A stretch of DNA of 64,000 nt from Alphaproteobacteria bacterium (GCA_965227515.1 CBDDFZ010000001.1:2752001-2816000); one strand, 5' to 3'. Shown: positions 1 to 64,000, counted from the first letter of the stretch. Translations and numbers: made by a program. The notes: generated from the letters alone by a model not told the origin.

Positions 1-129
1 GTGCATGACCCAAAGAATCAACTGAATGCCGTGGCGGAAAAATTCGCTCCCTATCAAGTCCGCAGAGAGGATGTCGCATTTTACTATGTAGACGCTTCGA
101 GCGCGAATGTCTGGGGGCATACGGCATGA
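1..129 (+). CDS. 3' end of an unidentified gene upstream of hsdR (truncated by window start)
   Basis: Frame +1 is open from base 1 (VHDPKNQLNAVAEKFAPYQVRREDVAFYYVDASSANVWGHTA*). Its TGA overlaps the hsdR ATG (ATGA at 126-129). Confidence 0.6.
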   Translation: MHDPKNQLNAVAEKFAPYQVRREDVAFYYVDASSANVWGHTA

Positions 130-3100
130 GCACCCCCAACACTGCAGAGCAATACTCTGCACATATTCCCGCTCTGCAAGTGCTCATGTCTCTTGGCTGG
201 CGCTTCATGCCGGCCGGCGAGTGCATTGAGCGGCGTGGTGGCAATAAGGTAGTTATCCTAAAGGAAATTCTCATTGAGGCGCTTAGGAAGCGCCGTTTCG
301 AGTACAAAGGACAATCATACCCACTATCTAATAATGCAATCGAGCAAATCGTCCGAGAGCTAACCTCGCCGCACCTTCAAGAAGGTCTTCTGACGGCCAA
401 CGAGCAACTCTACAACGCATTAACGCTCGGCATCACGGTGACCGAGTTCGTTGACGGCAAGAAGCACTCACCAACGATTCCGATTATTGATTGGAGTAAT
501 CCTGACGGTAACAACTTTACCGTTACCGAGGAGTTTGAAGTTCTTACCTCGGATGGGACACGCACGCGACGGCCCGACATCGTGTGCCTCGTAAACGGTA
601 TCCCCCTTGCCATTATCGAAGCCAAGCGACCCGACTCCGGTAATCCCAACAAATCGATGATCGATGAAGGTATAAGCCAGAGCATCCGTAATCAGAAATC
701 CGACGAGGTGCCGGAACTCTTCGCATACTCGCAGTTACTCATGTCCATCAGCGGACTTGACGGACGCTATGCGACCACAAAAACGCCCAAGAAGTTTTGG
801 ACGCGTTGGAGAGAAGAGGAACTGTCAGAAGCGTGGTTCAAAGAAGTTAGGAATAAGCCATTGTCACTGAGCGAGCGGGACGCGTTGTTGTTTGGTAAAC
901 CGAAATCCGTACAGGAACACTTTCGTGATCTGTGGGGCGCGGAGCAATTTGTTACCGACCAAGATCGAATGCTGATAAGCTTGCTCGCCAGAGATCGTCT
1001 GCTAGAGTTTGTGAAATTCTTCATACTATTTGACAAGAAGGCGGGCAAGATTGCCGCCCGATATCAGCAAGTTTTTGGCATCAAGGCGCTGATAGACCGA
1101 ATTTCGCAGGTGCGCCCCGACGGCGGACGCGAAGGCGGTGTGATCTGGCATACCACAGGTTCGGGCAAGAGCTTCACGATGGTCTTCCTGTGCAAGGCGC
1201 TCCTTCTGCACAGAAACCTCAGTGACTGCAGGGTCGTGGTCGTGACTGATCGGCTCGATCTGGAAAAGCAGCTTGCTCGCACTTTCCTGACCGGAGGGGC
1301 GCTTGGGAAGCTCAGCGCTGGTAGGAGAGAAGAGAACCGAGCCAAGGCGGCCACGGGGCGGGACCTGGCCAAGCGAATTGGAAAGGGGAACGAGCGGATA
1401 ATTTTCTCGATCATCAACAAGTTTGGAACCGCCTCCAGGCTCGCTGAGTGCTTCAACCCAAGCCCAAACATCATCGTTCTCGTCGACGAAGGGCACCGTA
1501 GTCAGAGCGGCGAGAATCATGAGCGGATGCGCAAGGCCCTGCCGAACGCCTCGTACGTGGCGTTCACGGGAACTCCACTCCTGAAGGACGACAAGACGAC
1601 CAACAAGTTCGGTCCGATTGTCCATGCCTATACGATGCAGCGCGCCGTCGAAGATGGAACCGTAACGCCCCTTCTATATGAAGAGCGTCGACCCGTTCTG
1701 GATATCAATGCAAAGGCCATAGATAACTGGTTCGACAAGATCACGGTCGGCCTGTCTGACAAGCAGAAAAGCGACCTAAAAGAAAAGTACGGCAAGAAGG
1801 GTCCCATGTACGGATCAGCAAATCGGATCGATCTAGTGGCCTGGGATATTGCCGTACATTTCAACGAAAACTTTAGAGCGTTGGGGAAGGACTTGAAGGG
1901 ACAGCTAGCCACGGACAGCAAGCTTTCAGCAATCCGGTACAAGAAGGCTCTCGACGCTACTGGCCTTGTGACCAGTGCTGTTGTCATATCTCCCCCGGAT
2001 ACTCGTGAGGGCCACGAAGATGTGGATGAGGCGGAGTTGCCCGAGGTGCAGCAGTGGTGGAAGGATAATATCAAGGGCGCTCCCGAAGACTATGAGCGTG
2101 ATGTGATTGAAGCATTTTCCGAACCAGGGCCGCCCGACATCCTTATTGTGGTGGACAAATTGCTGACTGGCTTCGATGAGCCTAAGAATGCGGTGCTCTA
2201 TATCGATAAGCCGCTCAAGCATCATAATATTATACAGGCAATCGCGCGGGTTAATCGCCTGCATGACGCGAAGAAATATGGCCTGCTAATTGACTACAGA
2301 GGCATTCTTAAGGAATTGGATACCGCCATTGACGGTTATCAGGACCTTGCTGAGCGCACACAAGCCGGATTTGATATCGATGATATTCAAGGCCTCTACG
2401 CTGATGTCTCTACCGAATATAAGCGGCTCCCGGCATTACACGAGAACCTTCTAGGTGTGTTTTCGGAGGTGAAGAACCGCGCCGATCTAGAACAGTACCG
2501 GCAGATTCTTATACCAAAAGTTGAGATTGATGAGTATGGGGAGGCTTCGGATGAACATCAAAAGGTCCGAGAGGATTTCTATGAAGCACTGACTGAGTTT
2601 GGCATCTGTCTAAAGGTCGCGCTGGGGTCGCGCTCGTTTTTTGAAGATGCGGCTGTCTCAGAGCAGGAAATTCAGACATATAAGCGTGATCTCAAGTTTT
2701 TTAGTGAGCTGCGACGCATTGCGAAACGCGATGCTCAGGAGACAGTCGATTTCAATGCCTACGAAGACCAGATCAGACGCCTGGTTGATCGCTATGTTCT
2801 TGGGGAGGAAATTCAGGAATCAGAAGGGGTCTACGTTGTCAACGATCTGGGTCAGAAAGAGAGAGCTGAAAAGTGGACACCGGAGAAGCTCAAGAACGAG
2901 ACCGATATCATCCGTTCGCGTGTGAAGAGAACGATTGAGCAGGATCTTGCTGATGATCCATATGCCCAGGCCTACTTTTCTGAACTATTGAGGCAGGCAA
3001 TCCATGAGGCGGAGGCGCTCTTCGAGCATCCGTTTAAGCAATACGCTCTGTTTAGGGACTTTGAAGACGAGGTTAAGGGGCGACGGGTAGAAGGAATGCC

Positions 3101-3398
3101 TCCGTCGTTGGGTGAGAATAAGCACGCGGCAGCCTACTACGGCATTTTCAAGCTCGTGCTAGGCAGCGATTTTGAGCAAGAGGAGACCTCTGACATTGCT
3201 GATATAAGTCTTGAGATCGACCGGATCGTTGTTGTTTCCGTAGCGGAGAACTCGCTGAATCCGCAGAATATCGAGGCGGCGATCCGCAAAAAGGTACTTC
3301 CTCTTCTTTTCAAGCGTATCGGTCTGGATCGGGCGAAAAATGTGTGTGAGCGCATTGTCGAAGTCACAAAGCTTGGCCTTTCGCGGGGTGACTTCTGA
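126..3398 (+). CDS. hsdR: Type I restriction endonuclease subunit R
   Basis: Nuclease motif RPDIVCLVNGIPLAIIEAK, Walker A HTTGSGKS, DEGHRS, FTGTP, LLTGFD, QAIARVNR; 1090 aa; less GC-rich than the host genes. Confidence 0.96.
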   Translation: MSTPNTAEQYSAHIPALQVLMSLGWRFMPAGECIERRGGNKVVILKEILIEALRKRRFEYKGQSYPLSNNAIEQIVRELTSPHLQEGLLTANEQLYNALTLGITVTEFVDGKKHSPTIPIIDWSNPDGNNFTVTEEFEVLTSDGTRTRRPDIVCLVNGIPLAIIEAKRPDSGNPNKSMIDEGISQSIRNQKSDEVPELFAYSQLLMSISGLDGRYATTKTPKKFWTRWREEELSEAWFKEVRNKPLSLSERDALLFGKPKSVQEHFRDLWGAEQFVTDQDRMLISLLARDRLLEFVKFFILFDKKAGKIAARYQQVFGIKALIDRISQVRPDGGREGGVIWHTTGSGKSFTMVFLCKALLLHRNLSDCRVVVVTDRLDLEKQLARTFLTGGALGKLSAGRREENRAKAATGRDLAKRIGKGNERIIFSIINKFGTASRLAECFNPSPNIIVLVDEGHRSQSGENHERMRKALPNASYVAFTGTPLLKDDKTTNKFGPIVHAYTMQRAVEDGTVTPLLYEERRPVLDINAKAIDNWFDKITVGLSDKQKSDLKEKYGKKGPMYGSANRIDLVAWDIAVHFNENFRALGKDLKGQLATDSKLSAIRYKKALDATGLVTSAVVISPPDTREGHEDVDEAELPEVQQWWKDNIKGAPEDYERDVIEAFSEPGPPDILIVVDKLLTGFDEPKNAVLYIDKPLKHHNIIQAIARVNRLHDAKKYGLLIDYRGILKELDTAIDGYQDLAERTQAGFDIDDIQGLYADVSTEYKRLPALHENLLGVFSEVKNRADLEQYRQILIPKVEIDEYGEASDEHQKVREDFYEALTEFGICLKVALGSRSFFEDAAVSEQEIQTYKRDLKFFSELRRIAKRDAQETVDFNAYEDQIRRLVDRYVLGEEIQESEGVYVVNDLGQKERAEKWTPEKLKNETDIIRSRVKRTIEQDLADDPYAQAYFSELLRQAIHEAEALFEHPFKQYALFRDFEDEVKGRRVEGMPPSLGENKHAAAYYGIFKLVLGSDFEQEETSDIADISLEIDRIVVVSVAENSLNPQNIEAAIRKKVLPLLFKRIGLDRAKNVCERIVEVTKLGLSRGDF

Positions 3399-4123
3399 TG
3401 GATGGGATACTGGGTTATGGCGGAGAGAGGATTAGGTATACCGTTGCCCGAAACCCGAGCCTGTCGTCCAGAGTTCGGATTCATGTTCATCCTAATGGAC
3501 TGATAGAGGCCGAGGCACCGCCGGACGCCCTTCCGGCTGACATAAAGGCAGCCCTGCGTAAACGTGCGCGATGGATCACGCGTCAGCTCCGCGAACTCGC
3601 GGGCGCTCGGGCTCACGCATTGCCTCGGGAGTTTGTGAGCGGCGAAACGCATTTTTTCCTCGGTAGGCGATTTCAGCTGAAAGTCATTCAGTCTGACGAC
3701 GAGCCATCGTCGGTGCTTCTCAAGGGTGGGCAGATCAGGATCACCCTGCCCTGTTTCGACCGGGCGGCGGTGAAGCGGAGGCTGAATGACTGGTACTGGG
3801 CCAAGGCTGAGGATTACCTGGGTCGGCGCCTCAGCGAGGTCGCAACACGCATCGCGTGGATTGATGATGAGCCCGAACTCAAACTGCTCGCGATGAGGAA
3901 GCAGTGGGGAAGCTGCTCGCCCTCGGGGGCGATCCATTTGAATCCGTGGCTTGTGCGGGCTCCGCGCGAGTGCATCGATTACGTGATTGTCCACGAGCTT
4001 TGTCATCTGAGAGAGCACAATCACAGCAGGCGTTTCTACAGCCTGTTGGATCGGCAGATGCCGGGCTGGCGTCACACCAAAACTCGGCTCGACGGGATGG
4101 CCGAGCTGCTGCTCGCGGAATGA
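3398..4123 (+). CDS. M48/YgjP-like (DUF45) zinc metalloprotease-family protein, typically downstream of hsdR
   Basis: QWGSCS and YVIVHELCHLREHNHS (HExxH); start overlaps the hsdR stop. Confidence 0.9.
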   Translation: MDGILGYGGERIRYTVARNPSLSSRVRIHVHPNGLIEAEAPPDALPADIKAALRKRARWITRQLRELAGARAHALPREFVSGETHFFLGRRFQLKVIQSDDEPSSVLLKGGQIRITLPCFDRAAVKRRLNDWYWAKAEDYLGRRLSEVATRIAWIDDEPELKLLAMRKQWGSCSPSGAIHLNPWLVRAPRECIDYVIVHELCHLREHNHSRRFYSLLDRQMPGWRHTKTRLDGMAELLLAE

Positions 4124-4300
4124 CTTCTACACAAATCGCATCCAACCAGCGCGAGGTTGGTCGCAGGGTCCAGGGTGCGCGACAGGCACCTTGGTCATGG
4201 GGGTGTCGGGGGCTATTGCCCTGACGAGTGGTCAATCGGCGATACGATTGAATGGCGCGGAATTAGGCTCGATGCCTAGACGCGCCACAGGCCGGGGGGA

Positions 4301-4401
4301 TGCAACGGGGGCGCGCAGCGGGCCCCCTTGCCAAGAGGCGCTGTATTACAGCGCACATCTTGCGGAACGCATGAACCATCCAATTGGAACAGGTGTATTA
4401 C
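4301..4401. other. Palindrome cluster, candidate oriT or protein-binding site
   Basis: GGGGGC..GCCCCC hairpin (4307-4327); perfect inverted repeat GCGCTGTA-T-TACAGCGC (4338-4354) framed by CAAGA/TCTTG; TGTATTAC repeated at 4342 and 4394. Confidence 0.4.
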
Positions 4402-4440
4402 GTCCTACAGGCTGCCCAAGGTTCCGGTCGGAAATAGGTC

Positions 4441-5010
4441 TCACCCGGCACGCTGAACCCGCTTGCTCGCTGTGCGGTACGCGCGCCAGGCTCGGTCACG
4501 AGCGCTCTTGCCTCGTTCAACCAGGGCTCGCTGCGCCTCGTCCTGCACAGGTGCGCTGCGGCGGCGATCCCAGATCAGTTCGGCCTGCGCATAGCGGACG
4601 TAGGCCCGCACTCTTTCGGCTTGGACGGCATCCAACTCCGGCTCCTGATCGATGGGTCCGGTTAGCTCGATGATCTTGTGGATGTGCTTGCGGACCAGCC
4701 GGGGCGGCAGTTCGTCCAGCCAGTGAATCAGTTTGGCGGAATGGGGATAGACCTTGTCCTTCCGAACGCCTCGCCTTTCTCGTAGCTGGCGTTTCACCGC
4801 CGGGGGCAAGCCAGGATCATCCGCCGTCATTGCGGCGTCCGAGTAGTACCCTGTGAGGATCAAGCGCCAGCGAATCTGGCTGTAGCGGAGATAGACCGTG
4901 TTGCGGCTGAGGCCGCATACGTCGGCTGCTTCCGCGGGCGTTCGTCGTTCCGAGTAGCATCGAAGCAGCGTTTCAGCCTGCGCGGCTGTCATGCGGCTGC
5001 GCTTGCTCAC
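4441..5010 (-). CDS. HTH DNA-binding protein resembling an IS1595-family transposase without its DDE core
   Basis: N-terminal HTH TPAEAADVCGLSRNTVYLRYSQIRWRL; KRQLRERRGVRKDKVYPH resembles the IS1595/IS1016 C-terminal motif. Confidence 0.55.
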   Translation of the reverse strand: MSKRSRMTAAQAETLLRCYSERRTPAEAADVCGLSRNTVYLRYSQIRWRLILTGYYSDAAMTADDPGLPPAVKRQLRERRGVRKDKVYPHSAKLIHWLDELPPRLVRKHIHKIIELTGPIDQEPELDAVQAERVRAYVRYAQAELIWDRRRSAPVQDEAQRALVERGKSARDRAWRAYRTASKRVQRAG

Positions 5011-5271
5011 GACCGCCAGCTCTAGAGGCTCCTCAGCCTGCTAACTGCGACACGTATCATGGCGTGTTTTCAGATAGATAAGTCCGGTTTGCGTCAGTCT
5101 GTCTTGTCATATGTTCGGTCGCCAGCCTTGGCAAGGCCTTGCGGCGGGCACACACTCAATCAGCGCTCATCGCGCTTCCACAAGAATCCTTCGTCCACGC
5201 CGCGAGCAACGCTTTGACCAGGACTCCGTCCTGGCCGGGCGTGCGGATCAGAGCGGCGACGGAGGACAGCC

Positions 5272-5715
5272 ATGATCTATTGCAGACACTGCGGGCAGCA
5301 CGTTTGGAAGGCTGGCAGCCATGCCGCCAATGACAACGAGCAGCTTGCTCCTGACATCTATGTCGCGAGCGACTGGGAGCTTCGGCGTGCGGCGCACTAT
5401 TGCCGCATGGCGATCGTGCTCGGCGAGCTGAAGAAGAGTCTCGGCCTGCCGCGCCGCCAGATTGCCGATTGGCTGTCCGACACGATCTACTCCTACCCAG
5501 GCCGCATCCTCTTGCCAGACGGGCGGCCCTATTCCCTGCCGGAGATCGATGACGCCTTCAACAACGACGGCTCCTTCCGATGGCTGTCGGATTTTCTCCG
5601 CGCCACTACCGAGCCGCCACGCCAGCAGCCGCAGCGGCGCATTCTGGCCCGGCTCCGTCTGATCGATCTCGCACTGCGCATCGACAAGCACCGCCGCGAC
5701 CAATGCAGCCAATAA
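5272..5715 (+). CDS. Hypothetical protein with N-terminal CxxC
   Basis: GGAGGA RBS before the ATG; MIYCRHCG; protein-like composition. Confidence 0.6.
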   Translation: MIYCRHCGQHVWKAGSHAANDNEQLAPDIYVASDWELRRAAHYCRMAIVLGELKKSLGLPRRQIADWLSDTIYSYPGRILLPDGRPYSLPEIDDAFNNDGSFRWLSDFLRATTEPPRQQPQRRILARLRLIDLALRIDKHRRDQCSQ

Positions 5716-5827
5716 GGCGCACGACTTCCGCCCGGCTTCCGCCCACGCGGCGGGGCCGGGCCCAATAGAAGGGTCGGCAAGCGCGCTGGCCGACTGGGTT
5801 GGCGCTCGCCACGGCAGAGGAGAGCGG

Positions 5828-6124
5828 ATGACCTTTCGGGACAAGCAACGTGAAGCCGGGCGATCGATGCTTGCGGGCTCGATCAAGGGCCTCGGCAATC
5901 TGGCGGCGGCAGCAGCGACGTTCCTGCTCACGCCGCTCGCATATGGCGCGACGATCGACTGGGTCGAGGATTTCACGTCCGAGCACTACGGCCGCGACTG
6001 GACGGACATCAGCGGAATCGTCTGGTTCGTGATCGTGGCAGGGGTCGTGTTCTTCACGGCTCGGGCGTCGATCACGACGCTGATCACGATGGGCGGGTTC
6101 GCGCTCGCCTCGCGCCTGTTCTGA
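5828..6124 (+). CDS. Small membrane protein (2-3 TM)
   Basis: GAGGAG RBS; hydrophobic segments LAAAAATFLLTPLAYG and IVWFVIVAGVVFF. Confidence 0.7.
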   Translation: MTFRDKQREAGRSMLAGSIKGLGNLAAAAATFLLTPLAYGATIDWVEDFTSEHYGRDWTDISGIVWFVIVAGVVFFTARASITTLITMGGFALASRLF

Positions 6125-6148
6125 GCAACCTGAGAAAGGAGAACCGTG

Positions 6149-6277
6149 ATGGCTCAGTATGACCGGGTTGGCGGCGGAACCTTCGGCGTCTATCGCAAGC
6201 GCGGTGGCGGCGGAGGTTGGGGAGGCGCGATCGTGCTGATCGCGATCGGCCTCCTCGTGCTGGCATCGATCGGCTAG
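6149..6277 (+). CDS. 42-aa single-TM small protein (absent from the ORF track)
   Basis: AAAGGAGA RBS; MAQYDRVGGGTFGVYRKRGGGGGWGGAIVLIAIGLLVLASIG*. Confidence 0.65.
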   Translation: MAQYDRVGGGTFGVYRKRGGGGGWGGAIVLIAIGLLVLASIG

Positions 6278-6296
6278 CGCTCCACCCCAACCCATC

Positions 6297-6324
6297 GAAC
6301 GGGGGGCCTTCGGGCCCCCCGTTC
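6297..6324 (+). promoter_or_regulatory. 12-bp GC stem with C(UUCG)G tetraloop just before the T4CP RBS
   Basis: GAACGGGGGGCC-TTCG-GGCCCCCCGTTC; no U-tract follows. Confidence 0.6.
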
Positions 6325-6339
6325 TCGTTGGAGAGACCA

Positions 6340-7950
6340 ATGTCACACCCGTTCAACGAAGAGCATCGCTTCGGTAGCGCTAATTGGTCAGATGAAGCCG
6401 ACATGCGGGCGGCTGGCCTGTTTGACTCTGATGGTCCGCAGATCGGCTATGTCGGCAGCCGGGCCATGCATCTCTCGGGCGATGCCCCGATGATCACGAT
6501 CGGCGGCGCAGGCTCGGGCAAGCTCCGGGACCTGCTGGCCTACGTGGTCTGCAATTCGCCCGGCATTCCGATGATCGTGCTCGATCCACGCGGTGAGTTG
6601 GGCGCGATCTCGATCCATGTCCATGCGGGACATGATGAATATGCCTACTTCTGGAACCCAGTCCGCACCTGCAACCTGCCGCAGCATCGCTGCAACCCGC
6701 TCGACATCCTGAAGCTCGATGCGCCGGACTTCCATGCGAACGTGCGGTTCATCACCGAGGGCTTCATCGCGCTGCGCGGCGGTGAAGGTCAGTATTTCTG
6801 TATGCGCGCCCGCGAATGGATGGGGGGCATTCTCAAGTCCCGCGTCGAGCAGCTCGGCGGCACGTCGCTGCCGGACCTCTACCGCATCGTCAACTCCATC
6901 GAGTCCGACCGCACCGCCTGGGCGGATCAGCTAGAGGCCATGCTTGTCAGTCGGTTCGACGATGTGCGCCGCGTAGCTGCGGAGATGCTGACCAAACAGC
7001 AGGACGCGCCGAAGGAATTCGGCGGCATCCTGGGCGAGATTTATGCCCATCTCGGCTTCCTCGACGATCCGGTGCTACTGGCCTCTCTCGAAGAGCCGGA
7101 GTTTTCGCTCTCTGCGCTCGTCGATCCAAGCCGCGTGGCGAAGGTCTTCCTGAACATCCCCGCCGAGTATCTCGCGCTCTGGTCGCCCCTGGTCCGGCTC
7201 TTCTTCACCGTGGCCATGCTCTATAAATCGCGGCGTCCGGGCGGTCGGCGCGTCATGCTCGTGGTCGACGAGGCGGGCCAGCTCGGGCGTTTCGAAACGC
7301 TCTTGCGCGCGTTCACTTATGGACGCGGCGCGGGCGTTCGCGCCTGGGCCATATTCCAGGACGCCGGACAGATCGTCCGCAATTTCGGTGCCCCCGCGCT
7401 TCAGGGATTCCTCGGCTCGGCGCAGATGCGTCAGTTCTTCGGCGTGCGCGACTACGAGACGGCACAACTGATCTCCTCGATGCTGGGCACCGAGACGCTG
7501 GAATATGACGACAAGCTTCAACAGGACGCGGCCAAGCGCCAGAAGTGGGAGACGCTGCGCCGGGTGATGAGCGACGGCGATCCGTTCGAAGCGGCGTATG
7601 ACTATGCGCACTTCAAGCGCAATGCCGGGCACCGTACCAAGCAGGCGCGTCCCCTCATGACACCCGACGAGGTGTTGGCGCTGCCGGAGGATCGCCAGAT
7701 CCTTTTCATCTCGGGAAAGAATCTGAAGCCGATCCTCGCGGCCAAGTACCCCTACTTCACGCGCCGCGAGATGGCGGGCAAGTACCTGGCGAACCCCTAT
7801 CACCCACCCACGGACAGCGTTGTCGTCGCCACTCGTCTGGGCATGCGCCGCCGTCGGGTAATCACGGAGCCCGTGCCTCGGCGCTACGCAGGTTTCCCCC
7901 AGTTCCAGGGCGGAACCTTGTCATACGTGGAAGGTCACAAACCGGTCTGA
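6340..7950 (+). CDS. Type IV coupling protein, TraG/VirD4 family
   Basis: FGSANW, Walker A GGAGSGK, LDPRGE, CNPL, Walker B LVVDEAGQLG, FQDAGQ, RPLMTPDEV; GGAGAG RBS before ATG 6340. Confidence 0.88.
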   Translation: MSHPFNEEHRFGSANWSDEADMRAAGLFDSDGPQIGYVGSRAMHLSGDAPMITIGGAGSGKLRDLLAYVVCNSPGIPMIVLDPRGELGAISIHVHAGHDEYAYFWNPVRTCNLPQHRCNPLDILKLDAPDFHANVRFITEGFIALRGGEGQYFCMRAREWMGGILKSRVEQLGGTSLPDLYRIVNSIESDRTAWADQLEAMLVSRFDDVRRVAAEMLTKQQDAPKEFGGILGEIYAHLGFLDDPVLLASLEEPEFSLSALVDPSRVAKVFLNIPAEYLALWSPLVRLFFTVAMLYKSRRPGGRRVMLVVDEAGQLGRFETLLRAFTYGRGAGVRAWAIFQDAGQIVRNFGAPALQGFLGSAQMRQFFGVRDYETAQLISSMLGTETLEYDDKLQQDAAKRQKWETLRRVMSDGDPFEAAYDYAHFKRNAGHRTKQARPLMTPDEVLALPEDRQILFISGKNLKPILAAKYPYFTRREMAGKYLANPYHPPTDSVVVATRLGMRRRRVITEPVPRRYAGFPQFQGGTLSYVEGHKPV

Positions 7951-7966
7951 GATGAAGGGCAGTGTC

Positions 7967-8260
7967 ATGAGCGACGATGTGAAGAGGGACAACACGGGCA
8001 AGGAGATCGACACCGCTCAGAGCAGGAGCAACGGGCCTAGCTTCGTTGCCCTTTCTGCGCGGGATGTCGGGGAGAAGACATACTACAACCGAGTCGGGGC
8101 GGCCTTTCCTCACAAGGACGGTGAGGGCCACACCGTGGATTTGGAATCGGTGCCGGTGAACGGGCGCATCATCTTGCGGACGCCCAAGGACCGGCTTCAA
8201 TCCATGAAGGACGGCACCGGCGCGGCACAGGAGCGCCGGAGCCAGGAGCGTGGTCGATGA
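7967..8260 (+). CDS. Small hypothetical protein of a type seen beside T4CP genes (DUF736-like)
   Basis: Motif YNRVGAAFPHKDGEGHTVDLESVPVNGRIILR; follows the T4CP gene. Confidence 0.65.
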   Translation: MSDDVKRDNTGKEIDTAQSRSNGPSFVALSARDVGEKTYYNRVGAAFPHKDGEGHTVDLESVPVNGRIILRTPKDRLQSMKDGTGAAQERRSQERGR

Positions 8261-8535
8261 GCGGCCCGAACCGCAACACGTTGCACCCGGACATCGCCAC
8301 CAAGGCGGAACTGGAACGCTTGCGCGCAAGCCGTCCGGTTCCGGCTCCCACTCGTCATCTGACGCCGATAGGGCCCGATGCCGAGCACACGAGGCGTTCC
8401 CTGCACGAAGCCGACGAACGGCGCATCAGCTATCTGCAAGATCGGCTGCAACGCGTGCGCGACGGTGCCGAGCGGGATCACAGCTTCGCGCGCCTGCAAG
8501 GCCACGCGAAGGCGGATTTCGGGCGCGAGCAATGA
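8257..8535 (+). CDS. Hypothetical protein, possible coiled coil
   Basis: ATGA overlap with the upstream gene. Confidence 0.55.
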   Translation: MSGPNRNTLHPDIATKAELERLRASRPVPAPTRHLTPIGPDAEHTRRSLHEADERRISYLQDRLQRVRDGAERDHSFARLQGHAKADFGREQ

Positions 8536-8564
8536 AGGCAAACTATTCGTTGCAATGAACACAT

Positions 8565-8579
8565 GTTCATGTTATGTTC
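8565..8579 (+). promoter_or_regulatory. Alphaproteobacterial LexA (SOS) box GTTC-N7-GTTC
   Basis: GTTC-ATGTTAT-GTTC in the AT-rich spacer upstream of the 8632 gene and recombinase. Confidence 0.65.
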
Positions 8580-8631
8580 TCCTCTTCGGTTCACTTGATG
8601 AAGGGGAGAAAGAAACAAGAGGAAGAGCGGC

Positions 8632-8988
8632 GTGACCAACAAACAGCACCAAGGCCAGAGCAATAAGACAGAGGGTGATACGCTGGTCCTGGATAGGCTG
8701 GCGGATCGCAATCCATCGGATTTCGATCCGGCGGAGTATCTCCCCGATATGGAGGAATTCGATCTCAGCGAGGAACAGGCAACGGAGTTGCTGACCACGC
8801 TTTGGGAGATCATGAAAGCCTTCGTCGACCTTGGCTTCGGCGTCGATTCAATCCACCGGATTTTTCCCGAGTTGGTCGGGGTTTCTGGGGAATTGGAAGC
8901 CGATCAGGTAGACTCGAAGGACGACCATCTGACAGACACATTCGACCAAGCCGCGTCCAGCGACGCGGAGCAGAAGAAGGATTCATGA
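8632..8988 (+). CDS. Acidic hypothetical protein translationally coupled to the recombinase
   Basis: FDLSEEQATELLTTLWEIMKAFVDLGFG; ATGA overlap at 8985-8988. Confidence 0.7.
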   Translation: MTNKQHQGQSNKTEGDTLVLDRLADRNPSDFDPAEYLPDMEEFDLSEEQATELLTTLWEIMKAFVDLGFGVDSIHRIFPELVGVSGELEADQVDSKDDHLTDTFDQAASSDAEQKKDS

Positions 8989-10901
8989 GCGAGACCATCA
9001 TCAACAGCAAAGCCGTCATATACTGCCGCGTCTCCAGCACGGCGCAGACGCGGCGCGGCGATGGCCTCGGCTCTCAGGAAACGCGGTGCCGCGAATACGC
9101 GCGCGTGCGCGGCTACGAGATCGTGCAGGTGTTCACCGACGATCTGAGCGGCAGCGCCGTCGACCGTCCTGGCGTCAAGGCGATGCTCTCCTTCCTGAAA
9201 AAGCATCGCAGCAATCCACACGTCATTCTCGTCGACGATATATCGCGCCTGGCCCGCTCGGTGAGCGCGCACATCGAATTGCGTGCCGCGATAACGCTGG
9301 CAGGCGGGCGGCTGGAATCCCCGACCCTCGAATTCAATGACGATGCCGACAGCGAGTTGCAGGAATATATCCTCGCGACCGTCGCGCAGCATCAACGCCG
9401 CAAGAACGCTGAGCAAACCAAGAACCGGATGCGTGCGCGCGTCATGAACGGCTACTGGGTCTTTCAGGCTCCGGTGGGCTACCGCTATGAGAAGTCCGGG
9501 GGGCACGGCAAGGTGCTCGTCCGCGACGAGCCTCTTGCCTCTATCGTGCAAGAGGCGCTCGAAGGCTTCGCCACTGGCCGCTTCCAGATTCAGGCCGAGG
9601 TCAAGCGCTTCCTGGAATCCCATCCTCAGTATCCGCGCGACCGCAACGGTGAAGTCCGCAATCAGCGCGTCACCGAGCTGCTGACCCGTGGCGTGTATGC
9701 CGGGCTGGTCGAAGCGCCGTCCTGGGACGTGGGTGTGCGAGAGGGCAAACACACCGGATTGATCTCGTTGGAGACCTTCCGAAAAATCCAGGACCGCCTC
9801 AACGGCAAGGGCCGTGCGCCGGTCAGAAAGGACCTGAGCGAGGACTTCCCGCTTCGCGGCGCGGTCGTGTGCGGGTGCTGCGGAACGCCACTGACGGCTT
9901 GCTGGTCGTCCGGTCGCAAAGCTCGCTATCCGTATTACCTCTGCCCGAAGCGGGGCTGTGAGAGCTACGGCAAGTCGATCAAGCGCGATCAGATCGAAGG
10001 TGAGTTCGAGGCGCTGCTGCTCACCCTCCGGCCCTCCGAGGGCCTGTTCCGGGTGGCCTGCGCCATGTTCAAGAAGCTCTGGGACACGCGGCTTGAATCC
10101 CACAAGGCCGAAAGCCGTTCGCTCGGCGCTGCGATCACGAAGATCGAGCAGGATGTCGATCAGCTGCTCGACCGGATCGTCGAGACGGATTCGCCGTCGG
10201 TGATCCGTGCCTACGAGAAGCGGATCAAGGAGATGGAGCTGCGCAAGATGGAACTGCGGGAAAAGGTCTCACAGTGCGGGCGACCGATCCTCGGCTTCGA
10301 CGAGTCACTTAGAACCGCCCTCGATTTCCTCGGAAACCCGCAGAAACTCTGGGCTTCTGACCGTATCGATCACAAGCGCGCTGTGCTCAAACTCACCTTT
10401 GGGGAGCGTCTGTCATACACCCGAGATGGAGGGTTTAGAACCGCCGATGTGGCCTTACCTTTCAAGGCTTTAGCCGACTTCTCAGGGGGTAAAAGCAGAA
10501 TGGCGCGCCCGGCAGGATTCGAACCTGCGGCCCCAGGATTAGGAATCCTGTGCTCTATCCTACTGAGCTACGGGCGCCCATGCGGCAGCTCGGCCAGTCC
10601 GGAACGGGTGAGTCCGCGCTGTCGATATGTCCGGCAATCTAGTCGCTGGCGGGCCGAATTCCAAACTGATTGGCAGCAGCGGGGGCGCCCGGTATCGTGG
10701 CGCCGGGCGGACGTGGTGGAATTGGTAGACACAACAGACTTCGCGAACGGGAGTGCCCGTGGGGAAACCCGCGGTGCAGAACCGCTCAAATTCGGGGAAA
10801 GCTTCGCGGCCGGCGCAATTTCACGTGGCCGTTGCCGATCCCGAGCCAAGCCCGTGCCGGGGCCTCTACCGGGCAACGGTGCGGGAAGGTGTAGAGACTA
10901 G
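8985..10901 (+). CDS. Large serine recombinase (integrase); the meaningful part ends near 10,500 and the ORF reads on through the tRNA genes
   Basis: AVIYCRVSS catalytic Ser motif, DRPG, DDISRLAR, APVGY, Zn ribbon CGCCG...YYLC, coiled coil. Confidence 0.93.
   Translation: MSETIINSKAVIYCRVSSTAQTRRGDGLGSQETRCREYARVRGYEIVQVFTDDLSGSAVDRPGVKAMLSFLKKHRSNPHVILVDDISRLARSVSAHIELRAAITLAGGRLESPTLEFNDDADSELQEYILATVAQHQRRKNAEQTKNRMRARVMNGYWVFQAPVGYRYEKSGGHGKVLVRDEPLASIVQEALEGFATGRFQIQAEVKRFLESHPQYPRDRNGEVRNQRVTELLTRGVYAGLVEAPSWDVGVREGKHTGLISLETFRKIQDRLNGKGRAPVRKDLSEDFPLRGAVVCGCCGTPLTACWSSGRKARYPYYLCPKRGCESYGKSIKRDQIEGEFEALLLTLRPSEGLFRVACAMFKKLWDTRLESHKAESRSLGAAITKIEQDVDQLLDRIVETDSPSVIRAYEKRIKEMELRKMELREKVSQCGRPILGFDESLRTALDFLGNPQKLWASDRIDHKRAVLKLTFGERLSYTRDGGFRTADVALPFKALADFSGGKSRMARPAGFEPAAPGLGILCSILLSYGRPCGSSASPERVSPRCRYVRQSSRWRAEFQTDWQQRGRPVSWRRADVVELVDTTDFANGSARGETRGAEPLKFGESFAAGAISRGRCRSRAKPVPGPLPGNGAGRCRD
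10501..10577 (-). tRNA. tRNA-Arg(CCT)
   Basis: Reverse complement GCGCCCGTAGCTCAGTAGGATAGAGCACAGGATTCCTAATCCTGGGGCCGCAGGTTCGAATCCTGCCGGGCGCGCCA; anticodon arm CAGGA-TT-CCT-AA-TCCTG; encoded CCA. Confidence 0.96.
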
Positions 10902-11094
10902 ACGGGCGGCGCCTGGGGCCGGCTTCCGTCGCGTTTGGCGCGTCGGGCGGCCGGTGACGGCGAAGGGATAGTCCAGGCCCCAAACGGCGCGCGCTTTTAC
11001 GCTTCGAGGCGCGGCCGGCGGCGAAAGCCGTGGCGGGTATGAAAATCTGTTGCACCTTGTGTGCGTGCGGGTTCAAGTCCCGCCGTCCGCACCA
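10707..11094 (+). tRNA. tRNA-Leu(TAA) split by a group I intron (exons 10707-10741 and 11042-11094)
   Basis: 5' exon GCGGACGTGGTGGAATTGGTAGACACAACAGACTT plus 3' exon AAAATCTGTTGCACC...GGTTCAAGTCCCGCCGTCCGCACCA rebuild ACAGA-CT-T^AA-AA-TCTGT and a 7-bp acceptor stem. Confidence 0.93.
10742..11041 (+). ncRNA. Group I self-splicing intron (IC3-like), 300 nt, no homing endonuclease ORF
   Basis: Core elements P CTCAAATTCGGGGAAA, Q CCCGAGCCAAG, R GTGTAGAGACTAGACGG, S AAGGGATAGTCC; exon ends in U; intron ends in G. Confidence 0.92.
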
Positions 11095-11181
11095 ATTGCT
11101 TGGGCCGGTTTGCTGATCATGTCGGCACTTGTGCAAGTGCGGCATTGTGGCCGCCCTGAAACGCAACATGCACTCCAAGAT

Positions 11182-11304
11182 CGTCATGCCCGCACTTGTT
11201 GCGGGCATCCACGTCTTTCATTCGGCGATGTCAAGTCGTGGATGGTCCCTCGGGACCGGCCAAAGGCCGGCCCGAGGACAGGCTCACCAAGCCCGACCAT
11301 GACG
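11182..11304. repeat. REP-like palindromic element (GTCATGCCCG...CGGGCATCCAC family)
   Basis: CGTCATGCCCGCACTTGTTGCGGGCATCCACGTC...CCATGACG; a near-identical inverted copy lies at about 51,878-51,912. Confidence 0.75.
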
Positions 11305-11401
11305 ATGGGGAGGGGACATCGCGCGATAACCGGAATGGACCCTCGGCCTTCGGCCAAGGGTCACAAGTGAGAGCGGGTGAGAGGCCGAAGCGCCTTGCCG
11401 C

Positions 11402-12100
11402 TCACTCCTCGAACGGGCGCAGGAATTCCGCCTCGATCAGGAATTCGACCTCGTCGGAGACACCCATTCTCGAGCCCTCGGGCGGCACGCCGAAGCCCAT
11501 GCCGAAGTCGGAGCGCAGCAACGCGCCAGAGGCGGAGAAGCCGATCCGCGAGTTCGGGTCGTAGGGGTGGCTGACATAGCCGCCATTGAAGATGACATTC
11601 AGGGTCACCGGGTGGGTGACGCCGCGCAGCGTCAGGTCGCCGGTGACGTCCGCCGTGGTCTCGCCGGTCAGCGTGACGCCGGTCGACCGGAACGTCATCT
11701 CCGGATGGGTGGCGGTGTCGAACCAGGTCTCGCTACGCAGGATCGCGTTGAAGTCGAGCTCGTCGGGGTCGGGCGGGTGGGTCTCGATCGAGGCCGGGTC
11801 GATGGTGGCGCTGACCGACATCGTCTCCGGTGCGGCGGGGTCGAACTCCAGGGTCGCATCGAAGCGCGCGAACCGGCTGACGAAGTGCGAGAAGCCGATG
11901 TGGTCGACCCGAAAGATCAGGCTGGCGTGGATCTGGTCAAGCCGGTAAGTGCCGGCCGGAAGCTCTGTCGGCTCCGCCACCGTGGGGTCGACGAATGCTG
12001 CCTCGTCCTGAGCGTTGGCGGCGGTTGTCGCGCAAAGGGCCAAGCCTGCGACGGCTGGCACGAACGTCGTCTTGACCCGACCTATCCAACCCCTAACCAT
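11402..12100 (-). CDS. YceI family periplasmic lipid/polyisoprenoid-binding protein
   Basis: Signal peptide; GTYRLDQIHASLIFRVDHIGFS, GDLTLRGVTHPV, RIGFSA, RSDFGM. Confidence 0.9.
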   Translation of the reverse strand: MVRGWIGRVKTTFVPAVAGLALCATTAANAQDEAAFVDPTVAEPTELPAGTYRLDQIHASLIFRVDHIGFSHFVSRFARFDATLEFDPAAPETMSVSATIDPASIETHPPDPDELDFNAILRSETWFDTATHPEMTFRSTGVTLTGETTADVTGDLTLRGVTHPVTLNVIFNGGYVSHPYDPNSRIGFSASGALLRSDFGMGFGVPPEGSRMGVSDEVEFLIEAEFLRPFEE

Positions 12101-12171
12101 GCTGTGCTCCCATCTGTCGCGACCCGGGCGCATGTCTTTGCGCATGGCGCGCGTGCCGGTCAATCCCCGCC

Positions 12172-13026
12172 TCACATCTCCTGGCGAACCTGGGCGTAGG
12201 CCAGCAGCGAGAACAGGCCGGTGCCGCCGATCAGATTGCCGGCCAGCGCCGGCAACAGCAACCCGCCAAAGCCGTGGCCGACGCCGACCTCGCCAGCCAG
12301 CATCAGCAGGAACACCTCTCCCGAGCCGACCACGATGTGGGCGAACTGGCCGATGGCGATCACGTAGGTCAATAATGCGATGACCCAGAACCGCGCCGAC
12401 TCCGCGCTCGGCAGCATCCACACGATGGCCGCCATGAAGAAACCGGCGGGGATGCCGCGGATCAGCGCCTCCAGCGCGGTCAGCTCGGCGAAATGGCGCG
12501 AGATCGCGAGCATGCCCTCCACATGGTCGGAGTGCGACGTGCCGATGAAGGTCACCAGCAGGGCGACGATGAAGGTGCCGGTCATGTTGGCGCCAAGCAC
12601 CACCCCCCACAGCCGGGCGGTGCGGGTGAGCTTGGCACGGCCGAAGTCGGCCAGCAGCGGCAGGATCACCGAGATGGTATTCTCGGTGAAGAGCTGCATG
12701 CGGCTGAGAATGACGATGATGAAGCCGACGCAGTAGCCGGCGCCCTCGATCAACGGGCGGTAGGGCGTGTCCGGCAGGTGGTGGTGCAGGATGCCGGTGA
12801 CCAGCAGCGAGGCGGAGATGGCGATGCCGGCGGCCACGCCCGACCACCACAGCGAGGACACCGGGCGGTCCAGCTCCTCCTCGCCTTCGCGGCGGACGAT
12901 CTCGTAGACCACCCGTGGCCGAAGACGCTGGCGGTCCTGGGTGACCTCGCGTTCTTCGGCGTCCAGGCCCTCGGCGTTTTGCCTGCCGGCGTTTTCCCTG
13001 GCGTCGCGGGCCTGGTCGTCGGCCAT
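12172..13026 (-). CDS. Formate/nitrite transporter family (YfdC-like)
   Basis: EGEEEL, QLFTENT, HIVVGS, GNLIGG; multiple TM segments. Confidence 0.88.
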   Translation of the reverse strand: MADDQARDARENAGRQNAEGLDAEEREVTQDRQRLRPRVVYEIVRREGEEELDRPVSSLWWSGVAAGIAISASLLVTGILHHHLPDTPYRPLIEGAGYCVGFIIVILSRMQLFTENTISVILPLLADFGRAKLTRTARLWGVVLGANMTGTFIVALLVTFIGTSHSDHVEGMLAISRHFAELTALEALIRGIPAGFFMAAIVWMLPSAESARFWVIALLTYVIAIGQFAHIVVGSGEVFLLMLAGEVGVGHGFGGLLLPALAGNLIGGTGLFSLLAYAQVRQEM

Positions 13027-13032
13027 GCGGGC

Positions 13033-13971
13033 TCAGACTGGCGTACGCACGGGCTGGCCGGCGAAATGCAGGTCCAAATTCTCGATGGTCAGGTCGCCCA
13101 TGGCGCGCCGGGTCTCGGTGGTGGCGCTGGCCACGTGGGGCTGCAGCACGACATTGTGCATGCCGATCAGTTCCTCCGGCACATTGGGCTCATTGGCGAA
13201 CACGTCCAGCCCGGCGGCGGCGATGCGGCCGTTGCGCAGCGCGTCGATCAGGGCGGCCTCGTCGACCACCGAGCCGCGTGCGACGTTGACCAGGAACCCG
13301 TTCGGTCCCAGTGCCTCCAACACCTCGGCATTGATCAGGTTCCGGGTCGCCGGCCCGCCGGGGCAGATCGCGACCAGGAAGTCGACGTCGGCGGCCATGG
13401 TCACCAGGTTGTCGTAGTAGGGCAGGTCGACATCGGGCTGCTCGCTGCGGCCGTGATAGACCACCGGGCAGTCGAACGCCGCGCAGCGCCGCGCGATCAC
13501 CTTGCCGATCCGGCCCAGGCCCAGAATGCCGACGGTCTTGCCGGAGAACTTGGTCTGCAGGGCCATGATGCCCTCTTTCGGCCAACGGCCGTCGCGCACA
13601 TAGCGGTCGCCCTGCGGGATCGCGCGCGCCACCGACAGCAAGAGGCCGATGGCCAGGTCGGCCACGTCATCGTTCAGCACGCCGGGGGTGTTGGTGACGG
13701 TGATGTTGCGTTCCCTCGCCGCCGCCACGTCGATGCCGTCATAGCCGACGCCGTAGCACGAGATCACTTCCAGCTTCGGCAGCGCGTCCATCAACTCGGC
13801 CGAGGCGCCGTGGTGCCCGTCGGTGGCGATGCCGCGCACCCGGGGGGCGATCTCGGCCAGCAGGGCGGCGCGGTCGTCCGCCTCCCACAACCGGTGCGCT
13901 TCGTACTTCTCGGCAAGCTCGTCCATGATCCGTTGCATCAACGGGCAAACGATCAGGATCTCGGTCTTCAT
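13033..13971 (-). CDS. D-isomer 2-hydroxyacid dehydrogenase (glyoxylate/hydroxypyruvate reductase-like)
   Basis: GVGYDGID, NTPGVL, GLGRIG, NVARGSVVDE, GLDVFANEP, PHVAS. Confidence 0.92.
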   Translation of the reverse strand: MKTEILIVCPLMQRIMDELAEKYEAHRLWEADDRAALLAEIAPRVRGIATDGHHGASAELMDALPKLEVISCYGVGYDGIDVAAARERNITVTNTPGVLNDDVADLAIGLLLSVARAIPQGDRYVRDGRWPKEGIMALQTKFSGKTVGILGLGRIGKVIARRCAAFDCPVVYHGRSEQPDVDLPYYDNLVTMAADVDFLVAICPGGPATRNLINAEVLEALGPNGFLVNVARGSVVDEAALIDALRNGRIAAAGLDVFANEPNVPEELIGMHNVVLQPHVASATTETRRAMGDLTIENLDLHFAGQPVRTPV

Positions 13972-14032
13972 GCTCGGGTGGTCTCCGTCAGGTGGGCGCG
14001 GTGGCCGCTCGGCCGCGTGAGGTGTGGGCTAT

Positions 14033-14650
14033 CTACTGCTCGATAAATGAAAGGATGGGGCGCCATTCCTCGACATAGTCGCGGGTGCGGCTGCCGCCGA
14101 TTTCGCACAGGCCGAGGCCCTGGGTCGCGGCCGTGGTGTAGAGCTGGGTCTCGCGCAGGGTCGCGACCGTGGGGAAGGGCAGGGCGTCCAGGAACGCGTT
14201 CAGACGGGTCAGCGCGCTGGTGCGCAAGCGCACCCGGTTGGCGATCAGGCCGACCTGGCGGCGCTGCTTGCGGATCGGCTTGGTGTCGGCGATCTGCTTC
14301 AGGAAGCGGCGGGTGCCGTCCTCGTCGAAAATCGACGGCAGCACCGGGATCAGGATCACGTCGCTGTCGTCCACCAGGTCGCGGCTCAGGCTCTTGCGCA
14401 TCGCCGCCACGCCATCGATCACGACAATGTCGGATTTCTTTGGCAGCTTGTCGCCCGCGTCCAAATCGACCGCGCGGATTGGCGGGGCGGTTTTCGGCCG
14501 CCGGCGCAACCAGGTCAGCGCGCCCTGCTGCTTGTCCAGATCGGCAAGCGCGGTGGCGTGGCCCTTGCCGGCCAGAAGGGCCGCCAGGTTGGTTGCGACG
14601 GTGGTCTTGCCGCTGCCGCCCTTGACGTTGGCGATGCTGATGACGCGCAT
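14033..14650 (-). CDS. Orphan ParA family ATPase
   Basis: KGGSGKTT deviant Walker A, DLDKQ; no parB nearby. Confidence 0.85.
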   Translation of the reverse strand: MRVISIANVKGGSGKTTVATNLAALLAGKGHATALADLDKQQGALTWLRRRPKTAPPIRAVDLDAGDKLPKKSDIVVIDGVAAMRKSLSRDLVDDSDVILIPVLPSIFDEDGTRRFLKQIADTKPIRKQRRQVGLIANRVRLRTSALTRLNAFLDALPFPTVATLRETQLYTTAATQGLGLCEIGGSRTRDYVEEWRPILSFIEQ

Positions 14651-14804
14651 GGGGCGAACTTACGCGGCGTGCCCCGAGGTTGCCAAGCGCGATTGCCGGG
14701 CGCGATCGCCCTTCCTGACGGTCGGCGCGATTGCCTTCGGCGGTTGCCGGTGCGAAGGTGCCGCGCCGCGGTGAAGTGACCAGCGAAACTACAGGGTTGA
14801 ACCG

Positions 14805-15659
14805 ATGACCAAACCGATTGGAAACAAAGGCTGGATTGCGGCATTGGGCATGGCGGCGGCACTGCCGATGGCCGGCCCGGGCTCGGCCAGCGCACAAGAC
14901 GTGCTGCCGGTGATCGGCTTGCAAAACTTGGACACGATGGCGGTCGACTGGGCGTTCCAGTGCCTGATGGGCGGCGTGCAGAACGGCCAGTTCATTGACG
15001 CCGATACGGCGGCACCGCAATTGCGCGGCGGCGAGGTGGTGCGCTGGCTGACATTGGAGGGCCAGCAGGGACGGGCGCAAAGCCAGCTTCCGTACTCGCC
15101 CGACGACGTTTGCGACTGGATGCACATCACGGACGCGGCGCCAATCCCGCAGGGCCCGATCACGGCGGTGGGCGTGGGCGGCAATTGGGACGCGATGCCG
15201 GGTATCGTGCTGAACAGCCCGGAGAGCGTGACCTATCGCACCGCGACCGCCCAGGCGATGCGCGAGCTTGGCTTCAACGTGCCGGATCAGGTGCGGCTGA
15301 CCCAGGTGATCCGGGTCGATATCGATGGCGACGGCACGGATGAGGTGCTAGTCACGGCCTCCAACCGCGACCTGCGCAACCAGACCCGCGTGCAGGCCGG
15401 CGATCATTCGATGATCTTGCTGCGCCGGGTGGTGAACGGCGAGGTGATTACCACCGTGATCGATGGCGAGTACCACGAAGTTGAGCGCGAATTCGCAGCA
15501 CCGCTGGAGTTCATGGTGCATGCGGTGGCCGACCTGAACGGTGACGGCGATATGGAGGTCGTGCTGTCGGTCGACTACTACGAGGGGATGGCGATCGAGG
15601 TCCACGACGTCATCAACGGCCAGTCCGAGATCGTCATGGGCTGCGGTTGCGGCGTCTGA
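14805..15659 (+). CDS. Secreted hypothetical protein with DxDGDG (FG-GAP/Ca-binding-like) motifs
   Basis: Signal peptide; DIDGDGTDE and DLNGDGDME; C-terminal CGCGV. Confidence 0.75.
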   Translation: MTKPIGNKGWIAALGMAAALPMAGPGSASAQDVLPVIGLQNLDTMAVDWAFQCLMGGVQNGQFIDADTAAPQLRGGEVVRWLTLEGQQGRAQSQLPYSPDDVCDWMHITDAAPIPQGPITAVGVGGNWDAMPGIVLNSPESVTYRTATAQAMRELGFNVPDQVRLTQVIRVDIDGDGTDEVLVTASNRDLRNQTRVQAGDHSMILLRRVVNGEVITTVIDGEYHEVEREFAAPLEFMVHAVADLNGDGDMEVVLSVDYYEGMAIEVHDVINGQSEIVMGCGCGV

Positions 15660-15687
15660 CGCCGACGAGCGGGGCCGCGCGGGCGCG

Positions 15688-16440
15688 ATGGAGCCGCTGA
15701 GCGACCTGATCCCGATCGGGTGGCCGATCCTGGTCGGCGCATTCTGCGCCACCGCGCTCGGTGCCATGATCCAGTCGATCGCCGGTTTCGGGCTCGGCCT
15801 GTTGGCCGGGCCGACGCTGGCGGCGCTGGATCCGGCGCTGGTGCCGGCACCGGTGCTAATCGTCACCTTCGCGCTCGGCTGCATCATCGTGGTGCGCGAC
15901 TGGGGGCGCATCGCGTGGCAGGAGGTTGGGCTACTGACCGGCGGACGGTGGCTGGGCGCGCTGCCGGCGGCGGCCCTGGTCGCCTATGTCAACCTGACCC
16001 TGTTCTACATCATCTTCGGCATCATGGTTCTGGTCGGCGTGGCGCTCAGCCTGGCCGGCAGGACGGCGCGCTTCACCAACCGCAATTTGCTGCTGGCCGG
16101 CGTCGGTTCCGGTGTCATGGGGACATTCGCGTCCATCGGCGCGCCGCCGATCCTGATGGTCTACCAGCAAAGCCGCACCGAGCAGGCGCGCGGCACGCTG
16201 GCCGTGGTGTTCGGCATCGGCGGCCTGTTGTCGGTGCTGGCGCTGACAATCTTCGGCGAGGTCGGGGCGGCGGACCTGGTGCTGGCCGCAATCCTGTTGC
16301 CGGCGGTCGTCGTCGGCTTCGCGCTGGCCCGGCCGGTGGGGCGCATGCTGGCGGCCAGCAGCCTGCGGTGGTTCGCCATCGGCGCATCGACGCTGGCCGC
16401 GTTCTACCTGATCGGCCGCGGTCTCATGCAATTATTGTAG
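15688..16440 (+). CDS. TauE/SafE (TSUP) family membrane transporter
   Basis: QSIAGFGLGL, SIGAPP; about 8 TM. Confidence 0.85.
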   Translation: MEPLSDLIPIGWPILVGAFCATALGAMIQSIAGFGLGLLAGPTLAALDPALVPAPVLIVTFALGCIIVVRDWGRIAWQEVGLLTGGRWLGALPAAALVAYVNLTLFYIIFGIMVLVGVALSLAGRTARFTNRNLLLAGVGSGVMGTFASIGAPPILMVYQQSRTEQARGTLAVVFGIGGLLSVLALTIFGEVGAADLVLAAILLPAVVVGFALARPVGRMLAASSLRWFAIGASTLAAFYLIGRGLMQLL

Positions 16441-16444
16441 CAAG

Positions 16445-17059
16445 TCAGGTGTTCCGGTAACGGACCAGAGACCCGGTGCCGCTGGGCGCGTTGTCGTCCA
16501 GCTCGCCGCATACGGTCACCATGAACCGCACGACGTTGCCGTCCGCGCTGTCCACCAAAGGCACGATCAGCTTGTGCCAGGTGCTGATGCGGGGGTCGTC
16601 GGCCGGGTCGTGGCGGGCATAAAGCGGGGCCCGGGCCGCCAATGCCGATTGGTAGCACTGGTTCAGGAACGCGGCGGCCGAGCGGTCCAGCGTCGAAAGC
16701 CGCCGGCCGGTCAGATCCTCGTCGTAGTGCCAGACCAGTTCGCTCGGATACAGCCGATAGATGAAGTCGTGCCCGTCGTTGACGACGTCGACCAGCATCA
16801 CCCAGCCGAGCAATGGGCCAAGTGCGGTGGGGTCGAGCTGATCGACGGTGGGGCAGTCGGCATCGCCGCGGATCTCGGCCCAATGCTCCAGCGCGAACCG
16901 CAGGCGCTTGACCGGCAGGTCGCTGGCTTTCGGGTTCAGGATGAAGACCGGTGGCGTCTGGCCGCGCTTGCGGCTGCCGGTGGTGCGGCCGCGCGGAATC
17001 TTGGAAGTGCCGGGCTTGCCCAGGGCCGAAGCGATATAGGTCACGTTGCTGCGCGGCAT
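16445..17059 (-). CDS. PAS-domain (PAS_5-like) protein
   Basis: HWAEIRG...P...LDP...LGWVMLVDV...FIYRL...DLTGRRL...LIVPL. Confidence 0.7.
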   Translation of the reverse strand: MPRSNVTYIASALGKPGTSKIPRGRTTGSRKRGQTPPVFILNPKASDLPVKRLRFALEHWAEIRGDADCPTVDQLDPTALGPLLGWVMLVDVVNDGHDFIYRLYPSELVWHYDEDLTGRRLSTLDRSAAAFLNQCYQSALAARAPLYARHDPADDPRISTWHKLIVPLVDSADGNVVRFMVTVCGELDDNAPSGTGSLVRYRNT

Positions 17060-17332
17060 GAGTCAACCTGAGCGCGAATGTGAACGCACAAATTCGATTA
17101 CTTGCTTGCGCAAATAATTCGGGTCGGAATGGCTTTGGCAAATTCGCCGAAACGGCGTCTTGTCACCCCTCAGTGAGGGACAGTAGCCGGACACCGGTCC
17201 GGAGGCAAGCCGTAGGCGAGTCTTCGCTCCGCGATGAATGCTGCCAGTTGAAAAATGCATATTTCCGCTCGGTTCTCTTACCTGAAGGCCGCCGCCGCCT
17301 GCTTGATGACAACCGCCATCAAACATGCAGCA

Positions 17333-18172
17333 ATGCGGCAGCACAAAGACATAGGTTGGTCCAAAGTGTGGGGTTGGTCCAAGGTGTGGCGCATGCGCTA
17401 TGGCGACTATCTGAAGCTGGACGGGTTGCTGGGCTGCCAGCAGCCGGTCAGCGACCAGCACGACGAGATGCTGTTCATCGTCATCCATCAGGCAACCGAG
17501 CTGTGGATGAAGGCTGGGCTGCACGAACTGGATGGGGCGATTGCCACGATCCAGGGCGACGACCTGTCCAGGGCGTTCAAGATGCTGTCGCGGTTCTCGC
17601 GCATCCAGTCGCAGCTCATTCAGTCGTGGGACGTGCTGTCGACCCTGACACCGGCCGACTATCTGACGTTTCGCGGCAAGCTGGGCAGCGCCTCGGGCCT
17701 GCAGTCGCTGCAATACCGGCTGATAGAATGCCGCCTGGGCGCGCGCAGCCCGGGCCTGGTCGACCGCCACGCCGACGACCCCGATGCGGCGGAGGCGTTG
17801 CGCGCGGCCTTGGCGGTGCCCAGCATCTACGACGTTTCGGTGACCAAACTCGCGCAGCGCGGGTTCGCCATCGCGCCAGCCTGCCTGGAGCGCGACCTGG
17901 CGCAGCCGCACGCGCTTGACGGGACAGTGGTCGACGCCTGGATGGCGGTCTATCGCGATCCCGAGCAGTACTGGGACCTTTACGAGTTGGCGGAGAAGCT
18001 GGTGGACGTGGCGGACTGGTTCCAGCAATGGCGATTCCGGCACCTGACCACGGTCGCCCGCATAATCGGCGACAAGTCCGGCACCGGCGGCACCTCTGGC
18101 GTGGCCTATCTGCGCCGTGCCCTGGACCACCGGTTTTTCCCGGAGCTGTGGGAGGTGCGGACCCGCCTGTAG
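17333..18172 (+). CDS. kynA: Tryptophan 2,3-dioxygenase (start 17333 or 17393)
   Basis: YGDYLKLD, HDEMLFIVIHQATELWMK, ASGLQSLQYR, WRFRHL, GTGGTSGVAYL, FFPELW. Confidence 0.94.
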   Translation: MRQHKDIGWSKVWGWSKVWRMRYGDYLKLDGLLGCQQPVSDQHDEMLFIVIHQATELWMKAGLHELDGAIATIQGDDLSRAFKMLSRFSRIQSQLIQSWDVLSTLTPADYLTFRGKLGSASGLQSLQYRLIECRLGARSPGLVDRHADDPDAAEALRAALAVPSIYDVSVTKLAQRGFAIAPACLERDLAQPHALDGTVVDAWMAVYRDPEQYWDLYELAEKLVDVADWFQQWRFRHLTTVARIIGDKSGTGGTSGVAYLRRALDHRFFPELWEVRTRL

Positions 18173-18307
18173 CGGCGCCGACGCGCGGTTCCGTCGGCAG
18201 GTTTCGTGCTTCGTTAACCGTGTTCTGTGATACCGGAGCGTGCGCAAGATGGCGTGGATTGCCGGCCCCGCGCCGGCCCGGCACGTCCCAACGACCGAGG
18301 ATCAGCA

Positions 18308-19186
18308 GTGTCAGTGACGGAACGGAGCTCGACCATCGACGAGGCCTGCCGTTTGCTCGGCGTGTCGCCGCACGCCAAGCCCGATGAGATCCGTGCCGCC
18401 TACCGCGCCGCCGCCAAGCGCTGCCATCCGGACCTGTTCGCCGGCGATGCGGAAAAAGAGAAGCAGTTCAAGGAGCTGACGGCAGCCTATGCGACCCTGG
18501 TCGATCCGGACCGCACGGCGCCGCGCCCTGGGTCCGCACGACCGGGCCCCGCGCGGCCGGGCCACCACCCGGGTGGGGCGCGACCCCCAGGCGCTCGGCA
18601 CGGGGCGCCGCGGCCGGCACCGAAACAGAAGGACGGCAAGCGGCGCGGCTTCCTGGCCATCGACGGGGCCAATGCCGCCTATGACGTCGAGGTCCCGATC
18701 GCATCGGTGCCGGCGGGCTGTTCCAAGACGATCACCACGACCGACGGCCGCGCGTTGAAGGTGACGGTGCCCGCCGGGATTGCCGACGGTCAGGTGCTGC
18801 GCCTGCGCGGCCAGGGCCTGCCCGGCAAGTTCGGCGGGGCCGCCGGCGATGCACTCATTTCGGTCACAATCGTCAACGATGGTCGTTTCCGCCGCGACGG
18901 GCTCGACGTCCATGCCGACATGAACGTGACGCTCGGCGAGGCGGTGCTTGGCGGTACGGCGACGCTGGTCACGCCGGCCGGGCGGGTCAACGTGTCGGTG
19001 CCATCGGGCAGCAACACCGGGGCCACGCTGCGGCTTCGCGGCAAGGGCTTGCGCGATGTGTCGGGCACCGAGGGCGATTTGTTGGTCCGCCTGCTGGTGA
19101 CGCTGCCGAAGCAGCACGACGCGGCGTTGCGACAATTCGTCGAGCATTGGGCGGCGGCGCATCCATACGATGTGCGTGGCGGGTAG
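18308..19186 (+). CDS. DnaJ-class co-chaperone (CbpA-like)
   Basis: J-domain HPD; C-terminal LRLRGQG/LRLRGKG repeats; no Zn finger. Confidence 0.88.
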   Translation: MSVTERSSTIDEACRLLGVSPHAKPDEIRAAYRAAAKRCHPDLFAGDAEKEKQFKELTAAYATLVDPDRTAPRPGSARPGPARPGHHPGGARPPGARHGAPRPAPKQKDGKRRGFLAIDGANAAYDVEVPIASVPAGCSKTITTTDGRALKVTVPAGIADGQVLRLRGQGLPGKFGGAAGDALISVTIVNDGRFRRDGLDVHADMNVTLGEAVLGGTATLVTPAGRVNVSVPSGSNTGATLRLRGKGLRDVSGTEGDLLVRLLVTLPKQHDAALRQFVEHWAAAHPYDVRGG

Positions 19187-19274
19187 GAGCATGTAGACTT
19201 GCGTTTGAGCGGTCTATGAATTGCGGACGGCGCGGCGGAACAGCCGGCGCAAATCGAGCTTCGGGAGATCGAGT

Positions 19275-19772
19275 ATGAAATCGATGCAACCCTTCACCTT
19301 GGCAGTCGGCGCGGCTGTGATGGCTGCGGGCCTGCTGGCCGCGACCGGCGCTGGCGCCGTGATGTCGGGTGGCGACGGCCCTGGGCCCGACCCCAGCATG
19401 TCGGCGTCGAACCAGGCGCTATTCGCGGAAGGTGCCGATGCGATTTCCGCCGGCAACTACGCCGCGGCGCTGGCGCCCTTGGGCGAGTTGCAGACCGCCG
19501 ATCCGCGCAATGCGGACGTGCTGAACATGCTGGGCTATGCCACCCGCCAGCTCGGCCAGTACCAGGAGTCCCTGGAGTACTACCGCCAGGCGCTTTCCAT
19601 AGATCCGGAGCATCTGGGCGCCAACGAGTACCTGGGCGAGCTCTATCTGGCGCTGGGCAACCTGGCCGCCGCGCAGGAGCGCTTGGCGGTGCTGGACGAG
19701 GTCTGCCTGCTCGGCTGCGACGAGTATGACGCGCTGGCCGCGGCCATCGACGCGTTCATGGTGGCTGAATAG
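19275..19772 (+). CDS. Secreted TPR protein
   Basis: Signal peptide; NADVLNMLGY, YYRQALSIDPEHLGANEYLGELYL. Confidence 0.85.
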   Translation: MKSMQPFTLAVGAAVMAAGLLAATGAGAVMSGGDGPGPDPSMSASNQALFAEGADAISAGNYAAALAPLGELQTADPRNADVLNMLGYATRQLGQYQESLEYYRQALSIDPEHLGANEYLGELYLALGNLAAAQERLAVLDEVCLLGCDEYDALAAAIDAFMVAE

Positions 19773-19872
19773 TTGACTAGCTCGTCGCGCGTTTAACCTG
19801 CAACGTGCTCAGGCCCGATCATTGAGCGGGTCGGCCCCGACCGCAAGTCGCCGAGAATCTGCAAATCCCCCA

Positions 19873-20008
19873 TTGTCATCCTTGGCCGAGGCCAAGCGAA
19901 GCGATGGGCGAGTGCCGAGGATCCATCCCGCCGTTCGCGCGATGCGGACCATGGATCCTCGACGCGGCGCGCGGAACAAGTTCCAGGCGCGCCGGTCAAG
20001 GATGACAA
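19873..20008. repeat. REP-like palindromic element (TTGTCATCCTTG...CAAGGATGACAA) between convergent genes
   Basis: Terminal inverted repeat plus internal GAGGATCCAT/ATGGATCCTC pair. Confidence 0.65.
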
Positions 20009-20074
20009 AGGAGTTTGTTACGGGGCAAAGGCGCCTACGTACTGATGCGGATACAGAATCCGGCGCCCGGTACT

Positions 20075-21742
20075 CTAGCTAATTTCTTCCGGCAGTTCGG
20101 CCGCGTTGGGCACCAGGGTCACCACCATCCGCTCGACCCGGCCGCGCACATCCACGGTCTCCATGCGATAACGGCTGACGTCGAGACCGGCGCGGTCGGC
20201 GACGCTTTGCGCCAGGATCAGTTCGACCTTCTGCTCCTTGGTCATCGCCTCCAGCCGGCTGGCGGTGTTGACGGTGTCGCCGATGGCGGTCAGCCCGGTG
20301 GCCGAAGCATGGCCCATCTCGCCGACGATGGTCGGGCCGAAATTGATGCCGATGCCGATGCGCATCGGGCTGTCGAGTTCGCCGGTCAGCGCCTGGTTGA
20401 GGGCATCCAGGTGTAGCGACATGCGCCGCGCGGCGTCGATGGCGCGCCGGCACGCCTCGGCCGGGTCCGAATCGATGCCGAAGATCGCCATCACCCCGTC
20501 GCCGATGAACTTGTCCAGGTGGCCGCCGGCATCCTCGACCGCCGTGCCCATGGCGCGGAAATACCGGTTGAGGATGAACACCAGGTCGAACGGCAACTGG
20601 CCCTCCGACAGGGCGGTGAAGCCGCGCATGTCGGCGAACAACACTGCGACTTCCTGCTCCTGACCGCTGCGGCTGGCGGCGGCTGCGCGACCGGCGGCGG
20701 CGGTGGCGGTCGGTGGCAACAGCGGCACGATGGTCACATCGCTGGTCGGATGGGTCTGGCAGGCCAGCCGCACGTTGGGCGGCGCGCCGACCCGGTTCAG
20801 CACCCGCTGCTCGGCCTCGCTGGTCGGCGGCAGGTCCTCCAACCCTTCGCTGACACGCACGCGGCAGGTGGAACACCGCCCACGCCCACCGCAAACGGAG
20901 GCGTGGGGCACATCGTTGGCGCGGCTGACGTCCAGGATGCTGGCACCGATCGGCGCCACGCAGGACTGGCCGCCGGCATACTGCACCCGGAACCGCCGGT
21001 GGCGCCGGCGGACCACCACCAGCACCAGCCTGGCGGCGATCGTCGCGGCCAGCACGATGCCAAGGCCGATGAAGATGTAGTCGCGCAGCGACAGCAGGAA
21101 CGCGATCTGGTCGTCGTTCAGCCAGTCGATCCGGCCGAAAAGGCGTTCGCGGGCGGCCTCGTCCTCGACAATGACCGCCAGCTCCCGGCCCATGGTGGCG
21201 AAGCCGAACAGGGACGCCACCGGAATGAGCAGCGCCGCGCCCAACAGGTATGGCATGGCGGTGGCGTACCACGGCTTCAGCCGCAGCCAGGCGTGCAGCC
21301 CGATGCAGCCATGCCCCCACGCGGCGAACAGGGCACCGACCTGCATCAACCCGCTGACCGGGTCGTACACCCACAGCAGCAGCACGATGTAGACGTAGTT
21401 GATGTCCTGGTCGAAGATCTGCTGCGCGGCGCGGGTGCCGATCACGTGCTCCAGCACCAGGGCCGGGATGGCGAGGCCGAGCAGCAACTGCGCCGCCTCG
21501 CTTGGGCGGATATGCCGAAACCGCCGCCGGCTGATGATGGCCCAGGCGGCCAGCGCCATGTGCACCAGGAAGCTGCCGTAGAGCGCGACCTGGAGCAGGA
21601 AGAACTCCCAGAACTCGTGGAAGACCTCCTCAACCGCCAGGGCGGCGCGCAGCGAATAGACGCCGACCGCGTGGTTCAGCAGGTGCGTCACCACAAAAAA
21701 CATCAGGATGAGGCCGGTAACCAGCCTGACCTTGCGCACCAT
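20075..21742 (-). CDS. Class III adenylate/guanylate cyclase with a His-rich membrane domain and 2Fe-2S ferredoxin (CyaC-like)
   Basis: TM region with HLLNH, H, EH and HG..H; CGGRGRCSTC...RLAC; FADMRGFT, DKFIGDG, GDTVNTASRLE. Confidence 0.92.
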   Translation of the reverse strand: MVRKVRLVTGLILMFFVVTHLLNHAVGVYSLRAALAVEEVFHEFWEFFLLQVALYGSFLVHMALAAWAIISRRRFRHIRPSEAAQLLLGLAIPALVLEHVIGTRAAQQIFDQDINYVYIVLLLWVYDPVSGLMQVGALFAAWGHGCIGLHAWLRLKPWYATAMPYLLGAALLIPVASLFGFATMGRELAVIVEDEAARERLFGRIDWLNDDQIAFLLSLRDYIFIGLGIVLAATIAARLVLVVVRRRHRRFRVQYAGGQSCVAPIGASILDVSRANDVPHASVCGGRGRCSTCRVRVSEGLEDLPPTSEAEQRVLNRVGAPPNVRLACQTHPTSDVTIVPLLPPTATAAAGRAAAASRSGQEQEVAVLFADMRGFTALSEGQLPFDLVFILNRYFRAMGTAVEDAGGHLDKFIGDGVMAIFGIDSDPAEACRRAIDAARRMSLHLDALNQALTGELDSPMRIGIGINFGPTIVGEMGHASATGLTAIGDTVNTASRLEAMTKEQKVELILAQSVADRAGLDVSRYRMETVDVRGRVERMVVTLVPNAAELPEEIS

Positions 21743-21977
21743 GGACGGTGTCGCTCCGTTCGTTTCTTGTTGGCCGGCAGGCCGTTAAGGGCGGGAGGCT
21801 GCCAAGCGAATGCGGCACAGTGTGCCGTGACAGGCGAATAGGCAATACCGGCGCACTGATATCCGTGTGATATCGGTCATTGCGCGATTGATTGTTTGTT
21901 GACACCGGCAACCTCGCCACGCAGCACTACGCCCCACGGGCGCGGTCGGCGCGGGCGCGGCAATTCGGAGACACAGT

Positions 21978-22793
21978 GTGGTCCTAGTCTGGCTGGTGCT
22001 GGCGGTGGTCGTGGCCTACGCCGGCGTCGTGGCGTTCATGTACTTCCGCCAGCGCCATCTGCTTTTTCACCCGAACGCGTCGCGGCCGGATCCGGAGGCA
22101 CTTGGCATCGGCGAACTGGGCGAGATCGCGCTGCACACGGCCGATGGCCTGACGCTGCGCGCCTGGTATGCGCCGCCATCAATGCCCGATGGCCCAGTGC
22201 TGGCGTTCTTTCACGGCAACGCGGGCTCGCTGGACGACCGGCCGCACAAGCTGCGCATCCTGCTGGATATGGGGCTGGGCCTGATGTTCGTGGCCTGGCG
22301 CGGCTACAGCGACAATCCAGGCAGTCCGACGGAGGAAGGGCTCTACACCGATGCCCGGGCGGCCCTGCACTGGCTGGGCGACCAGGGCATCACGCCGGCG
22401 CAGACGATCTTCTACGGCGAATCGCTGGGCACCGCGGTCGCGGTGCGGATGGCGACCGAGATGAACCCGGCTGCCCTGGTGCTCGAGGCGCCGCCAAGTT
22501 CAATCTCGGACGCCGCGCGCTTCCACTATCCCTGGCTGCCGATCCAAGGCCTGATCAAGGACCGGTTCGACAGCCAGGCGATCATCGCTCAGGTCACCGC
22601 CCCGATCCTGATCATGCACGGGCACATGGACAAGGTCGTGCCGCTGCGGCTGGGCGAGAAGCTGCACGCCGCCGCCCCGTCGGGCGCGCATTTCTGGACC
22701 TCCGAGACGGCCGTGCACATGGACCTTTACGAGCATGGCGCGGGGCCGGTGGTGGAGCGCTTCCTGCGCGACAACGGCGTTATCGCCGCCTAG
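21978..22793 (+). CDS. Alpha/beta hydrolase with N-terminal anchor
   Basis: FHGNAG, GESLG nucleophile elbow, HGHMD. Confidence 0.88.
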   Translation: MVLVWLVLAVVVAYAGVVAFMYFRQRHLLFHPNASRPDPEALGIGELGEIALHTADGLTLRAWYAPPSMPDGPVLAFFHGNAGSLDDRPHKLRILLDMGLGLMFVAWRGYSDNPGSPTEEGLYTDARAALHWLGDQGITPAQTIFYGESLGTAVAVRMATEMNPAALVLEAPPSSISDAARFHYPWLPIQGLIKDRFDSQAIIAQVTAPILIMHGHMDKVVPLRLGEKLHAAAPSGAHFWTSETAVHMDLYEHGAGPVVERFLRDNGVIAA

Positions 22794-22805
22794 AGCATGA
22801 TCACT

Positions 22806-22891
22806 TAAGTCGGCACCGGCCCTCTCCCCCACCCGGCCACCCACGAGAGTATCCTGCTGGGCGGCCGGGTGGGGGAGAGGGCTGGCGCAGA
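22806..22891. repeat. Palindromic MITE/REP-like repeat, copy 1
   Basis: CCCTCTCCCCCACCCGGCC...GGCCGGGTGGGGGAGAGGG; an inverted near-identical copy lies at 54331-54418. Confidence 0.8.
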
Positions 22892-22923
22892 TTCAGCGTA
22901 AGCTGATCCCGATCTAGTTACCC

Positions 22924-23622
22924 TCAGCCACCGGGAATTTCGGTCGTCGGATCGCAGAACTCACTTGCCGGGTCGGCAAGGCACTGCCGGACCGCACCGA
23001 CATAGGCGCGCAGATAGTCGTTGGCCGCCGTGTCGCCGGACGCTTCCAGTTCGTCGAGCATCGCCGCCGCATCCCCGTCGTGGCCGGCGTGGATCAGCGC
23101 GAAGGCGGTCAGCGCCGTGTAGAACGGCCGGCTTTCCGGGTCCGCTCCGGGCAGGGCGTCCGGGGCCTCGCTGGCCATCAGTTCCAGGTAGGCGGTGTCT
23201 GCCAGCGTGTGGCCGGGATCGCGCGCCAGGCCACGCGCCAGCAGGTTGAAGCGCAGCCAGGCATCGTCGGTGCCGAGGTAATCCTCCGCATACCACGCCA
23301 CGTAGTAGGGCGACTGGGCGCTGACCGCCGCGTAGGCGTCGGAAGCGACCAGGTCGCGCAGCCGCGCGACTTCATCGTCGGTGAAGTCGCGATAGACCGG
23401 AAACCCGCTGCCCGGGCATTGCGGCATGTGGGTGACGAAGTCGCAACTGGTCACCGGCGCCAGCGCCATGGTGTAGCCGAAGTAGCTGCAGCTCGCCGTG
23501 CCCGTGACCTCGAAGATCAGCCCGTCGATCGGGCAGGTCACGTGTTCCGGCACCGGTATGCCGGCCGAAGCCGGCGCGCTCAGCAACAGGCAAAATCCGA
23601 GACAGGTTATACTTGGCCGCAT
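22924..23622 (-). CDS. Secreted Cys-rich hypothetical protein (DUF2225-like CPxxG start)
   Basis: Signal peptide; TCPIDG..CS..C..QCP; helical C-terminus. Confidence 0.65.
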   Translation of the reverse strand: MRPSITCLGFCLLLSAPASAGIPVPEHVTCPIDGLIFEVTGTASCSYFGYTMALAPVTSCDFVTHMPQCPGSGFPVYRDFTDDEVARLRDLVASDAYAAVSAQSPYYVAWYAEDYLGTDDAWLRFNLLARGLARDPGHTLADTAYLELMASEAPDALPGADPESRPFYTALTAFALIHAGHDGDAAAMLDELEASGDTAANDYLRAYVGAVRQCLADPASEFCDPTTEIPGG

Positions 23623-23949
23623 CGTTCCGTCCTTTGTGGTCGTCTGGCCGAAACCAGTGTTCGGCCGTGCCCGCGTGTCGTCTGTCCCTTGAAACGATGC
23701 TCGAATGCCAACGCGGCGGAATGATGGCGGCGTCCCACTGTCGTGTTTTGTTGGGCAAATGCCCGCAACGGCTTGACATGATCGAAATCGGCGACCTACC
23801 GTCATGGTGTCGCCGCGCACCGACGCGGCGTGCTCCAACCAAGGCAACGCCCATCAAGTGCACGCCCGTGCACGCGAGGGCGGGCCGCCAACCAAGAAAC
23901 GCGGTTGGGGCAATCGACATCGGGCAAACCCGATTTGGGAGGAGACCAG

Positions 23950-25599
23950 ATGAAGTATGTAACAGGGGCAGCGCTTGCCGCGTTGCTCGCGTCAACGGCG
24001 CTGTCGGGCGCCGCTGTCGGCCAGGACGTCGAGTACGTCACCTGGAACGACGACGGCACGGTAACCCTGCGCGCCGACCCCGAGTACAATTTCGAGGTGA
24101 CCTTCGACGCCGCCAAGCTGGGCGCGTTGTTCGCGGCGGACTACAAGCCGTTCGAGGGCGACGAAGTCACCGTGCTGACCCTGGACTCCGGTCCGAAGGG
24201 CGGCATCTCGGGTCCGCTGTTCATGTTCCGCCCGATCTGGGAAGAGTTGACCGGCGCCACGCTGGACATCGCGCTGACCCCGATCACCGACCTGTACGGC
24301 AAGATGATGCAGGACCTGGAACAGGGCCAGGGCCTGTATGACGCCATCATCGTCGGCGCGTTCTTTTACGGCAACCTGATCGCCGGCAACTACATGATCC
24401 CGGTCGACGACTACATCGCGTCCGGCGACTACGGTGACTGGAACTATGACGTCATGCCGGCGTCGCTGCTGAACCTGCACACGTGGGAAGGTGTGGGCTA
24501 CGGCGTGCTGAACGATGCCGACGGCCAGGTGCTGTACTACCGCAGCGACATGCTGAACGATGCCGACCATCAGGCGGCGTTCGAGGCCGAGTACGGCTAT
24601 GCGATGCCGGTGCCGCCGCGCACGTGGCAGCAGCTCCTGGACATCGCGCGCTACTTCGATGCGCAGGGCAGCTGGGACGATACCGATCCGGACGATGACA
24701 GCGGCATGGTCATGCACCTGAAGGTGGGTGAGCAGGGCCACTATCACTTCCAGTCGCTGTCGGCGCCGTTCGCGATCACGCCCGGCGACCTCGACCGCTA
24801 CCACAATGTCTACTGGTTCGATCCGGAAGACATGACCCCGCTGATCAACAGCCCCGGCCACGTCGAGGCGCTGGAGTTCCTGCTGCAGTTGCACGAGACC
24901 GGCCCTGCCGCCCAGGTTGGCTGGTCGCTCGGCGAGGCATGGGACTACTTCCTGCGCGGCAAGGCCGTGTTCACCTTCTCCTGGGGCGACGTCGGTTCGC
25001 TGTGCCAGGACGAGGAGCGCTCCGTCATCAAGGGCAACTGCGCCGCGGCCGTGCTGCCTAGCTCGGATCGTTATTGGGATCATGAGAATGGGGCATGGGT
25101 CGAGACGGACGAGCCTGGCTTCGTTGGCAACACCACCGGCGGCTCCTGGCACGGCGTGATCTCCGCGTTTGCCGACGCGCCTGACGCGGCCTATTCGCTG
25201 CTGGCGCTGATGGCGATCAAGGAGAACTCGATCTTCCTGGCCAACAATGGCTGGACCGGTGTCGACCCGGGCTACAGCTACCAGTTCCTGGCGCCGGACG
25301 GCGAGGCCACGATCGAGGACTACGTGGCGGCCGGCTGGGACGCAGGCGACGTCGAGACCTATCTTGAGGCGTACAAGAACACGTTCAACGCGCCGACCAT
25401 GCTGACCTACCTGCGCATCCAGGGTGCGCCGGAGTATTGGGACATCATGGACAAGAACCTGTCGGCGGCCATGAGTGGCGAGAAGACGGCGCAAGAGGCG
25501 CTGGACGACACGGCGGCGACCTGGGAGGAGATCACCGATCGCCTCGGCCGGGATTCGCAGCTTGAGGCGTATCAAGCCGCCATCGGCTACGGCAACTAG
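23950..25599 (+). CDS. Carbohydrate ABC transporter substrate-binding protein
   Basis: Signal peptide; LYYRSDML, PRTWQQ, GKAVF, AQEALDD. Confidence 0.88.
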   Translation: MKYVTGAALAALLASTALSGAAVGQDVEYVTWNDDGTVTLRADPEYNFEVTFDAAKLGALFAADYKPFEGDEVTVLTLDSGPKGGISGPLFMFRPIWEELTGATLDIALTPITDLYGKMMQDLEQGQGLYDAIIVGAFFYGNLIAGNYMIPVDDYIASGDYGDWNYDVMPASLLNLHTWEGVGYGVLNDADGQVLYYRSDMLNDADHQAAFEAEYGYAMPVPPRTWQQLLDIARYFDAQGSWDDTDPDDDSGMVMHLKVGEQGHYHFQSLSAPFAITPGDLDRYHNVYWFDPEDMTPLINSPGHVEALEFLLQLHETGPAAQVGWSLGEAWDYFLRGKAVFTFSWGDVGSLCQDEERSVIKGNCAAAVLPSSDRYWDHENGAWVETDEPGFVGNTTGGSWHGVISAFADAPDAAYSLLALMAIKENSIFLANNGWTGVDPGYSYQFLAPDGEATIEDYVAAGWDAGDVETYLEAYKNTFNAPTMLTYLRIQGAPEYWDIMDKNLSAAMSGEKTAQEALDDTAATWEEITDRLGRDSQLEAYQAAIGYGN

Positions 25600-25611
25600 G
25601 CCGAACGGATG

Positions 25612-25641
25612 ACGGCCCGGCCAATGTTCGGTCGGGCCGTC
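25612..25641 (+). promoter_or_regulatory. Intercistronic stem-loop after the binding-protein gene
   Basis: GACGGCCCGG...TCGGGCCGTC. Confidence 0.45.
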
Positions 25642-25818
25642 GCCCAATTCGCGGACGATGGCGCTGTTCGGTGTGCGCCATCGCCGCGGACGGGTGACAC
25701 CGAACGGCATACGCCCACCCACTCCAACTCACTGAACGGCGTGGCGAACGACGTGGCAAGCGCCGAGGCGCTCAACGCCACCCGACTCCCGACACTGATC
25801 TCGAGGCAGCCCTGAACG

Positions 25819-26769
25819 ATGCGGTGGTCCGGCAAGATAGGCTTGTACTTCCTGATGCCCGCTGTGCTGTGGGTGCTGGGCTTCACGATCTTTCCGCTCG
25901 GCTACGCGGCTTTTCTCAGCCTGCACACGGTCGACCAGGAGGTCGAGATCATCGACCGCATCCAGGTGCCGGTGCTGGATGACGACGGCAACCCGATCCT
26001 GAAGCCGAACGGCGAACCGCGCACCCGCACCGAAGTGGTGCGCGAGCTGAACACCACGTTCACCTGGAACGATTTCGACAATTTCGGCCGCGCGTTTCGC
26101 GACGACCAGGTCGCCGACGCCGCCATCTTCAGCAGTATCTTCCTGGTCGTCGGCGTCAGCGTGGAGGTGATCCTCGGCCTGTTGCTGGCGTTCCTGTTCA
26201 ACCGGCCGATTTTCGCGCGACCATTGCTGCGCACGGTCATGATCCTGCCGATCTTCGCGACACCCATCGCCATCGGCTACCTGTTCTTCACCGTCTTCTA
26301 CGAGGAAGGCGGGCCGCTGGCCTTCATCAACATACCCTGGCTGTCAGACCCGTTCTGGGCCAAGGTCTCGGTCATCATCGTCGACATATGGCAATGGACG
26401 CCATTCTGCTTCCTGGTCTTCCTGGCCGCCTTGCAGGGGTTGCCGGAGGATCTGCTGGAAGCGGCGCGCCTGGACACGCGCTCGGCATGGGACCTGTGGG
26501 TCAACGTGATCCTGCCGCTGCTGAAGCCGGTGATCATCATCGTAATCCTGCTGCGGCTGGCGGAATCGCTGAAGCTGTTCGACATCATCGCCACCTTGAC
26601 GAAAGGAGGGCCGGGAACCGCGACCCAGTCCTACAGCTACTATGCGTTCACGGTGGGCTACAAACTGCGCGACTTCGGCTACGCCTGCGCCCAGGCCTTC
26701 CTGCTGCTGATCGTGGTGATGATTATCGTCACCTTCTTCTTCCGCATGCTGCGAGCCCAGTATGAGTAG
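25819..26769 (+). CDS. Sugar ABC transporter permease
   Basis: DIWQWTPF, EAARLD, LPLLKP. Confidence 0.9.
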   Translation: MRWSGKIGLYFLMPAVLWVLGFTIFPLGYAAFLSLHTVDQEVEIIDRIQVPVLDDDGNPILKPNGEPRTRTEVVRELNTTFTWNDFDNFGRAFRDDQVADAAIFSSIFLVVGVSVEVILGLLLAFLFNRPIFARPLLRTVMILPIFATPIAIGYLFFTVFYEEGGPLAFINIPWLSDPFWAKVSVIIVDIWQWTPFCFLVFLAALQGLPEDLLEAARLDTRSAWDLWVNVILPLLKPVIIIVILLRLAESLKLFDIIATLTKGGPGTATQSYSYYAFTVGYKLRDFGYACAQAFLLLIVVMIIVTFFFRMLRAQYE

Positions 26770-26775
26770 CCCAGT

Positions 26776-27723
26776 ATGAGCAACGGCGCGAAAATCATCG
26801 AGGAGCGGCCGAACGATCCGGGTTCGGCCATGCCTCCCATTTCGGGCGCGAAGCGCGAGAAGCTGCGCGAAGTGGCGGCGTCGGGCCAGAGCCCGATGCG
26901 CACGACGATCTATTCGATCATCGCCATTTTCGTCGCGCTGATCTTCTTCTTCCCGATCTACTGGGCGGTCTCCAACAGCCTGCGGGCGCCGGCCGAGACC
27001 TTCACCGTGGCGGGGCTTGGGGTGCCGTTCGTCGACTTCAACCCGACGCTGGAAAACTGGGAATCCCAGCTTTCGGTGAAGGAAGCCGGCAACGCCATGC
27101 TCAACAGCCTGGTCATCTCCGGCATCGCGATGCTGATGGCGCTGGTGCTGGGCGTGCCGGCGGCCTATGCGCTGGCCCGGTTCCGCTTCCGGCCGATCCC
27201 GAACAAGGACATCACCGTCTGGTTCCTGTCGCAGCGCGTGCTGCCGCCAGTGGCGACCGTGGTGCCGTTCTTCATCATCTTCTCGTCTGTCGGACTGCTC
27301 GACACCCGCACCGGGCTGATCCTGGTCAATGCGACCTTCGTTCTGCCGTTCGTGGTGGTGATCACGCGCCAGACGTTTGTCGACTTACCGGTGGAGCTGG
27401 AGGAGGCAGCGCTGGTCGACGGCGCCTCGCACTGGACGGCGTTCTTCAAGATCGCGGTACCGCTGGCGCTGCCGGCCATCGCGGCCTCGGCATTGATCAT
27501 GTTCGCGTTCGCGTGGAACGAGTACCTGTTCGCGGTGATGTTCGCGGGCGAGGAGGCGGCGACCATGCCGGTGCACATTGCCGGCGGCGTCGACACCCGC
27601 GGCGTGCAGTTCTGGTTCGTCGCCGTGCGTTCGCTGATCGCGATGATCCCGCCCGTGGTGCTGGCCCTGCTGGCCCAGCGCTTCATCGTGCGCGGCCTCA
27701 CCCTGGGTGCGGTGAAAGGGTAA
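26776..27723 (+). CDS. Sugar ABC transporter permease
   Basis: AAYALARF, ELEEAALVDGAS, WNEYLFA, GLTLGAVKG. Confidence 0.92.
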   Translation: MSNGAKIIEERPNDPGSAMPPISGAKREKLREVAASGQSPMRTTIYSIIAIFVALIFFFPIYWAVSNSLRAPAETFTVAGLGVPFVDFNPTLENWESQLSVKEAGNAMLNSLVISGIAMLMALVLGVPAAYALARFRFRPIPNKDITVWFLSQRVLPPVATVVPFFIIFSSVGLLDTRTGLILVNATFVLPFVVVITRQTFVDLPVELEEAALVDGASHWTAFFKIAVPLALPAIAASALIMFAFAWNEYLFAVMFAGEEAATMPVHIAGGVDTRGVQFWFVAVRSLIAMIPPVVLALLAQRFIVRGLTLGAVKG

Positions 27724-27773
27724 TGACCTGAGTGTCCCAGCGCCCTAACCTGTACCGACACAGGGAAGGGGCG

Positions 27774-28316
27774 ATGGCCGACACGACGACACCGCAGACC
27801 GCGACGATCCGGGACGCGACCCCCGCCGATGCCGAGGCGGTGGCGCAAGTGCATGTGGACACCTGGCGCGACACCTATCCGGGCTTGGTGCCCGACACCT
27901 ATCTGGTCAAGCGGCTGGACGTGACCGAGCGGATGCGGTTCTGGCGCAAGGCGATCCGCAACCCGCCGGCCGACGAGCACCTGCAGGTCGCCGTACTGGA
28001 CAAGGTCGTGGGGTTTGTCTCCTACGGCCCGTGCCGGCACAGCGACGCGAAGGGCGAGGGCGAGATCTACGGGCTGTATGTGTTGCCCGAGGCGCAGGGA
28101 TTGGGCCTGGGCCGCGCGCTGGTCGATGCCGCTGCCAGGCGCTTTGCCGGCGAAGGGCGCGGCGAGATGGTGGTCGAGGCGCTGCGCGAGAACCCGGCGC
28201 GCCATTTCTATCAGGCCGTGGGCGCGCAGATCTCCGGCCAGGGCACCCACCGCTTCGCCGGCGTCGACCTGCCGGTCGTGTTCTACCGTTGGGTTGACCT
28301 GAACGCGTTTGCCTGA
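27774..28316 (+). CDS. GNAT family acetyltransferase
   Basis: LYVLPEAQGLGLGRAL, NPARHFY. Confidence 0.9.
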   Translation: MADTTTPQTATIRDATPADAEAVAQVHVDTWRDTYPGLVPDTYLVKRLDVTERMRFWRKAIRNPPADEHLQVAVLDKVVGFVSYGPCRHSDAKGEGEIYGLYVLPEAQGLGLGRALVDAAARRFAGEGRGEMVVEALRENPARHFYQAVGAQISGQGTHRFAGVDLPVVFYRWVDLNAFA

Positions 28317-28350
28317 GCAGCCGCCCGGCTGCCTCTCGGCGATGGGCGGC

Positions 28351-28569
28351 CTAGCGGTGATCGTCCTGCGACGAGTATGAGTACTCGCCGTTGCGCACCC
28401 TGACGTGGCTGGTCGAGCCGGAGGTGTCGGCGACCTGCATCTGCCGGCGCTCGTCCCGGCGCTGCTTCCATTCGATGAAGAAGGTCACCAGATGGATGAT
28501 CGCGAAGATCAGCCCGATGATGTTGGTGCCGTTGCTGCCGCCGTTCGATCCGAATTGATTGTATCGCAT
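28351..28569 (-). CDS. Small single-TM hypothetical protein
   Basis: GAGGGGA RBS; IIGLIFAIIHLVTFFIEW. Confidence 0.5.
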   Translation of the reverse strand: MRYNQFGSNGGSNGTNIIGLIFAIIHLVTFFIEWKQRRDERRQMQVADTSGSTSHVRVRNGEYSYSSQDDHR

Positions 28570-28615
28570 ATCATCGTCCCCTCTAAATGATGTGCGCCCG
28601 TCCCAGGGCCTAAAG

Positions 28616-28804
28616 TCAAAGCGGTGCGGTCACCACGTCCGTGGTCGTGTCCACGGCATCGACCGTCAGGTCGACAGCACCGCCGACAATACTGCCGGCG
28701 GCATCCACCGCGCCGCAGCCGGCCAGCGAAGTTGCGCCGGCCAGTCCTATCCCTGCCGCAATCAGTATCGTGCGCAGGTGAGGCGTATGTGAGAGCATTT
28801 TCAT
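28616..28804 (-). CDS. Small lipoprotein
   Basis: Lipobox LAGC, then amphipathic repeats GAVDLTVDAVD. Confidence 0.65.
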   Translation of the reverse strand: MKMLSHTPHLRTILIAAGIGLAGATSLAGCGAVDAAGSIVGGAVDLTVDAVDTTTDVVTAPL

Positions 28805-28815
28805 ATCAGCGCAGC

Positions 28816-29088
28816 CTAGAGTCCGCCGAACAACTCGGCAAGGCCGTCGAAGATGGAGCCGCTGGCTTCGGCGCTCGCTTCGGCAATGCCCGCTGTGGAC
28901 TCGGCGACGGCCGACGTCGCCTCGGCCGCGGAGGCAGCGCTTTCGGACACCGCCGACACGGCCTCGGGAGCCGCGCCGCTGTTGCTGGCGAGCGACGTGC
29001 CCGCTTCCGCGACACCGATGCCCGCCTCCAGAACGTCGCCCATGATCGATTCGGCCGTGTCCTCTTCGGTCTGGCGGGGAGTGTGCAT
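28816..29088 (-). CDS. Small acidic Ala/Ser/Glu-rich hypothetical protein
   Basis: GAGG RBS; co-oriented with neighbours; low complexity. Confidence 0.4.
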   Translation of the reverse strand: MHTPRQTEEDTAESIMGDVLEAGIGVAEAGTSLASNSGAAPEAVSAVSESAASAAEATSAVAESTAGIAEASAEASGSIFDGLAELFGGL

Positions 29089-29171
29089 CGGTTGTGCCTC
29101 GCTTCGTTATGATCGCAATGTGACACAACACAGATGGGCGCCGATTGTGGCCTCCGGGCGGCCAAATCGGA

Positions 29172-30710
29172 TCATTTGAGTGCGTTCAGGAAGCGTTCCG
29201 CGCTCTGGCGGGTGTCCGCCTTCTTGGCGTCGTCCATCCGGTCCCAGGTCGTATACATCTGCCGCAGGCGCTGGTTGTCGCCCAGCTTGTCGCGGTGGCG
29301 GGCCAGGAAGTCCCAGTAGAGGTAGTTGAACGGGCAGGCACCGTCGCCGGTCTTCTGCTTCACGTCATAGGCACAGCCGGCGCAGTAATCCGACATGCGA
29401 TTGATGTAGTTGCCGCCGCCGGCATAGGGTTTGGAGCCGAGCAGGCCGCCGTCGCCGTACTGGCTCATGCCCAGGGTGTTCGGCAGCTCGACCCACTCAT
29501 AGGCGTCGGCATAGACCAACAGGTACCATTCGTGCACCTCGCGCGGCGCCACGCCGGCCAGCATGGCGAAGTTGCCGGTGATCATCAGGCGCTGGATGTG
29601 GTGGGCGTAGGCGTGCCGCCGGGTCTGGTCGATGCAGGCCCGCAGGCAGGCCATGTCGGTCTCGCCGGTCCAGTAGAACGCGGGCAGCGGGCGCTGGTGG
29701 CCCAGAAAGTTGCGCTCCGCATACTCGGGCATGTGTTGCCAGTAGATGCCGCGCACGTACTCGCGCCAGCCGATGATCTGGCGGATGAAGCCCTCGACGG
29801 CGTTCAGCGGCGCGGCGCCGTCGTGGTAGGCGCGTTCGGCACGCCGGCACACGGCGAGCGGGTCAAGCAGCCCGGCGTTCAGGTAGAGGGCGATCACGGC
29901 GTGCGCCATGAAAGGCTCGCCGTCGATCATGGCGTCCTGGTAGTCGCCGAATGTGGGCAGGCTCTCGGCAATGAAGTGATCGAACGCGCGCTCGGCCTCG
30001 CGGCGGGTGACCGCGTAACGAAACGGGTGCAGGTCGCCGAAGTGGTCGTCGAAGCGCCGCCGCACCAGATCGAGCACCGCGTCCGTGGTCTCGCTGGTGG
30101 CGAACGTCAGCGGTTCCGGGAACCGCAGGCCCTTTTTCGGTGGCTTGCGGTTCTCCTTGTCGAAGTTCCATTGCCCGCCGACCGGGCCGTCGACCTCCAT
30201 CAACAGGCCGGTGTGGCGCCGCATCTCGCGATAGAAGTGCTCCATGCGCGGCTGCTTGCGGTCGTTCATCCAGCGGGCGAACGCGGCGTGGCTGCACACG
30301 AACCGGTCGTCCTCCAGGATCTCGACCGGTCGGTCGATGTCGTCCGCCAACTGGTCGAACGCGCGGGCCAGCCGCCATTCGCCGGCCTCGGTCAGCACGA
30401 CGGCATGGCAATCGTGGCGGTCGATGGCGGCCTTGATCTCGCCGACCAGCGTGCCGGTATTCCGGTCGCAGTCCAGGTGGGTGTAGTCGACCGTCCAGCC
30501 GTCATGGCGCAGCTCGGCCGCGAAGTGGCGCATGGCCGCGAACACGAAGGCGAGCTTCTTCTTGTGGTGGCGCACATAGGTCGCCTCTTCGGCGACCTCG
30601 GCCAACAGCACGACGTCGTGCTGGGGGTCAGCCGCCCTGAGGGCGGCAATTTCTGGCGACAACTGGTCGCCGAGAACGACGATCAGGCGGCGCTTTCCGC
30701 CGGTCTCCAT
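29172..30710 (-). CDS. FeS bacterial cryptochrome/(6-4) photolyase (PhrB/CryB-like)
   Basis: LGDQL, HHKKK, GGQWNFDKENRK, FGDYQDAM, HHIQRLM, SKPY, SDYCAGC, ACPFN. Confidence 0.93.
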   Translation of the reverse strand: METGGKRRLIVVLGDQLSPEIAALRAADPQHDVVLLAEVAEEATYVRHHKKKLAFVFAAMRHFAAELRHDGWTVDYTHLDCDRNTGTLVGEIKAAIDRHDCHAVVLTEAGEWRLARAFDQLADDIDRPVEILEDDRFVCSHAAFARWMNDRKQPRMEHFYREMRRHTGLLMEVDGPVGGQWNFDKENRKPPKKGLRFPEPLTFATSETTDAVLDLVRRRFDDHFGDLHPFRYAVTRREAERAFDHFIAESLPTFGDYQDAMIDGEPFMAHAVIALYLNAGLLDPLAVCRRAERAYHDGAAPLNAVEGFIRQIIGWREYVRGIYWQHMPEYAERNFLGHQRPLPAFYWTGETDMACLRACIDQTRRHAYAHHIQRLMITGNFAMLAGVAPREVHEWYLLVYADAYEWVELPNTLGMSQYGDGGLLGSKPYAGGGNYINRMSDYCAGCAYDVKQKTGDGACPFNYLYWDFLARHRDKLGDNQRLRQMYTTWDRMDDAKKADTRQSAERFLNALK

Positions 30711-30800
30711 TTGCGCAGCCACGACAACTCCTGTCGTTGGACCGCTGCGATGGTTCCCCGCATCGAGCGATGCTCAGATATGTTCGGGTTGATCCAAATT

Positions 30801-32564
30801 CTACTCTGCGGCGATGGCCGGCGAGCCGCGCAGGCGCGCAGTCTCCGCCTGGTCGACGACAAGTGCCTCCTCGTCGGAGAACGCGACGCCATAGTCCTCG
30901 CGCGCACCCTCGATCGAGACCAGGCCGTTCTTGACGTCCCACACCACCTTGTCGACGGGGCGCTGGAACGCATCGCCATAGCCACCGCCGCCCGGGTTCA
31001 TGTTGGCGGCGCGGTCGCCCGGGTTGATGGTCTGCAAGATGTTCTTCTTGATCGTCTCGGACTCGCCGTCACGGGTGATCTGGATGCGCCCGACCTTGGG
31101 CTCGACCATCGCCGACTTGGCGCCGGCCGCACCGGTCGCCGGAATACGCCGGCCCTCGCCGAAGGTGATGAAGGTCATCGGCTTGTCCAGGGGCTCCACT
31201 TCCCAGCAGGTGCCCGACCCGCCGCGGTACTTGCCGGCGCCGCCGCTGTCGGTCATCAGGCCGTATTTGTGGATGATGATCGGGTACGAGTATTCCAGCA
31301 GCTCGATGTCGCCGGAGGTCAGCGCGCCGAAGCAGCATTCCGGGCCGCAGGCGTGCCAGCCGTCCTGCTGCGGCGTGGCGCCGGCGCCGGAGATGATGGA
31401 GGCCAGCACCATGGTGACGTATTCCTCGTCATGGCGCGTGTCCCAGCCGGCGATGTTGCAGCCATTGGCGTGCCCCCAGCCGGCGCTCACCTTGTCGGGG
31501 GCCGCCTCTTCGAACGCCAGGCGCACCGCGTCGGTCAGCGTTTCCATCGGTGTGGTGGTGCAGTTCATGTGCGGGGCCGGCTCGACCGCGTTGCAGATGG
31601 TGCCCTTCGGCCCCATGTCGACCGTCACGCAGCGGTACAGGCCCTCGTTGTAGGGCGGGGGAAGCTGGGCGAACATCATCACGCCCAGATAGACGCCGGA
31701 GTAGGAATTCCCCTCGTAGGAATTGATGAAGTAGGGGATCTGCGGCGGGCTATCGATCTTGATGTCGCAGGTGTCGCCCGCGATGGTCACCTTGGCGGTG
31801 ATGTCCAGGTCGCCGAAGCCGTGGCCTGCGTCCTCCACCGTCGCGGTGCCGACATAGGTGCCGTCCGGAATGTCGCGCATCAGCGAGCGCATGTGCCGGT
31901 CGGCCATCGCCATCAGCTCGTCGATGCAGGCGCGCACCTGGTCCAGGCCGTACTTGTCCAGCATGGCGATCAGGTTGCGCTCGCCGACCTGGACCGCGCC
32001 GAGCTGGGCGTTGAAGTCGCCCTCCTGGTCGCGGCGCGCGCGCATGTTGGTCAGCAGCAGGTTGATGACGTCGTAGCGGCGCTCGCCCTTGGAGTAGATC
32101 TTCACCGGCGGAATGCGCAGCCCCTCGGCAAAGATCTCCTTGGCGTCGGGGTTGTAGCCGGCCGGCACCGGGCCGCCGATGTCGGTCAGGTGGCCCTTGC
32201 AGACGGTCCAGAACACCAACTCGCCCTTGTAGAACACCGGCTTGTACATGCAGGTGTCGATCATGTGGCTGCCCATGTAGGCAGGGTCGTTGTGCATGAT
32301 CACGTCGCCGGGGTGGATGTCGTCGCCGAAATAGCCGGCCACCGCCTTCATCGCCGGGATCAGCGAGCCCAGGTGGATCGGAATGTCCTGGCCCTGCATG
32401 ATCATTTCGGGGGTGTGGTTGAACAGCGCGTTGGAATAGTCGTGCGCCAGGTTGAACACGCTCGACCGCGCCGTCTTTTCCAGCGCCAGCGTCATCTCGC
32501 GCTGGGTCGTCTCCAGCACGCCGCGCACCACGGAAAGCGTGATCGGATCCACACGGTCGGACAT
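30801..32564 (-). CDS. Hydantoinase B/oxoprolinase family protein
   Basis: PIHLGS, NDPAYMGSH, HLTDIGG, EGLRIPP, DSGGAGKYRGG, PGGGGYG. Confidence 0.92.
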   Translation of the reverse strand: MSDRVDPITLSVVRGVLETTQREMTLALEKTARSSVFNLAHDYSNALFNHTPEMIMQGQDIPIHLGSLIPAMKAVAGYFGDDIHPGDVIMHNDPAYMGSHMIDTCMYKPVFYKGELVFWTVCKGHLTDIGGPVPAGYNPDAKEIFAEGLRIPPVKIYSKGERRYDVINLLLTNMRARRDQEGDFNAQLGAVQVGERNLIAMLDKYGLDQVRACIDELMAMADRHMRSLMRDIPDGTYVGTATVEDAGHGFGDLDITAKVTIAGDTCDIKIDSPPQIPYFINSYEGNSYSGVYLGVMMFAQLPPPYNEGLYRCVTVDMGPKGTICNAVEPAPHMNCTTTPMETLTDAVRLAFEEAAPDKVSAGWGHANGCNIAGWDTRHDEEYVTMVLASIISGAGATPQQDGWHACGPECCFGALTSGDIELLEYSYPIIIHKYGLMTDSGGAGKYRGGSGTCWEVEPLDKPMTFITFGEGRRIPATGAAGAKSAMVEPKVGRIQITRDGESETIKKNILQTINPGDRAANMNPGGGGYGDAFQRPVDKVVWDVKNGLVSIEGAREDYGVAFSDEEALVVDQAETARLRGSPAIAAE

Positions 32565-32701
32565 CTGAACCTCCTGCTGTCTGCTGTGGCGGTAATTAAC
32601 ACATAAGGCTGGGACCACGCCACGGCGTTGCCGGATTCCGCTGCCAGTTTGCGCGGTGCCGTGTAGTCTCGGCTGCGACGATCATCCGTGGAGAAATACA
32701 C

Positions 32702-33154
32702 ATGACGCATAAGATGTTGGCCGGCGCTGCCGGCGTCGCCCTGGTGCTGGCCTCGACCGTGGCCGGTGCCGCTGTGCAGGACGCATGGGCAGGCCGCGGT
32801 TGGGAGGCCTACAGCTCGATCTCGATGGCGATCACCGGCAACATCATCACAAACCCGACTGAGATCGTGTTCGGCAATGGCGCGACCATGCCGGTGCAGG
32901 TGGTGGCCGACGATGTGCAGGGCGCCTGGGGCGTCGGCAGCGAGATGGGGCCGGCGACCGTGCTGCGCATCACCCAGCCGGTCAATCCGCCGCTGGTGGA
33001 GGGCAACACCCTGTGCGGCGCGCAGCCGACCTACATCTCGCTCTACATCGAGCCGCAGGGCGGGCTGGCGATGACCGTCTATTGGGGAGACGTCATGCCG
33101 CAAAGCAGCCGCGGCGACGATGTCTGCGCGATGTATTTCTACGGCGCGATGTAG
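32702..33154 (+). CDS. Secreted hypothetical protein
   Basis: GGAGA RBS; signal peptide; AITGNI..NP..GNTLCG..VCAMYFY. Confidence 0.7.
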   Translation: MTHKMLAGAAGVALVLASTVAGAAVQDAWAGRGWEAYSSISMAITGNIITNPTEIVFGNGATMPVQVVADDVQGAWGVGSEMGPATVLRITQPVNPPLVEGNTLCGAQPTYISLYIEPQGGLAMTVYWGDVMPQSSRGDDVCAMYFYGAM

Positions 33155-33170
33155 GGGGCGGTTGAAGAAA

Positions 33171-33204
33171 ATAGCTTAACTGCTATATAGCTTTTAAGCT
33201 ATAT
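33171..33204. promoter_or_regulatory. Tandem palindromic operator of the TA operon
   Basis: ATAGC-N6-GCTAT twice; perfect inverted repeat ATATAGCTT-TT-AAGCTATAT at 33185-33204. Confidence 0.65.
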
Positions 33205-33212
33205 TGCCTGCG

Positions 33213-33444
33213 ATGGCATGGACGGTTGTCTTCTTTGACGCGTTTGAACGCGAGTTCAACGCGTACTCGGACAGTGTGCAGGATGCCATCTTGGCGCATC
33301 GCGTTTGCATTCGATCCGGAGCGCAAGGCCGTGTTGCTCGTTGCGGGCGACAAGTCCGGGACCAGCCAGAAGCGCTTCTACAAGCAGCTTGTCGCGAGGG
33401 CCGATGAGCGATTCGATCGCCATCTCGGTGAACTGAAAGGGTAG
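33213..33444 (+). pseudogene. RelE/ParE (HigB-like) toxin with an internal deletion and frameshift
   Basis: N-terminus MAWTVVFFDAFEREF...QDAILAH in one frame, C-terminus WRIAFAFDPERKAVLLVAGDKSG in another; the central part is missing. Confidence 0.8.
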
Positions 33445-33448
33445 GATT

Positions 33449-33784
33449 ATGGCCAAGACGCTGGCCGAGAAGATGAGGGAACTGCCGGTCGACCGACGTG
33501 CTCGGATCGAAGGCGAGACCGCGCGTTTGCATCAGGAGTATCTGACCCTGCGCCAGTTGCGCAAAGCGAAGGAACTGACCCAGGTCCAACTCGCCGAGAA
33601 GCTGGGCATTCGCCAGGCCACCGTGGCGCAAATGGAAAAGCGCAGCGATCTGATGCTCTCGACACTGCGTGGCTATGTGGAAGCCATGGGTGGACGACTT
33701 AACCTGGTCGTCGAATTCCCGGATGGGGCGCCTGTGCGGCTAGACGGCATCGGCGATGCCGATGAGCCGGCCGTGCGGACCTAA
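33449..33784 (+). CDS. XRE/HigA-type antitoxin
   Basis: LRQLRKAKELTQVQLAEKLGIRQATVAQMEKRSD...YVEAMGG. Confidence 0.9.
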   Translation: MAKTLAEKMRELPVDRRARIEGETARLHQEYLTLRQLRKAKELTQVQLAEKLGIRQATVAQMEKRSDLMLSTLRGYVEAMGGRLNLVVEFPDGAPVRLDGIGDADEPAVRT

Positions 33785-33810
33785 ACCGCTGACCTAGAAC
33801 TGCTTGTGCG

Positions 33811-34566
33811 TCACCACGCCGACCAGCCGCCGTCGACCATGATGTTGGCGCCATGCACGGTGCGCGCGTCGTCGCTGGCCAGGTAGACCGCGGTGCCGGC
33901 CATGTCCTCGGCCGGCAGGAACGCCTCGCCGTTCGGCGTCAGGTCGGCGCACTTGGCCGCCCAGGCGGCATCCGCGCGCAACTCCTCGTTCAACGGCGTG
34001 ATGATGTTGCCCGGCGACAGCGCGTTGACGTTGATGCCGTGCGGCGCCAACTCCAGCGCCAGGGCGCGGGTCATGTTGATCAGCCCGCCCTTGGACGCGC
34101 AATAGGCGGCGGAATTCGGGAAGCCGCCGACGCCGGCGATCGAGGCGATGTTGACGATCTTGCCCGCCTGCTGGGCCTTCATCGTCGGCAGCACGGCGCG
34201 GGCCATGAAGAAGCACGATTTCAGGTTGAGATCGAGCTGGGCGTCCCACACCGCCTCGGTGGTCTCCTCCACCGGGCAGGGGGTGAACACGCCGGCATTG
34301 TTGACCAGGATGTCGATGGTGCCGAAGGCATCCAGCACCGCCGCGGCGACGTCGTCGCAGGCGCCCGTCCCGGTGATGTCGGCGGCGACATGGCGCGCGG
34401 TGCCGTCGCTGCTGGCGACGTCGGCCAGCAGGTCCTGGGCGCGCTGTCCAAGCGAACGGCTGACGATGGCGACCTTCGCACCCTCGGCGGCGAAGCGCTT
34501 GGCGATGGCGGCGCCGATCCCCTGCGAGCCACCGGTGACGATGGCGACCTTGTCCTTGAGCCTCAT
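33811..34566 (-). CDS. SDR family oxidoreductase
   Basis: TGGSQGIG, NNAG, YCASK, VDGG. Confidence 0.93.
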   Translation of the reverse strand: MRLKDKVAIVTGGSQGIGAAIAKRFAAEGAKVAIVSRSLGQRAQDLLADVASSDGTARHVAADITGTGACDDVAAAVLDAFGTIDILVNNAGVFTPCPVEETTEAVWDAQLDLNLKSCFFMARAVLPTMKAQQAGKIVNIASIAGVGGFPNSAAYCASKGGLINMTRALALELAPHGINVNALSPGNIITPLNEELRADAAWAAKCADLTPNGEAFLPAEDMAGTAVYLASDDARTVHGANIMVDGGWSAW

Positions 34567-34994
34567 TTGTCCTCCGGTGTCGGGCGATAGATCGGCCCGC
34601 GGTCGATAACCGCCTGCAACAGCCCGTCTTCCAAATAGTCGCCTTCCTCCTCGGGCATCACCGGACGGCTCTCCTGCCCGGGGTAGCCGAGGCGGTCGCG
34701 CACGCCCGGGTCCATGTAGTAGGCGGCGGCCGCGATGGTGCCGATGGCCTGCAACGCTGCCGGGTCGTCCCGGTTGAGCCCGTCGGCGGCCTCGGCCGGC
34801 GGCACGCCGGCAGCCTTGCCGAGCGCGCGCCGCAGGTCGGGCCACAACTCCGGCCGCAGGGACAGCACGTGGTCGGCCGGCGCGTGCTGCACGCCGACGT
34901 CGCTCGCCGACGGCATGCCTGCCGCCGCCGGGATCAGCACGTCGGCGACGCCCGCGAACACGGCGCGGTCAGCATCGGACAGCATTTCGGTCAC
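34563..34994 (-). CDS. GMC oxidoreductase small (gluconate 2-dehydrogenase subunit 3-like) partner
   Basis: ADVLIP..MPSASDVG; YYMDP..LGYPGQ; overlaps both neighbours. Confidence 0.75.
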   Translation of the reverse strand: MTEMLSDADRAVFAGVADVLIPAAAGMPSASDVGVQHAPADHVLSLRPELWPDLRRALGKAAGVPPAEAADGLNRDDPAALQAIGTIAAAAYYMDPGVRDRLGYPGQESRPVMPEEEGDYLEDGLLQAVIDRGPIYRPTPEDK

Positions 34995-36622
34995 GCGGCG
35001 GCCTCCTCGGCGCCGCGCGCCTCGATCATCCGGTAGACACAGCGCAACGCGACGGCGCTGATGGTGGCGGTCGGGTTGAAGCCGGAAGACGTCACGAAGG
35101 TCGATCCATCGATAATGTAGAGATTGGGCACGTCGTGGGCACGGCCCCACTGGTCGACCACGGAGCGCGCAGGATCGGTGCCCATGCGGCAGGTGCCCAT
35201 CAGGTGCCAGCCGCAGTCGCGCATCAGATGGGTGATGGAGGTCTCATAAGCGCCGGCAGCTTCCATTGCCTCGGTGGCGCGGGCAAGGTGGAAGTCGATC
35301 AGCCGGCGGGTGTTTTCGGAGTTCTGGTAGATCACCTTCGGCGCCGGGTTGCCGTCGCTGTCCTTCAGCACCGGGTCCAGGACCACGCGGTTCTCCGGAT
35401 CGGGCAAGTCTTCGGCGATGATGCCCCACTCGAACGAGCGGCCCAGCCGCTTGGCGGTGTTGCGGTGCAAATTCTCGCCCCACGCTTCCTGCAAGGCGTT
35501 GCCGCCATAGACCGAGCGCATGCCGAGCGGGCCGCCGGTGGGCATGCAGTTCCACTTGGCGCCGCGCACGAAGCCGCGGCTGTCGTCGGTCTCGTAGAAC
35601 TGCATCGATTGCAGCGACTGGCCGGCCGGGCCGCGCCACGTCTCCAGCATCTCCTCGAAATAGCCGACCACGGCCGCAAACGGGTGCATCATCAGATTGC
35701 GGCCGACCAGGCCGGAGCTGTTGGCCAGCCCGTCGGGAAATTCAGGGCAGGCCGACATCTGCAACAGCCGCGGCGTGCCGATGCCGTTGCAGCACACGAT
35801 CACCCGGTCCGCCGCCACATGGTGCTCGGCGCCGGCACGGTCGCGGTAGACGGCACCGGTGGCCCGGCCGTCCTTACCGACCGTGATGCGGCTGACCCTG
35901 GCGCCGGTGATCAGCCGCGCGCCGTCCCTGGTCGCCAGCGGCCAGTGGGTCAGGTCGAACGACGCCTTGGCCTGCTCCGGACAGCCCTGCATGCACGAGC
36001 CGCGACGGGCACAGGCGCTGAGATTGCGATAGGCGCGGGTGGGAATCGCCTGGCTGGCCGGCCACCAGTGCCAGCCGAGCTTGTTCATGCCGGCCGCCGC
36101 GACCTGGCCGAATCGGCCAATCGGAAACGGCGGCAAAGGGGGCGGCGTCATGGGCGGATAGGCGGGGTCTCCGGCCAGGCCGGAAACGCCCATTTCAATA
36201 TCCATGAAGTCGTAGAACGGTTCTAAATCCTCATAGGTGAACGGCCAGTCGTCCGCCACGCCGTCCAATGTGCGCACGCGAAAGTCGGATGGCATGAACC
36301 GTTGCCAGTGCGCGGCATAGATCACGGTGCTGCCACCGACGGCTGCAAACATCAGTGGATTGACGTCGGATGCCGACACGTCGATCGGGTAGTCGTCGGC
36401 CAATCCGCGCACGTTCGGATTCGGGTGCCAGCGCCTTTGGGACATCAACTCCCACTCAGGCTTCGCGCCGAAAAAGGCATCCGGCGAAACCGGTCCGCCC
36501 TGTTCCAGGCACACCACGTCGACGCCGGCTTCGGCCAGGTGGCGCGCGGCCACCGCGCCGCTGGCGCCGGCACCCACGATCAGCACCTCGGCGGTCGCGC
36601 GGCTCGCATTAAGATTCGTCAA
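34991..36622 (-). CDS. GMC family FAD oxidoreductase
   Basis: GAGASG, VGGST, CARRGSCMQGC, HLMGTCRMG, NPTATI. Confidence 0.92.
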   Translation of the reverse strand: MTNLNASRATAEVLIVGAGASGAVAARHLAEAGVDVVCLEQGGPVSPDAFFGAKPEWELMSQRRWHPNPNVRGLADDYPIDVSASDVNPLMFAAVGGSTVIYAAHWQRFMPSDFRVRTLDGVADDWPFTYEDLEPFYDFMDIEMGVSGLAGDPAYPPMTPPPLPPFPIGRFGQVAAAGMNKLGWHWWPASQAIPTRAYRNLSACARRGSCMQGCPEQAKASFDLTHWPLATRDGARLITGARVSRITVGKDGRATGAVYRDRAGAEHHVAADRVIVCCNGIGTPRLLQMSACPEFPDGLANSSGLVGRNLMMHPFAAVVGYFEEMLETWRGPAGQSLQSMQFYETDDSRGFVRGAKWNCMPTGGPLGMRSVYGGNALQEAWGENLHRNTAKRLGRSFEWGIIAEDLPDPENRVVLDPVLKDSDGNPAPKVIYQNSENTRRLIDFHLARATEAMEAAGAYETSITHLMRDCGWHLMGTCRMGTDPARSVVDQWGRAHDVPNLYIIDGSTFVTSSGFNPTATISAVALRCVYRMIEARGAEEAAA

Positions 36623-36842
36623 CGCACGCTCCCCATCGTGATCCGCTACTATGCACGTCAGCCGCGGACGGCCGCAAGGACACGATGGCGGGTCGCTTTT
36701 GCTTGAATCTTCAAGGAAATTGGCGAGCTTGCTCTATGTTATTGGACTAAAATTGGCGTTGCTGCAGGTTCCGGCTTTCGCCGACATGGGGGGGCGCGTC
36801 GGCGGCTTGCGACAACCCGAGAATACCCTAGGTGATCCAGCG

Positions 36843-37718
36843 TTGAACGTTAGAGCACTACGCACACTTGTGGCGATATATGAGCACCGCAGCTTTCGCG
36901 AGGCCGCTCAGCAGTTGGGCCTGACCCAATCAACCGTCAGCATGCAGATGAAGGCTCTGGAAGAGGAGCTGAACGTCTCGCTGTTCGATCGGCGCCAGCG
37001 GCCGCCGACCATGACCGCGATCGCGCAGTCGATCGTGCAGCCGGCACGCGAGATCGTGACGATGGAACGCGCGATCCACCAGATCGCCAGCAACGACATC
37101 CAGGTCGGCGGCAATTTGCGGGTCGGCGTGATCCCGACGGCGACCATCAGCACACTGCCGGCGGCGCTGCGTCATCTGGCACGGCACAACCCGACGGTGA
37201 CCGTCCACGTGCAAAGCGGCCTGTCCGATTCACTGCCGCTGCGTGTGCTCTCCGGCGAGATCGATTCCGCCGTGGTCACCCTGGGCGAGACGGTGGAGCG
37301 CCGGCTGAGCGCCACCGCGCTCTACCAGGAGCCGATGGTGATCGCGCGCCCGATCGACTGGGACCGGCCACGCGACATCGCCGATCTGTCGGGCGTGCCG
37401 TTCATCCGCTTCAACCGGCGCGCCGGTATCGGCCAGAATATCGAGCGCATCCTGCGCGCCCACGCGCTGGAGGCGAACGACATCATGGAGCTGGACTCCG
37501 TCGATGCCATCCTGACCATGGTCGGCGCCGGTCTGGGTGTTTCCATCGTGCCCGAATACAGCGTGATGGCGCATCACCGCAGCAGCGTCTCGCTGCTGGA
37601 GGTGGACCATGAGTCCGCCAGCCGCACGGTCGGCTTCGTCACCCGCGCGAAGGACGAGAACGCGGCCCTGAACGCCAGCCTGCTGGAAGCTTTGCAGCAG
37701 TCCATACCGCGGCAATAG
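36843..37718 (+). CDS. LysR family regulator, divergent from the GMC operon
   Basis: SFREAAQQLGLTQSTVSMQMKALEEELNVSLFDR. Confidence 0.92.
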   Translation: MNVRALRTLVAIYEHRSFREAAQQLGLTQSTVSMQMKALEEELNVSLFDRRQRPPTMTAIAQSIVQPAREIVTMERAIHQIASNDIQVGGNLRVGVIPTATISTLPAALRHLARHNPTVTVHVQSGLSDSLPLRVLSGEIDSAVVTLGETVERRLSATALYQEPMVIARPIDWDRPRDIADLSGVPFIRFNRRAGIGQNIERILRAHALEANDIMELDSVDAILTMVGAGLGVSIVPEYSVMAHHRSSVSLLEVDHESASRTVGFVTRAKDENAALNASLLEALQQSIPRQ

Positions 37719-37781
37719 AGGTTGCGGTAGACTTGCCGGCAGCGCGTGTTCTTGTGCACGCAACCGTTTGGGGGATCAAAC

Positions 37782-38279
37782 ATGCGTCCGGCTGCCCTGT
37801 TCGCCGCATTGCTGGCGATATCGACCCTTTCCGGGTGCTTCTTTGTCGAGCAACCGGTCGTCACCGCATCGAACGCCGTCGCGGTACCGGGCCTGCCCGG
37901 TACCTACAAGAGCGAGGATGGCGAGCTGGCGGACATCTCGGCCGACGGCAACGCCTATGTGATGAGCTTCGTCGAAGACGGCGACATCGTTAAGGCCACG
38001 ATCATGGCGGCTGAGCTGGGCGGGTCTTATCTGGTGCAGTTCGCCGATGCGTCCGGGCAGGATCCGGGGTTCGTCCTGATCGTCGCCACGGTGGATGACG
38101 GCGGCATCAGGATCCATTTCACCGAAGAGGACATGACCGCGCTGGCCGCCGAGCACGGCCTGACGATTTCAGGCAACGCCAACCTGACCGGCGGCGACGA
38201 CAGCGCAATCCTGAGCTTCATGGCCGCGTACGCGGTCAAGACCGACCAGGCCGAGTACATCCTCTTTCGCGCCGAGTAG
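37782..38279 (+). CDS. Lipoprotein, tandem paralog 1
   Basis: Lipobox LSGC-F; LPGTY; YVM; YLVQ. Confidence 0.75.
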   Translation: MRPAALFAALLAISTLSGCFFVEQPVVTASNAVAVPGLPGTYKSEDGELADISADGNAYVMSFVEDGDIVKATIMAAELGGSYLVQFADASGQDPGFVLIVATVDDGGIRIHFTEEDMTALAAEHGLTISGNANLTGGDDSAILSFMAAYAVKTDQAEYILFRAE

Positions 38280-38399
38280 CCCCCTCAGGTTCTGCACTGC
38301 CAGCCGCAAAACCACCGCAATTGCGTGCATGGATGTCCGCCGGTCGGAGGGTGCATCAGGGGCAAGCTAGCCTCAGTCCAACACAACCAAGGTGTACCC

Positions 38400-38924
38400 A
38401 TGCCAATCGTACGCGCTCTTTCCGTCATCGTCCTTCTCGTCCCCCTTGCGGCCTGCTTCGTGCACGAGGGCCCGCCGGCCTTCGATGCCTCCGCCGCCCA
38501 GCCTGTCGACGACCTTGAGGGACTCTATGACTCAAGCCCCATGGGGACCGGCAAGGACACCGTCGAGATCCTGTCGGCGCAGTCGGGCTACGACTATGTG
38601 ATGATCGTTACCGACGACACGGGCGACGTGCAGGAAGTCACCTTGCGCGCCATCGACATGGGTGCCGCGTACCTGATGCAGATGCATGACGGGACCGGCA
38701 ACGAGCCGGGCGTCGCCTACTTCTTCGCCACGGTCGACCGGGCCGGGCTGACCATCCATCTGCCGTCGTCGAACAGCAGTCAGTCCGTGGCCGACAGCAT
38801 GGACCTGAAGCTGATCAACTCCGAGATCACCGGCAGCAATGACCCCGACCTGATCGCCAAGTTCTTGGGCGAAGTCGCGCAATTGCCGTTGGCGCCGCTG
38901 GCGGCGTTGGCACGTGTGAACTGA
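38400..38924 (+). CDS. Lipoprotein, tandem paralog 2
   Basis: Lipobox LAAC-F; LEGLY; YVM; YLMQ. Confidence 0.75.
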   Translation: MPIVRALSVIVLLVPLAACFVHEGPPAFDASAAQPVDDLEGLYDSSPMGTGKDTVEILSAQSGYDYVMIVTDDTGDVQEVTLRAIDMGAAYLMQMHDGTGNEPGVAYFFATVDRAGLTIHLPSSNSSQSVADSMDLKLINSEITGSNDPDLIAKFLGEVAQLPLAPLAALARVN

Positions 38925-39025
38925 CCCCACCTGCCGCACTTACGTCCATCCATTCCGTCAGGCAGCGGTGCGGCGCCCATCGTGGCGCCCGCCGCGCCCT
39001 CTTTGGCCATAGCGAGGTCCAAACC

Positions 39026-39529
39026 ATGCGCCAGTTGCATTGGTTGAGCTTCATCGTTCTTTTCCTGCCGCTCGCCGGCTGCTTCTCGATCACGAGCGAA
39101 GTGATCGGCGCGGGCGACGCCATCTCCGTCGCCCAATTGCCTGGCAATTACGTCAACGCCAACCGCGACCGGGTCGAGATCGTGCCATCGGGGTCCGGCA
39201 ATGACTACGTCGTGTCGGTCACCGACAGCGCCGGTGTCACCCGTCAGGTCGTGCTACGCGCTCTGCCTGCCGGCCCCTATCACGTCGTTCAACTGGTGGA
39301 CGCGGCAGGCGCACAGGCTTCGATACCCCTGTTGTTCGCGGATGTCGGCTCAAGCGGCGTGTACGTCTACCAGCCGCAGGCCAGCGTCTCGGGCATGGCT
39401 GCGCAGTACAATATCCGTATGCAAGCCAACGGGGCGCTCTACGGCGACCCGTCCGACATATTGGCGTTCATCAATGCGGTCGCCGCGGTGCCCATGACCA
39501 AGCTCGAGCTGCTCGCGCGGGTGGACTGA
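39026..39529 (+). CDS. Lipoprotein, tandem paralog 3
   Basis: Lipobox LAGC-F; LPGNY; YVV; HVVQ; GDPSDILAF. Confidence 0.75.
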   Translation: MRQLHWLSFIVLFLPLAGCFSITSEVIGAGDAISVAQLPGNYVNANRDRVEIVPSGSGNDYVVSVTDSAGVTRQVVLRALPAGPYHVVQLVDAAGAQASIPLLFADVGSSGVYVYQPQASVSGMAAQYNIRMQANGALYGDPSDILAFINAVAAVPMTKLELLARVD

Positions 39530-39548
39530 GGCTTCGTTGGCCTGAGGC

Positions 39549-39572
39549 CGGGTGTGACAGCCGTCACACCCG
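39549..39572 (+). terminator. Perfect stem-loop after paralog 3
   Basis: CGGGTGTGAC-AGCC-GTCACACCCG; weak U-tract. Confidence 0.45.
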
Positions 39573-39729
39573 CGATTGTCGCTGTTTGAACCCCGGGGCC
39601 GCTCCGCACGACTACACCCATGCTCAGCAACCAGGATCGGGTGCGTGCGAGGGGCCACGATGGCCCAATGGAGGATACGCGCAAGGTCCGTGCTGGCGCA
39701 CAGTGCGAACTCTCATGGAGCGACCCAAA

Positions 39730-40242
39730 ATGCGTATCCTCAAAGCCCTGGCGGTATTGGCCGCCATGCTGCCTTTGCATGCCTGCTTTCTGGTGGCCCA
39801 GCCGGTCATCTTCTCCCAACAGGCCGACATCGTGCCCAATCTGGAGGGCACCTACATCGCGGTGGATGCCGACAATCGTCGCATAGAGATCGGCCCGCCC
39901 GACACCTACAACGAATACGTCATGTTCCTGCCCGACGAGAACGGCGAGATCGTCAAGGGCCTCGTCCTGGCGCAGTGGCTGTCCAGCCAGTATTTCGTGC
40001 TGCAGGCGACCAATCCCGAGGACCCCGCTGAGGGCGCGATGTTGCTGCTCGCCTCGTTCGGCCCCAGGGGCATTCTGGCCCACGGCCCTGCCGTCGATGC
40101 CGAGTGGCTGCTGGAAAAGTACGATCTCCAAGTCGGCCAGAACTTTCAGCTCGTCGGCGCGCCGGACGACATCCTGGCCTTCATGCGGGCGTTGATCCAA
40201 CTGCCGCTGGAAAGCCAGTACGTCCTGATCCGCGACGCTTGA
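39730..40242 (+). CDS. Lipoprotein, tandem paralog 4
   Basis: Lipobox LHAC-F; LEGTY; YVM; FVLQ; GAPDDILAF. Confidence 0.75.
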   Translation: MRILKALAVLAAMLPLHACFLVAQPVIFSQQADIVPNLEGTYIAVDADNRRIEIGPPDTYNEYVMFLPDENGEIVKGLVLAQWLSSQYFVLQATNPEDPAEGAMLLLASFGPRGILAHGPAVDAEWLLEKYDLQVGQNFQLVGAPDDILAFMRALIQLPLESQYVLIRDA

Positions 40243-40462
40243 TCCCAATCCGGTTCCTGGCCGGCCGCTCACCTGCTCCCTGATGCCTTGAGGTCGTTTC
40301 GACCTGGCGTGGGGGCAGGCGGGCGGCCGTCCTTTTTGGCGTGCGGCCTCAGAAATCAATAATTTTGAACATGATGTGTAGGATAAGTCGATTGATTGAC
40401 TTTAAGGCGATGGATATGCTTCGGTGATAACGGTCGCGTGATCGACTCACGGAGTTCAGTGC

Positions 40463-41695
40463 ATGTCCGATACCGAACAGAACGAGCGGGAGGCCATCAG
40501 GCAGCGGGCGCGCGCGCTTGCCGAGAGCCGGATCGCGCCGCGCGCGGCCAAGGCCGACGAGACCGAGGCCTACCCGTGGGAGAATGTCCGCGACCTGACC
40601 GAGGCGGGCTTCATGGGCATGACCATTCCGCGCACGTATGGCGGGCAGGGCCGTGGCCTGGGCGATGTGCTGGTCGTCATCGAGGAGATGGCCAAGGTCT
40701 GTGGCGTCACCGGCCGTATCGTCGTCGAGGCGAACATGGGCGGTGTCGGCGCGATCATGGCCTATGGCAGCGAGGCGCAGAAGCAGCTTGCCGCCGACCT
40801 GGTCCTGAAGGGCGACAAGCCGGCGATTTGCATCACCGAGCCGGGGGCGGGCAGTGCCGCCACCGAGATGACGACCACGGCGCGCCGTGTCGGCGACCGG
40901 TACGTCATCAACGGGCGCAAGCACTGGATCACCGGCGGCGGCGTCAGCCGGTTGCACCTGGTGTTCGCACGGGTCCTCGACCCGGCGGACCGCGACCTGG
41001 GCATTGCCGGTTTCATCGCGCTGCGCGACGAGACCGAAGGGCTGAAGATTGGCGCGCGCGAGCGCACGATGGGGCTGCGCGCGATCCCCGAAACAGAGAT
41101 TTTCTTCGACAACATGACGGTGCCGGTATCGGCCATGGTGGTGCCGCCGCGCGGGCTCGCCCACGGGTTCGGCGACCTGATGAACGCGTACAACGCACAG
41201 CGTGTCGGCGCGGGCACGGTGGCGCTGGGGCTGGCGCAAGGCGCCTATGAAGCGGCGCTCGCATACACCCAGTCGCGCGAGCAGTTCGGCCGCCCGATCT
41301 GCGAGTTCCAGGGCCTGCAATGGATGCTGGCCGACATGTCGATCCAGCTCGCCGCCGCGCGCGCCCTGCTGGAGCGCGCGGCCGACGTGGCGCCGGGCGA
41401 GTTCCCCGACCCGATGGCGGCCGCCCAGGCGAAAATCTTTGCCGCCGAGATGGCGATCAAGGTCACCAACGACGCGCTGCAGATGTTCGGCGCGGCCGGC
41501 TATTCGCGGTCCAACCCGGTGGAGCGCATGCTGCGCGATGCGCGCATGTTCACCATCGGCGGCGGCACCGCCCAAGTGCTGCGCAACGTCGTGGCCTCGC
41601 ACGTGCTGGGGCGCCGGCTGCCGCAGACCCGCGACGGCTACAGCGCGCCGGCACAGGTGTCTCCGCCGCCTGTGAAGGCCTCCGACGCCGCCTGA
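40463..41695 (+). CDS. acdA: Acyl-CoA dehydrogenase family, 3-sulfinopropanoyl-CoA desulfinase-like
   Basis: GRIVVEANMG, DKPAICITEP, WITGGGVSRLH, QRVGAGTVALG, FTIGGGTAQ, LPQTRDGY. Confidence 0.8.
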   Translation: MSDTEQNEREAIRQRARALAESRIAPRAAKADETEAYPWENVRDLTEAGFMGMTIPRTYGGQGRGLGDVLVVIEEMAKVCGVTGRIVVEANMGGVGAIMAYGSEAQKQLAADLVLKGDKPAICITEPGAGSAATEMTTTARRVGDRYVINGRKHWITGGGVSRLHLVFARVLDPADRDLGIAGFIALRDETEGLKIGARERTMGLRAIPETEIFFDNMTVPVSAMVVPPRGLAHGFGDLMNAYNAQRVGAGTVALGLAQGAYEAALAYTQSREQFGRPICEFQGLQWMLADMSIQLAAARALLERAADVAPGEFPDPMAAAQAKIFAAEMAIKVTNDALQMFGAAGYSRSNPVERMLRDARMFTIGGGTAQVLRNVVASHVLGRRLPQTRDGYSAPAQVSPPPVKASDAA

Positions 41696-41873
41696 CGCGT
41701 GGGTGGGTCGCGTCCGCGCCCTCTTGTCGCGCCTGCACGAAACTTGCAAGACAACACGCATTCCTCATTTGGCGTGAGGCGGTGCTTGCCTACATGAAGG
41801 TCGCAACCGCCGACATGGTCGCGGGGGGCGCCTGACTGCGGACGCTCGCCGCCAACGAAGGGGAGCGACAAAC

Positions 41874-43346
41874 GTGGGTCTGACAGATTGCAGAGGCGTT
41901 CCGACGTCTTGCGACGATGCAGCGTTGATCGCCAAGCTGGATGCATGCCACGAGGCCAGTCTGGCCTTCACCGGCGACCCGGTCGCCGAGATCGACGCAT
42001 TGCTGGCCGAGCACCCCGATTTCGTGATGGGCCATTGCTTCAAGGCCGGCATGCTGACTCAGTCGATGGAGACGCGCATCTATGGCGACATGGTCGCCAG
42101 CGTGCACCGGGCCGCGGCGTTGAAGGATCGGGCGAACGGACGGGAGCGCGGCCATATCGCGGCCCTGGAGGCGTGGATCGAGGGCGACTTCCACGGCGCC
42201 GTCCAGCACTGGGAATCGGTGCTGACCGACCATCCTTTCGACCTGCTGGCGCTGCAACTGGTGCACTTGACCGATGTGCTGCTGGGCGATGTGGTCGGCC
42301 AGCGCGACTGCGTGGCCCGCATATTCCCGCTGTGGGACGAGGCGGTGCCCGGCTACGAGTTCGTGCTCGGCTTTTATTCGTTCGGCCTGGAGGAGAACCG
42401 CGACTTCGCCTATGCGGAGGAACTGGGCCGGCAGGCGGTCGCCATGCGCCCGCAGCACCCCTATGCGATCCACGCCGTCGCCCATGTGATGGAGATGAAG
42501 GGCCGGCAGACCGGCGGCATCTGGTGGATCAACAGCCATGCCGACAGTTGGGTCCGCACCAATTTCGACAATCACATCTGGTGGCACCTGGCGCTGCTGC
42601 ACCTGGACCTGGGCCAGGTCGACCGCGTGCTGGAGATCTATGACAACCACTTGCGCGGCCACTCCGATGGCGCGGAGAAGTACGCCGAGCTGGATTCGGC
42701 GGCGCTGTTGTGGCGGCTGAAGCTCCTGGACGTCGACGTCGGCGCACGCTGGCACGAACTGGCAGACAAGTGGGCGCCGAGCGTGGAGGACACGCTGTAC
42801 GCGTTCAACGACGTACACGCGATGATGGCGTTCGTGTCGGACGGCCGGGCGGATGCCGCCGGCAAGCTGATGAACGCCAACGAGCGCTATTGCGAGAACG
42901 CCAGCGACGCCAATGTCGCGATGAGCCGCGAGATCGGGCTGCCGTTGTGCCGCGCGCTGCAGGCCTTCGCCGATGAGGACTATGGCGCGTGCGTCGACAT
43001 CCTGCTGCCGGTGCGCTACCGCACCCACAGGCTGGGCGGCAGCTTCGCCCAGCGCGACGTGATCGGCTGGACGCTGTTGGAGGCGGCGTTGCGGGCCAGG
43101 CGGTTCCGGCTCGCGCTGGGGCTGGCGCATGAGCGCATCGGCCTGAAGCCGAGCAGCCCGCAAAACTGGCATCTGGTTGCGCGCGCGCATCGCGGGCTCG
43201 GCGACGAGCAGCAGGCGGCACGGGCGGAGGCGCGGGCGCTGTCGATGTTCGGAGGCGACATCACCGGGGGCGTGCTGTCCGGCAAACTGGCCGCCAGCGC
43301 CGAGGCGCGCGAGGAAAGGCAGCATGGACGGCAGCGCGTGCTTTGA
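41874..43346 (+). CDS. TTC38-like tetratricopeptide repeat protein
   Basis: FGLEEN, HAVAHVMEM, HIWWHLAL, LLWRL, GGSFAQRD. Confidence 0.82.
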   Translation: MGLTDCRGVPTSCDDAALIAKLDACHEASLAFTGDPVAEIDALLAEHPDFVMGHCFKAGMLTQSMETRIYGDMVASVHRAAALKDRANGRERGHIAALEAWIEGDFHGAVQHWESVLTDHPFDLLALQLVHLTDVLLGDVVGQRDCVARIFPLWDEAVPGYEFVLGFYSFGLEENRDFAYAEELGRQAVAMRPQHPYAIHAVAHVMEMKGRQTGGIWWINSHADSWVRTNFDNHIWWHLALLHLDLGQVDRVLEIYDNHLRGHSDGAEKYAELDSAALLWRLKLLDVDVGARWHELADKWAPSVEDTLYAFNDVHAMMAFVSDGRADAAGKLMNANERYCENASDANVAMSREIGLPLCRALQAFADEDYGACVDILLPVRYRTHRLGGSFAQRDVIGWTLLEAALRARRFRLALGLAHERIGLKPSSPQNWHLVARAHRGLGDEQQAARAEARALSMFGGDITGGVLSGKLAASAEAREERQHGRQRVL

Positions 43347-43836
43347 GGCCAGCGTGCCGGTCTACCGGCGCTATCTCGACCGGATCGATGGCATTCTGGA
43401 CCGGCTTGGCGATGTGGCGGACGACCTGCTGTCGGCGCGGCTGATCGAAGGCACCTTTACCGCGGGCGAGCACCTGCGAACCGCCCAGGGCTATGTGCTG
43501 CGCTGTGTCTGCCCGCTGGCCGGTCGTGACATACCCACCCTCTCCACCGAGGGGACCACGGCCGATGCGCTGCGCCTTCGCTCAGCCGAGGTGCGGCAGG
43601 TCCTCGACGGCATGGCCGTGGCCGACTTTGCCGATGCGCCGTTCCGCCAGATCGCGCACAAGGCCGGCAACGCTACGCTGGACCAGGACGGCGTGTCGTT
43701 CCTCACCCTCTATGCGCTGCCGAACTTCTTCTTCCACCTGACCATGGGCTACGCGACCCTGCGCGGCCAAGGCGCGGAGATCGGCAAGGCCGATTTCGAC
43801 GGCTTCCACGACTATCCCAGGGGCTTCAGCTTCTAG
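43324..43836 (+). CDS. DUF1993 family protein
   Basis: LPNFFFHLTMGYATLR..G.EIGKADF. Confidence 0.85.
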   Translation: MDGSACFEASVPVYRRYLDRIDGILDRLGDVADDLLSARLIEGTFTAGEHLRTAQGYVLRCVCPLAGRDIPTLSTEGTTADALRLRSAEVRQVLDGMAVADFADAPFRQIAHKAGNATLDQDGVSFLTLYALPNFFFHLTMGYATLRGQGAEIGKADFDGFHDYPRGFSF

Positions 43837-44183
43837 GAAGGCGGGGCCAACTTGCAAGGAAACGCTGTGCCAACGATGTGGCGGACCACCAGCGCGGTCG
43901 GCTCGCCGGCGTGCTCCGGGTGCGCGTCCAAATACTCCAGGAACATGGCGATCAACATGCGCGGCGTGGTGTCGGCATCGCAAGCGCCGGTCTCGCCTTC
44001 CAGTCCGGCGGCGACCATCGACTCAAGAACGCCGGCCATGTAGCCGCCGCAGTAGGCGACGTGGGTGTTGTCTTCGGACTGGCATAGCCCGGCCATGTAG
44101 CTGGCCGCACCCTGGTCTTCCTGGGCGACGGCAGGTCCGGCGCAGGCCAGAACAAGGGGCAGGGCAAGGGCGATCCGGCGCAT
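43833..44183 (-). CDS. Rap1a/Tai-like immunity family periplasmic protein
   Basis: Signal peptide; C...YCGGYMAGV...C...YLDAHPE...AFPC. Confidence 0.75.
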   Translation of the reverse strand: MRRIALALPLVLACAGPAVAQEDQGAASYMAGLCQSEDNTHVAYCGGYMAGVLESMVAAGLEGETGACDADTTPRMLIAMFLEYLDAHPEHAGEPTALVVRHIVGTAFPCKLAPPS

Positions 44184-44220
44184 GGCGGGTCTCCGGGCGA
44201 TGTTCATGTGCGGGGGCATA

Positions 44221-44733
44221 TCAGGCGGGCCTGGCCGTCTCCCGCCGCAATCGGTCCAGTACCGAATCGGCGGTGTCGGCAGGGGCCCGGTCGACGTCGG
44301 CAACAACCACGTGCGGTCCGGGCGCGGGCTCTTCCAGGGTCGCGAACTGGCTCGGCAACAGGCTGGTCGGCATGAAGTGGTGCTGACGCGCCGCCATGCG
44401 TTCGCCGATCAGGTCGGCATTGCCGCGCAGATAGACCACGTAGACGTCGTCATGGTCGTCGACCAGGACGCGGCGATAGGCATCCTTCAGCGCCGAGCAG
44501 GCAATCACCGCATGCTCGCCGCGCGCGCGCCACTGCGCCATGGCATCGGCCAGCGCGTGCAGCCAGGGCCACCTGTCGTCGTCGTTCAGCGGCTCGCCGC
44601 GCGACATCTTCTCGACGTTGGCGGCCGGGTGATAGCGGTCGCCTTCCTCGAAACGCGCGCCCAACTCCTCGGCGATCAGCTTGCCGACCGTGGTCTTGCC
44701 GGCGCCGCAGACACCCATGACGACGACGATCAT
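44221..44733 (-). CDS. gntK: Gluconokinase
   Basis: MGVCGAGKTT, PLNDDDRWPWL, CSALK, HFMP..LLPSQFATLE. Confidence 0.92.
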   Translation of the reverse strand: MIVVVMGVCGAGKTTVGKLIAEELGARFEEGDRYHPAANVEKMSRGEPLNDDDRWPWLHALADAMAQWRARGEHAVIACSALKDAYRRVLVDDHDDVYVVYLRGNADLIGERMAARQHHFMPTSLLPSQFATLEEPAPGPHVVVADVDRAPADTADSVLDRLRRETARPA

Positions 44734-46172
44734 TGCGACGACTCCCAGGTCTGGTCGCCGGTCCAGCGGAAATGGTGGGTGCCGGGACGGTCGACCCGCT
44801 CGAACGTATGGGCGCCGAAATAGTCGCGCTGGGCCTGCAGCAGGTCGGCCGAGCCGCGCGCCCGGCGATAGCCGTCGAGATAGGCCAGCGCCGATGACAG
44901 CGCCGGCGCCGGGGTCGCACGCGCCGCGGCGCGCGCCACCACGCCTGCAAGGTCCGGCCTGACGTTGCGCACAATCTCCACGAATGCGGGGTGGACGATC
45001 AGGTTCGGCAGGTCGCCGCGGCTGTCGAACGCCTCCGCGATCTGGTTCAGAAAGCGCGAGCGGATGATGCAGCCGGCGCGCCAGATGCGTGCGATCTCAC
45101 CGAGCGGCAGGTTCCAGTCATAGCGCCCGGACGCGGCCGCCATGATTTCGAACCCCTGCGCATAGGCCGCCACCTTGCCGGCCAGCACCGCGCCTTCCAG
45201 TTGGGCGAGGGCGATGGTGCGATCCTCGCCGGCTGGCGCCGGGTCCGGCGGGCCATAGATCGCTTCGGTGTCCTTCCGCAAAGCCTTGCGCGCGGAGAGC
45301 GCACGCGCGGCCACCGCCTCCAGCAAGGTCGGCGCCGGCACCCCAAGGTCGATGGACTCCACCGCGGCCCAGCGCCCGGTGCCCTTCTCGCCGGCCTTGT
45401 CCAGGATCAGGTCGACCATGGGCGTACCGGTTTCCGGGTCATTGGTCGCCAGGATGTCGGCGGTGATCTCGATCAGGTAGGACTGCAACGGCCCGTCGTT
45501 CCAGCGCCTGAAAACGTCGGCGATATCGGCGGGCGCCATCGCCAGATCGCGGCGCATGATGTGCACCGCCTCGGCGATGATCTGCATGTCGGCGTATTCG
45601 ATGCCGTTGTGCAGGGTCTTGACGAAATGGCCGGCCCCGTCCGGGCCGACATAGGCGCAGCACGGTGCACCGTCTGCTGTCGCGGCAATCGCGGTCAGCA
45701 CGTCGGCGACCCGGTCATAGCCGGCGCGCACGCCGCCGGCCATGATCGCCGGGCCATAGCGTGCGCCATCCTCGCCGCCGGACACGCCGATGCCGAGGAA
45801 GCCAAGCCCACGCTCCGCCATCTCGGCATCGCGGCGCTGGGTGTCGTGGAAATTCGCATTGCCGGCGTCGATCAGGATGTCCTGGCCATCGAGCATCGGG
45901 GCGAGGGCGGCCATCTGCTCGTCGACCGGGGCGCCGGCCTTGACCATCAGCACCAGCGGGCGGGGCGGGCGGATGGCCCCGATGAATTCCTCGGGCGTGG
46001 CGCAGCCGGTCATACGCTCGGCCAGCGCGCCGGCATTCGCCATCACGGCTTCGGTGGTGGCGGCGGTGCGGTTGAACACCGCGACCCGGAAGCCCTTGTC
46101 GGCCATGTTGTAGGCGAGATTGCGCCCCATCACACCGAGGCCGAGCACGCCGATGTCTGCTTGTGTTGTCAC
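44730..46172 (-). CDS. gnd: NADP-dependent 6-phosphogluconate dehydrogenase
   Basis: GLGVMG, MVKAG, GAGHFVK..HNGIEY, KGTG, IWRAGCIIRS, QAQRDYFGAHT. Confidence 0.95.
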   Translation of the reverse strand: MTTQADIGVLGLGVMGRNLAYNMADKGFRVAVFNRTAATTEAVMANAGALAERMTGCATPEEFIGAIRPPRPLVLMVKAGAPVDEQMAALAPMLDGQDILIDAGNANFHDTQRRDAEMAERGLGFLGIGVSGGEDGARYGPAIMAGGVRAGYDRVADVLTAIAATADGAPCCAYVGPDGAGHFVKTLHNGIEYADMQIIAEAVHIMRRDLAMAPADIADVFRRWNDGPLQSYLIEITADILATNDPETGTPMVDLILDKAGEKGTGRWAAVESIDLGVPAPTLLEAVAARALSARKALRKDTEAIYGPPDPAPAGEDRTIALAQLEGAVLAGKVAAYAQGFEIMAAASGRYDWNLPLGEIARIWRAGCIIRSRFLNQIAEAFDSRGDLPNLIVHPAFVEIVRNVRPDLAGVVARAAARATPAPALSSALAYLDGYRRARGSADLLQAQRDYFGAHTFERVDRPGTHHFRWTGDQTWESSQ

Positions 46173-46346
46173 GTCTGGGTGCCTGGTCGTTGTATGCGTC
46201 GTCGGGCGAAGCGCCGACGTTTAGCGTTTTTCGCCCGGTATGCAAGTGTCCGGGGTGCAAGTGTCTGCCGTGCTCGCCACGCCGCCACCGGCACAGTACA
46301 GTCCGGCAGCGAAAGGGCGCTGGCGTCGATCGACACGGAGGGACGG

Positions 46347-46967
46347 GTGCTGAGAATTCTTGGACGGACCACTTCGTCCAACGTGCAGAAGGTCATGTGG
46401 TGTTGCGCCGAACTTGGCCTCGGCGTGAAACGCGAGGACGTTGGCGGGCCGTTCGGCGGCAACGACTCAGACGAATACAAAGCGATGAATCCGAACGGCC
46501 TGGTGCCGACCATGGTGGAGGACGACTTCGTCCTGTGGGAGTCCAACGCCATCATGCGCTACCTCGCCTCCAAGCACGGCGAGCACCCGTTCTGGCCCGG
46601 CGACTATCGTGGCCGCGCCAACGCGGACCGCTGGATGGACTGGCAACTCGGCGCCCTTTGGCCGGCGTTGCGCGATGCCTTCATCATGCTGGTGCGTACG
46701 CCGGAGGCGGACCGCCGACCTGACGTCATTGCGCGCAGCGTCGCCAATGCCGCCGAGATGTTTGGCATTCTCGATCAATGGCTTGCGGCCCGGACGTTCG
46801 TCAACGGGCCGGACCTGTCGATCGGCGACATTCCGGTCGGCGTCATCGCCCATCGCTGGTACAGCCTGGACATCGAGCGGCCGGAACTGACCAACCTGAA
46901 GGCGTGGTATGGGCTGCTAAAGGCGCGCCCCGCCTATCGCGACCACGTCATGGGCGATCTGGCCTGA
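46347..46967 (+). CDS. Glutathione S-transferase
   Basis: SSNVQKVMW, NPNGLVP, WESNAIMRYL. Confidence 0.92.
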   Translation: MLRILGRTTSSNVQKVMWCCAELGLGVKREDVGGPFGGNDSDEYKAMNPNGLVPTMVEDDFVLWESNAIMRYLASKHGEHPFWPGDYRGRANADRWMDWQLGALWPALRDAFIMLVRTPEADRRPDVIARSVANAAEMFGILDQWLAARTFVNGPDLSIGDIPVGVIAHRWYSLDIERPELTNLKAWYGLLKARPAYRDHVMGDLA

Positions 46968-46990
46968 GGACACATCGGCGCCTGGCGGAC

Positions 46991-48319
46991 CTATCTGTCA
47001 TCCGATAGCTCGGCCATCGTGCGGTTGCGGCTCGCCGGGAATGTCACCTCGACCATTGTGCCGCCCTCCGGCAACCGGGTCAGGCTCAGTCTCCCGCCGT
47101 GCAACTCGGTCAGGGCATTGGCGATCGCCAACCCCAACCCAAGCCCCTCGTGCGCGCGGCTCAGGCTTTCGTCCCCTTGCGCGAATCCGGACAAGACGCT
47201 CTGCAGACGGTCCGGCGGAATGCCGGTCCCCTGGTCGGTGACACGAATGGCGACGCCGCCTTCGTCGTGGCGTTGCACGCTCAGGCGCACTGTCTCTGAC
47301 GGTGGGGAGAAGGCTGCCGCGTTGGTCAGCAACTCCGACACGACCTGGGCGATCTGCACCTCGTCGCCGTAGAGGCAGGATGGCGCGCTCGCATCGATCT
47401 CGACCGCGATGTCCGTGGTCAGTTGGCCTTCCATCGCTGTCTGCGCCGCACAACGCTCGACCAGCGGCCGAATGGCAAGAACGGCCTCTTGCATCCGGAT
47501 TTCGGTACTCTGGGCGTCGGCATACATCAGCACCCGGTCGATCATGCGATCCAGGCGCGCGGCCGCCGCACACATATGGCCGTTGTATTCCAGGTATCTT
47601 GGCTCGCCGATCGAGCCGAGCGCCTCGTCTCCGATCAACTGGCCGAATCCCAGGATCGCGTTCAGCGGCGTGCGCAGTTCGTGGCCGACGATGGCAAGGA
47701 ACCGTTCCTTGGCACGTTGGGCCGACGACAAGGCGCGACCGGTGCGCTCCAACCTGTCCTCATGGTCGACGACCTGGCGGTGCAGTTCCAGTTCATCGAC
47801 AACGATCTTGGCCAGGTCCGCAAGGAAGGTGGTTTGTGTGTCGCCGAACTCCGGGTGGGGCACATGATCCATCAGACAGAGCGAGCCCACGCGCACGCCG
47901 CCGGCGAGCACGAGGGGTGCCCCCGCGTAGAAGCGAAAGTGAGGGGGGCGTGCCACCTGCGGGCTGTCGCGAAATCGCGGATCGGCGGCCAGATCGGGAA
48001 CGACTAGCGGCGCGTCGTCCATGATGGCGTGCGAGCACACGGAGATCCTGCGCGGCGCCTGGGTGACCGACATGCCGATACGCGCCTTGAACCAGGTTCG
48101 CTCCTCATCAACGAAGGAAATGCGCGCCACCGGCATGCCGAAGTGCGCCACTGCCAGTCGGACGATGCGATCGAACCGCTCTTCGGCGTCGGTATCGAGG
48201 ATGCGCAGGTCGCGCAGGGCCGCCAGACGCTCCGCCTCGTTGACGGGGATCGGGAAGCCCGCCGCGGGCGGCGTCGTTGGGCATGCCGCCGCGCCACCGT
48301 CGTCGGACGGGTTATTCAT
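46991..48319 (-). CDS. GAF-sensor histidine kinase
   Basis: EAERLAAL..ILDT, RFYAGAPL, HELRTPLNAI, DQGTGI, GLGLGL. Confidence 0.92.
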   Translation of the reverse strand: MNNPSDDGGAAACPTTPPAAGFPIPVNEAERLAALRDLRILDTDAEERFDRIVRLAVAHFGMPVARISFVDEERTWFKARIGMSVTQAPRRISVCSHAIMDDAPLVVPDLAADPRFRDSPQVARPPHFRFYAGAPLVLAGGVRVGSLCLMDHVPHPEFGDTQTTFLADLAKIVVDELELHRQVVDHEDRLERTGRALSSAQRAKERFLAIVGHELRTPLNAILGFGQLIGDEALGSIGEPRYLEYNGHMCAAAARLDRMIDRVLMYADAQSTEIRMQEAVLAIRPLVERCAAQTAMEGQLTTDIAVEIDASAPSCLYGDEVQIAQVVSELLTNAAAFSPPSETVRLSVQRHDEGGVAIRVTDQGTGIPPDRLQSVLSGFAQGDESLSRAHEGLGLGLAIANALTELHGGRLSLTRLPEGGTMVEVTFPASRNRTMAELSDDR

Positions 48320-48660
48320 CGGATGGCCCTGATTGGCATGTCGCAGTCTGAATGCCGGATTTGGCCGCGAACATTCCGGCAGGGCGGCTGGTCCTGCCAC
48401 CGATGAGGGTGCTGATAACCGCGTAGGTCATGTGGCTGTTCTTAGTCGAGTGGCTCTAAAGATTCCTGAAGCCTGGAAGGTGGCTGGCGGAGCCTGATCT
48501 TGGATACGAAAGTCGGGGTGTATTGGATCAGAGAACCAAGCTTGCGGCAGGAAGCCTCACGACACAGGCATCAAATCCAAATTCCATGATGTAACGGAAA
48601 TTAGCGCAACGGACGTGGCTTCTGCAACTTTGTGCCCTTCAGCGCCTGACTGGATCAGGA

Positions 48661-49320
48661 TCAGTTCACGCATTCCGACGATTCGCGCCACACATAGTGC
48701 GCGCCGTCCCATTCCAGGTCATAGAAGCATTGCGCGGTCTGCCCGCATTGCGCGTACAGCCGCACATCGTGATAGCCGTTCGTCATCGACGGCATCGCGG
48801 CGACGCAGGCCGCGGCATCGTCATCATCGTTGAGGAATTGCGCTTCGCCTTGGGCGACATTGAGAATCCAGATCGAGCAAACGTCGAAATTGCCGCAGTA
48901 GGCACCGCCGTGCAGCCTGGCGATCAGCTCTTCGGTGCCGTCATTGTCCAGGTCGAATCGCGCCGCCTGCAGGGTGCCGCCGGCCTGGGCCTGGTCGTCC
49001 AGTGCGGCCGCCATCATCTGCCGTTCCGCGGCATTGGCCGGTGCGGCAAACGACAGCGGTATGGGCGGGCCATCATCCAGTAGTCCTTCTTCCGGGATCG
49101 GCTCGCTGAGCGTGCCGGGGTCTTCGTCGCCGACGATGCCGTCGGGATCGGCCTCACCGGCGGCCGGGACCACGTCGTTCAGGGCGGACGCTGGCGGCTC
49201 GGTGACGGCCGCATCGGCGGTTTCCGGTGCATCCGATGCGCACCCGGCGAGCACGAACGCCGCCAGCCCGATACCCATCAGAGTGCCGCAACGCATTGCG
49301 GCCGGATCTCCAAACAGCAT
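48661..49320 (-). CDS. Hypothetical lipoprotein
   Basis: LAGC lipobox; acidic Pro-rich linker; DLDNDGTEE; YCG..C; WDGAHY. Confidence 0.7.
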   Translation of the reverse strand: MLFGDPAAMRCGTLMGIGLAAFVLAGCASDAPETADAAVTEPPASALNDVVPAAGEADPDGIVGDEDPGTLSEPIPEEGLLDDGPPIPLSFAAPANAAERQMMAAALDDQAQAGGTLQAARFDLDNDGTEELIARLHGGAYCGNFDVCSIWILNVAQGEAQFLNDDDDAAACVAAMPSMTNGYHDVRLYAQCGQTAQCFYDLEWDGAHYVWRESSECVN

Positions 49321-49547
49321 GTGCCTGCCCCCGCTGACATTCGAGTCCGCGCGACCGGATGCGTGCGCGGTCAATCTTGTAACATATGCCGGCGGGCGCG
49401 GTTCCACGGAAGCCCTGGCACCGGGCAATCACGTCGCATGGACGCCCCAATTCGGGTAGACTATTCCGTGTCCACTGGTTGGGGGACTCGCCGGGCGCGC
49501 CAGCGTGGCCGGCGCGTCTCAGCCGGCGACATGCAGATTGTGACGCC

Positions 49548-50492
49548 ATGGAAAATTTCTGGTCGGTCGAAACGCTTCACGAGCTCTACACGCCGAAGTT
49601 CATCGTGCTGTACGTGTTCGTGTTATCGGCGGTGTTCATTCACTACCGCGGCAAGGTGCGGCACCGGTTCGCGCGCCAGCTGACCGACCATTCGACGTTC
49701 CTGGCGCCGATCAACTTCATGATGTACGCGCTGTCCAGCGTGCCCAACCGGCCGATCCTGGACTCCAAGTCGTTCAAGGACCTGCAGCAGATCCGCGACA
49801 ATTGGGAGATGCTGCGCGACGAGGCGATGAAGCTCTATGAGATCGGGCACATCAAGGCGTCGCAGAACTACGACGACCTAGGCTTCAACTCGTTCTTCAA
49901 GCGAGGCTGGAAGCGGTTCTACCTGAAATGGTATGGCGACTATCTGCCGTCCGCGCGCGAGATGTGCCCGAAGTCTGTGGCGCTGCTGGAGAGCATACCC
50001 TCGGTCCACGGCGCCATGTTCGCGCTGCTGCCGCCGGGTGGCGCATTGGTGGCGCACCGCGACCCCTATGCCGGCTCGCTGCGCTACCATCTGGGCCTGA
50101 TGACCCCGAACAGCCCGGACTGCCGCATCTACATCGACGGCGAGCCATATTACTGGCGGGACGGCGAGGACATCGTCTTCGACGAGACCTACATCCACCG
50201 CGCGATCAACGAGAGCGACAAGGACCGGATCATCCTGTTCGCCGATATCGAGCGCCCGATGCACGGCCCGGTGGCGCGTGCCATCAACGGCTTCTTCCGC
50301 ATGATTTTCGTGCGGGCCACGGCGACCAAGAACGAGGACGGCGACCGGGTCGGTTTCCTGAACAAGCTGTTCAAGTACGTCTACGCGATCCGGCGTTTCG
50401 GCAAGGCGTTCAAGAAGTGGAACCGCAAGCTCTACTACGCCTTCAAGTACGTGGTGTTCGGCACCATTCTGTTCTTCATTTTCATCTACTGA
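49548..50492 (+). CDS. lpxO: Asp/Asn beta-hydroxylase family, lipid A hydroxylase-like
   Basis: DHSTFLAP, GWKRFYLKWY, HRDPYAGSLRYHLGL, FDETYIH; TM segments at both ends. Confidence 0.88.
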   Translation: MENFWSVETLHELYTPKFIVLYVFVLSAVFIHYRGKVRHRFARQLTDHSTFLAPINFMMYALSSVPNRPILDSKSFKDLQQIRDNWEMLRDEAMKLYEIGHIKASQNYDDLGFNSFFKRGWKRFYLKWYGDYLPSAREMCPKSVALLESIPSVHGAMFALLPPGGALVAHRDPYAGSLRYHLGLMTPNSPDCRIYIDGEPYYWRDGEDIVFDETYIHRAINESDKDRIILFADIERPMHGPVARAINGFFRMIFVRATATKNEDGDRVGFLNKLFKYVYAIRRFGKAFKKWNRKLYYAFKYVVFGTILFFIFIY

Positions 50493-50558
50493 CGGGCTGC
50501 TTTTCTGCGGCCTGACAGGCATCCGCTCCCCAAACACAGCCGTCATGCTCGGGCTTGT

Positions 50559-51838
50559 TGTATGGCCCGGGGACATGGTTGACAGTTGTTCGGAGACATA
50601 GCTGACACATTGATGGTTGGTTTTTTCTCATATTGTAAGGTCGATGTCAGCGATCTGGGTTGCGCCGAAGAAGATGCTGTAGCGTCCGTCGTTGCCGCGC
50701 GGCCTGATGGCGAGACGCTCGCCGGCGAAGGCGCGTGGCACGGGCCAGAGCCTTCCCTTGAAGCTGACGTAGAACTTGGTTGCCCCGACCTTGCGGACGA
50801 TGTCGTCGGGTCCGTATTCGGGCTCGGGTAGGGTGTCGGGCATGGGTCGTGTCGAGGGCCGGTAGCGACTGGCCGGCACGTTCATGTCCAAGGCCTGGTG
50901 CGGCCGCTCGGAGTTGTAGACCGGGCGCCATTCATCGAAGGCCTGTTGCACCTGGGCGAGATCGCGCATGCGTCGCAGCGCGAACACCTCGGCGTCCAGG
51001 GTACGGTGGAAGCGCTCGTTCTTGCCGCGTCCTTGCGGGTGATATGGGCGGGCGTGGATGACCTCGACGCCGAGCTTCAAGAGCCACACCCTGAGTGGGG
51101 TCCACTGCCCCGGCACCCCGCCGCCCCAGGGCGAGCCGTTGTCGAGGTAGAACGCATCGGGCAGGCCGTAGAGCCGGAACGTGCGCGCCAGCAGCTGCTT
51201 GACCGTGGCCGTGCGCTCGTTGTCGCCTGCGTGCAGGCACAACGAGAAGCGCGAGTGATCGTCCAGCACCGTGAGCGGGTGGCACCACAGGCCGCGGTCG
51301 ACCTGCACCCGTCCCTTGAAGTCCATCTGCCACAACTGGTTCGGCGCCGGCCGCTCGAAGCGCGTGTAGGCGTGGCCTGTCTGGCGTCGCGGCGGCACCC
51401 GCTCGTGGCGCTGCAAGATCGCATGAACGGTCGATGCCGAAGGCGGGGCGATCCCGTCGCGTTCGAGGCAGCGGGCGATCTTGCGCGCGCCCCAGGCCGG
51501 ATGCGCATCGCGCACCGCCAGCACAGCCGCCTCGATCCGCGCCTCCGTGCGGCGCGGGCTGTGGCGCGGCCGACGCGAGCGATCCGCCAACCCTTCCCCC
51601 GCACAGCCCGCCCGACGCAGCCATTTGTGCCCGGTCTGGCGGCTGATCCCAAACCGCGCGCACAACGCGCTCACGTTCGCGCCATCCAGAGAGGCAAGCA
51701 TCACAAACTCACGCCGTTGATCCACGATCGATACCTCTTGCCAAGGCATGGCCGACTCCAAAATCGGAAGCCAACCACACCAATAAGAGTGTCAACCATG
51801 TCCCCGAACGCCTGTAAGCTATCTCCCCGGGCCGAACA
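50559..51838 (-). mobile_element. IS481-family insertion sequence with 5-bp target duplication CTTGT
   Basis: TGT..ACA ends (TGTATGGCCCGGGGACATGG / revcomp TGTTCGGCCCGGGGAGATAG); internal repeated motifs; CTTGT at 50554-58 and 51839-43. Confidence 0.92.
50628..51749 (-). CDS. IS481 family DDE transposase
   Basis: MPWQEVS, FGISRQTGHKW, WQMDFKG, DDHSRF, DNGSPW, GKNERFHRT, YNSERPHQAL. Confidence 0.95.
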   Translation of the reverse strand: MPWQEVSIVDQRREFVMLASLDGANVSALCARFGISRQTGHKWLRRAGCAGEGLADRSRRPRHSPRRTEARIEAAVLAVRDAHPAWGARKIARCLERDGIAPPSASTVHAILQRHERVPPRRQTGHAYTRFERPAPNQLWQMDFKGRVQVDRGLWCHPLTVLDDHSRFSLCLHAGDNERTATVKQLLARTFRLYGLPDAFYLDNGSPWGGGVPGQWTPLRVWLLKLGVEVIHARPYHPQGRGKNERFHRTLDAEVFALRRMRDLAQVQQAFDEWRPVYNSERPHQALDMNVPASRYRPSTRPMPDTLPEPEYGPDDIVRKVGATKFYVSFKGRLWPVPRAFAGERLAIRPRGNDGRYSIFFGATQIADIDLTI

Positions 51839-51937
51839 CTTGTCCCGAGCATCCACGACTTTCTTCAGCCGTTGCCAAGACGTGGATGCCCGCAACAAGT
51901 GTGGGCATGACGGTGAGGTCTGGACCGTCCGAGCCTG

Positions 51938-53005
51938 CTACTGCGCGGCGGTGCGGTTGCCGGCGTGGTCGCGGGCGAAGCCGGCGAAACCGTCGATGGC
52001 GCGCGCCAGGCCGGCGTCGTCGATGTCCTTGTGCAGCACCAGCCTGAACGCGTCGTAGTGGCTGCCGATCTCCACCCCCAGGGCGCGCATGTGCGCCGCC
52101 AGCGCCTCGCCGGCGCCGTCCGGCGGTGACATGAACACCATGTTGGTCGGCGTCGACTGGTTGGTCTTCTCCGGCGCCGGGTCCAGCGCGTAGATGCCCA
52201 TGTCGGCCAGGGCCGCCGCCAGTTTCGCCGCGCGGGCATGGTCATCGGCCAGCCGCTCGATATTGTTGTTGAGTGCGAACAGGCCAGCGGAGGCGATGAC
52301 CCCGGCCTGGCGCATGCCGCCACCCAGGATCTTGCGCATGCGATAGGCGCGGGCGAGCAGGTCGACGGACCCGCACAGCACCGTGCCCACCGGCGCGCCG
52401 AGCCCCTTCGACAGGCAGATCGACACGGTGTCGGCATGGGCCGCGATTGCGGATGCCGGTACGCCGAGCGCGGCGGCGGCGTTGAACAGGCGGGCGCCGT
52501 CCAGGTGGACGCTCAGGCCGGCCGCCCGCGCCGCCTGGGCCGGGGCCTCGATCTTGGCCAGCGGCACCGCCTTGCCGGAGTGGGTGTTCTCCAGGCTCAG
52601 CATCCGGGTGACCGGATAGTGCGGGTCGTCGGGCTTCACCGCCGCCGTCACGTCCGCCGCCGCGATGCTGCCGTCCTCGGCCACGGGCAGCGGGAACGGC
52701 GTCGCCCCGCCCAGCACCGCGCCGCCGCCAGCCTCGTAGCGGTAGACGTGGTAGCCCTGGCCGACGAGGAACTCGTCGCCACGCCCGCAGTGGCTCAACA
52801 GGGCCGCCAGATTGCTCTGGGTGCCGGACGGAAAGAACCGCGCCGCCTGCTTGCCCAGAAGCTCGGCCGCCCTTTCCTCCAGCGCATTGACTGTGGGGTC
52901 CTCGCCATATACGTCGTCACCGACATCGGCGGCCGACATCGCGGCGCGCATGTCCGCGCAGGGCATGGTGACGGTATCGCTGCGCAGATCGACAATGGCA
53001 GTCAT
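51938..53005 (-). CDS. ltaE: Low-specificity L-threonine aldolase
   Basis: DLRSDTVT, VGDDVYGEDPT, SGTQSNL, HLDGARLFNA, CLSKGLGAPVG. Confidence 0.93.
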   Translation of the reverse strand: MTAIVDLRSDTVTMPCADMRAAMSAADVGDDVYGEDPTVNALEERAAELLGKQAARFFPSGTQSNLAALLSHCGRGDEFLVGQGYHVYRYEAGGGAVLGGATPFPLPVAEDGSIAAADVTAAVKPDDPHYPVTRMLSLENTHSGKAVPLAKIEAPAQAARAAGLSVHLDGARLFNAAAALGVPASAIAAHADTVSICLSKGLGAPVGTVLCGSVDLLARAYRMRKILGGGMRQAGVIASAGLFALNNNIERLADDHARAAKLAAALADMGIYALDPAPEKTNQSTPTNMVFMSPPDGAGEALAAHMRALGVEIGSHYDAFRLVLHKDIDDAGLARAIDGFAGFARDHAGNRTAAQ

Positions 53006-54314
53006 GGCGTTCCAAATTTTCGGTTCGGCGGGCGGTAAGGTCTCGGCGAACGCTAGCACACTCCGCGCATTGGGTGGCCTGTTGGTTGCCGCCCTGATGC
53101 TGTTTGCCGCGCCGGCGACCGCGCATTTCTCCACCGGCTTCAATGTGCGCGTCATCCACATCGCGGAGACCGCGAACGGGCTGACCGCCTATTACCGCCT
53201 CAGCTTCGCGCTCGCGGTCGCCAACGGCCTGGGGCCGCAACAGCCGGACGGCACCTTTGCGGCCGCGCCTTACACCTACAACGAGCGCATCGGCACCGAG
53301 CCCGTGCACTTCGTCAATCCGGCCGCCGTCATGGACGATCCGCTGGGGCTGGGCGAGATCGTCGCCGGTTCGCACGCGCTGATGGTGGAGGGGCAGCCGA
53401 TCGCGGGGCAGGCGGTGGAGGCGCGGGTGCTGGCGCGGGGCAACACGCCGCCGTTCAACACGCTGGCCGAGGCCCGGGCCGCCTTCGACGGGCCGGTCTA
53501 CCCGCAGTTGGACGGCGAGCTGGAAGTCAACTCAGCGCTGGTCGACGTGCGCGTCGACTACCCGTTCTCAGGCGACATCGGCACGCTGACCGTATCGAGC
53601 ACGCTTGCGCCGGGGGAGATGGCCGCCCACGACACCCAGAACCTGATCGTGCTGCACGCAATGGATGGCACCACACGGTCGCAACAGGTCGGCGGCCTGC
53701 TGGCGGAGCCGGTCACGGTCTACGAGCCGGTATGGCGGGCCATGGCGCAGTTCATGGCGCTCGGCGTCGAGCACATTGTCTTCGGGCTGGACCACGTGTT
53801 CTTCGTTCTCTGCCTGGTGATCGGGGCGGCGACCCTGGGCGGGCTGGCATGGCGGGTGACCGGGTTCACCCTTGGTCACACGGTGACCTTGTTGGCCGGC
53901 TACTACGGCTATGTGCCGGAGGGGGCCTGGTTCGTGCCGGCGGTGGAGGTGGGGATTGCGGCCTCCATCATCTACGCAGCGGCTGTGCCGATGGCCGGCT
54001 GGCGCAACCCGCTGGTCGCGTTCGGCGTGACCTCGGCACTCGGCCTGCTGCACGGCTTCGGCTTCTCCTCGTCCTTGCGCGAACTGGTGCGGCCCGACGA
54101 GCCGGATACGGTCGCGCGGCTGGCCTCGTTCAATATCGGGGTCGAGGTCGGGCAGCTTGCCATCGTGGCGCTGGCCTGGCCGGCGCTGGTGTGGTTGGCC
54201 CGCTCGTCGCCGGCACGCCGCGCGCGCGCGGTCGATGTGGTCGCCATCGGCGCGATCTGGGTCGCCGGCCTTTGGGTGCTGGAGCGCGTGCCGCTTTTGT
54301 GGGTCGAGGTTTAG
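53004..54314 (+). CDS. HupE/UreJ family protein with a large periplasmic N-domain (start uncertain)
   Basis: Signal ending A-H; GVEHIVFGLDH, FTLGHTVTL, GLLHGFGF, FNIGVEVGQL. Confidence 0.85.
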   Translation: MAFQIFGSAGGKVSANASTLRALGGLLVAALMLFAAPATAHFSTGFNVRVIHIAETANGLTAYYRLSFALAVANGLGPQQPDGTFAAAPYTYNERIGTEPVHFVNPAAVMDDPLGLGEIVAGSHALMVEGQPIAGQAVEARVLARGNTPPFNTLAEARAAFDGPVYPQLDGELEVNSALVDVRVDYPFSGDIGTLTVSSTLAPGEMAAHDTQNLIVLHAMDGTTRSQQVGGLLAEPVTVYEPVWRAMAQFMALGVEHIVFGLDHVFFVLCLVIGAATLGGLAWRVTGFTLGHTVTLLAGYYGYVPEGAWFVPAVEVGIAASIIYAAAVPMAGWRNPLVAFGVTSALGLLHGFGFSSSLRELVRPDEPDTVARLASFNIGVEVGQLAIVALAWPALVWLARSSPARRARAVDVVAIGAIWVAGLWVLERVPLLWVEV

Positions 54315-54330
54315 CGAATTTCTCGGTTGA

Positions 54331-54418
54331 TCTGCGCCAGCCCTCACCCCCACCCGGCCGCCCACACAGGATACTCTCGTTGGGTGGCCGGGTGGGGGTG
54401 TGGGCTGGTGCCGACTTA
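54331..54418. repeat. Palindromic MITE/REP-like repeat, copy 2
   Basis: Inverted copy of 22806-22891; also between convergent genes. Confidence 0.8.
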
Positions 54419-54435
54419 GCGTAAGCGGAAATCGA

Positions 54436-54618
54436 TCAACCGCAGAACTCGCAGCGCTTCTTCTTGAAGATCAGGTCCTCGTCGCCGTCTTCCATCGCGA
54501 AGTCGAGCAGCACCCGCAGCGCCTTCGATTGATCCTTCAGCCCGTGCTTCGCTGCCATGTCGCGCAGCCAATAGCCGTGTGCGGCCTCAAGCGTGTATTC
54601 GCCGGTCTGCTTTGGCAT
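54436..54618 (-). CDS. 60-aa ribbon-helix-helix-like protein with C-terminal CxxC (paralog B)
   Basis: WL..MA.KHGL...SKALRVLLDFAM..GDE..IF...RCEFCG. Confidence 0.75.
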   Translation of the reverse strand: MPKQTGEYTLEAAHGYWLRDMAAKHGLKDQSKALRVLLDFAMEDGDEDLIFKKKRCEFCG

Positions 54619-54620
54619 CG

Positions 54621-54803
54621 CTAATCACAGTACTCGCAGCGGATTTCCTCGAAGATCGTCTTCTCGTCGCCGTCGACCATGGCGAAATCGAGCAGCACCC
54701 GCAGCGACTTCGACCCGTCAGCCAGCGCGTGCTTGTCGGCCATGCTCGTCAGCCACTGGGCCTGCTCTTCCTCGATCTCGAACTGTACCGTCGTCTTGGC
54801 CAT
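54621..54803 (-). CDS. 60-aa ribbon-helix-helix-like protein with C-terminal CxxC (paralog A)
   Basis: GAGGGA RBS; KTTVQFEI strand; SKSLRVLLDFAM; RCEYCD. Confidence 0.75.
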   Translation of the reverse strand: MAKTTVQFEIEEEQAQWLTSMADKHALADGSKSLRVLLDFAMVDGDEKTIFEEIRCEYCD

Positions 54804-54928
54804 CGTCGTTCGTCCCTCGCCGGTTCGGGTGGTCGTTATGGTTTATGGTTCGTTGGCAATTCGTCAGGACTTTTCTGACAGGTTCCGGGCCAGATTCCCA
54901 GAATTGGCTTCCCAGATATGGCGCGCCC

Positions 54929-56023
54929 GTGAAAATCGCCTTCGTTGATTTTATCGACCTGGACTACGACGTGCTGTCGCCCGAGGAGCGGCCGTTGGGC
55001 GGCTCGCAGTCGGCGCTGTGCTACCTGGCGCGCGCGATGGCGGGGCGCGGCCACGAGGTGCGCCTGGTCAACGATGCCACGGCACCGCGCGACGGCCATG
55101 GGGTGCGCGCCTGCCGGCTGGCCGATGGGCTGGATGGGCCGCTGGGCGGCTGCGATGTGGTGGTCGGGCTGAACAACGCGACCCGCGCCGAGACCTTGCG
55201 ACAGCACGCGCCCGATACCGCGCGCATTGTGCTGTGGACCGGCCATGCCGCCGACCAGCCGGGCGTGACCCCGCTGGCCGATCCGGATGTGCGCGCGGCC
55301 TGGGACGCGGTGGTGACGGTGAGCGACTGGCATCGCCGGCAGTTCCTGGAGGCCTTCGGGCTCGACCCGGCAACCACCATTGCGATGCGCAACGCCATTG
55401 CCCCGGTGTTCGAGCGGTTGATCGGTGGCGACGCCCAGCGCGATGGCCGGGAGCATGTCCTGACCTATACGTCGACGCCGTTCCGTGGGCTTCACATCCT
55501 GCTCCACGCCTTCCCGCGCATTCGCGCCGCGGTGCCTCAGACGGCGTTGCACGTCTATTCCAGCATGGGGCCCTATGGCGACGACGCGGCGGACGAGAAG
55601 TTCGCCAAGCTCTATGACTGGGCGCGGGGCAGCGCGGGCGTCGTCTACAGCCCGGCCATTCCGCAGGCAGAGCTTGGCGATGCACTGGCGGCCGCCGGCA
55701 CGCTGGCCTATCCGAACACGTTCGAGGAAACCTCGTGCATCGCGGTGATGGAGGCGATGGCCGCCGGCTGCCGCGTGGTGACCACCGACCGGGGCGCGCT
55801 GCCGGAGACGACCGCCGGCCATGCCCGGCTGGTGGCGCCGGACGACGACCCGCGCGCGTTCAGCGCCGCGTTCGCCGAGGCTCTGATCGGCGACTTGACC
55901 TGGCGCGACACAGCGCCAGGGGAGGCCGCCGACGCGCTGGCGGCGCAGCGGGCCTATGTTGCCGGCGAGCTGACATGGTCGCGCCGCGCGGCGGAGTGGG
56001 ACGCATGGCTGCAGACCCACTAG
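54929..56023 (+). CDS. Glycosyltransferase family 4
   Basis: PLGGSQ, YTSTPFRGL, YPNTFEETSCIAVMEAMAAG, GALPET. Confidence 0.9.
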   Translation: MKIAFVDFIDLDYDVLSPEERPLGGSQSALCYLARAMAGRGHEVRLVNDATAPRDGHGVRACRLADGLDGPLGGCDVVVGLNNATRAETLRQHAPDTARIVLWTGHAADQPGVTPLADPDVRAAWDAVVTVSDWHRRQFLEAFGLDPATTIAMRNAIAPVFERLIGGDAQRDGREHVLTYTSTPFRGLHILLHAFPRIRAAVPQTALHVYSSMGPYGDDAADEKFAKLYDWARGSAGVVYSPAIPQAELGDALAAAGTLAYPNTFEETSCIAVMEAMAAGCRVVTTDRGALPETTAGHARLVAPDDDPRAFSAAFAEALIGDLTWRDTAPGEAADALAAQRAYVAGELTWSRRAAEWDAWLQTH

Positions 56024-57915
56024 CCGCGGCGAAGACATCCGGGCGCTGGCTGAACGTCGCCCAGCGCTATATCGACCATGGCCGGCCCGACATGGCGCTG
56101 CAAGCCTGCCGCGAGGCGGAGAAGGCCGCGCCGCCGACCGTGCGCAGCCGTGTGCTGGGCGGCCAGGCACAGCTTGGCACCGGCAGGGTGCGCGATGCGG
56201 TGCTGTCGTTCGCGGCGGCCCTGAAGGTCCAGCCGGGCTGCGTGCCGGCGCTGATCGGCCTCGGCAAGGCGCTCGCCCGCTGCGGCCGGTCGGACGAGGC
56301 GGCGGAGTATCTGCGGCTCGCCACCCAACTCGGTCCGGACGTGGCCGGCGGCTGGGTGGAGCGCGGTGCGCTGGCGCTGAAGGCACGTGATGCCGCCGAG
56401 GCGCTCGCGTGCTTCGAGCGGGCAACCGCGCTGATGCCCGCCAGCCGGCAAGCGCTGGGCGGGCTCGCCGCCGCCGCACAGCAACTGGGCCAACTCGGGC
56501 GCGCCCGCGAGGCCTATGCCGGCGCCATCGCACATGGCGCGCGCGATGCGACGACCCTGGGCAACTACGGGACCCTGCTGACCGAGGCGGGATGCGCGAC
56601 CGAGGCGCGGCCGATGCTGGCGCGCGCGGTGCGGGCTCGGCCCGGCGACGCCGCCGCGATCTCCAATCGGCTGTATGGGGCGCTCTACGACACGGAAGCC
56701 CGGCCCGCGGGACTGGTGGCGCTGCACCGCCGGCTCGGGCGGCGGATCGCGCCGGCGGCGCGGCTGCAAGCGCCGGTCCGCGACCGCGACCCGTCGCGCC
56801 CGCTGCGGATCGGCTACGTTTCCGGCGACTTCCGCCGTCATCCGATCGGCTTCTTCCTGGCCGACGTGCTGCACCGCCATGATCGCGCGGGCGTCGAGGT
56901 GCACTGCTTCAGCGACGTCACCGCGGCCGACTGGCTGACCGACACGCTGCGCTCCGGTAGCGACCATTGGCACGACATTGCCGGGCTGGACCACGCGGCG
57001 GCGGCGGCCGCCATTGCGGAGACAGGCATCGATGTCGCCGTCGACCTGACCGGGCACATGCGCGGCAACCGCCTGCCGGCGTTCGCCAGCCGGATGGCGC
57101 CGGTGCAGGTGTCGTGGGCGGGATATCCGGCCACCACCGGCCTGCCGGCGATGGATGCGGTGCTGCTAGACAAGTTCGTTGCCGGGGAGCGGGCGCAAGC
57201 GCATTACACCGAGCGCGCGATGGCCGATTTGCCGCTCTATGCCTGCTACGCGCCGCCGGACTATGCCCCGGCGCCTGCCGCCGGCATCGGCGGGGCAGGG
57301 GGCGAGATCCGGTTCGGCTGCTTCGGCAACCTTTCCAAGATCAACCGGGGCACGGTCGCGGCATGGGCCGCCGTGCTGGCCCGGGTGCCCGATGCCAGCT
57401 TGCTGCTGAAGGGCCACGGGCTGGACGACCCCTGGGTCAAGGACCGGCTTTCAGGTTGGTTCGCCGAGGACGGCGTTGCCGCCAGCCGCCTGCATTTCGA
57501 AGGTCCGTCGGCGCATGACGTGCTGCTGCGGCGCTACCGCGACATCGACATCATGCTCGACACCATGCCCTACACCGGCTCGACGACCATGATGGAGGCG
57601 CTGTGGATGGGGGTGCCGGCGGTCTCGTTGGCCGGCGTGCTCTACCACCAGCGCCATGGCGGGGCGGTGCTCGACGCCGCCGGGCTGGGCGACCTCGTCG
57701 CTGACAGCACGCAAGCCTATGTCGACACTGCCGTGGCACTCGCCACCGACACCGATCGCCTGCTTGCGGTGCGCGACGGCCTCCGCGACCGGGTTGCGGC
57801 CTCGCCCATATGCGATGGCGGCGCCATGGCGGCGGCGTTAGAGAGGAGTTACCGGAGGCTCATACGGCATCAATTTCAAGACAGCACCTCTGTTACATCC
57901 CGTGCGCGGAAATGA
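56005..57915 (+). CDS. TPR-containing O-GlcNAc transferase-like (SPINDLY/GT41) protein
   Basis: TPR repeats; RIGYVSGDFRRHP, DLTGH, APVQVSWAGYPATTG, FGNLSK, LDTMPY..TT..EALWMGVP. Confidence 0.88.
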   Translation: MAADPLAAAKTSGRWLNVAQRYIDHGRPDMALQACREAEKAAPPTVRSRVLGGQAQLGTGRVRDAVLSFAAALKVQPGCVPALIGLGKALARCGRSDEAAEYLRLATQLGPDVAGGWVERGALALKARDAAEALACFERATALMPASRQALGGLAAAAQQLGQLGRAREAYAGAIAHGARDATTLGNYGTLLTEAGCATEARPMLARAVRARPGDAAAISNRLYGALYDTEARPAGLVALHRRLGRRIAPAARLQAPVRDRDPSRPLRIGYVSGDFRRHPIGFFLADVLHRHDRAGVEVHCFSDVTAADWLTDTLRSGSDHWHDIAGLDHAAAAAAIAETGIDVAVDLTGHMRGNRLPAFASRMAPVQVSWAGYPATTGLPAMDAVLLDKFVAGERAQAHYTERAMADLPLYACYAPPDYAPAPAAGIGGAGGEIRFGCFGNLSKINRGTVAAWAAVLARVPDASLLLKGHGLDDPWVKDRLSGWFAEDGVAASRLHFEGPSAHDVLLRRYRDIDIMLDTMPYTGSTTMMEALWMGVPAVSLAGVLYHQRHGGAVLDAAGLGDLVADSTQAYVDTAVALATDTDRLLAVRDGLRDRVAASPICDGGAMAAALERSYRRLIRHQFQDSTSVTSRARK

Positions 57916-58137
57916 CGATCTAACACGCTTCCGATTTCAGAGAGATTGCAGATCATTTTGCCTACTGTTATAATATTTCGCATGTGGCCTGTGGGAATTT
58001 ATGCAGTTTCCGCGGCAGGTAGAAGCTTGTTCTCGGTGCATATGGAAGAATATTAAGGCGACAATTCAGTCTTATTTTGCAAAAAATGAGTGCTCGTGGC
58101 ACATACAGACAGATTAGCCAGGTTGAGGAGCAATATC

Positions 58138-58791
58138 GTGAGCATTTTATATAATAGGAGGTCTTTTAGCTTAACAGTGGCCACTGGGTGCATCGCACCT
58201 AAGTTGGTTGGCGCCCAAGATCGTACCTGCAATGATGTGAAAGTTCACTTTGTTTCCTTGCCGGGGTCATATGGCGAGGAGCTCTACGCGGGGGTGGCGA
58301 AAGCTGTGGAGGTTTCCCCTCCTTTAGTGTGTCAAATTGGAACCTTTTTGGCTGTATATGAGGATTTGCTCCAGCTAGACTTCCTTCTTCGGCAATATAA
58401 TAGTGTCAATGAGTTGCCTGTTGTTGTTGGTAGTTTTGGATATAGATACTCGAGGATTTTAGCTGACTCTTATCCTAACATAATTTTTGTCGAAATTGCT
58501 CTGTCACCTCAGATCAGGCGAGCATCTCCAGGAAATCTCGTGGTAGTACCGATCTCCGGTGTTGCCGAAGTCTCTGCAAAGTTAAATTGGTCTGTGAATG
58601 TGTTTATCGGTTTTCTGACCACGGTCGTATTTACGGAATGGGCAAGGTATGTTATTGATAATCCGGGACAATTTAGCTCCAACATTGTGTCTAGTGAATT
58701 TTTTTCTGTTCCCTTTCAAATTCAAGCTGGAGATTTAGATATCAAAATGAATATGGATCAGCGTTATGGGAGATTCGAACCAATTCTATGA
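58138..58791 (+). CDS. AT-rich hypothetical protein, possibly Tat-exported
   Basis: GAGGAG before GTG; NRRSF motif; start uncertain. Confidence 0.45.
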   Translation: MSILYNRRSFSLTVATGCIAPKLVGAQDRTCNDVKVHFVSLPGSYGEELYAGVAKAVEVSPPLVCQIGTFLAVYEDLLQLDFLLRQYNSVNELPVVVGSFGYRYSRILADSYPNIIFVEIALSPQIRRASPGNLVVVPISGVAEVSAKLNWSVNVFIGFLTTVVFTEWARYVIDNPGQFSSNIVSSEFFSVPFQIQAGDLDIKMNMDQRYGRFEPIL

Positions 58792-58798
58792 TGTGGAG

Positions 58799-59146
58799 AT
58801 GAAAATGCCTGGTAAAGATGTTTCCGCTGATGATGGGTTCGAGTTGGCAAAAAGCCTATTCAGTGTGGGTTTCAGCATGCTGGCGCTCGGGTTCACGGTT
58901 CTTGTTTCTATTGTTACATTCATAGCAAGCCATCCAACATTGTCAACACAAGGAGCAGATCGGGCTCATTCCGTCATTTGGACTGTTATACCTGTGATAG
59001 CATTATCTTCGCTTGTGGTGATGTCTTGTTTGATGCGATTTCTGAACGTTATTTCGTATGTCTGGCCGGCATCAATTGTGATGATGATGCTATCTATCTA
59101 CCTATTGGGTGCGACTGTGGTGTGGGCTTTTCTGTATTTAGGGTGA
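58799..59146 (+). CDS. AT-rich 3-TM membrane protein
   Basis: Three hydrophobic segments; GGAG upstream. Confidence 0.55.
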   Translation: MKMPGKDVSADDGFELAKSLFSVGFSMLALGFTVLVSIVTFIASHPTLSTQGADRAHSVIWTVIPVIALSSLVVMSCLMRFLNVISYVWPASIVMMMLSIYLLGATVVWAFLYLG

Positions 59147-59155
59147 GAATCAACA

Positions 59156-59485
59156 ATGTCTTTGCTAGATCCAAAAGATAGAAGTTTGCTGGTAAATACG
59201 TCGATTATTAATGTCTACCTAGAAAGTAATACTACATTCTATGTAGAATTTTTGTATGGTTTGGTGGACTCTCTGCCGCCAGATCATCCTATGCGAGACT
59301 TACATGGGCTGTCGGATTTATTGAGCGGCCATCTCAATCGGAATGACGATGACCTTAATGGTATATTGATTGATTTAATAGGGCTAGAGAATGAACTCTT
59401 GAGAATTCAATATTTTGATATGATTGCGCGTTATTTTATCGATGAAGCAGATGCAGCAAAATTGTGTGGGCGATATGATTGTTAG
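59156..59485 (+). CDS. AT-rich acidic hypothetical protein
   Basis: 109-codon ORF 9 bp after the previous stop. Confidence 0.5.
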   Translation: MSLLDPKDRSLLVNTSIINVYLESNTTFYVEFLYGLVDSLPPDHPMRDLHGLSDLLSGHLNRNDDDLNGILIDLIGLENELLRIQYFDMIARYFIDEADAAKLCGRYDC

Positions 59486-59595
59486 GGCGATTGCACGGAC
59501 TAGTAATTCCGTTGCCGAGGAGGGTTGGGTGATCCGCCGCGAACACTGGCTGGCACCGGTGGATGGCGCCAGCCAGTACGAACGCGACCCGCCGG

Positions 59596-60045
59596 CTACT
59601 GTTCCGGCTCCACGTTGAGGGCCGAGCCCTCGACCGCGGTGATGACGACGGCGGTGCCTGCGGGCATGTCACGGCCCGAGATCTTCCAGGTCGAATCGCC
59701 GATCTTTAAGCGGCCCGATCCATTCACGATGGGATCGGACAGCGTGTAGCGCTTGCCGATGAATTGCTCGCCGCGCCGGTTGAGCAGGGGCCGGTCCGAC
59801 TCCTCGTTCACCTTGTAGATCCAGCGCCGTCCGCTGAGGGCGGTCGCAACGCCGAGGCCGGCGAAGATCAGGAACTGGTAGGCGACCCCCATGTCCTGGA
59901 AGATCAGCACGACCACGCCGGTGAGTGCCGCCGAGACGCCGATCCAGATCAGGCTGGCGCCCGGCACCACAACTTCGAGGGCTATCAGCAGGACCCCTGC
60001 CGCGAACCAGTGCCAGTAGTAGGGACCTGTCAGGAGCTCGTCCAT
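59596..60045 (-). CDS. NfeD-like (YbbJ) membrane protein
   Basis: LLIALEVVVPG, LNRRGEQFIG, GRLKIGDSTW. Confidence 0.9.
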   Translation of the reverse strand: MDELLTGPYYWHWFAAGVLLIALEVVVPGASLIWIGVSAALTGVVVLIFQDMGVAYQFLIFAGLGVATALSGRRWIYKVNEESDRPLLNRRGEQFIGKRYTLSDPIVNGSGRLKIGDSTWKISGRDMPAGTAVVITAVEGSALNVEPEQ

Positions 60046-61124
60046 GGACCACCTCCGATGGATGCCGTCGGACCAACGGCCGGGGCCGCCGACGCGCTGG
60101 AAGACGATGACTTGCTGGATGACGACGGGCCGGCGGACGATGTCGACCGCCGTGGCGCAGGCTTGCTGCCGCCGCCCGACGGACCGCTGCCGCCGGAGCC
60201 GCCACCCCCGCCTAGCGCGTCCTTGGCCAGTTCGGCCACGCCGGCGATGGAGCCGATGACGCCCGATGCCTCGATCGGCATCATGATCACCTTCTCGTTC
60301 GGCGCGGAGGCGATGTCGCGCAGTGCCTCCACATAGCGCTGGGCGATGAAGTAGTTGATCGCCTGGACGTTGCCGCCGGAAATCGCTTCGGAGACCATCT
60401 GGGTCGCCTTCGCCTCGGCCTCGGCCTGCCTCTCGCGCGCCTCGGCGTCGCGGAACGCGGCCTCGCGCCGGCCCTCGGCCTGCAGGATGGCGGACTGCTT
60501 CTCGCCCTCGGCCCGCAGAATCTCTGACTGCCGCACACCCTCGGCCTCCAGGATCGAGGCGCGGCGGTCACGCTCGGCCTTCATCTGGCGCGCCATGCTG
60601 TCGACCAGGTCGCGCGGCGGGGTGATGTCCTTGATCTCGATGCGGGTGACCTTGATGCCCCACGGGTTGGTCGCCTCGTCGACCACGACCAGCAGCCGGC
60701 TGTTGATCTCGTCACGCTCGGACAATAGGATATCCAGGTCCATCGAGCCCATGACCGTTCGGATATTGGTCATGGTCAGGTTCAGGATCGCATTGGTCAG
60801 GTCGCGCACCTCGTAGGCGGCCTTCACCGAGTCCAGGATCTGGTAGAACACGACGCCATCGACCGTGATCATGGCGTTGTCCTTGGTGATGACCTCCTGG
60901 CTGGGCACGTCCAGCACCTGTTCCATCACGTTGATGCGCGCACCGACCCGGTCGATCACCGGAAAGAGGAAGTTGAGGCCTGGCCGGATCAGTCGCGTGT
61001 ATCGACCGAAACGCTCGACTGTGTATTCATAGCCTTGCGGAACCGACTTGACCCCGAGGAAGATTAGAACAATGGCCAGGATGACCAGAGCGATTAAGAA
61101 AACTCCGAAACCGCCGATTTCCAT
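60030..61124 (-). CDS. SPFH/band-7 protein (QmcA-like) with a Gly/Ser tail
   Basis: VERFGRY, QEVITKDN, WGIKVTRIEIKDI, QMKAER. Confidence 0.93.
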   Translation of the reverse strand: MEIGGFGVFLIALVILAIVLIFLGVKSVPQGYEYTVERFGRYTRLIRPGLNFLFPVIDRVGARINVMEQVLDVPSQEVITKDNAMITVDGVVFYQILDSVKAAYEVRDLTNAILNLTMTNIRTVMGSMDLDILLSERDEINSRLLVVVDEATNPWGIKVTRIEIKDITPPRDLVDSMARQMKAERDRRASILEAEGVRQSEILRAEGEKQSAILQAEGRREAAFRDAEARERQAEAEAKATQMVSEAISGGNVQAINYFIAQRYVEALRDIASAPNEKVIMMPIEASGVIGSIAGVAELAKDALGGGGGSGGSGPSGGGSKPAPRRSTSSAGPSSSSKSSSSSASAAPAVGPTASIGGGPWTSS

Positions 61125-61211
61125 TTCTCCTCCTGCGAGTGTTGCCACTCTCTCTTATGTTGTGATTCCGAGGACTGAACTCAATACTGCGTTGTGCGGA
61201 TTCTGTGCTGC

Positions 61212-61853
61212 TTAATCCAACAGGCCAAGGCGACGCAGCGCATCTGCAAGGGTTTCAGCGTCGTTGAAGTGCACGGTGTGAAAGCCCAGGTCGCGGGCTG
61301 CGAGGATGTTCTTTTCAGCATCGTCGATGAAGACGGCATCTTCGGGGCGAAATCCATAGCGGCTGGTCAGGATATCGTAAATCGCGCGGTCGGGCTTGAC
61401 CTCGCGCTCGACGCCGGAGACGACGATACCGTCGAAACGGTGCAGAAACGCGAACCGCGCCTGGGCGATGGGGAAGGTTTCGGCCGACCAGTTGGTCAGC
61501 CCATAGGTCGGAATGCCGGCCGCGCGCACACGGTTGAACACCGCCACCGTGTCGTCCAGCGCGCCGGCGATCATCTCTTCCCAGCGGTCGCGGTAGGTGC
61601 GGATGTGATCGGCCCAGTCCGGGTGCGCGTCGACCAGCTCGGCGACCACCTCGTCGAAGGTGCGCCCGGCGTCCAGGCTCAGGTTGCGCTCGTGGGTCCA
61701 GACCTCGGCAAGGAAGCGCTCGATCTCGGCCTCGTCGTCCATCACCTTGCGGTAGAGGTAGCGCGGGTTCCAGTCGATCAGCACGCCGCCCAGGTCGAAC
61801 ACGACGATGCTGGGGTTCGGCTTGGAAGCGCGATTGGGGTCAGGCGGGCTCAT
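61212..61853 (-). CDS. HAD family phosphatase
   Basis: FDLGGVL, LTNWS, KPDRAIY, FIDD. Confidence 0.9.
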
Positions 61854-62629
61854 GGCATGAATTGTTCCTTGATGATCCGCTCCTGCAGGTTCTGGTCGGC
61901 ATCGAACAGCAGCGGAATCTCCACGGCCCGGTCCTCGGCAACCCGTACGGTGACGACGTTGCGCACCTCGGTGGAGTCGGCGACGGCGCTGACCGGACGC
62001 TTGGCGTGGTCGGCGATGCGGAATTCGATGGTGGCATTGGCCGGCAGCACGGCGCCACGCCAGCGGCGGGGCCGGAATGCGCTGATCGGGGTCAGCGCCA
62101 GAAGTTCTGCCCCCAGCGGCAGGATCGGGCCGTGGGCCGAGAGATTGTAGGCGGTGCTTCCCGCAGGTGTCGCCACCATCACGCCGTCGCAGATCAGCTC
62201 GTCCAGCCGCTCCACCCCATCGACACTGATCGAGATCTTGGCTGCCTGGCGGGTCTGACGCAGCAGCGACACCTCGTTGATCGCCAGCGCCTCGTGGACG
62301 CCGCCGTCGGCGGTTTCCGCGTGCATGCGCAGGGTGTGGAGCGTGACCAGTTCGGCATTGGCGATGCGGTCCGGCAGGTCGCCATTGCGGTAGTCGTTCA
62401 TCAGGAAGCCGACCGAGCCGCGGTTGATGCCGAACACCGGCTTGCCGCTGTGCAGGTGGCGGTGCAGCGTCTCCAGCATGAAACCGTCGCCGCCCACCGC
62501 GACGATGACGTCGGCGTCCGCCACCGGCACGGTCCGATAGTGCGCCAGCAGTTCGGCCATGGCCGATTGCGCCTCCGGCACGTCCGCGGCGACGATGGCG
62601 ATATCGGTGCGGGAATCGTCGTCAGACAT
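61850..62629 (-). CDS. nadK: NAD kinase
   Basis: [38 protein letters not shown]. Confidence 0.93.
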
Positions 62630-62738
62630 GGAAGGGCGGCGGGTTGGCGGCGGCCGCGAGTGGCGGCGGCGCGGGCGACCGTCAGGTAGCACATCGCCGG
62701 GCCGGTGGCTATAATCCGCCGCAGCCGGAGGGACTGCC

Positions 62739-63251
62739 ATGATCCGAACCTTGCTCATCAAGCCGTTGCTTGCGGCGACGCTGCTGACAGGTGCCAGCCT
62801 GGGCCCTGTCGCCGCCGAAGACCGCCATGTCGGCTACTACTACCCCGAGCCGCAGGAGATCGAGGTCTACGAGCCGCGGGTGCTGGAACTGCCCGGCAAC
62901 GACCGGCTGCGCCGCATCGGCTTCGTCACCGGCATGATGACCGGGCTGATGAGCCAGCCCTATCCGCCCACTGTCTCGATCTTCGCCAAGGGCGCCGAGG
63001 CGGAGAAGCTGATCATCGTGGGGCTGGAGGACCATCGCTACAACTCGGCCTATCGCATGCGCGGCTTGCTGGCGATGATGACCGCGTTTGCGCGCAACAC
63101 GCCGGCGCTGCAACAGACCGGCTACGAGGAGTACCTGACGTTCTTCGACTTGTGCGGCATGCTGGGCTTTCAGCAGATCACCTTCACCGACGGCCAGGAC
63201 TTCGCCCACCAGATCCTGCTGCGGCCCGGCGGCGCGCAGGAGCCGGAGTAG
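62739..63251 (+). CDS. Conserved exported hypothetical protein
   Basis: GGAGG RBS; signal peptide; [20 protein letters not shown]. Confidence 0.75.
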
Positions 63252-63273
63252 GGGCGCGGCCGCGCCGGCACGG

Positions 63274-64000
63274 ATGCCCCAGGGTCGCCCCGACACCAGC
63301 GCCCTCGACCCCGTGCGCGATGCGCGCGAGATCGTGTTTGCGCTGGCGGCGTGGGATTTCCCCTGGGACATCGAGCGGTCGCTGGAGTTCGCGCTGTTCC
63401 GCACTTATGCGGTGCCCTCGATCTCCGCGCTGCTGGTCCACACCGGGGAGTTCGAGCAGCGCACCCGCAAGCGCTATGACGACACCGAGCTGATCCTGGC
63501 CGAGATCCAGCAGCACGGCGCCGACCACCCGCGTGGCGCCGCGGCCCTGGCGCGCATGAACGCCATGCACGGGCGCTTCCGCATCCCCAACGAAAACTTC
63601 TTGTACGTGCTGTCGACGTTCGTGTTCGAGCCGATGCGCTGGATCGAGCGCTTCGGCTGGCGCCAGCTCAGCGCGGCGGAGAAGGCGGCGATGTTCCACT
63701 ACTACCGCGACCTGGGCGCGCGGATGGGCATTCGCGATATCCCGACCGACCTGGCGGCGTTCGAGGCGTTCAACTGCGACTTCGAGGCAGCGCATTTCCG
63801 CCATGCCGCATCCAACGCGCGGATCGGGACCAAGACCTTGGACCTGCTGCTGGGCTTCTATCTGCCGCGCGCGCTGTTCGGCCTGGCACGGCCCGGCGCA
63901 TATGCGCTGATGGACCCGCCGCTGCGCGCTGCCATGGGCTTTCCCGACCCGCCGCGCTGGCTGTGCCGGGCGATGCCGGCCGCGTTGCGGTTGCGCGCAT
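63274..64000 (+). CDS. Oxygenase MpaB/DUF2236 family protein (truncated by window end)
   Basis: My translation: FALFRTYAVPSISALL..TGEF..KRYDDT..RMNAMH..YVLSTF. Confidence 0.85.
   Translation, partial: MPQGRPDTSALDPVRDAREIVFALAAWDFPWDIERSLEFALFRTYAVPSISALLVHTGEFEQRTRKRYDDTELILAEIQQHGADHPRGAAALARMNAMHGRFRIPNENFLYVLSTFVFEPMRWIERFGWRQLSAAEKAAMFHYYRDLGARMGIRDIPTDLAAFEAFNCDFEAAHFRHAASNARIGTKTLDLLLGFYLPRALFGLARPGAYALMDPPLRAAMGFPDPPRWLCRAMPAALRLRA

Follow-up and report, generated by a model that had tools for sequence, protein, structure and literature searches.

The region from 4124 to 10577 of the window (the whole 64,000-nucleotide stretch of DNA that was analysed) is likely to be the right half and conserved backbone of an integrative mobilizable element (IME) of about 21 kb at the 3' end of a tRNA-Arg(CCT) gene. 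Its assignment as an IME of present build, ie with its own integrase, relaxase and VirD4-type coupling ATPase and with no pore, is very likely. The island can probably excise itself and be transferred through another element's mating pore. The kind of element is ordinary (an IME that encodes both a relaxase and a coupling protein); the alphaproteobacterial variant is apparently undescribed. The features of the window are listed below with coordinates, strand, description and, in brackets, the evidence used.

1-129, +, 3' end of a DUF4917 / PDC-S21 gene (Pfam, NCBIfam, PADLOC)
126-3398, +, HsdR, type I restriction subunit (Pfam, NCBIfam, PADLOC)
3398-4123, +, YgjP-like metallopeptidase (Pfam, NCBIfam, PADLOC)
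4262-4385, no strand, element A, conserved structured non-coding element, the palindrome cluster of the earlier note (folding, blastn, covariation)
4441-5010, -, 189-aa protein with a weak N-terminal helix-turn-helix (sub-threshold matches)
5272-5715, +, 147-aa CxxC protein, first gene of the conserved block (homologue alignment)
5828-6124, +, TM98, 98-aa membrane hairpin of two long helices (AlphaFold2, gene order)
6149-6277, +, TM42, 42-aa protein with one C-terminal membrane helix (hydrophobicity, its own AAGGAG ribosome site)
6296-6327, +, GC-rich hairpin lying after the TM42 stop and before the ATPase start (12-bp stem, z -4.41)
6340-7950, +, VirD4/TraG-type coupling ATPase, 536 aa (PF02534, PF12696, PF10412)
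7952-8260, +, s102, small soluble protein (conservation)
8257-8535, +, s92, small soluble protein (found in 9 of 11 loci, alignment)
8632-8988, +, s118, acidic 118-aa protein (homologue in L006)
8985-10901, +, large serine recombinase, the integrase (Resolvase, Recombinase, Zn_ribbon_recom)
10501-10577, -, tRNA-Arg(CCT), the integration target (ARAGORN; Rfam tRNA, 73.3 bits)

Extent and gene content of the island

The island runs from about 10.4-10.7 kb to the left of the window to about base 10500 within it, and its left end is bracketed to L001:9271-9570. The GC content of the cargo region is 0.49-0.57, compared with 0.63-0.69 in the flanks. The left arm contains an OLD-family nuclease gene (L001:9574-11556), a NikA-like gene (L001:11826-12275) and a relaxase gene (L001:12206-13567; PF03432, E 1.2e-16, 61.6 bits against a cut-off of 24.6). 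The last two lie 6.4-8.2 kb to the left of the window, and the genome contains a single relaxase and a single coupling protein. Cargo to the left of the window also includes an HsdS fragment, HsdM, HsdS and DUF6119; the defence functions are the OLD-family nuclease and type I restriction-modification, the latter system accompanied by DUF6119 and DUF4917 genes.

The island encodes its own large serine integrase, NikA-like protein, PF03432 relaxase and VirD4-type coupling ATPase. The integrase lies at one end by the attachment site, its gene (8985 to about 10500) abutting tRNA-Arg(CCT). The relaxase and NikA-like genes of the left arm are the element's own relaxosome genes; a candidate oriT is described below. 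No T4SS genes belonging to the element were found in profile searches of the island ORFs and of the whole genome. In the latter, which is 99.67% complete, PF03135 (VirB4), PF12846 (AAA_10) and PF03743 (TrbI) were each absent (0 of 1); there were likewise no T4SS domains among the island ORFs, and no pore genes among the 56 ORFs of three related 21-kb loci. An ICE was rejected since a complete type IV secretion gene set is absent from the island, the genome and the related loci searched.

The earlier note had proposed a defence-carrying mobilizable island with no relaxase or VirB genes in view. All the features it listed are present at about the positions it gave, and the island itself was borne out, with relaxase, coupling protein, integrase and defence cargo in one element. 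The reading of no relaxase is literally correct within the window, but it follows from where the window ends: the relaxase lies to the left of base 1. The note had named a relaxase together with a VirB set in the left arm as the mark of an ordinary ICE; the relaxase is there, with the NikA-like gene (L001:11826-13567 for the two together), the VirB set is not, and neither island nor genome contains a mating-pore marker.

No repeats joining the two ends of the island, direct or inverted, were found. No empty site was found in relatives, which are too distant for an empty-site comparison, and contigs of public runs gave no excision or circle junction, the contig breaks being explained by repeats. 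The gene order CxxC-TM98-(TM42)-ATPase-s102-s92 is kept across 11 loci, with a relaxase at most 10 kb away in 6 of them and a serine integrase in 3. The relaxase of L006 lies 101 nt past the end of that locus, so the gene order there agrees with that of the window.

The small genes of the backbone are conserved to different extents. The 189-aa ORF gave helix-turn-helix matches below threshold only (Sigma70_r4_2, 22.6 bits against a cut-off of 25.7) and no tblastn match in 11 related loci; judged by these searches, it is outside the conserved backbone. Pfam, NCBIfam, PADLOC and PDB gave no match to the 147-aa CxxC protein, of which C4 and C7 are invariant across 6 homologues; 7 of the 11 loci have a homologue ahead of the membrane gene. 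Found in 10 of the 11 loci and also on plasmid L026, s102 has 1288 relatives, and among the 120 listed there is none with a Pfam domain or a name; its fold prediction (pLDDT 55.8) was unusable. The start of s92 overlaps the s102 stop.

The integrase, its tRNA target and element A

The integrase has the domains of a large serine recombinase, ie a catalytic domain (PF00239, 93.6 bits), a Recombinase domain (PF07508, 20.3 bits, just below the cut-off of 21.1) and a zinc ribbon (PF13408, 36.8 bits), with a serine within an N-terminal YCRVSS stretch. It is 78% identical to the integrase of L006 and 52% identical to that of L013. The conserved part stops near 10500. From there the open frame reads on, antisense, across the tRNA gene and ends with a stop at 10901, and tRNA-Arg(CCT) has its 3' end towards the island. 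An integrase frame running antisense into a tRNA gene was seen in four complete elements (the window, L006, L013 and L041) and in the L007 fragment. The first three and the L007 fragment have the point of entry at the tRNA 3' end; in L041 the frame (1418-2971, - strand) overlaps tRNA-Glu (1383-1458). The family is found at the 3' ends of tRNA genes Arg-CCT, Arg-ACG, Leu-TAA and Glu-CTC. Should the reading frame cross the attachment site, the tail of the protein would differ between the integrated and the excised state.

The s118 gene directly precedes the integrase gene and overlaps the integrase start. A 48% identical homologue has the same position in L006, and L013 has an acidic 130-aa ORF there; a profile search gave no family match. 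This small acidic protein may be regarded as a candidate directionality factor.

In element A a GC-rich hairpin is accompanied by a second inverted repeat, and the 3' tail is conserved. The intergenic stretch that contains it, 4124-4440, folds at a z of -3.89, with 0 of 100 shuffles as good, and an exact-seed repeat finder returned only one 10-nt palindrome there. By blastn, element A is 79-92% identical to sequences in 7 other elements and at two further places in its own genome, in smaller, relaxase-less elements. One of the 7, on plasmid L026, has it just upstream of mobC. Helix 1 is 100% paired in 10 aligned copies, and 3 of its 9 pairs show double changes. Element A would be the best candidate for oriT among two conserved non-coding elements.

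The coupling ATPase and the small membrane proteins

The ATPase matches PF02534 (E 1.4e-40, 140 bits, cut-off 20.1), PF12696 (78 bits) and PF10412 (54 bits), the VirD4/TraG-type domains T4SS-DNA_transf, TraG-D_C and TrwB, and has Walker A and B motifs. FGSA is at residues 11-14 and Walker A, GGAGSGK, at residue 55; D310 and E311 are invariant among 9 sequences. The short VirD4-like CD1115 family is not matched, its NCBIfam model scoring 87 bits only where the cut-off is 250.

No hydrophobic segment of 1.6 or more was found in the ATPase (peak 1.44). When it is aligned with an anchored plasmid relative of 547 aa, its residue 12 falls on residue 107, an offset of 95, and that relative has two hydrophobic stretches within its first 95 or so residues. 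The ATPase starts about 10 residues ahead of the motif that trails the second membrane helix in anchored relatives. The family has 590 relatives, of which the best 120 span 511-566 aa save for one 375-aa partial. An N-terminal membrane domain with two or more helices is thus absent by hydrophobicity, alignment and family length, and for these same reasons the ATPase is placed in the coupling-protein subclass without a membrane domain. Sequence comparison indicates that it is natively anchorless, and the earlier note's T4CP without TM stands as a native trait.

TM98 and TM42 are both hydrophobic (Kyte-Doolittle peaks 2.16 and 2.30, respectively). In the AlphaFold2 model of TM98 (pLDDT 95) helices span residues 3-53 and 56-97, and the predicted topology is read as having both ends cytoplasmic and a short outer loop; the TrwB membrane domain, as outlined in PMC7431656, agrees with this hairpin. 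The family comprises 248 cluster representatives, nearly all of them stand-alone proteins of 71-154 aa, and there is no fused TM98-ATPase form among its best 150 matches. A VirB2/TrbC pilin was rejected both by sequence (with E allowed up to 5, any one Pfam family was hit by at most 2 of 51 members) and by fold (no Foldseek PDB match at E <=0.001).

In 21 of the 22 evaluable loci, over a range of ATPase identity of 34-100%, the gene immediately before that for the ATPase encodes TM98. The two abut in 5 loci, with 11-40 nt from the TM98 frame to the start of the ATPase match. Among the 21 is a 13-kb gammaproteobacterial mobilizable plasmid, which also has mobC and a relaxase. L013 (48% ATPase identity) is without TM98. 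Of the 22 loci, 17 (L013 included) have a second small membrane ORF: TM42-like ORFs, either of 37-49 aa or with two helices and 62-83 aa, have the same position in 16 other loci. The 5 loci in which TM98 and the ATPase gene abut have no such ORF. These counts uphold the earlier premise that the small membrane ORFs are conserved with the T4CP, and the arrangement of a two-partner coupling protein, ie a membrane gene conserved beside an anchorless ATPase gene, is present in 21 of 22 loci. The chance that TM98 is in fact the membrane partner of the ATPase we put at about even; gene order suggests that the small membrane proteins may anchor or adapt the ATPase.

The hairpin at 6296-6327 has a counterpart in all six loci folded, five of them with a clear U-run; the U-tract is weak in the window, where a terminator scan made no call. 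Because a terminator-like hairpin lies between them, the membrane genes and the ATPase gene are perhaps expressed separately or at different levels. Such a split, in 6 of 6 loci, would also be in keeping with a case in which the membrane proteins were conserved neighbours and not anchors, acting in entry exclusion, in interference with a helper coupling protein or in signalling, with the soluble ATPase docking on the helper pore alone. This alternative is possible but doubtful. It is favoured by the variability of the second membrane ORF (37-83 aa, one or two helices, or missing), by the absence of TM98 from L013 and by its dissimilarity to canonical membrane domains (hhalign against those of two canonical relatives gave probabilities of 0.2 and 0.5, ie no sequence likeness), and a review (PMC7434980) describes plasmid transfer as possible with coupling proteins that have no membrane domain. 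It accounts less well for an adjacency kept in 21 of 22 loci at 34-100% ATPase identity and on a plasmid of another class, for the genes that directly abut in 5 loci, or for an ATPase start which looks like a clean split at a domain border.

The missing pore, known systems and a possible route of transfer

That the island is a decayed ICE, immobile after losing its type IV secretion genes, is improbable. A relaxase and coupling protein without a pore may be termed a 'pseudo-ICE' in some schemes, as set out in PMC10484663, no helper was found in the host genome with the three pore markers, and there are two decayed relatives in that genome. However, the pore-less gene set has intact frames in many loci, in different families and on the 13-kb plasmid, there are 0 internal stops in 11 further ATPase matches, and the length of the ATPase family is constant; a conserved, recurring pore-less build suits a mobilizable lifestyle better than independent decay. 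VirB4 was found in only 3 of 9 other genomes with the ATPase family, as judged by one VirB4 family (PF03135) in few genomes, and a resident helper is therefore usually out of view. A minimal DNA translocon, in which the ATPase and the two membrane micro-proteins transfer DNA without a type IV pore, is highly improbable: VirB4 is absent from 6 of the 9 other host genomes and from the island's own, and the membrane genes are closely conserved with the ATPase, but that absence rests on one family (PF03135) and a small genome sample, the island has nothing able to span the outer membrane or touch the recipient, and relaxase-based single-strand transfer is described in PMC5704250 as requiring a pore.

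As an IME, the island has published counterparts. IMEs and replicons with their own relaxase and VirD4-type coupling protein and no mating pore are described in PMC5704250 and, for CloDF13 MobB/MobC, in PMC7431656 and PMC7434980; common to these and the island are an integrase or replicon, a relaxase, a coupling protein and the lack of a pore. In the accounts given in the same three sources, it is proposed that the element uses its own coupling protein in place of that of the helper. Their named examples combine VirD4 with a relaxase of the MobC class, whereas the island has a PF03432 relaxase and a NikA-like partner for it, and the hosts here are Alphaproteobacteria. CloDF13 MobB has its own, essential, three-helix membrane domain; the present ATPase has none, and next to its gene a distinct gene for a 98-aa membrane protein is conserved.

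When compared by description, TraJ/TraI of pIP501 share with the island a soluble VirD4-like ATPase whose gene neighbours that of a small membrane protein. They are given in PMC7431656 as class iii in the scheme of Llosa and Alkorta 2017, coupling proteins that lack a membrane domain, and in them the small membrane protein is thought to complete the VirD4-type complex. However, pIP501 is self-transmissible and Gram-positive and has its own pore, whereas here the pair is on a pore-less Gram-negative island. With the Tn4451-type IMEs of Firmicutes, as presented in PMC5704250, the island shares a large serine recombinase as sole integrase and the lack of long flanking direct repeats; those elements insert inside protein-coding genes or at many sites, compared with tRNA 3' ends here, with the integrase frame running into the tRNA. 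The same source describes MGIs and the SGI1 type as mobilizable islands with oriT only and a borrowed relaxosome. They are resembled by L041, a 5.4-kb element at tRNA-Glu in the island's own genome, which has an integrase and element A without relaxase or coupling protein and may depend on the relaxase of the large island, or may be simply a decayed copy, because an IS630-like transposase lies inside it. The claim of an undescribed system was too strong, as both IMEs with their own relaxase and VirD4 (PMC5704250) and anchorless coupling proteins paired with a membrane protein (PMC7431656) appear in the published accounts.

A route of transfer can be proposed. The integrase, perhaps with the acidic s118, would cut the island out as a circle, and the relaxase and NikA would nick it at oriT, for which element A (4262-4385) is the best candidate. 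TM98, usually with a second micro membrane protein, would hold the anchorless ATPase at the membrane. The ATPase would then deliver the relaxase with its bound DNA to a type IV pore, supplied by a co-resident conjugative plasmid or ICE, and the integrase would put the island into a tRNA 3' end of the recipient.

Taken together, TM98 (usually with the second micro-protein) as a separable membrane half in a coupling protein made of two parts, a three-tier system and a state-dependent integrase tail form a joint reading which we offer only tentatively. If true, it would be a Gram-negative counterpart of TraJ/TraI across hundreds of protein clusters, and pore-less islands and small plasmids could plug their own relaxosome into unrelated helper pores. 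The three tiers in the island's own genome would be a helper pore, the relaxosome and coupling unit of the island, and relaxase-less mini-elements, the last carrying just an integrase and the shared oriT-like element.

The island and its mobilization genes

The window (G000:C1:2752001-2816000) belongs to a 5.5-Mb genome in two contigs. The GC content of the island is 0.50-0.63, against about 0.67 outside, and the low block extends from about 12 kb left of the window to base ~10500. Its features, including those in the 20 kb to the left of the window (L001), are listed below. Every gene that the earlier note had placed between the restriction-modification cargo and the tRNA was found in the sequence.

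Features of the island, left to right
L001:9574-11556, OLD-family ATPase-TOPRIM nuclease (AAA_15, OLD-like TOPRIM; PADLOC AriA/Old)
L001:11826-12275, NikA-like protein (Pfam)
L001:12206-13567, MobA/VirD2-type relaxase (PF03432, 61.6 bits against a cut-off of 24.6)
L001:14066 to window 4123, type I restriction-modification cluster (HsdS fragment, HsdM, HsdS, DUF6119/TIGR04141, DUF4917/PDC-S21, HsdR, YgjP-like peptidase)
Window 4441-5010 (-), weak helix-turn-helix protein
Window 5272-5715, CxxC protein
Window 5828-6124, 98-aa hydrophobic ORF (TM98), own ribosome site
Window 6149-6277, 42-aa hydrophobic ORF (TM42), own ribosome site
Window 6340-7950, VirD4/TraG ATPase
Between the ATPase and recombinase genes, three small ORFs (s102, s92, s118)
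Window from 8985, large serine recombinase
Window 10501-10577 (-), tRNA-Arg(CCT)

The earlier statement that neither a relaxase nor VirB genes can be seen is correct for the window but not for the island, in which the relaxase and NikA-like genes lie 6.4-8.2 kb left of window base 1. That relaxase is the sole PF03432 match in the genome. An ordinary ICE would carry a relaxase and a full VirB set in the left arm, and the first of these is indeed there. The second is not: the genome, at 99.67% completeness, has no match to VirB4 (PF03135), AAA_10 (PF12846) or TrbI/VirB10 (PF03743), and the island ATPase is the only coupling protein found in it. The island is therefore not an ordinary ICE. No pore genes were present in the full ORF annotation of three 21-kb relatives, and a VirB4 match was obtained in three of nine other host genomes. 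The island is very probably an integrative mobilizable element (IME) with its own relaxosome and coupling protein, a category that has been published (Guedon et al. 2017, PMC5704250) and for which classification rules are available (PMC10484663). The earlier proposal of a defence-carrying mobilizable island is thus borne out by the restriction-modification and OLD cargo, the relaxase, the coupling ATPase and the lack of pore genes.

Other defence-type cargo occurs in the three fully annotated relatives, namely Mrr, Vsr and a C5 methylase; a helicase-nuclease (UvrD-PD-(D/E)XK) accompanied by an AAA_21 ATPase; AAA_13; MazG and a 5-hmdU kinase fragment; and ParDE. At the related locus L006 the relaxase gene lies 101 nt past the locus end, so that the gene order equals that of the window island: relaxase, cargo, conserved non-coding element, backbone, integrase, tRNA. 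The CxxC protein had no match in a PDB search; two diverged copies of its gene occur 5' of TM98 in each of four related loci (L008, L009, L010 and L011).

Several other features were observed around the island. Directly to its left, a LysR-MAPEG-SDR segment is flanked by a 126-nt direct repeat (L001:6744-6869 and L001:9146-9271, 92% identical), a duplicated 3' end of a SnoaL-like gene, which may be the scar of another integration. A sequence of about 65-125 nt at window 11181-11308 has at least nine copies in the genome at 75-93% identity, and is probably a dispersed intergenic repeat. At window 10707-11095 (+) there is a tRNA-Leu(UAA)-like gene interrupted by about 331 nt. Both of its ends match tRNA genes in many genomes, and in contigs of other organisms they are joined by about 30 letters resembling a UAA anticodon arm. 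Within the insert, 10780-10910 matches a group I intron below threshold (31.3 bits against a gathering score of 50, E 4e-6), and ARAGORN, run on the window, called no tRNA for this candidate.

The coupling ATPase and the small membrane proteins

The hydropathy of the ATPase (Kyte-Doolittle) has a mean peak of 1.44, with no segment reaching 1.6, and its Walker A motif is at residue 55. Residue 12 aligns with residue 107 of a 547-aa sphingomonad plasmid coupling protein (29% identity, E 3e-37) which has two hydrophobic stretches within its first ~95 residues. The ATPase therefore starts about ten residues before the GSA motif, which in anchored relatives comes after the second membrane helix. 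This agrees with the earlier reading that the protein begins at that motif without a membrane helix. There were 590 relatives at E <=0.001; the best 120 of these all possess the three coupling-protein domains and are 511-566 aa long, bar one partial of 375 aa. Such a constant length among the best 120 argues against truncation, and the coupling ATPase is natively anchorless. No plasmid record was more than 60% identical to it, the best being 37%.

A scan of the genome collection gave 11 loci, against which the island proteins were run by tblastn.

Island proteins matched by tblastn in the 11 loci
TM98, 8
s102, 10
s92, 9
CxxC protein, 7
Relaxase, 6
Serine integrase, 3

For TM98, the upstream DNA is missing in two of the three remaining loci, and L013 had no match, either by tblastn or with a TM98 profile. 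When 400 more genomes of the class were sampled, the ATPase family was found at E <=1e-60 in nine of them, in 11 places (34-72% identity, no internal stops), and in all 11 the gene directly 5' of the ATPase gene matched the TM98 profile. The profile also matches a 13.2-kb Methylomagnum plasmid with mobC, a relaxase and an ATPase of 37% identity. Overall, 21 of the 22 evaluable loci have TM98. In 17 loci a further small membrane ORF separates TM98 from the ATPase gene, with either 37-49 aa and one helix or 62-83 aa and two helices; five loci lack it, and there the TM98 frame stops 11-40 nt short of where the ATPase match starts. The gene-neighbourhood comparison that the earlier note had suggested, ie tblastn on the first 11 loci and the profile in the 11 further places, shows that the module is conserved and that the small membrane ORFs accompany the coupling protein. 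For s102 there was no PDB or Pfam match, the nearest named cluster in the Atlas was DUF736 with a score of just 0.75, and the AlphaFold2 model (pLDDT 55.8) was too poor for a structure search.

The TM98 profile matched 248 clusters among 1.84 billion representatives. Stand-alone proteins of 71-154 aa make up 148 of the 150 that were listed, and there is no TM98-ATPase fusion among the 150; the two long matches are a 246-aa protein, in which the match is confined to the first 77 residues, and a repetitive protein of 1259 aa. In the AlphaFold2 model (pLDDT 95) two long helices, residues 3-53 and 56-97, form a hairpin with the nearly invariant Tyr54 at its turn. The positive N-terminus of TM98 and its hydrophobic stretches suggest that both termini are cytoplasmic and joined through a short outer loop. 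The membrane domain of TrwB, of about 70 residues, is described with the same layout (PMC7431656), and the likeness is one of shape only. A pilin or other known fold had neither Pfam support nor a Foldseek match in the PDB, and in the Atlas TM98 fell in unnamed clusters only. Nor did profile-profile comparison with the N-terminal 120-125 residues of either of two anchored plasmid coupling proteins reveal any likeness to the canonical membrane domain.

Gene order suggests that TM98 may bind the ATPase. Prediction of the complex from 9-row alignments scored 0.00 in both runs, with the controls likewise unfolded, and so speaks neither for nor against contact. A point against a simple one-to-one complex is that a GC-rich hairpin separates the ATPase gene from the second membrane ORF in each of the six loci that were folded, with a clear U-run in five. 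The window hairpin (6296-6327) has a weak U-run and was not called in a terminator scan of the window.

A candidate origin of transfer

The gap at window 4124-4440 (317 nt), which contains what had been described as a palindrome cluster, folds much better than shuffled sequences (z -3.89). Its core, at about 4262-4385 (element A), is 79-92% identical in DNA to stretches in seven other elements, the proteins of which are far more diverged. The copy in the Methylomagnum plasmid is directly upstream of mobC, and two more copies are present elsewhere in the window's genome. Three parts emerged from the alignment of ten copies: a hairpin with the invariant arms GGGGGATGCAACGGGGG ... CCCCCTTGCCAAG, in which pairing is 100% and three of nine pairs show double changes, a second inverted repeat with co-varying arms, and a conserved ACATCTTGCGGAACG tail. 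Origins of transfer of the MOBQ/MOBP type usually show an inverted repeat with a conserved single-stranded tail behind it, and on this likeness element A is the best oriT candidate. The alternative is a second conserved non-coding stretch, directly upstream of nikA (L001:11561-11670).

The two further genomic copies of element A are in small elements. One (in L041, G000:C1:191001-201000) is about 5.4 kb long and is headed by a second large serine recombinase. It has element A at 6685-6771, fragments resembling the nikA-upstream stretch, a transposase of IS630-like type, and ORFs for HNH and nucleotidyltransferase proteins, without a relaxase or coupling protein. It is an oriT-only rider on the large island or else a decayed copy. 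The other (in L040, G000:C1:1584001-1594000) is a remnant of about 2 kb, without an integrase, adjoining tRNA-Arg(CCG) at 8221-8297. It has element A at 6299-6385 (reverse), the nikA-upstream stretch at 7894-8004 and, next to the tRNA, 10 nt like the 3' end of the integrase gene.

The integrase and its attachment site

No direct or inverted repeats were found between the island ends; for a serine integrase, the absence of a long end-linking repeat is expected. The integrase frame reaches the 3' end of a tRNA gene in antisense in five cases, of which four are complete elements and the fifth is a fragment.

Integrase/tRNA junctions
Window, Arg-CCT
L006, Arg-ACG
L013, Arg-CCT
L041, Glu-CTC
L007 (fragment), Leu-TAA

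Translation across the junction in the window, L006, L013 and L007 showed that the frame enters exactly at the tRNA end, as M-(A/V)-R-..., and the tail past the junction is 12 to 133 residues long. In L041 the integrase frame (1418-2971, -; 56% identical) overlaps tRNA-Glu(CTC) at 1383-1458, and the overlap alone was seen. Since the frame runs into the tRNA, the attachment site would extend over the end of the integrase gene, and the protein would have one tail when integrated and another when excised. The serine-recombinase IMEs covered by the review are from Firmicutes only and inserted within genes (PMC5704250), so that insertion of the present family at tRNA 3' ends is a difference.

The left end of the island was bracketed to L001:9271-9570. 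The 30 nearest genomes, compared for an empty site, are of other genera and share no synteny. A 21,339-nt contig from one public run spans the island, at a depth of 20.4 compared with 11.8-14.3, which is not a copy number. Breaks of contigs at the island ends, in four public runs, were rejected as a signal of excision: the right end is explained by tRNA words common to other genes, and the left by a 54-nt identical stretch of the internal 126-nt repeat.

The earlier interpretation was therefore partly right: the defence-carrying mobilizable island, the natively anchorless ATPase and the conserved micro membrane genes hold, but the island does possess a relaxase. The term "undescribed system" goes too far, as IMEs with their own coupling protein, and anchorless coupling proteins with a separate membrane protein, are both already described in general terms. 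What appears to be new is the proteobacterial TM98-ATPase pair as a family, the tRNA-targeting serine integrase with a frame crossing its site, and the conserved oriT-like element common to relaxase-less mini-elements of the same genome. A full-text literature search found no description of this alphaproteobacterial island family, which does not in itself prove that there is none.

Mobilizable islands carry defence and other cargo between bacteria, and little is known of them beyond the Firmicutes and a few gammaproteobacterial models. An anchorless ATPase with a separately encoded membrane hairpin is a compact, conserved and testable module. With it, the part of a coupling protein that touches the pore could be told from the part that reads the relaxosome, a question held back so far by the difficulty of purifying full-length coupling proteins (PMC7431656). 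The tRNA-targeting serine integrases, together with a sharply conserved candidate oriT, could aid the detection of such islands in genomes.
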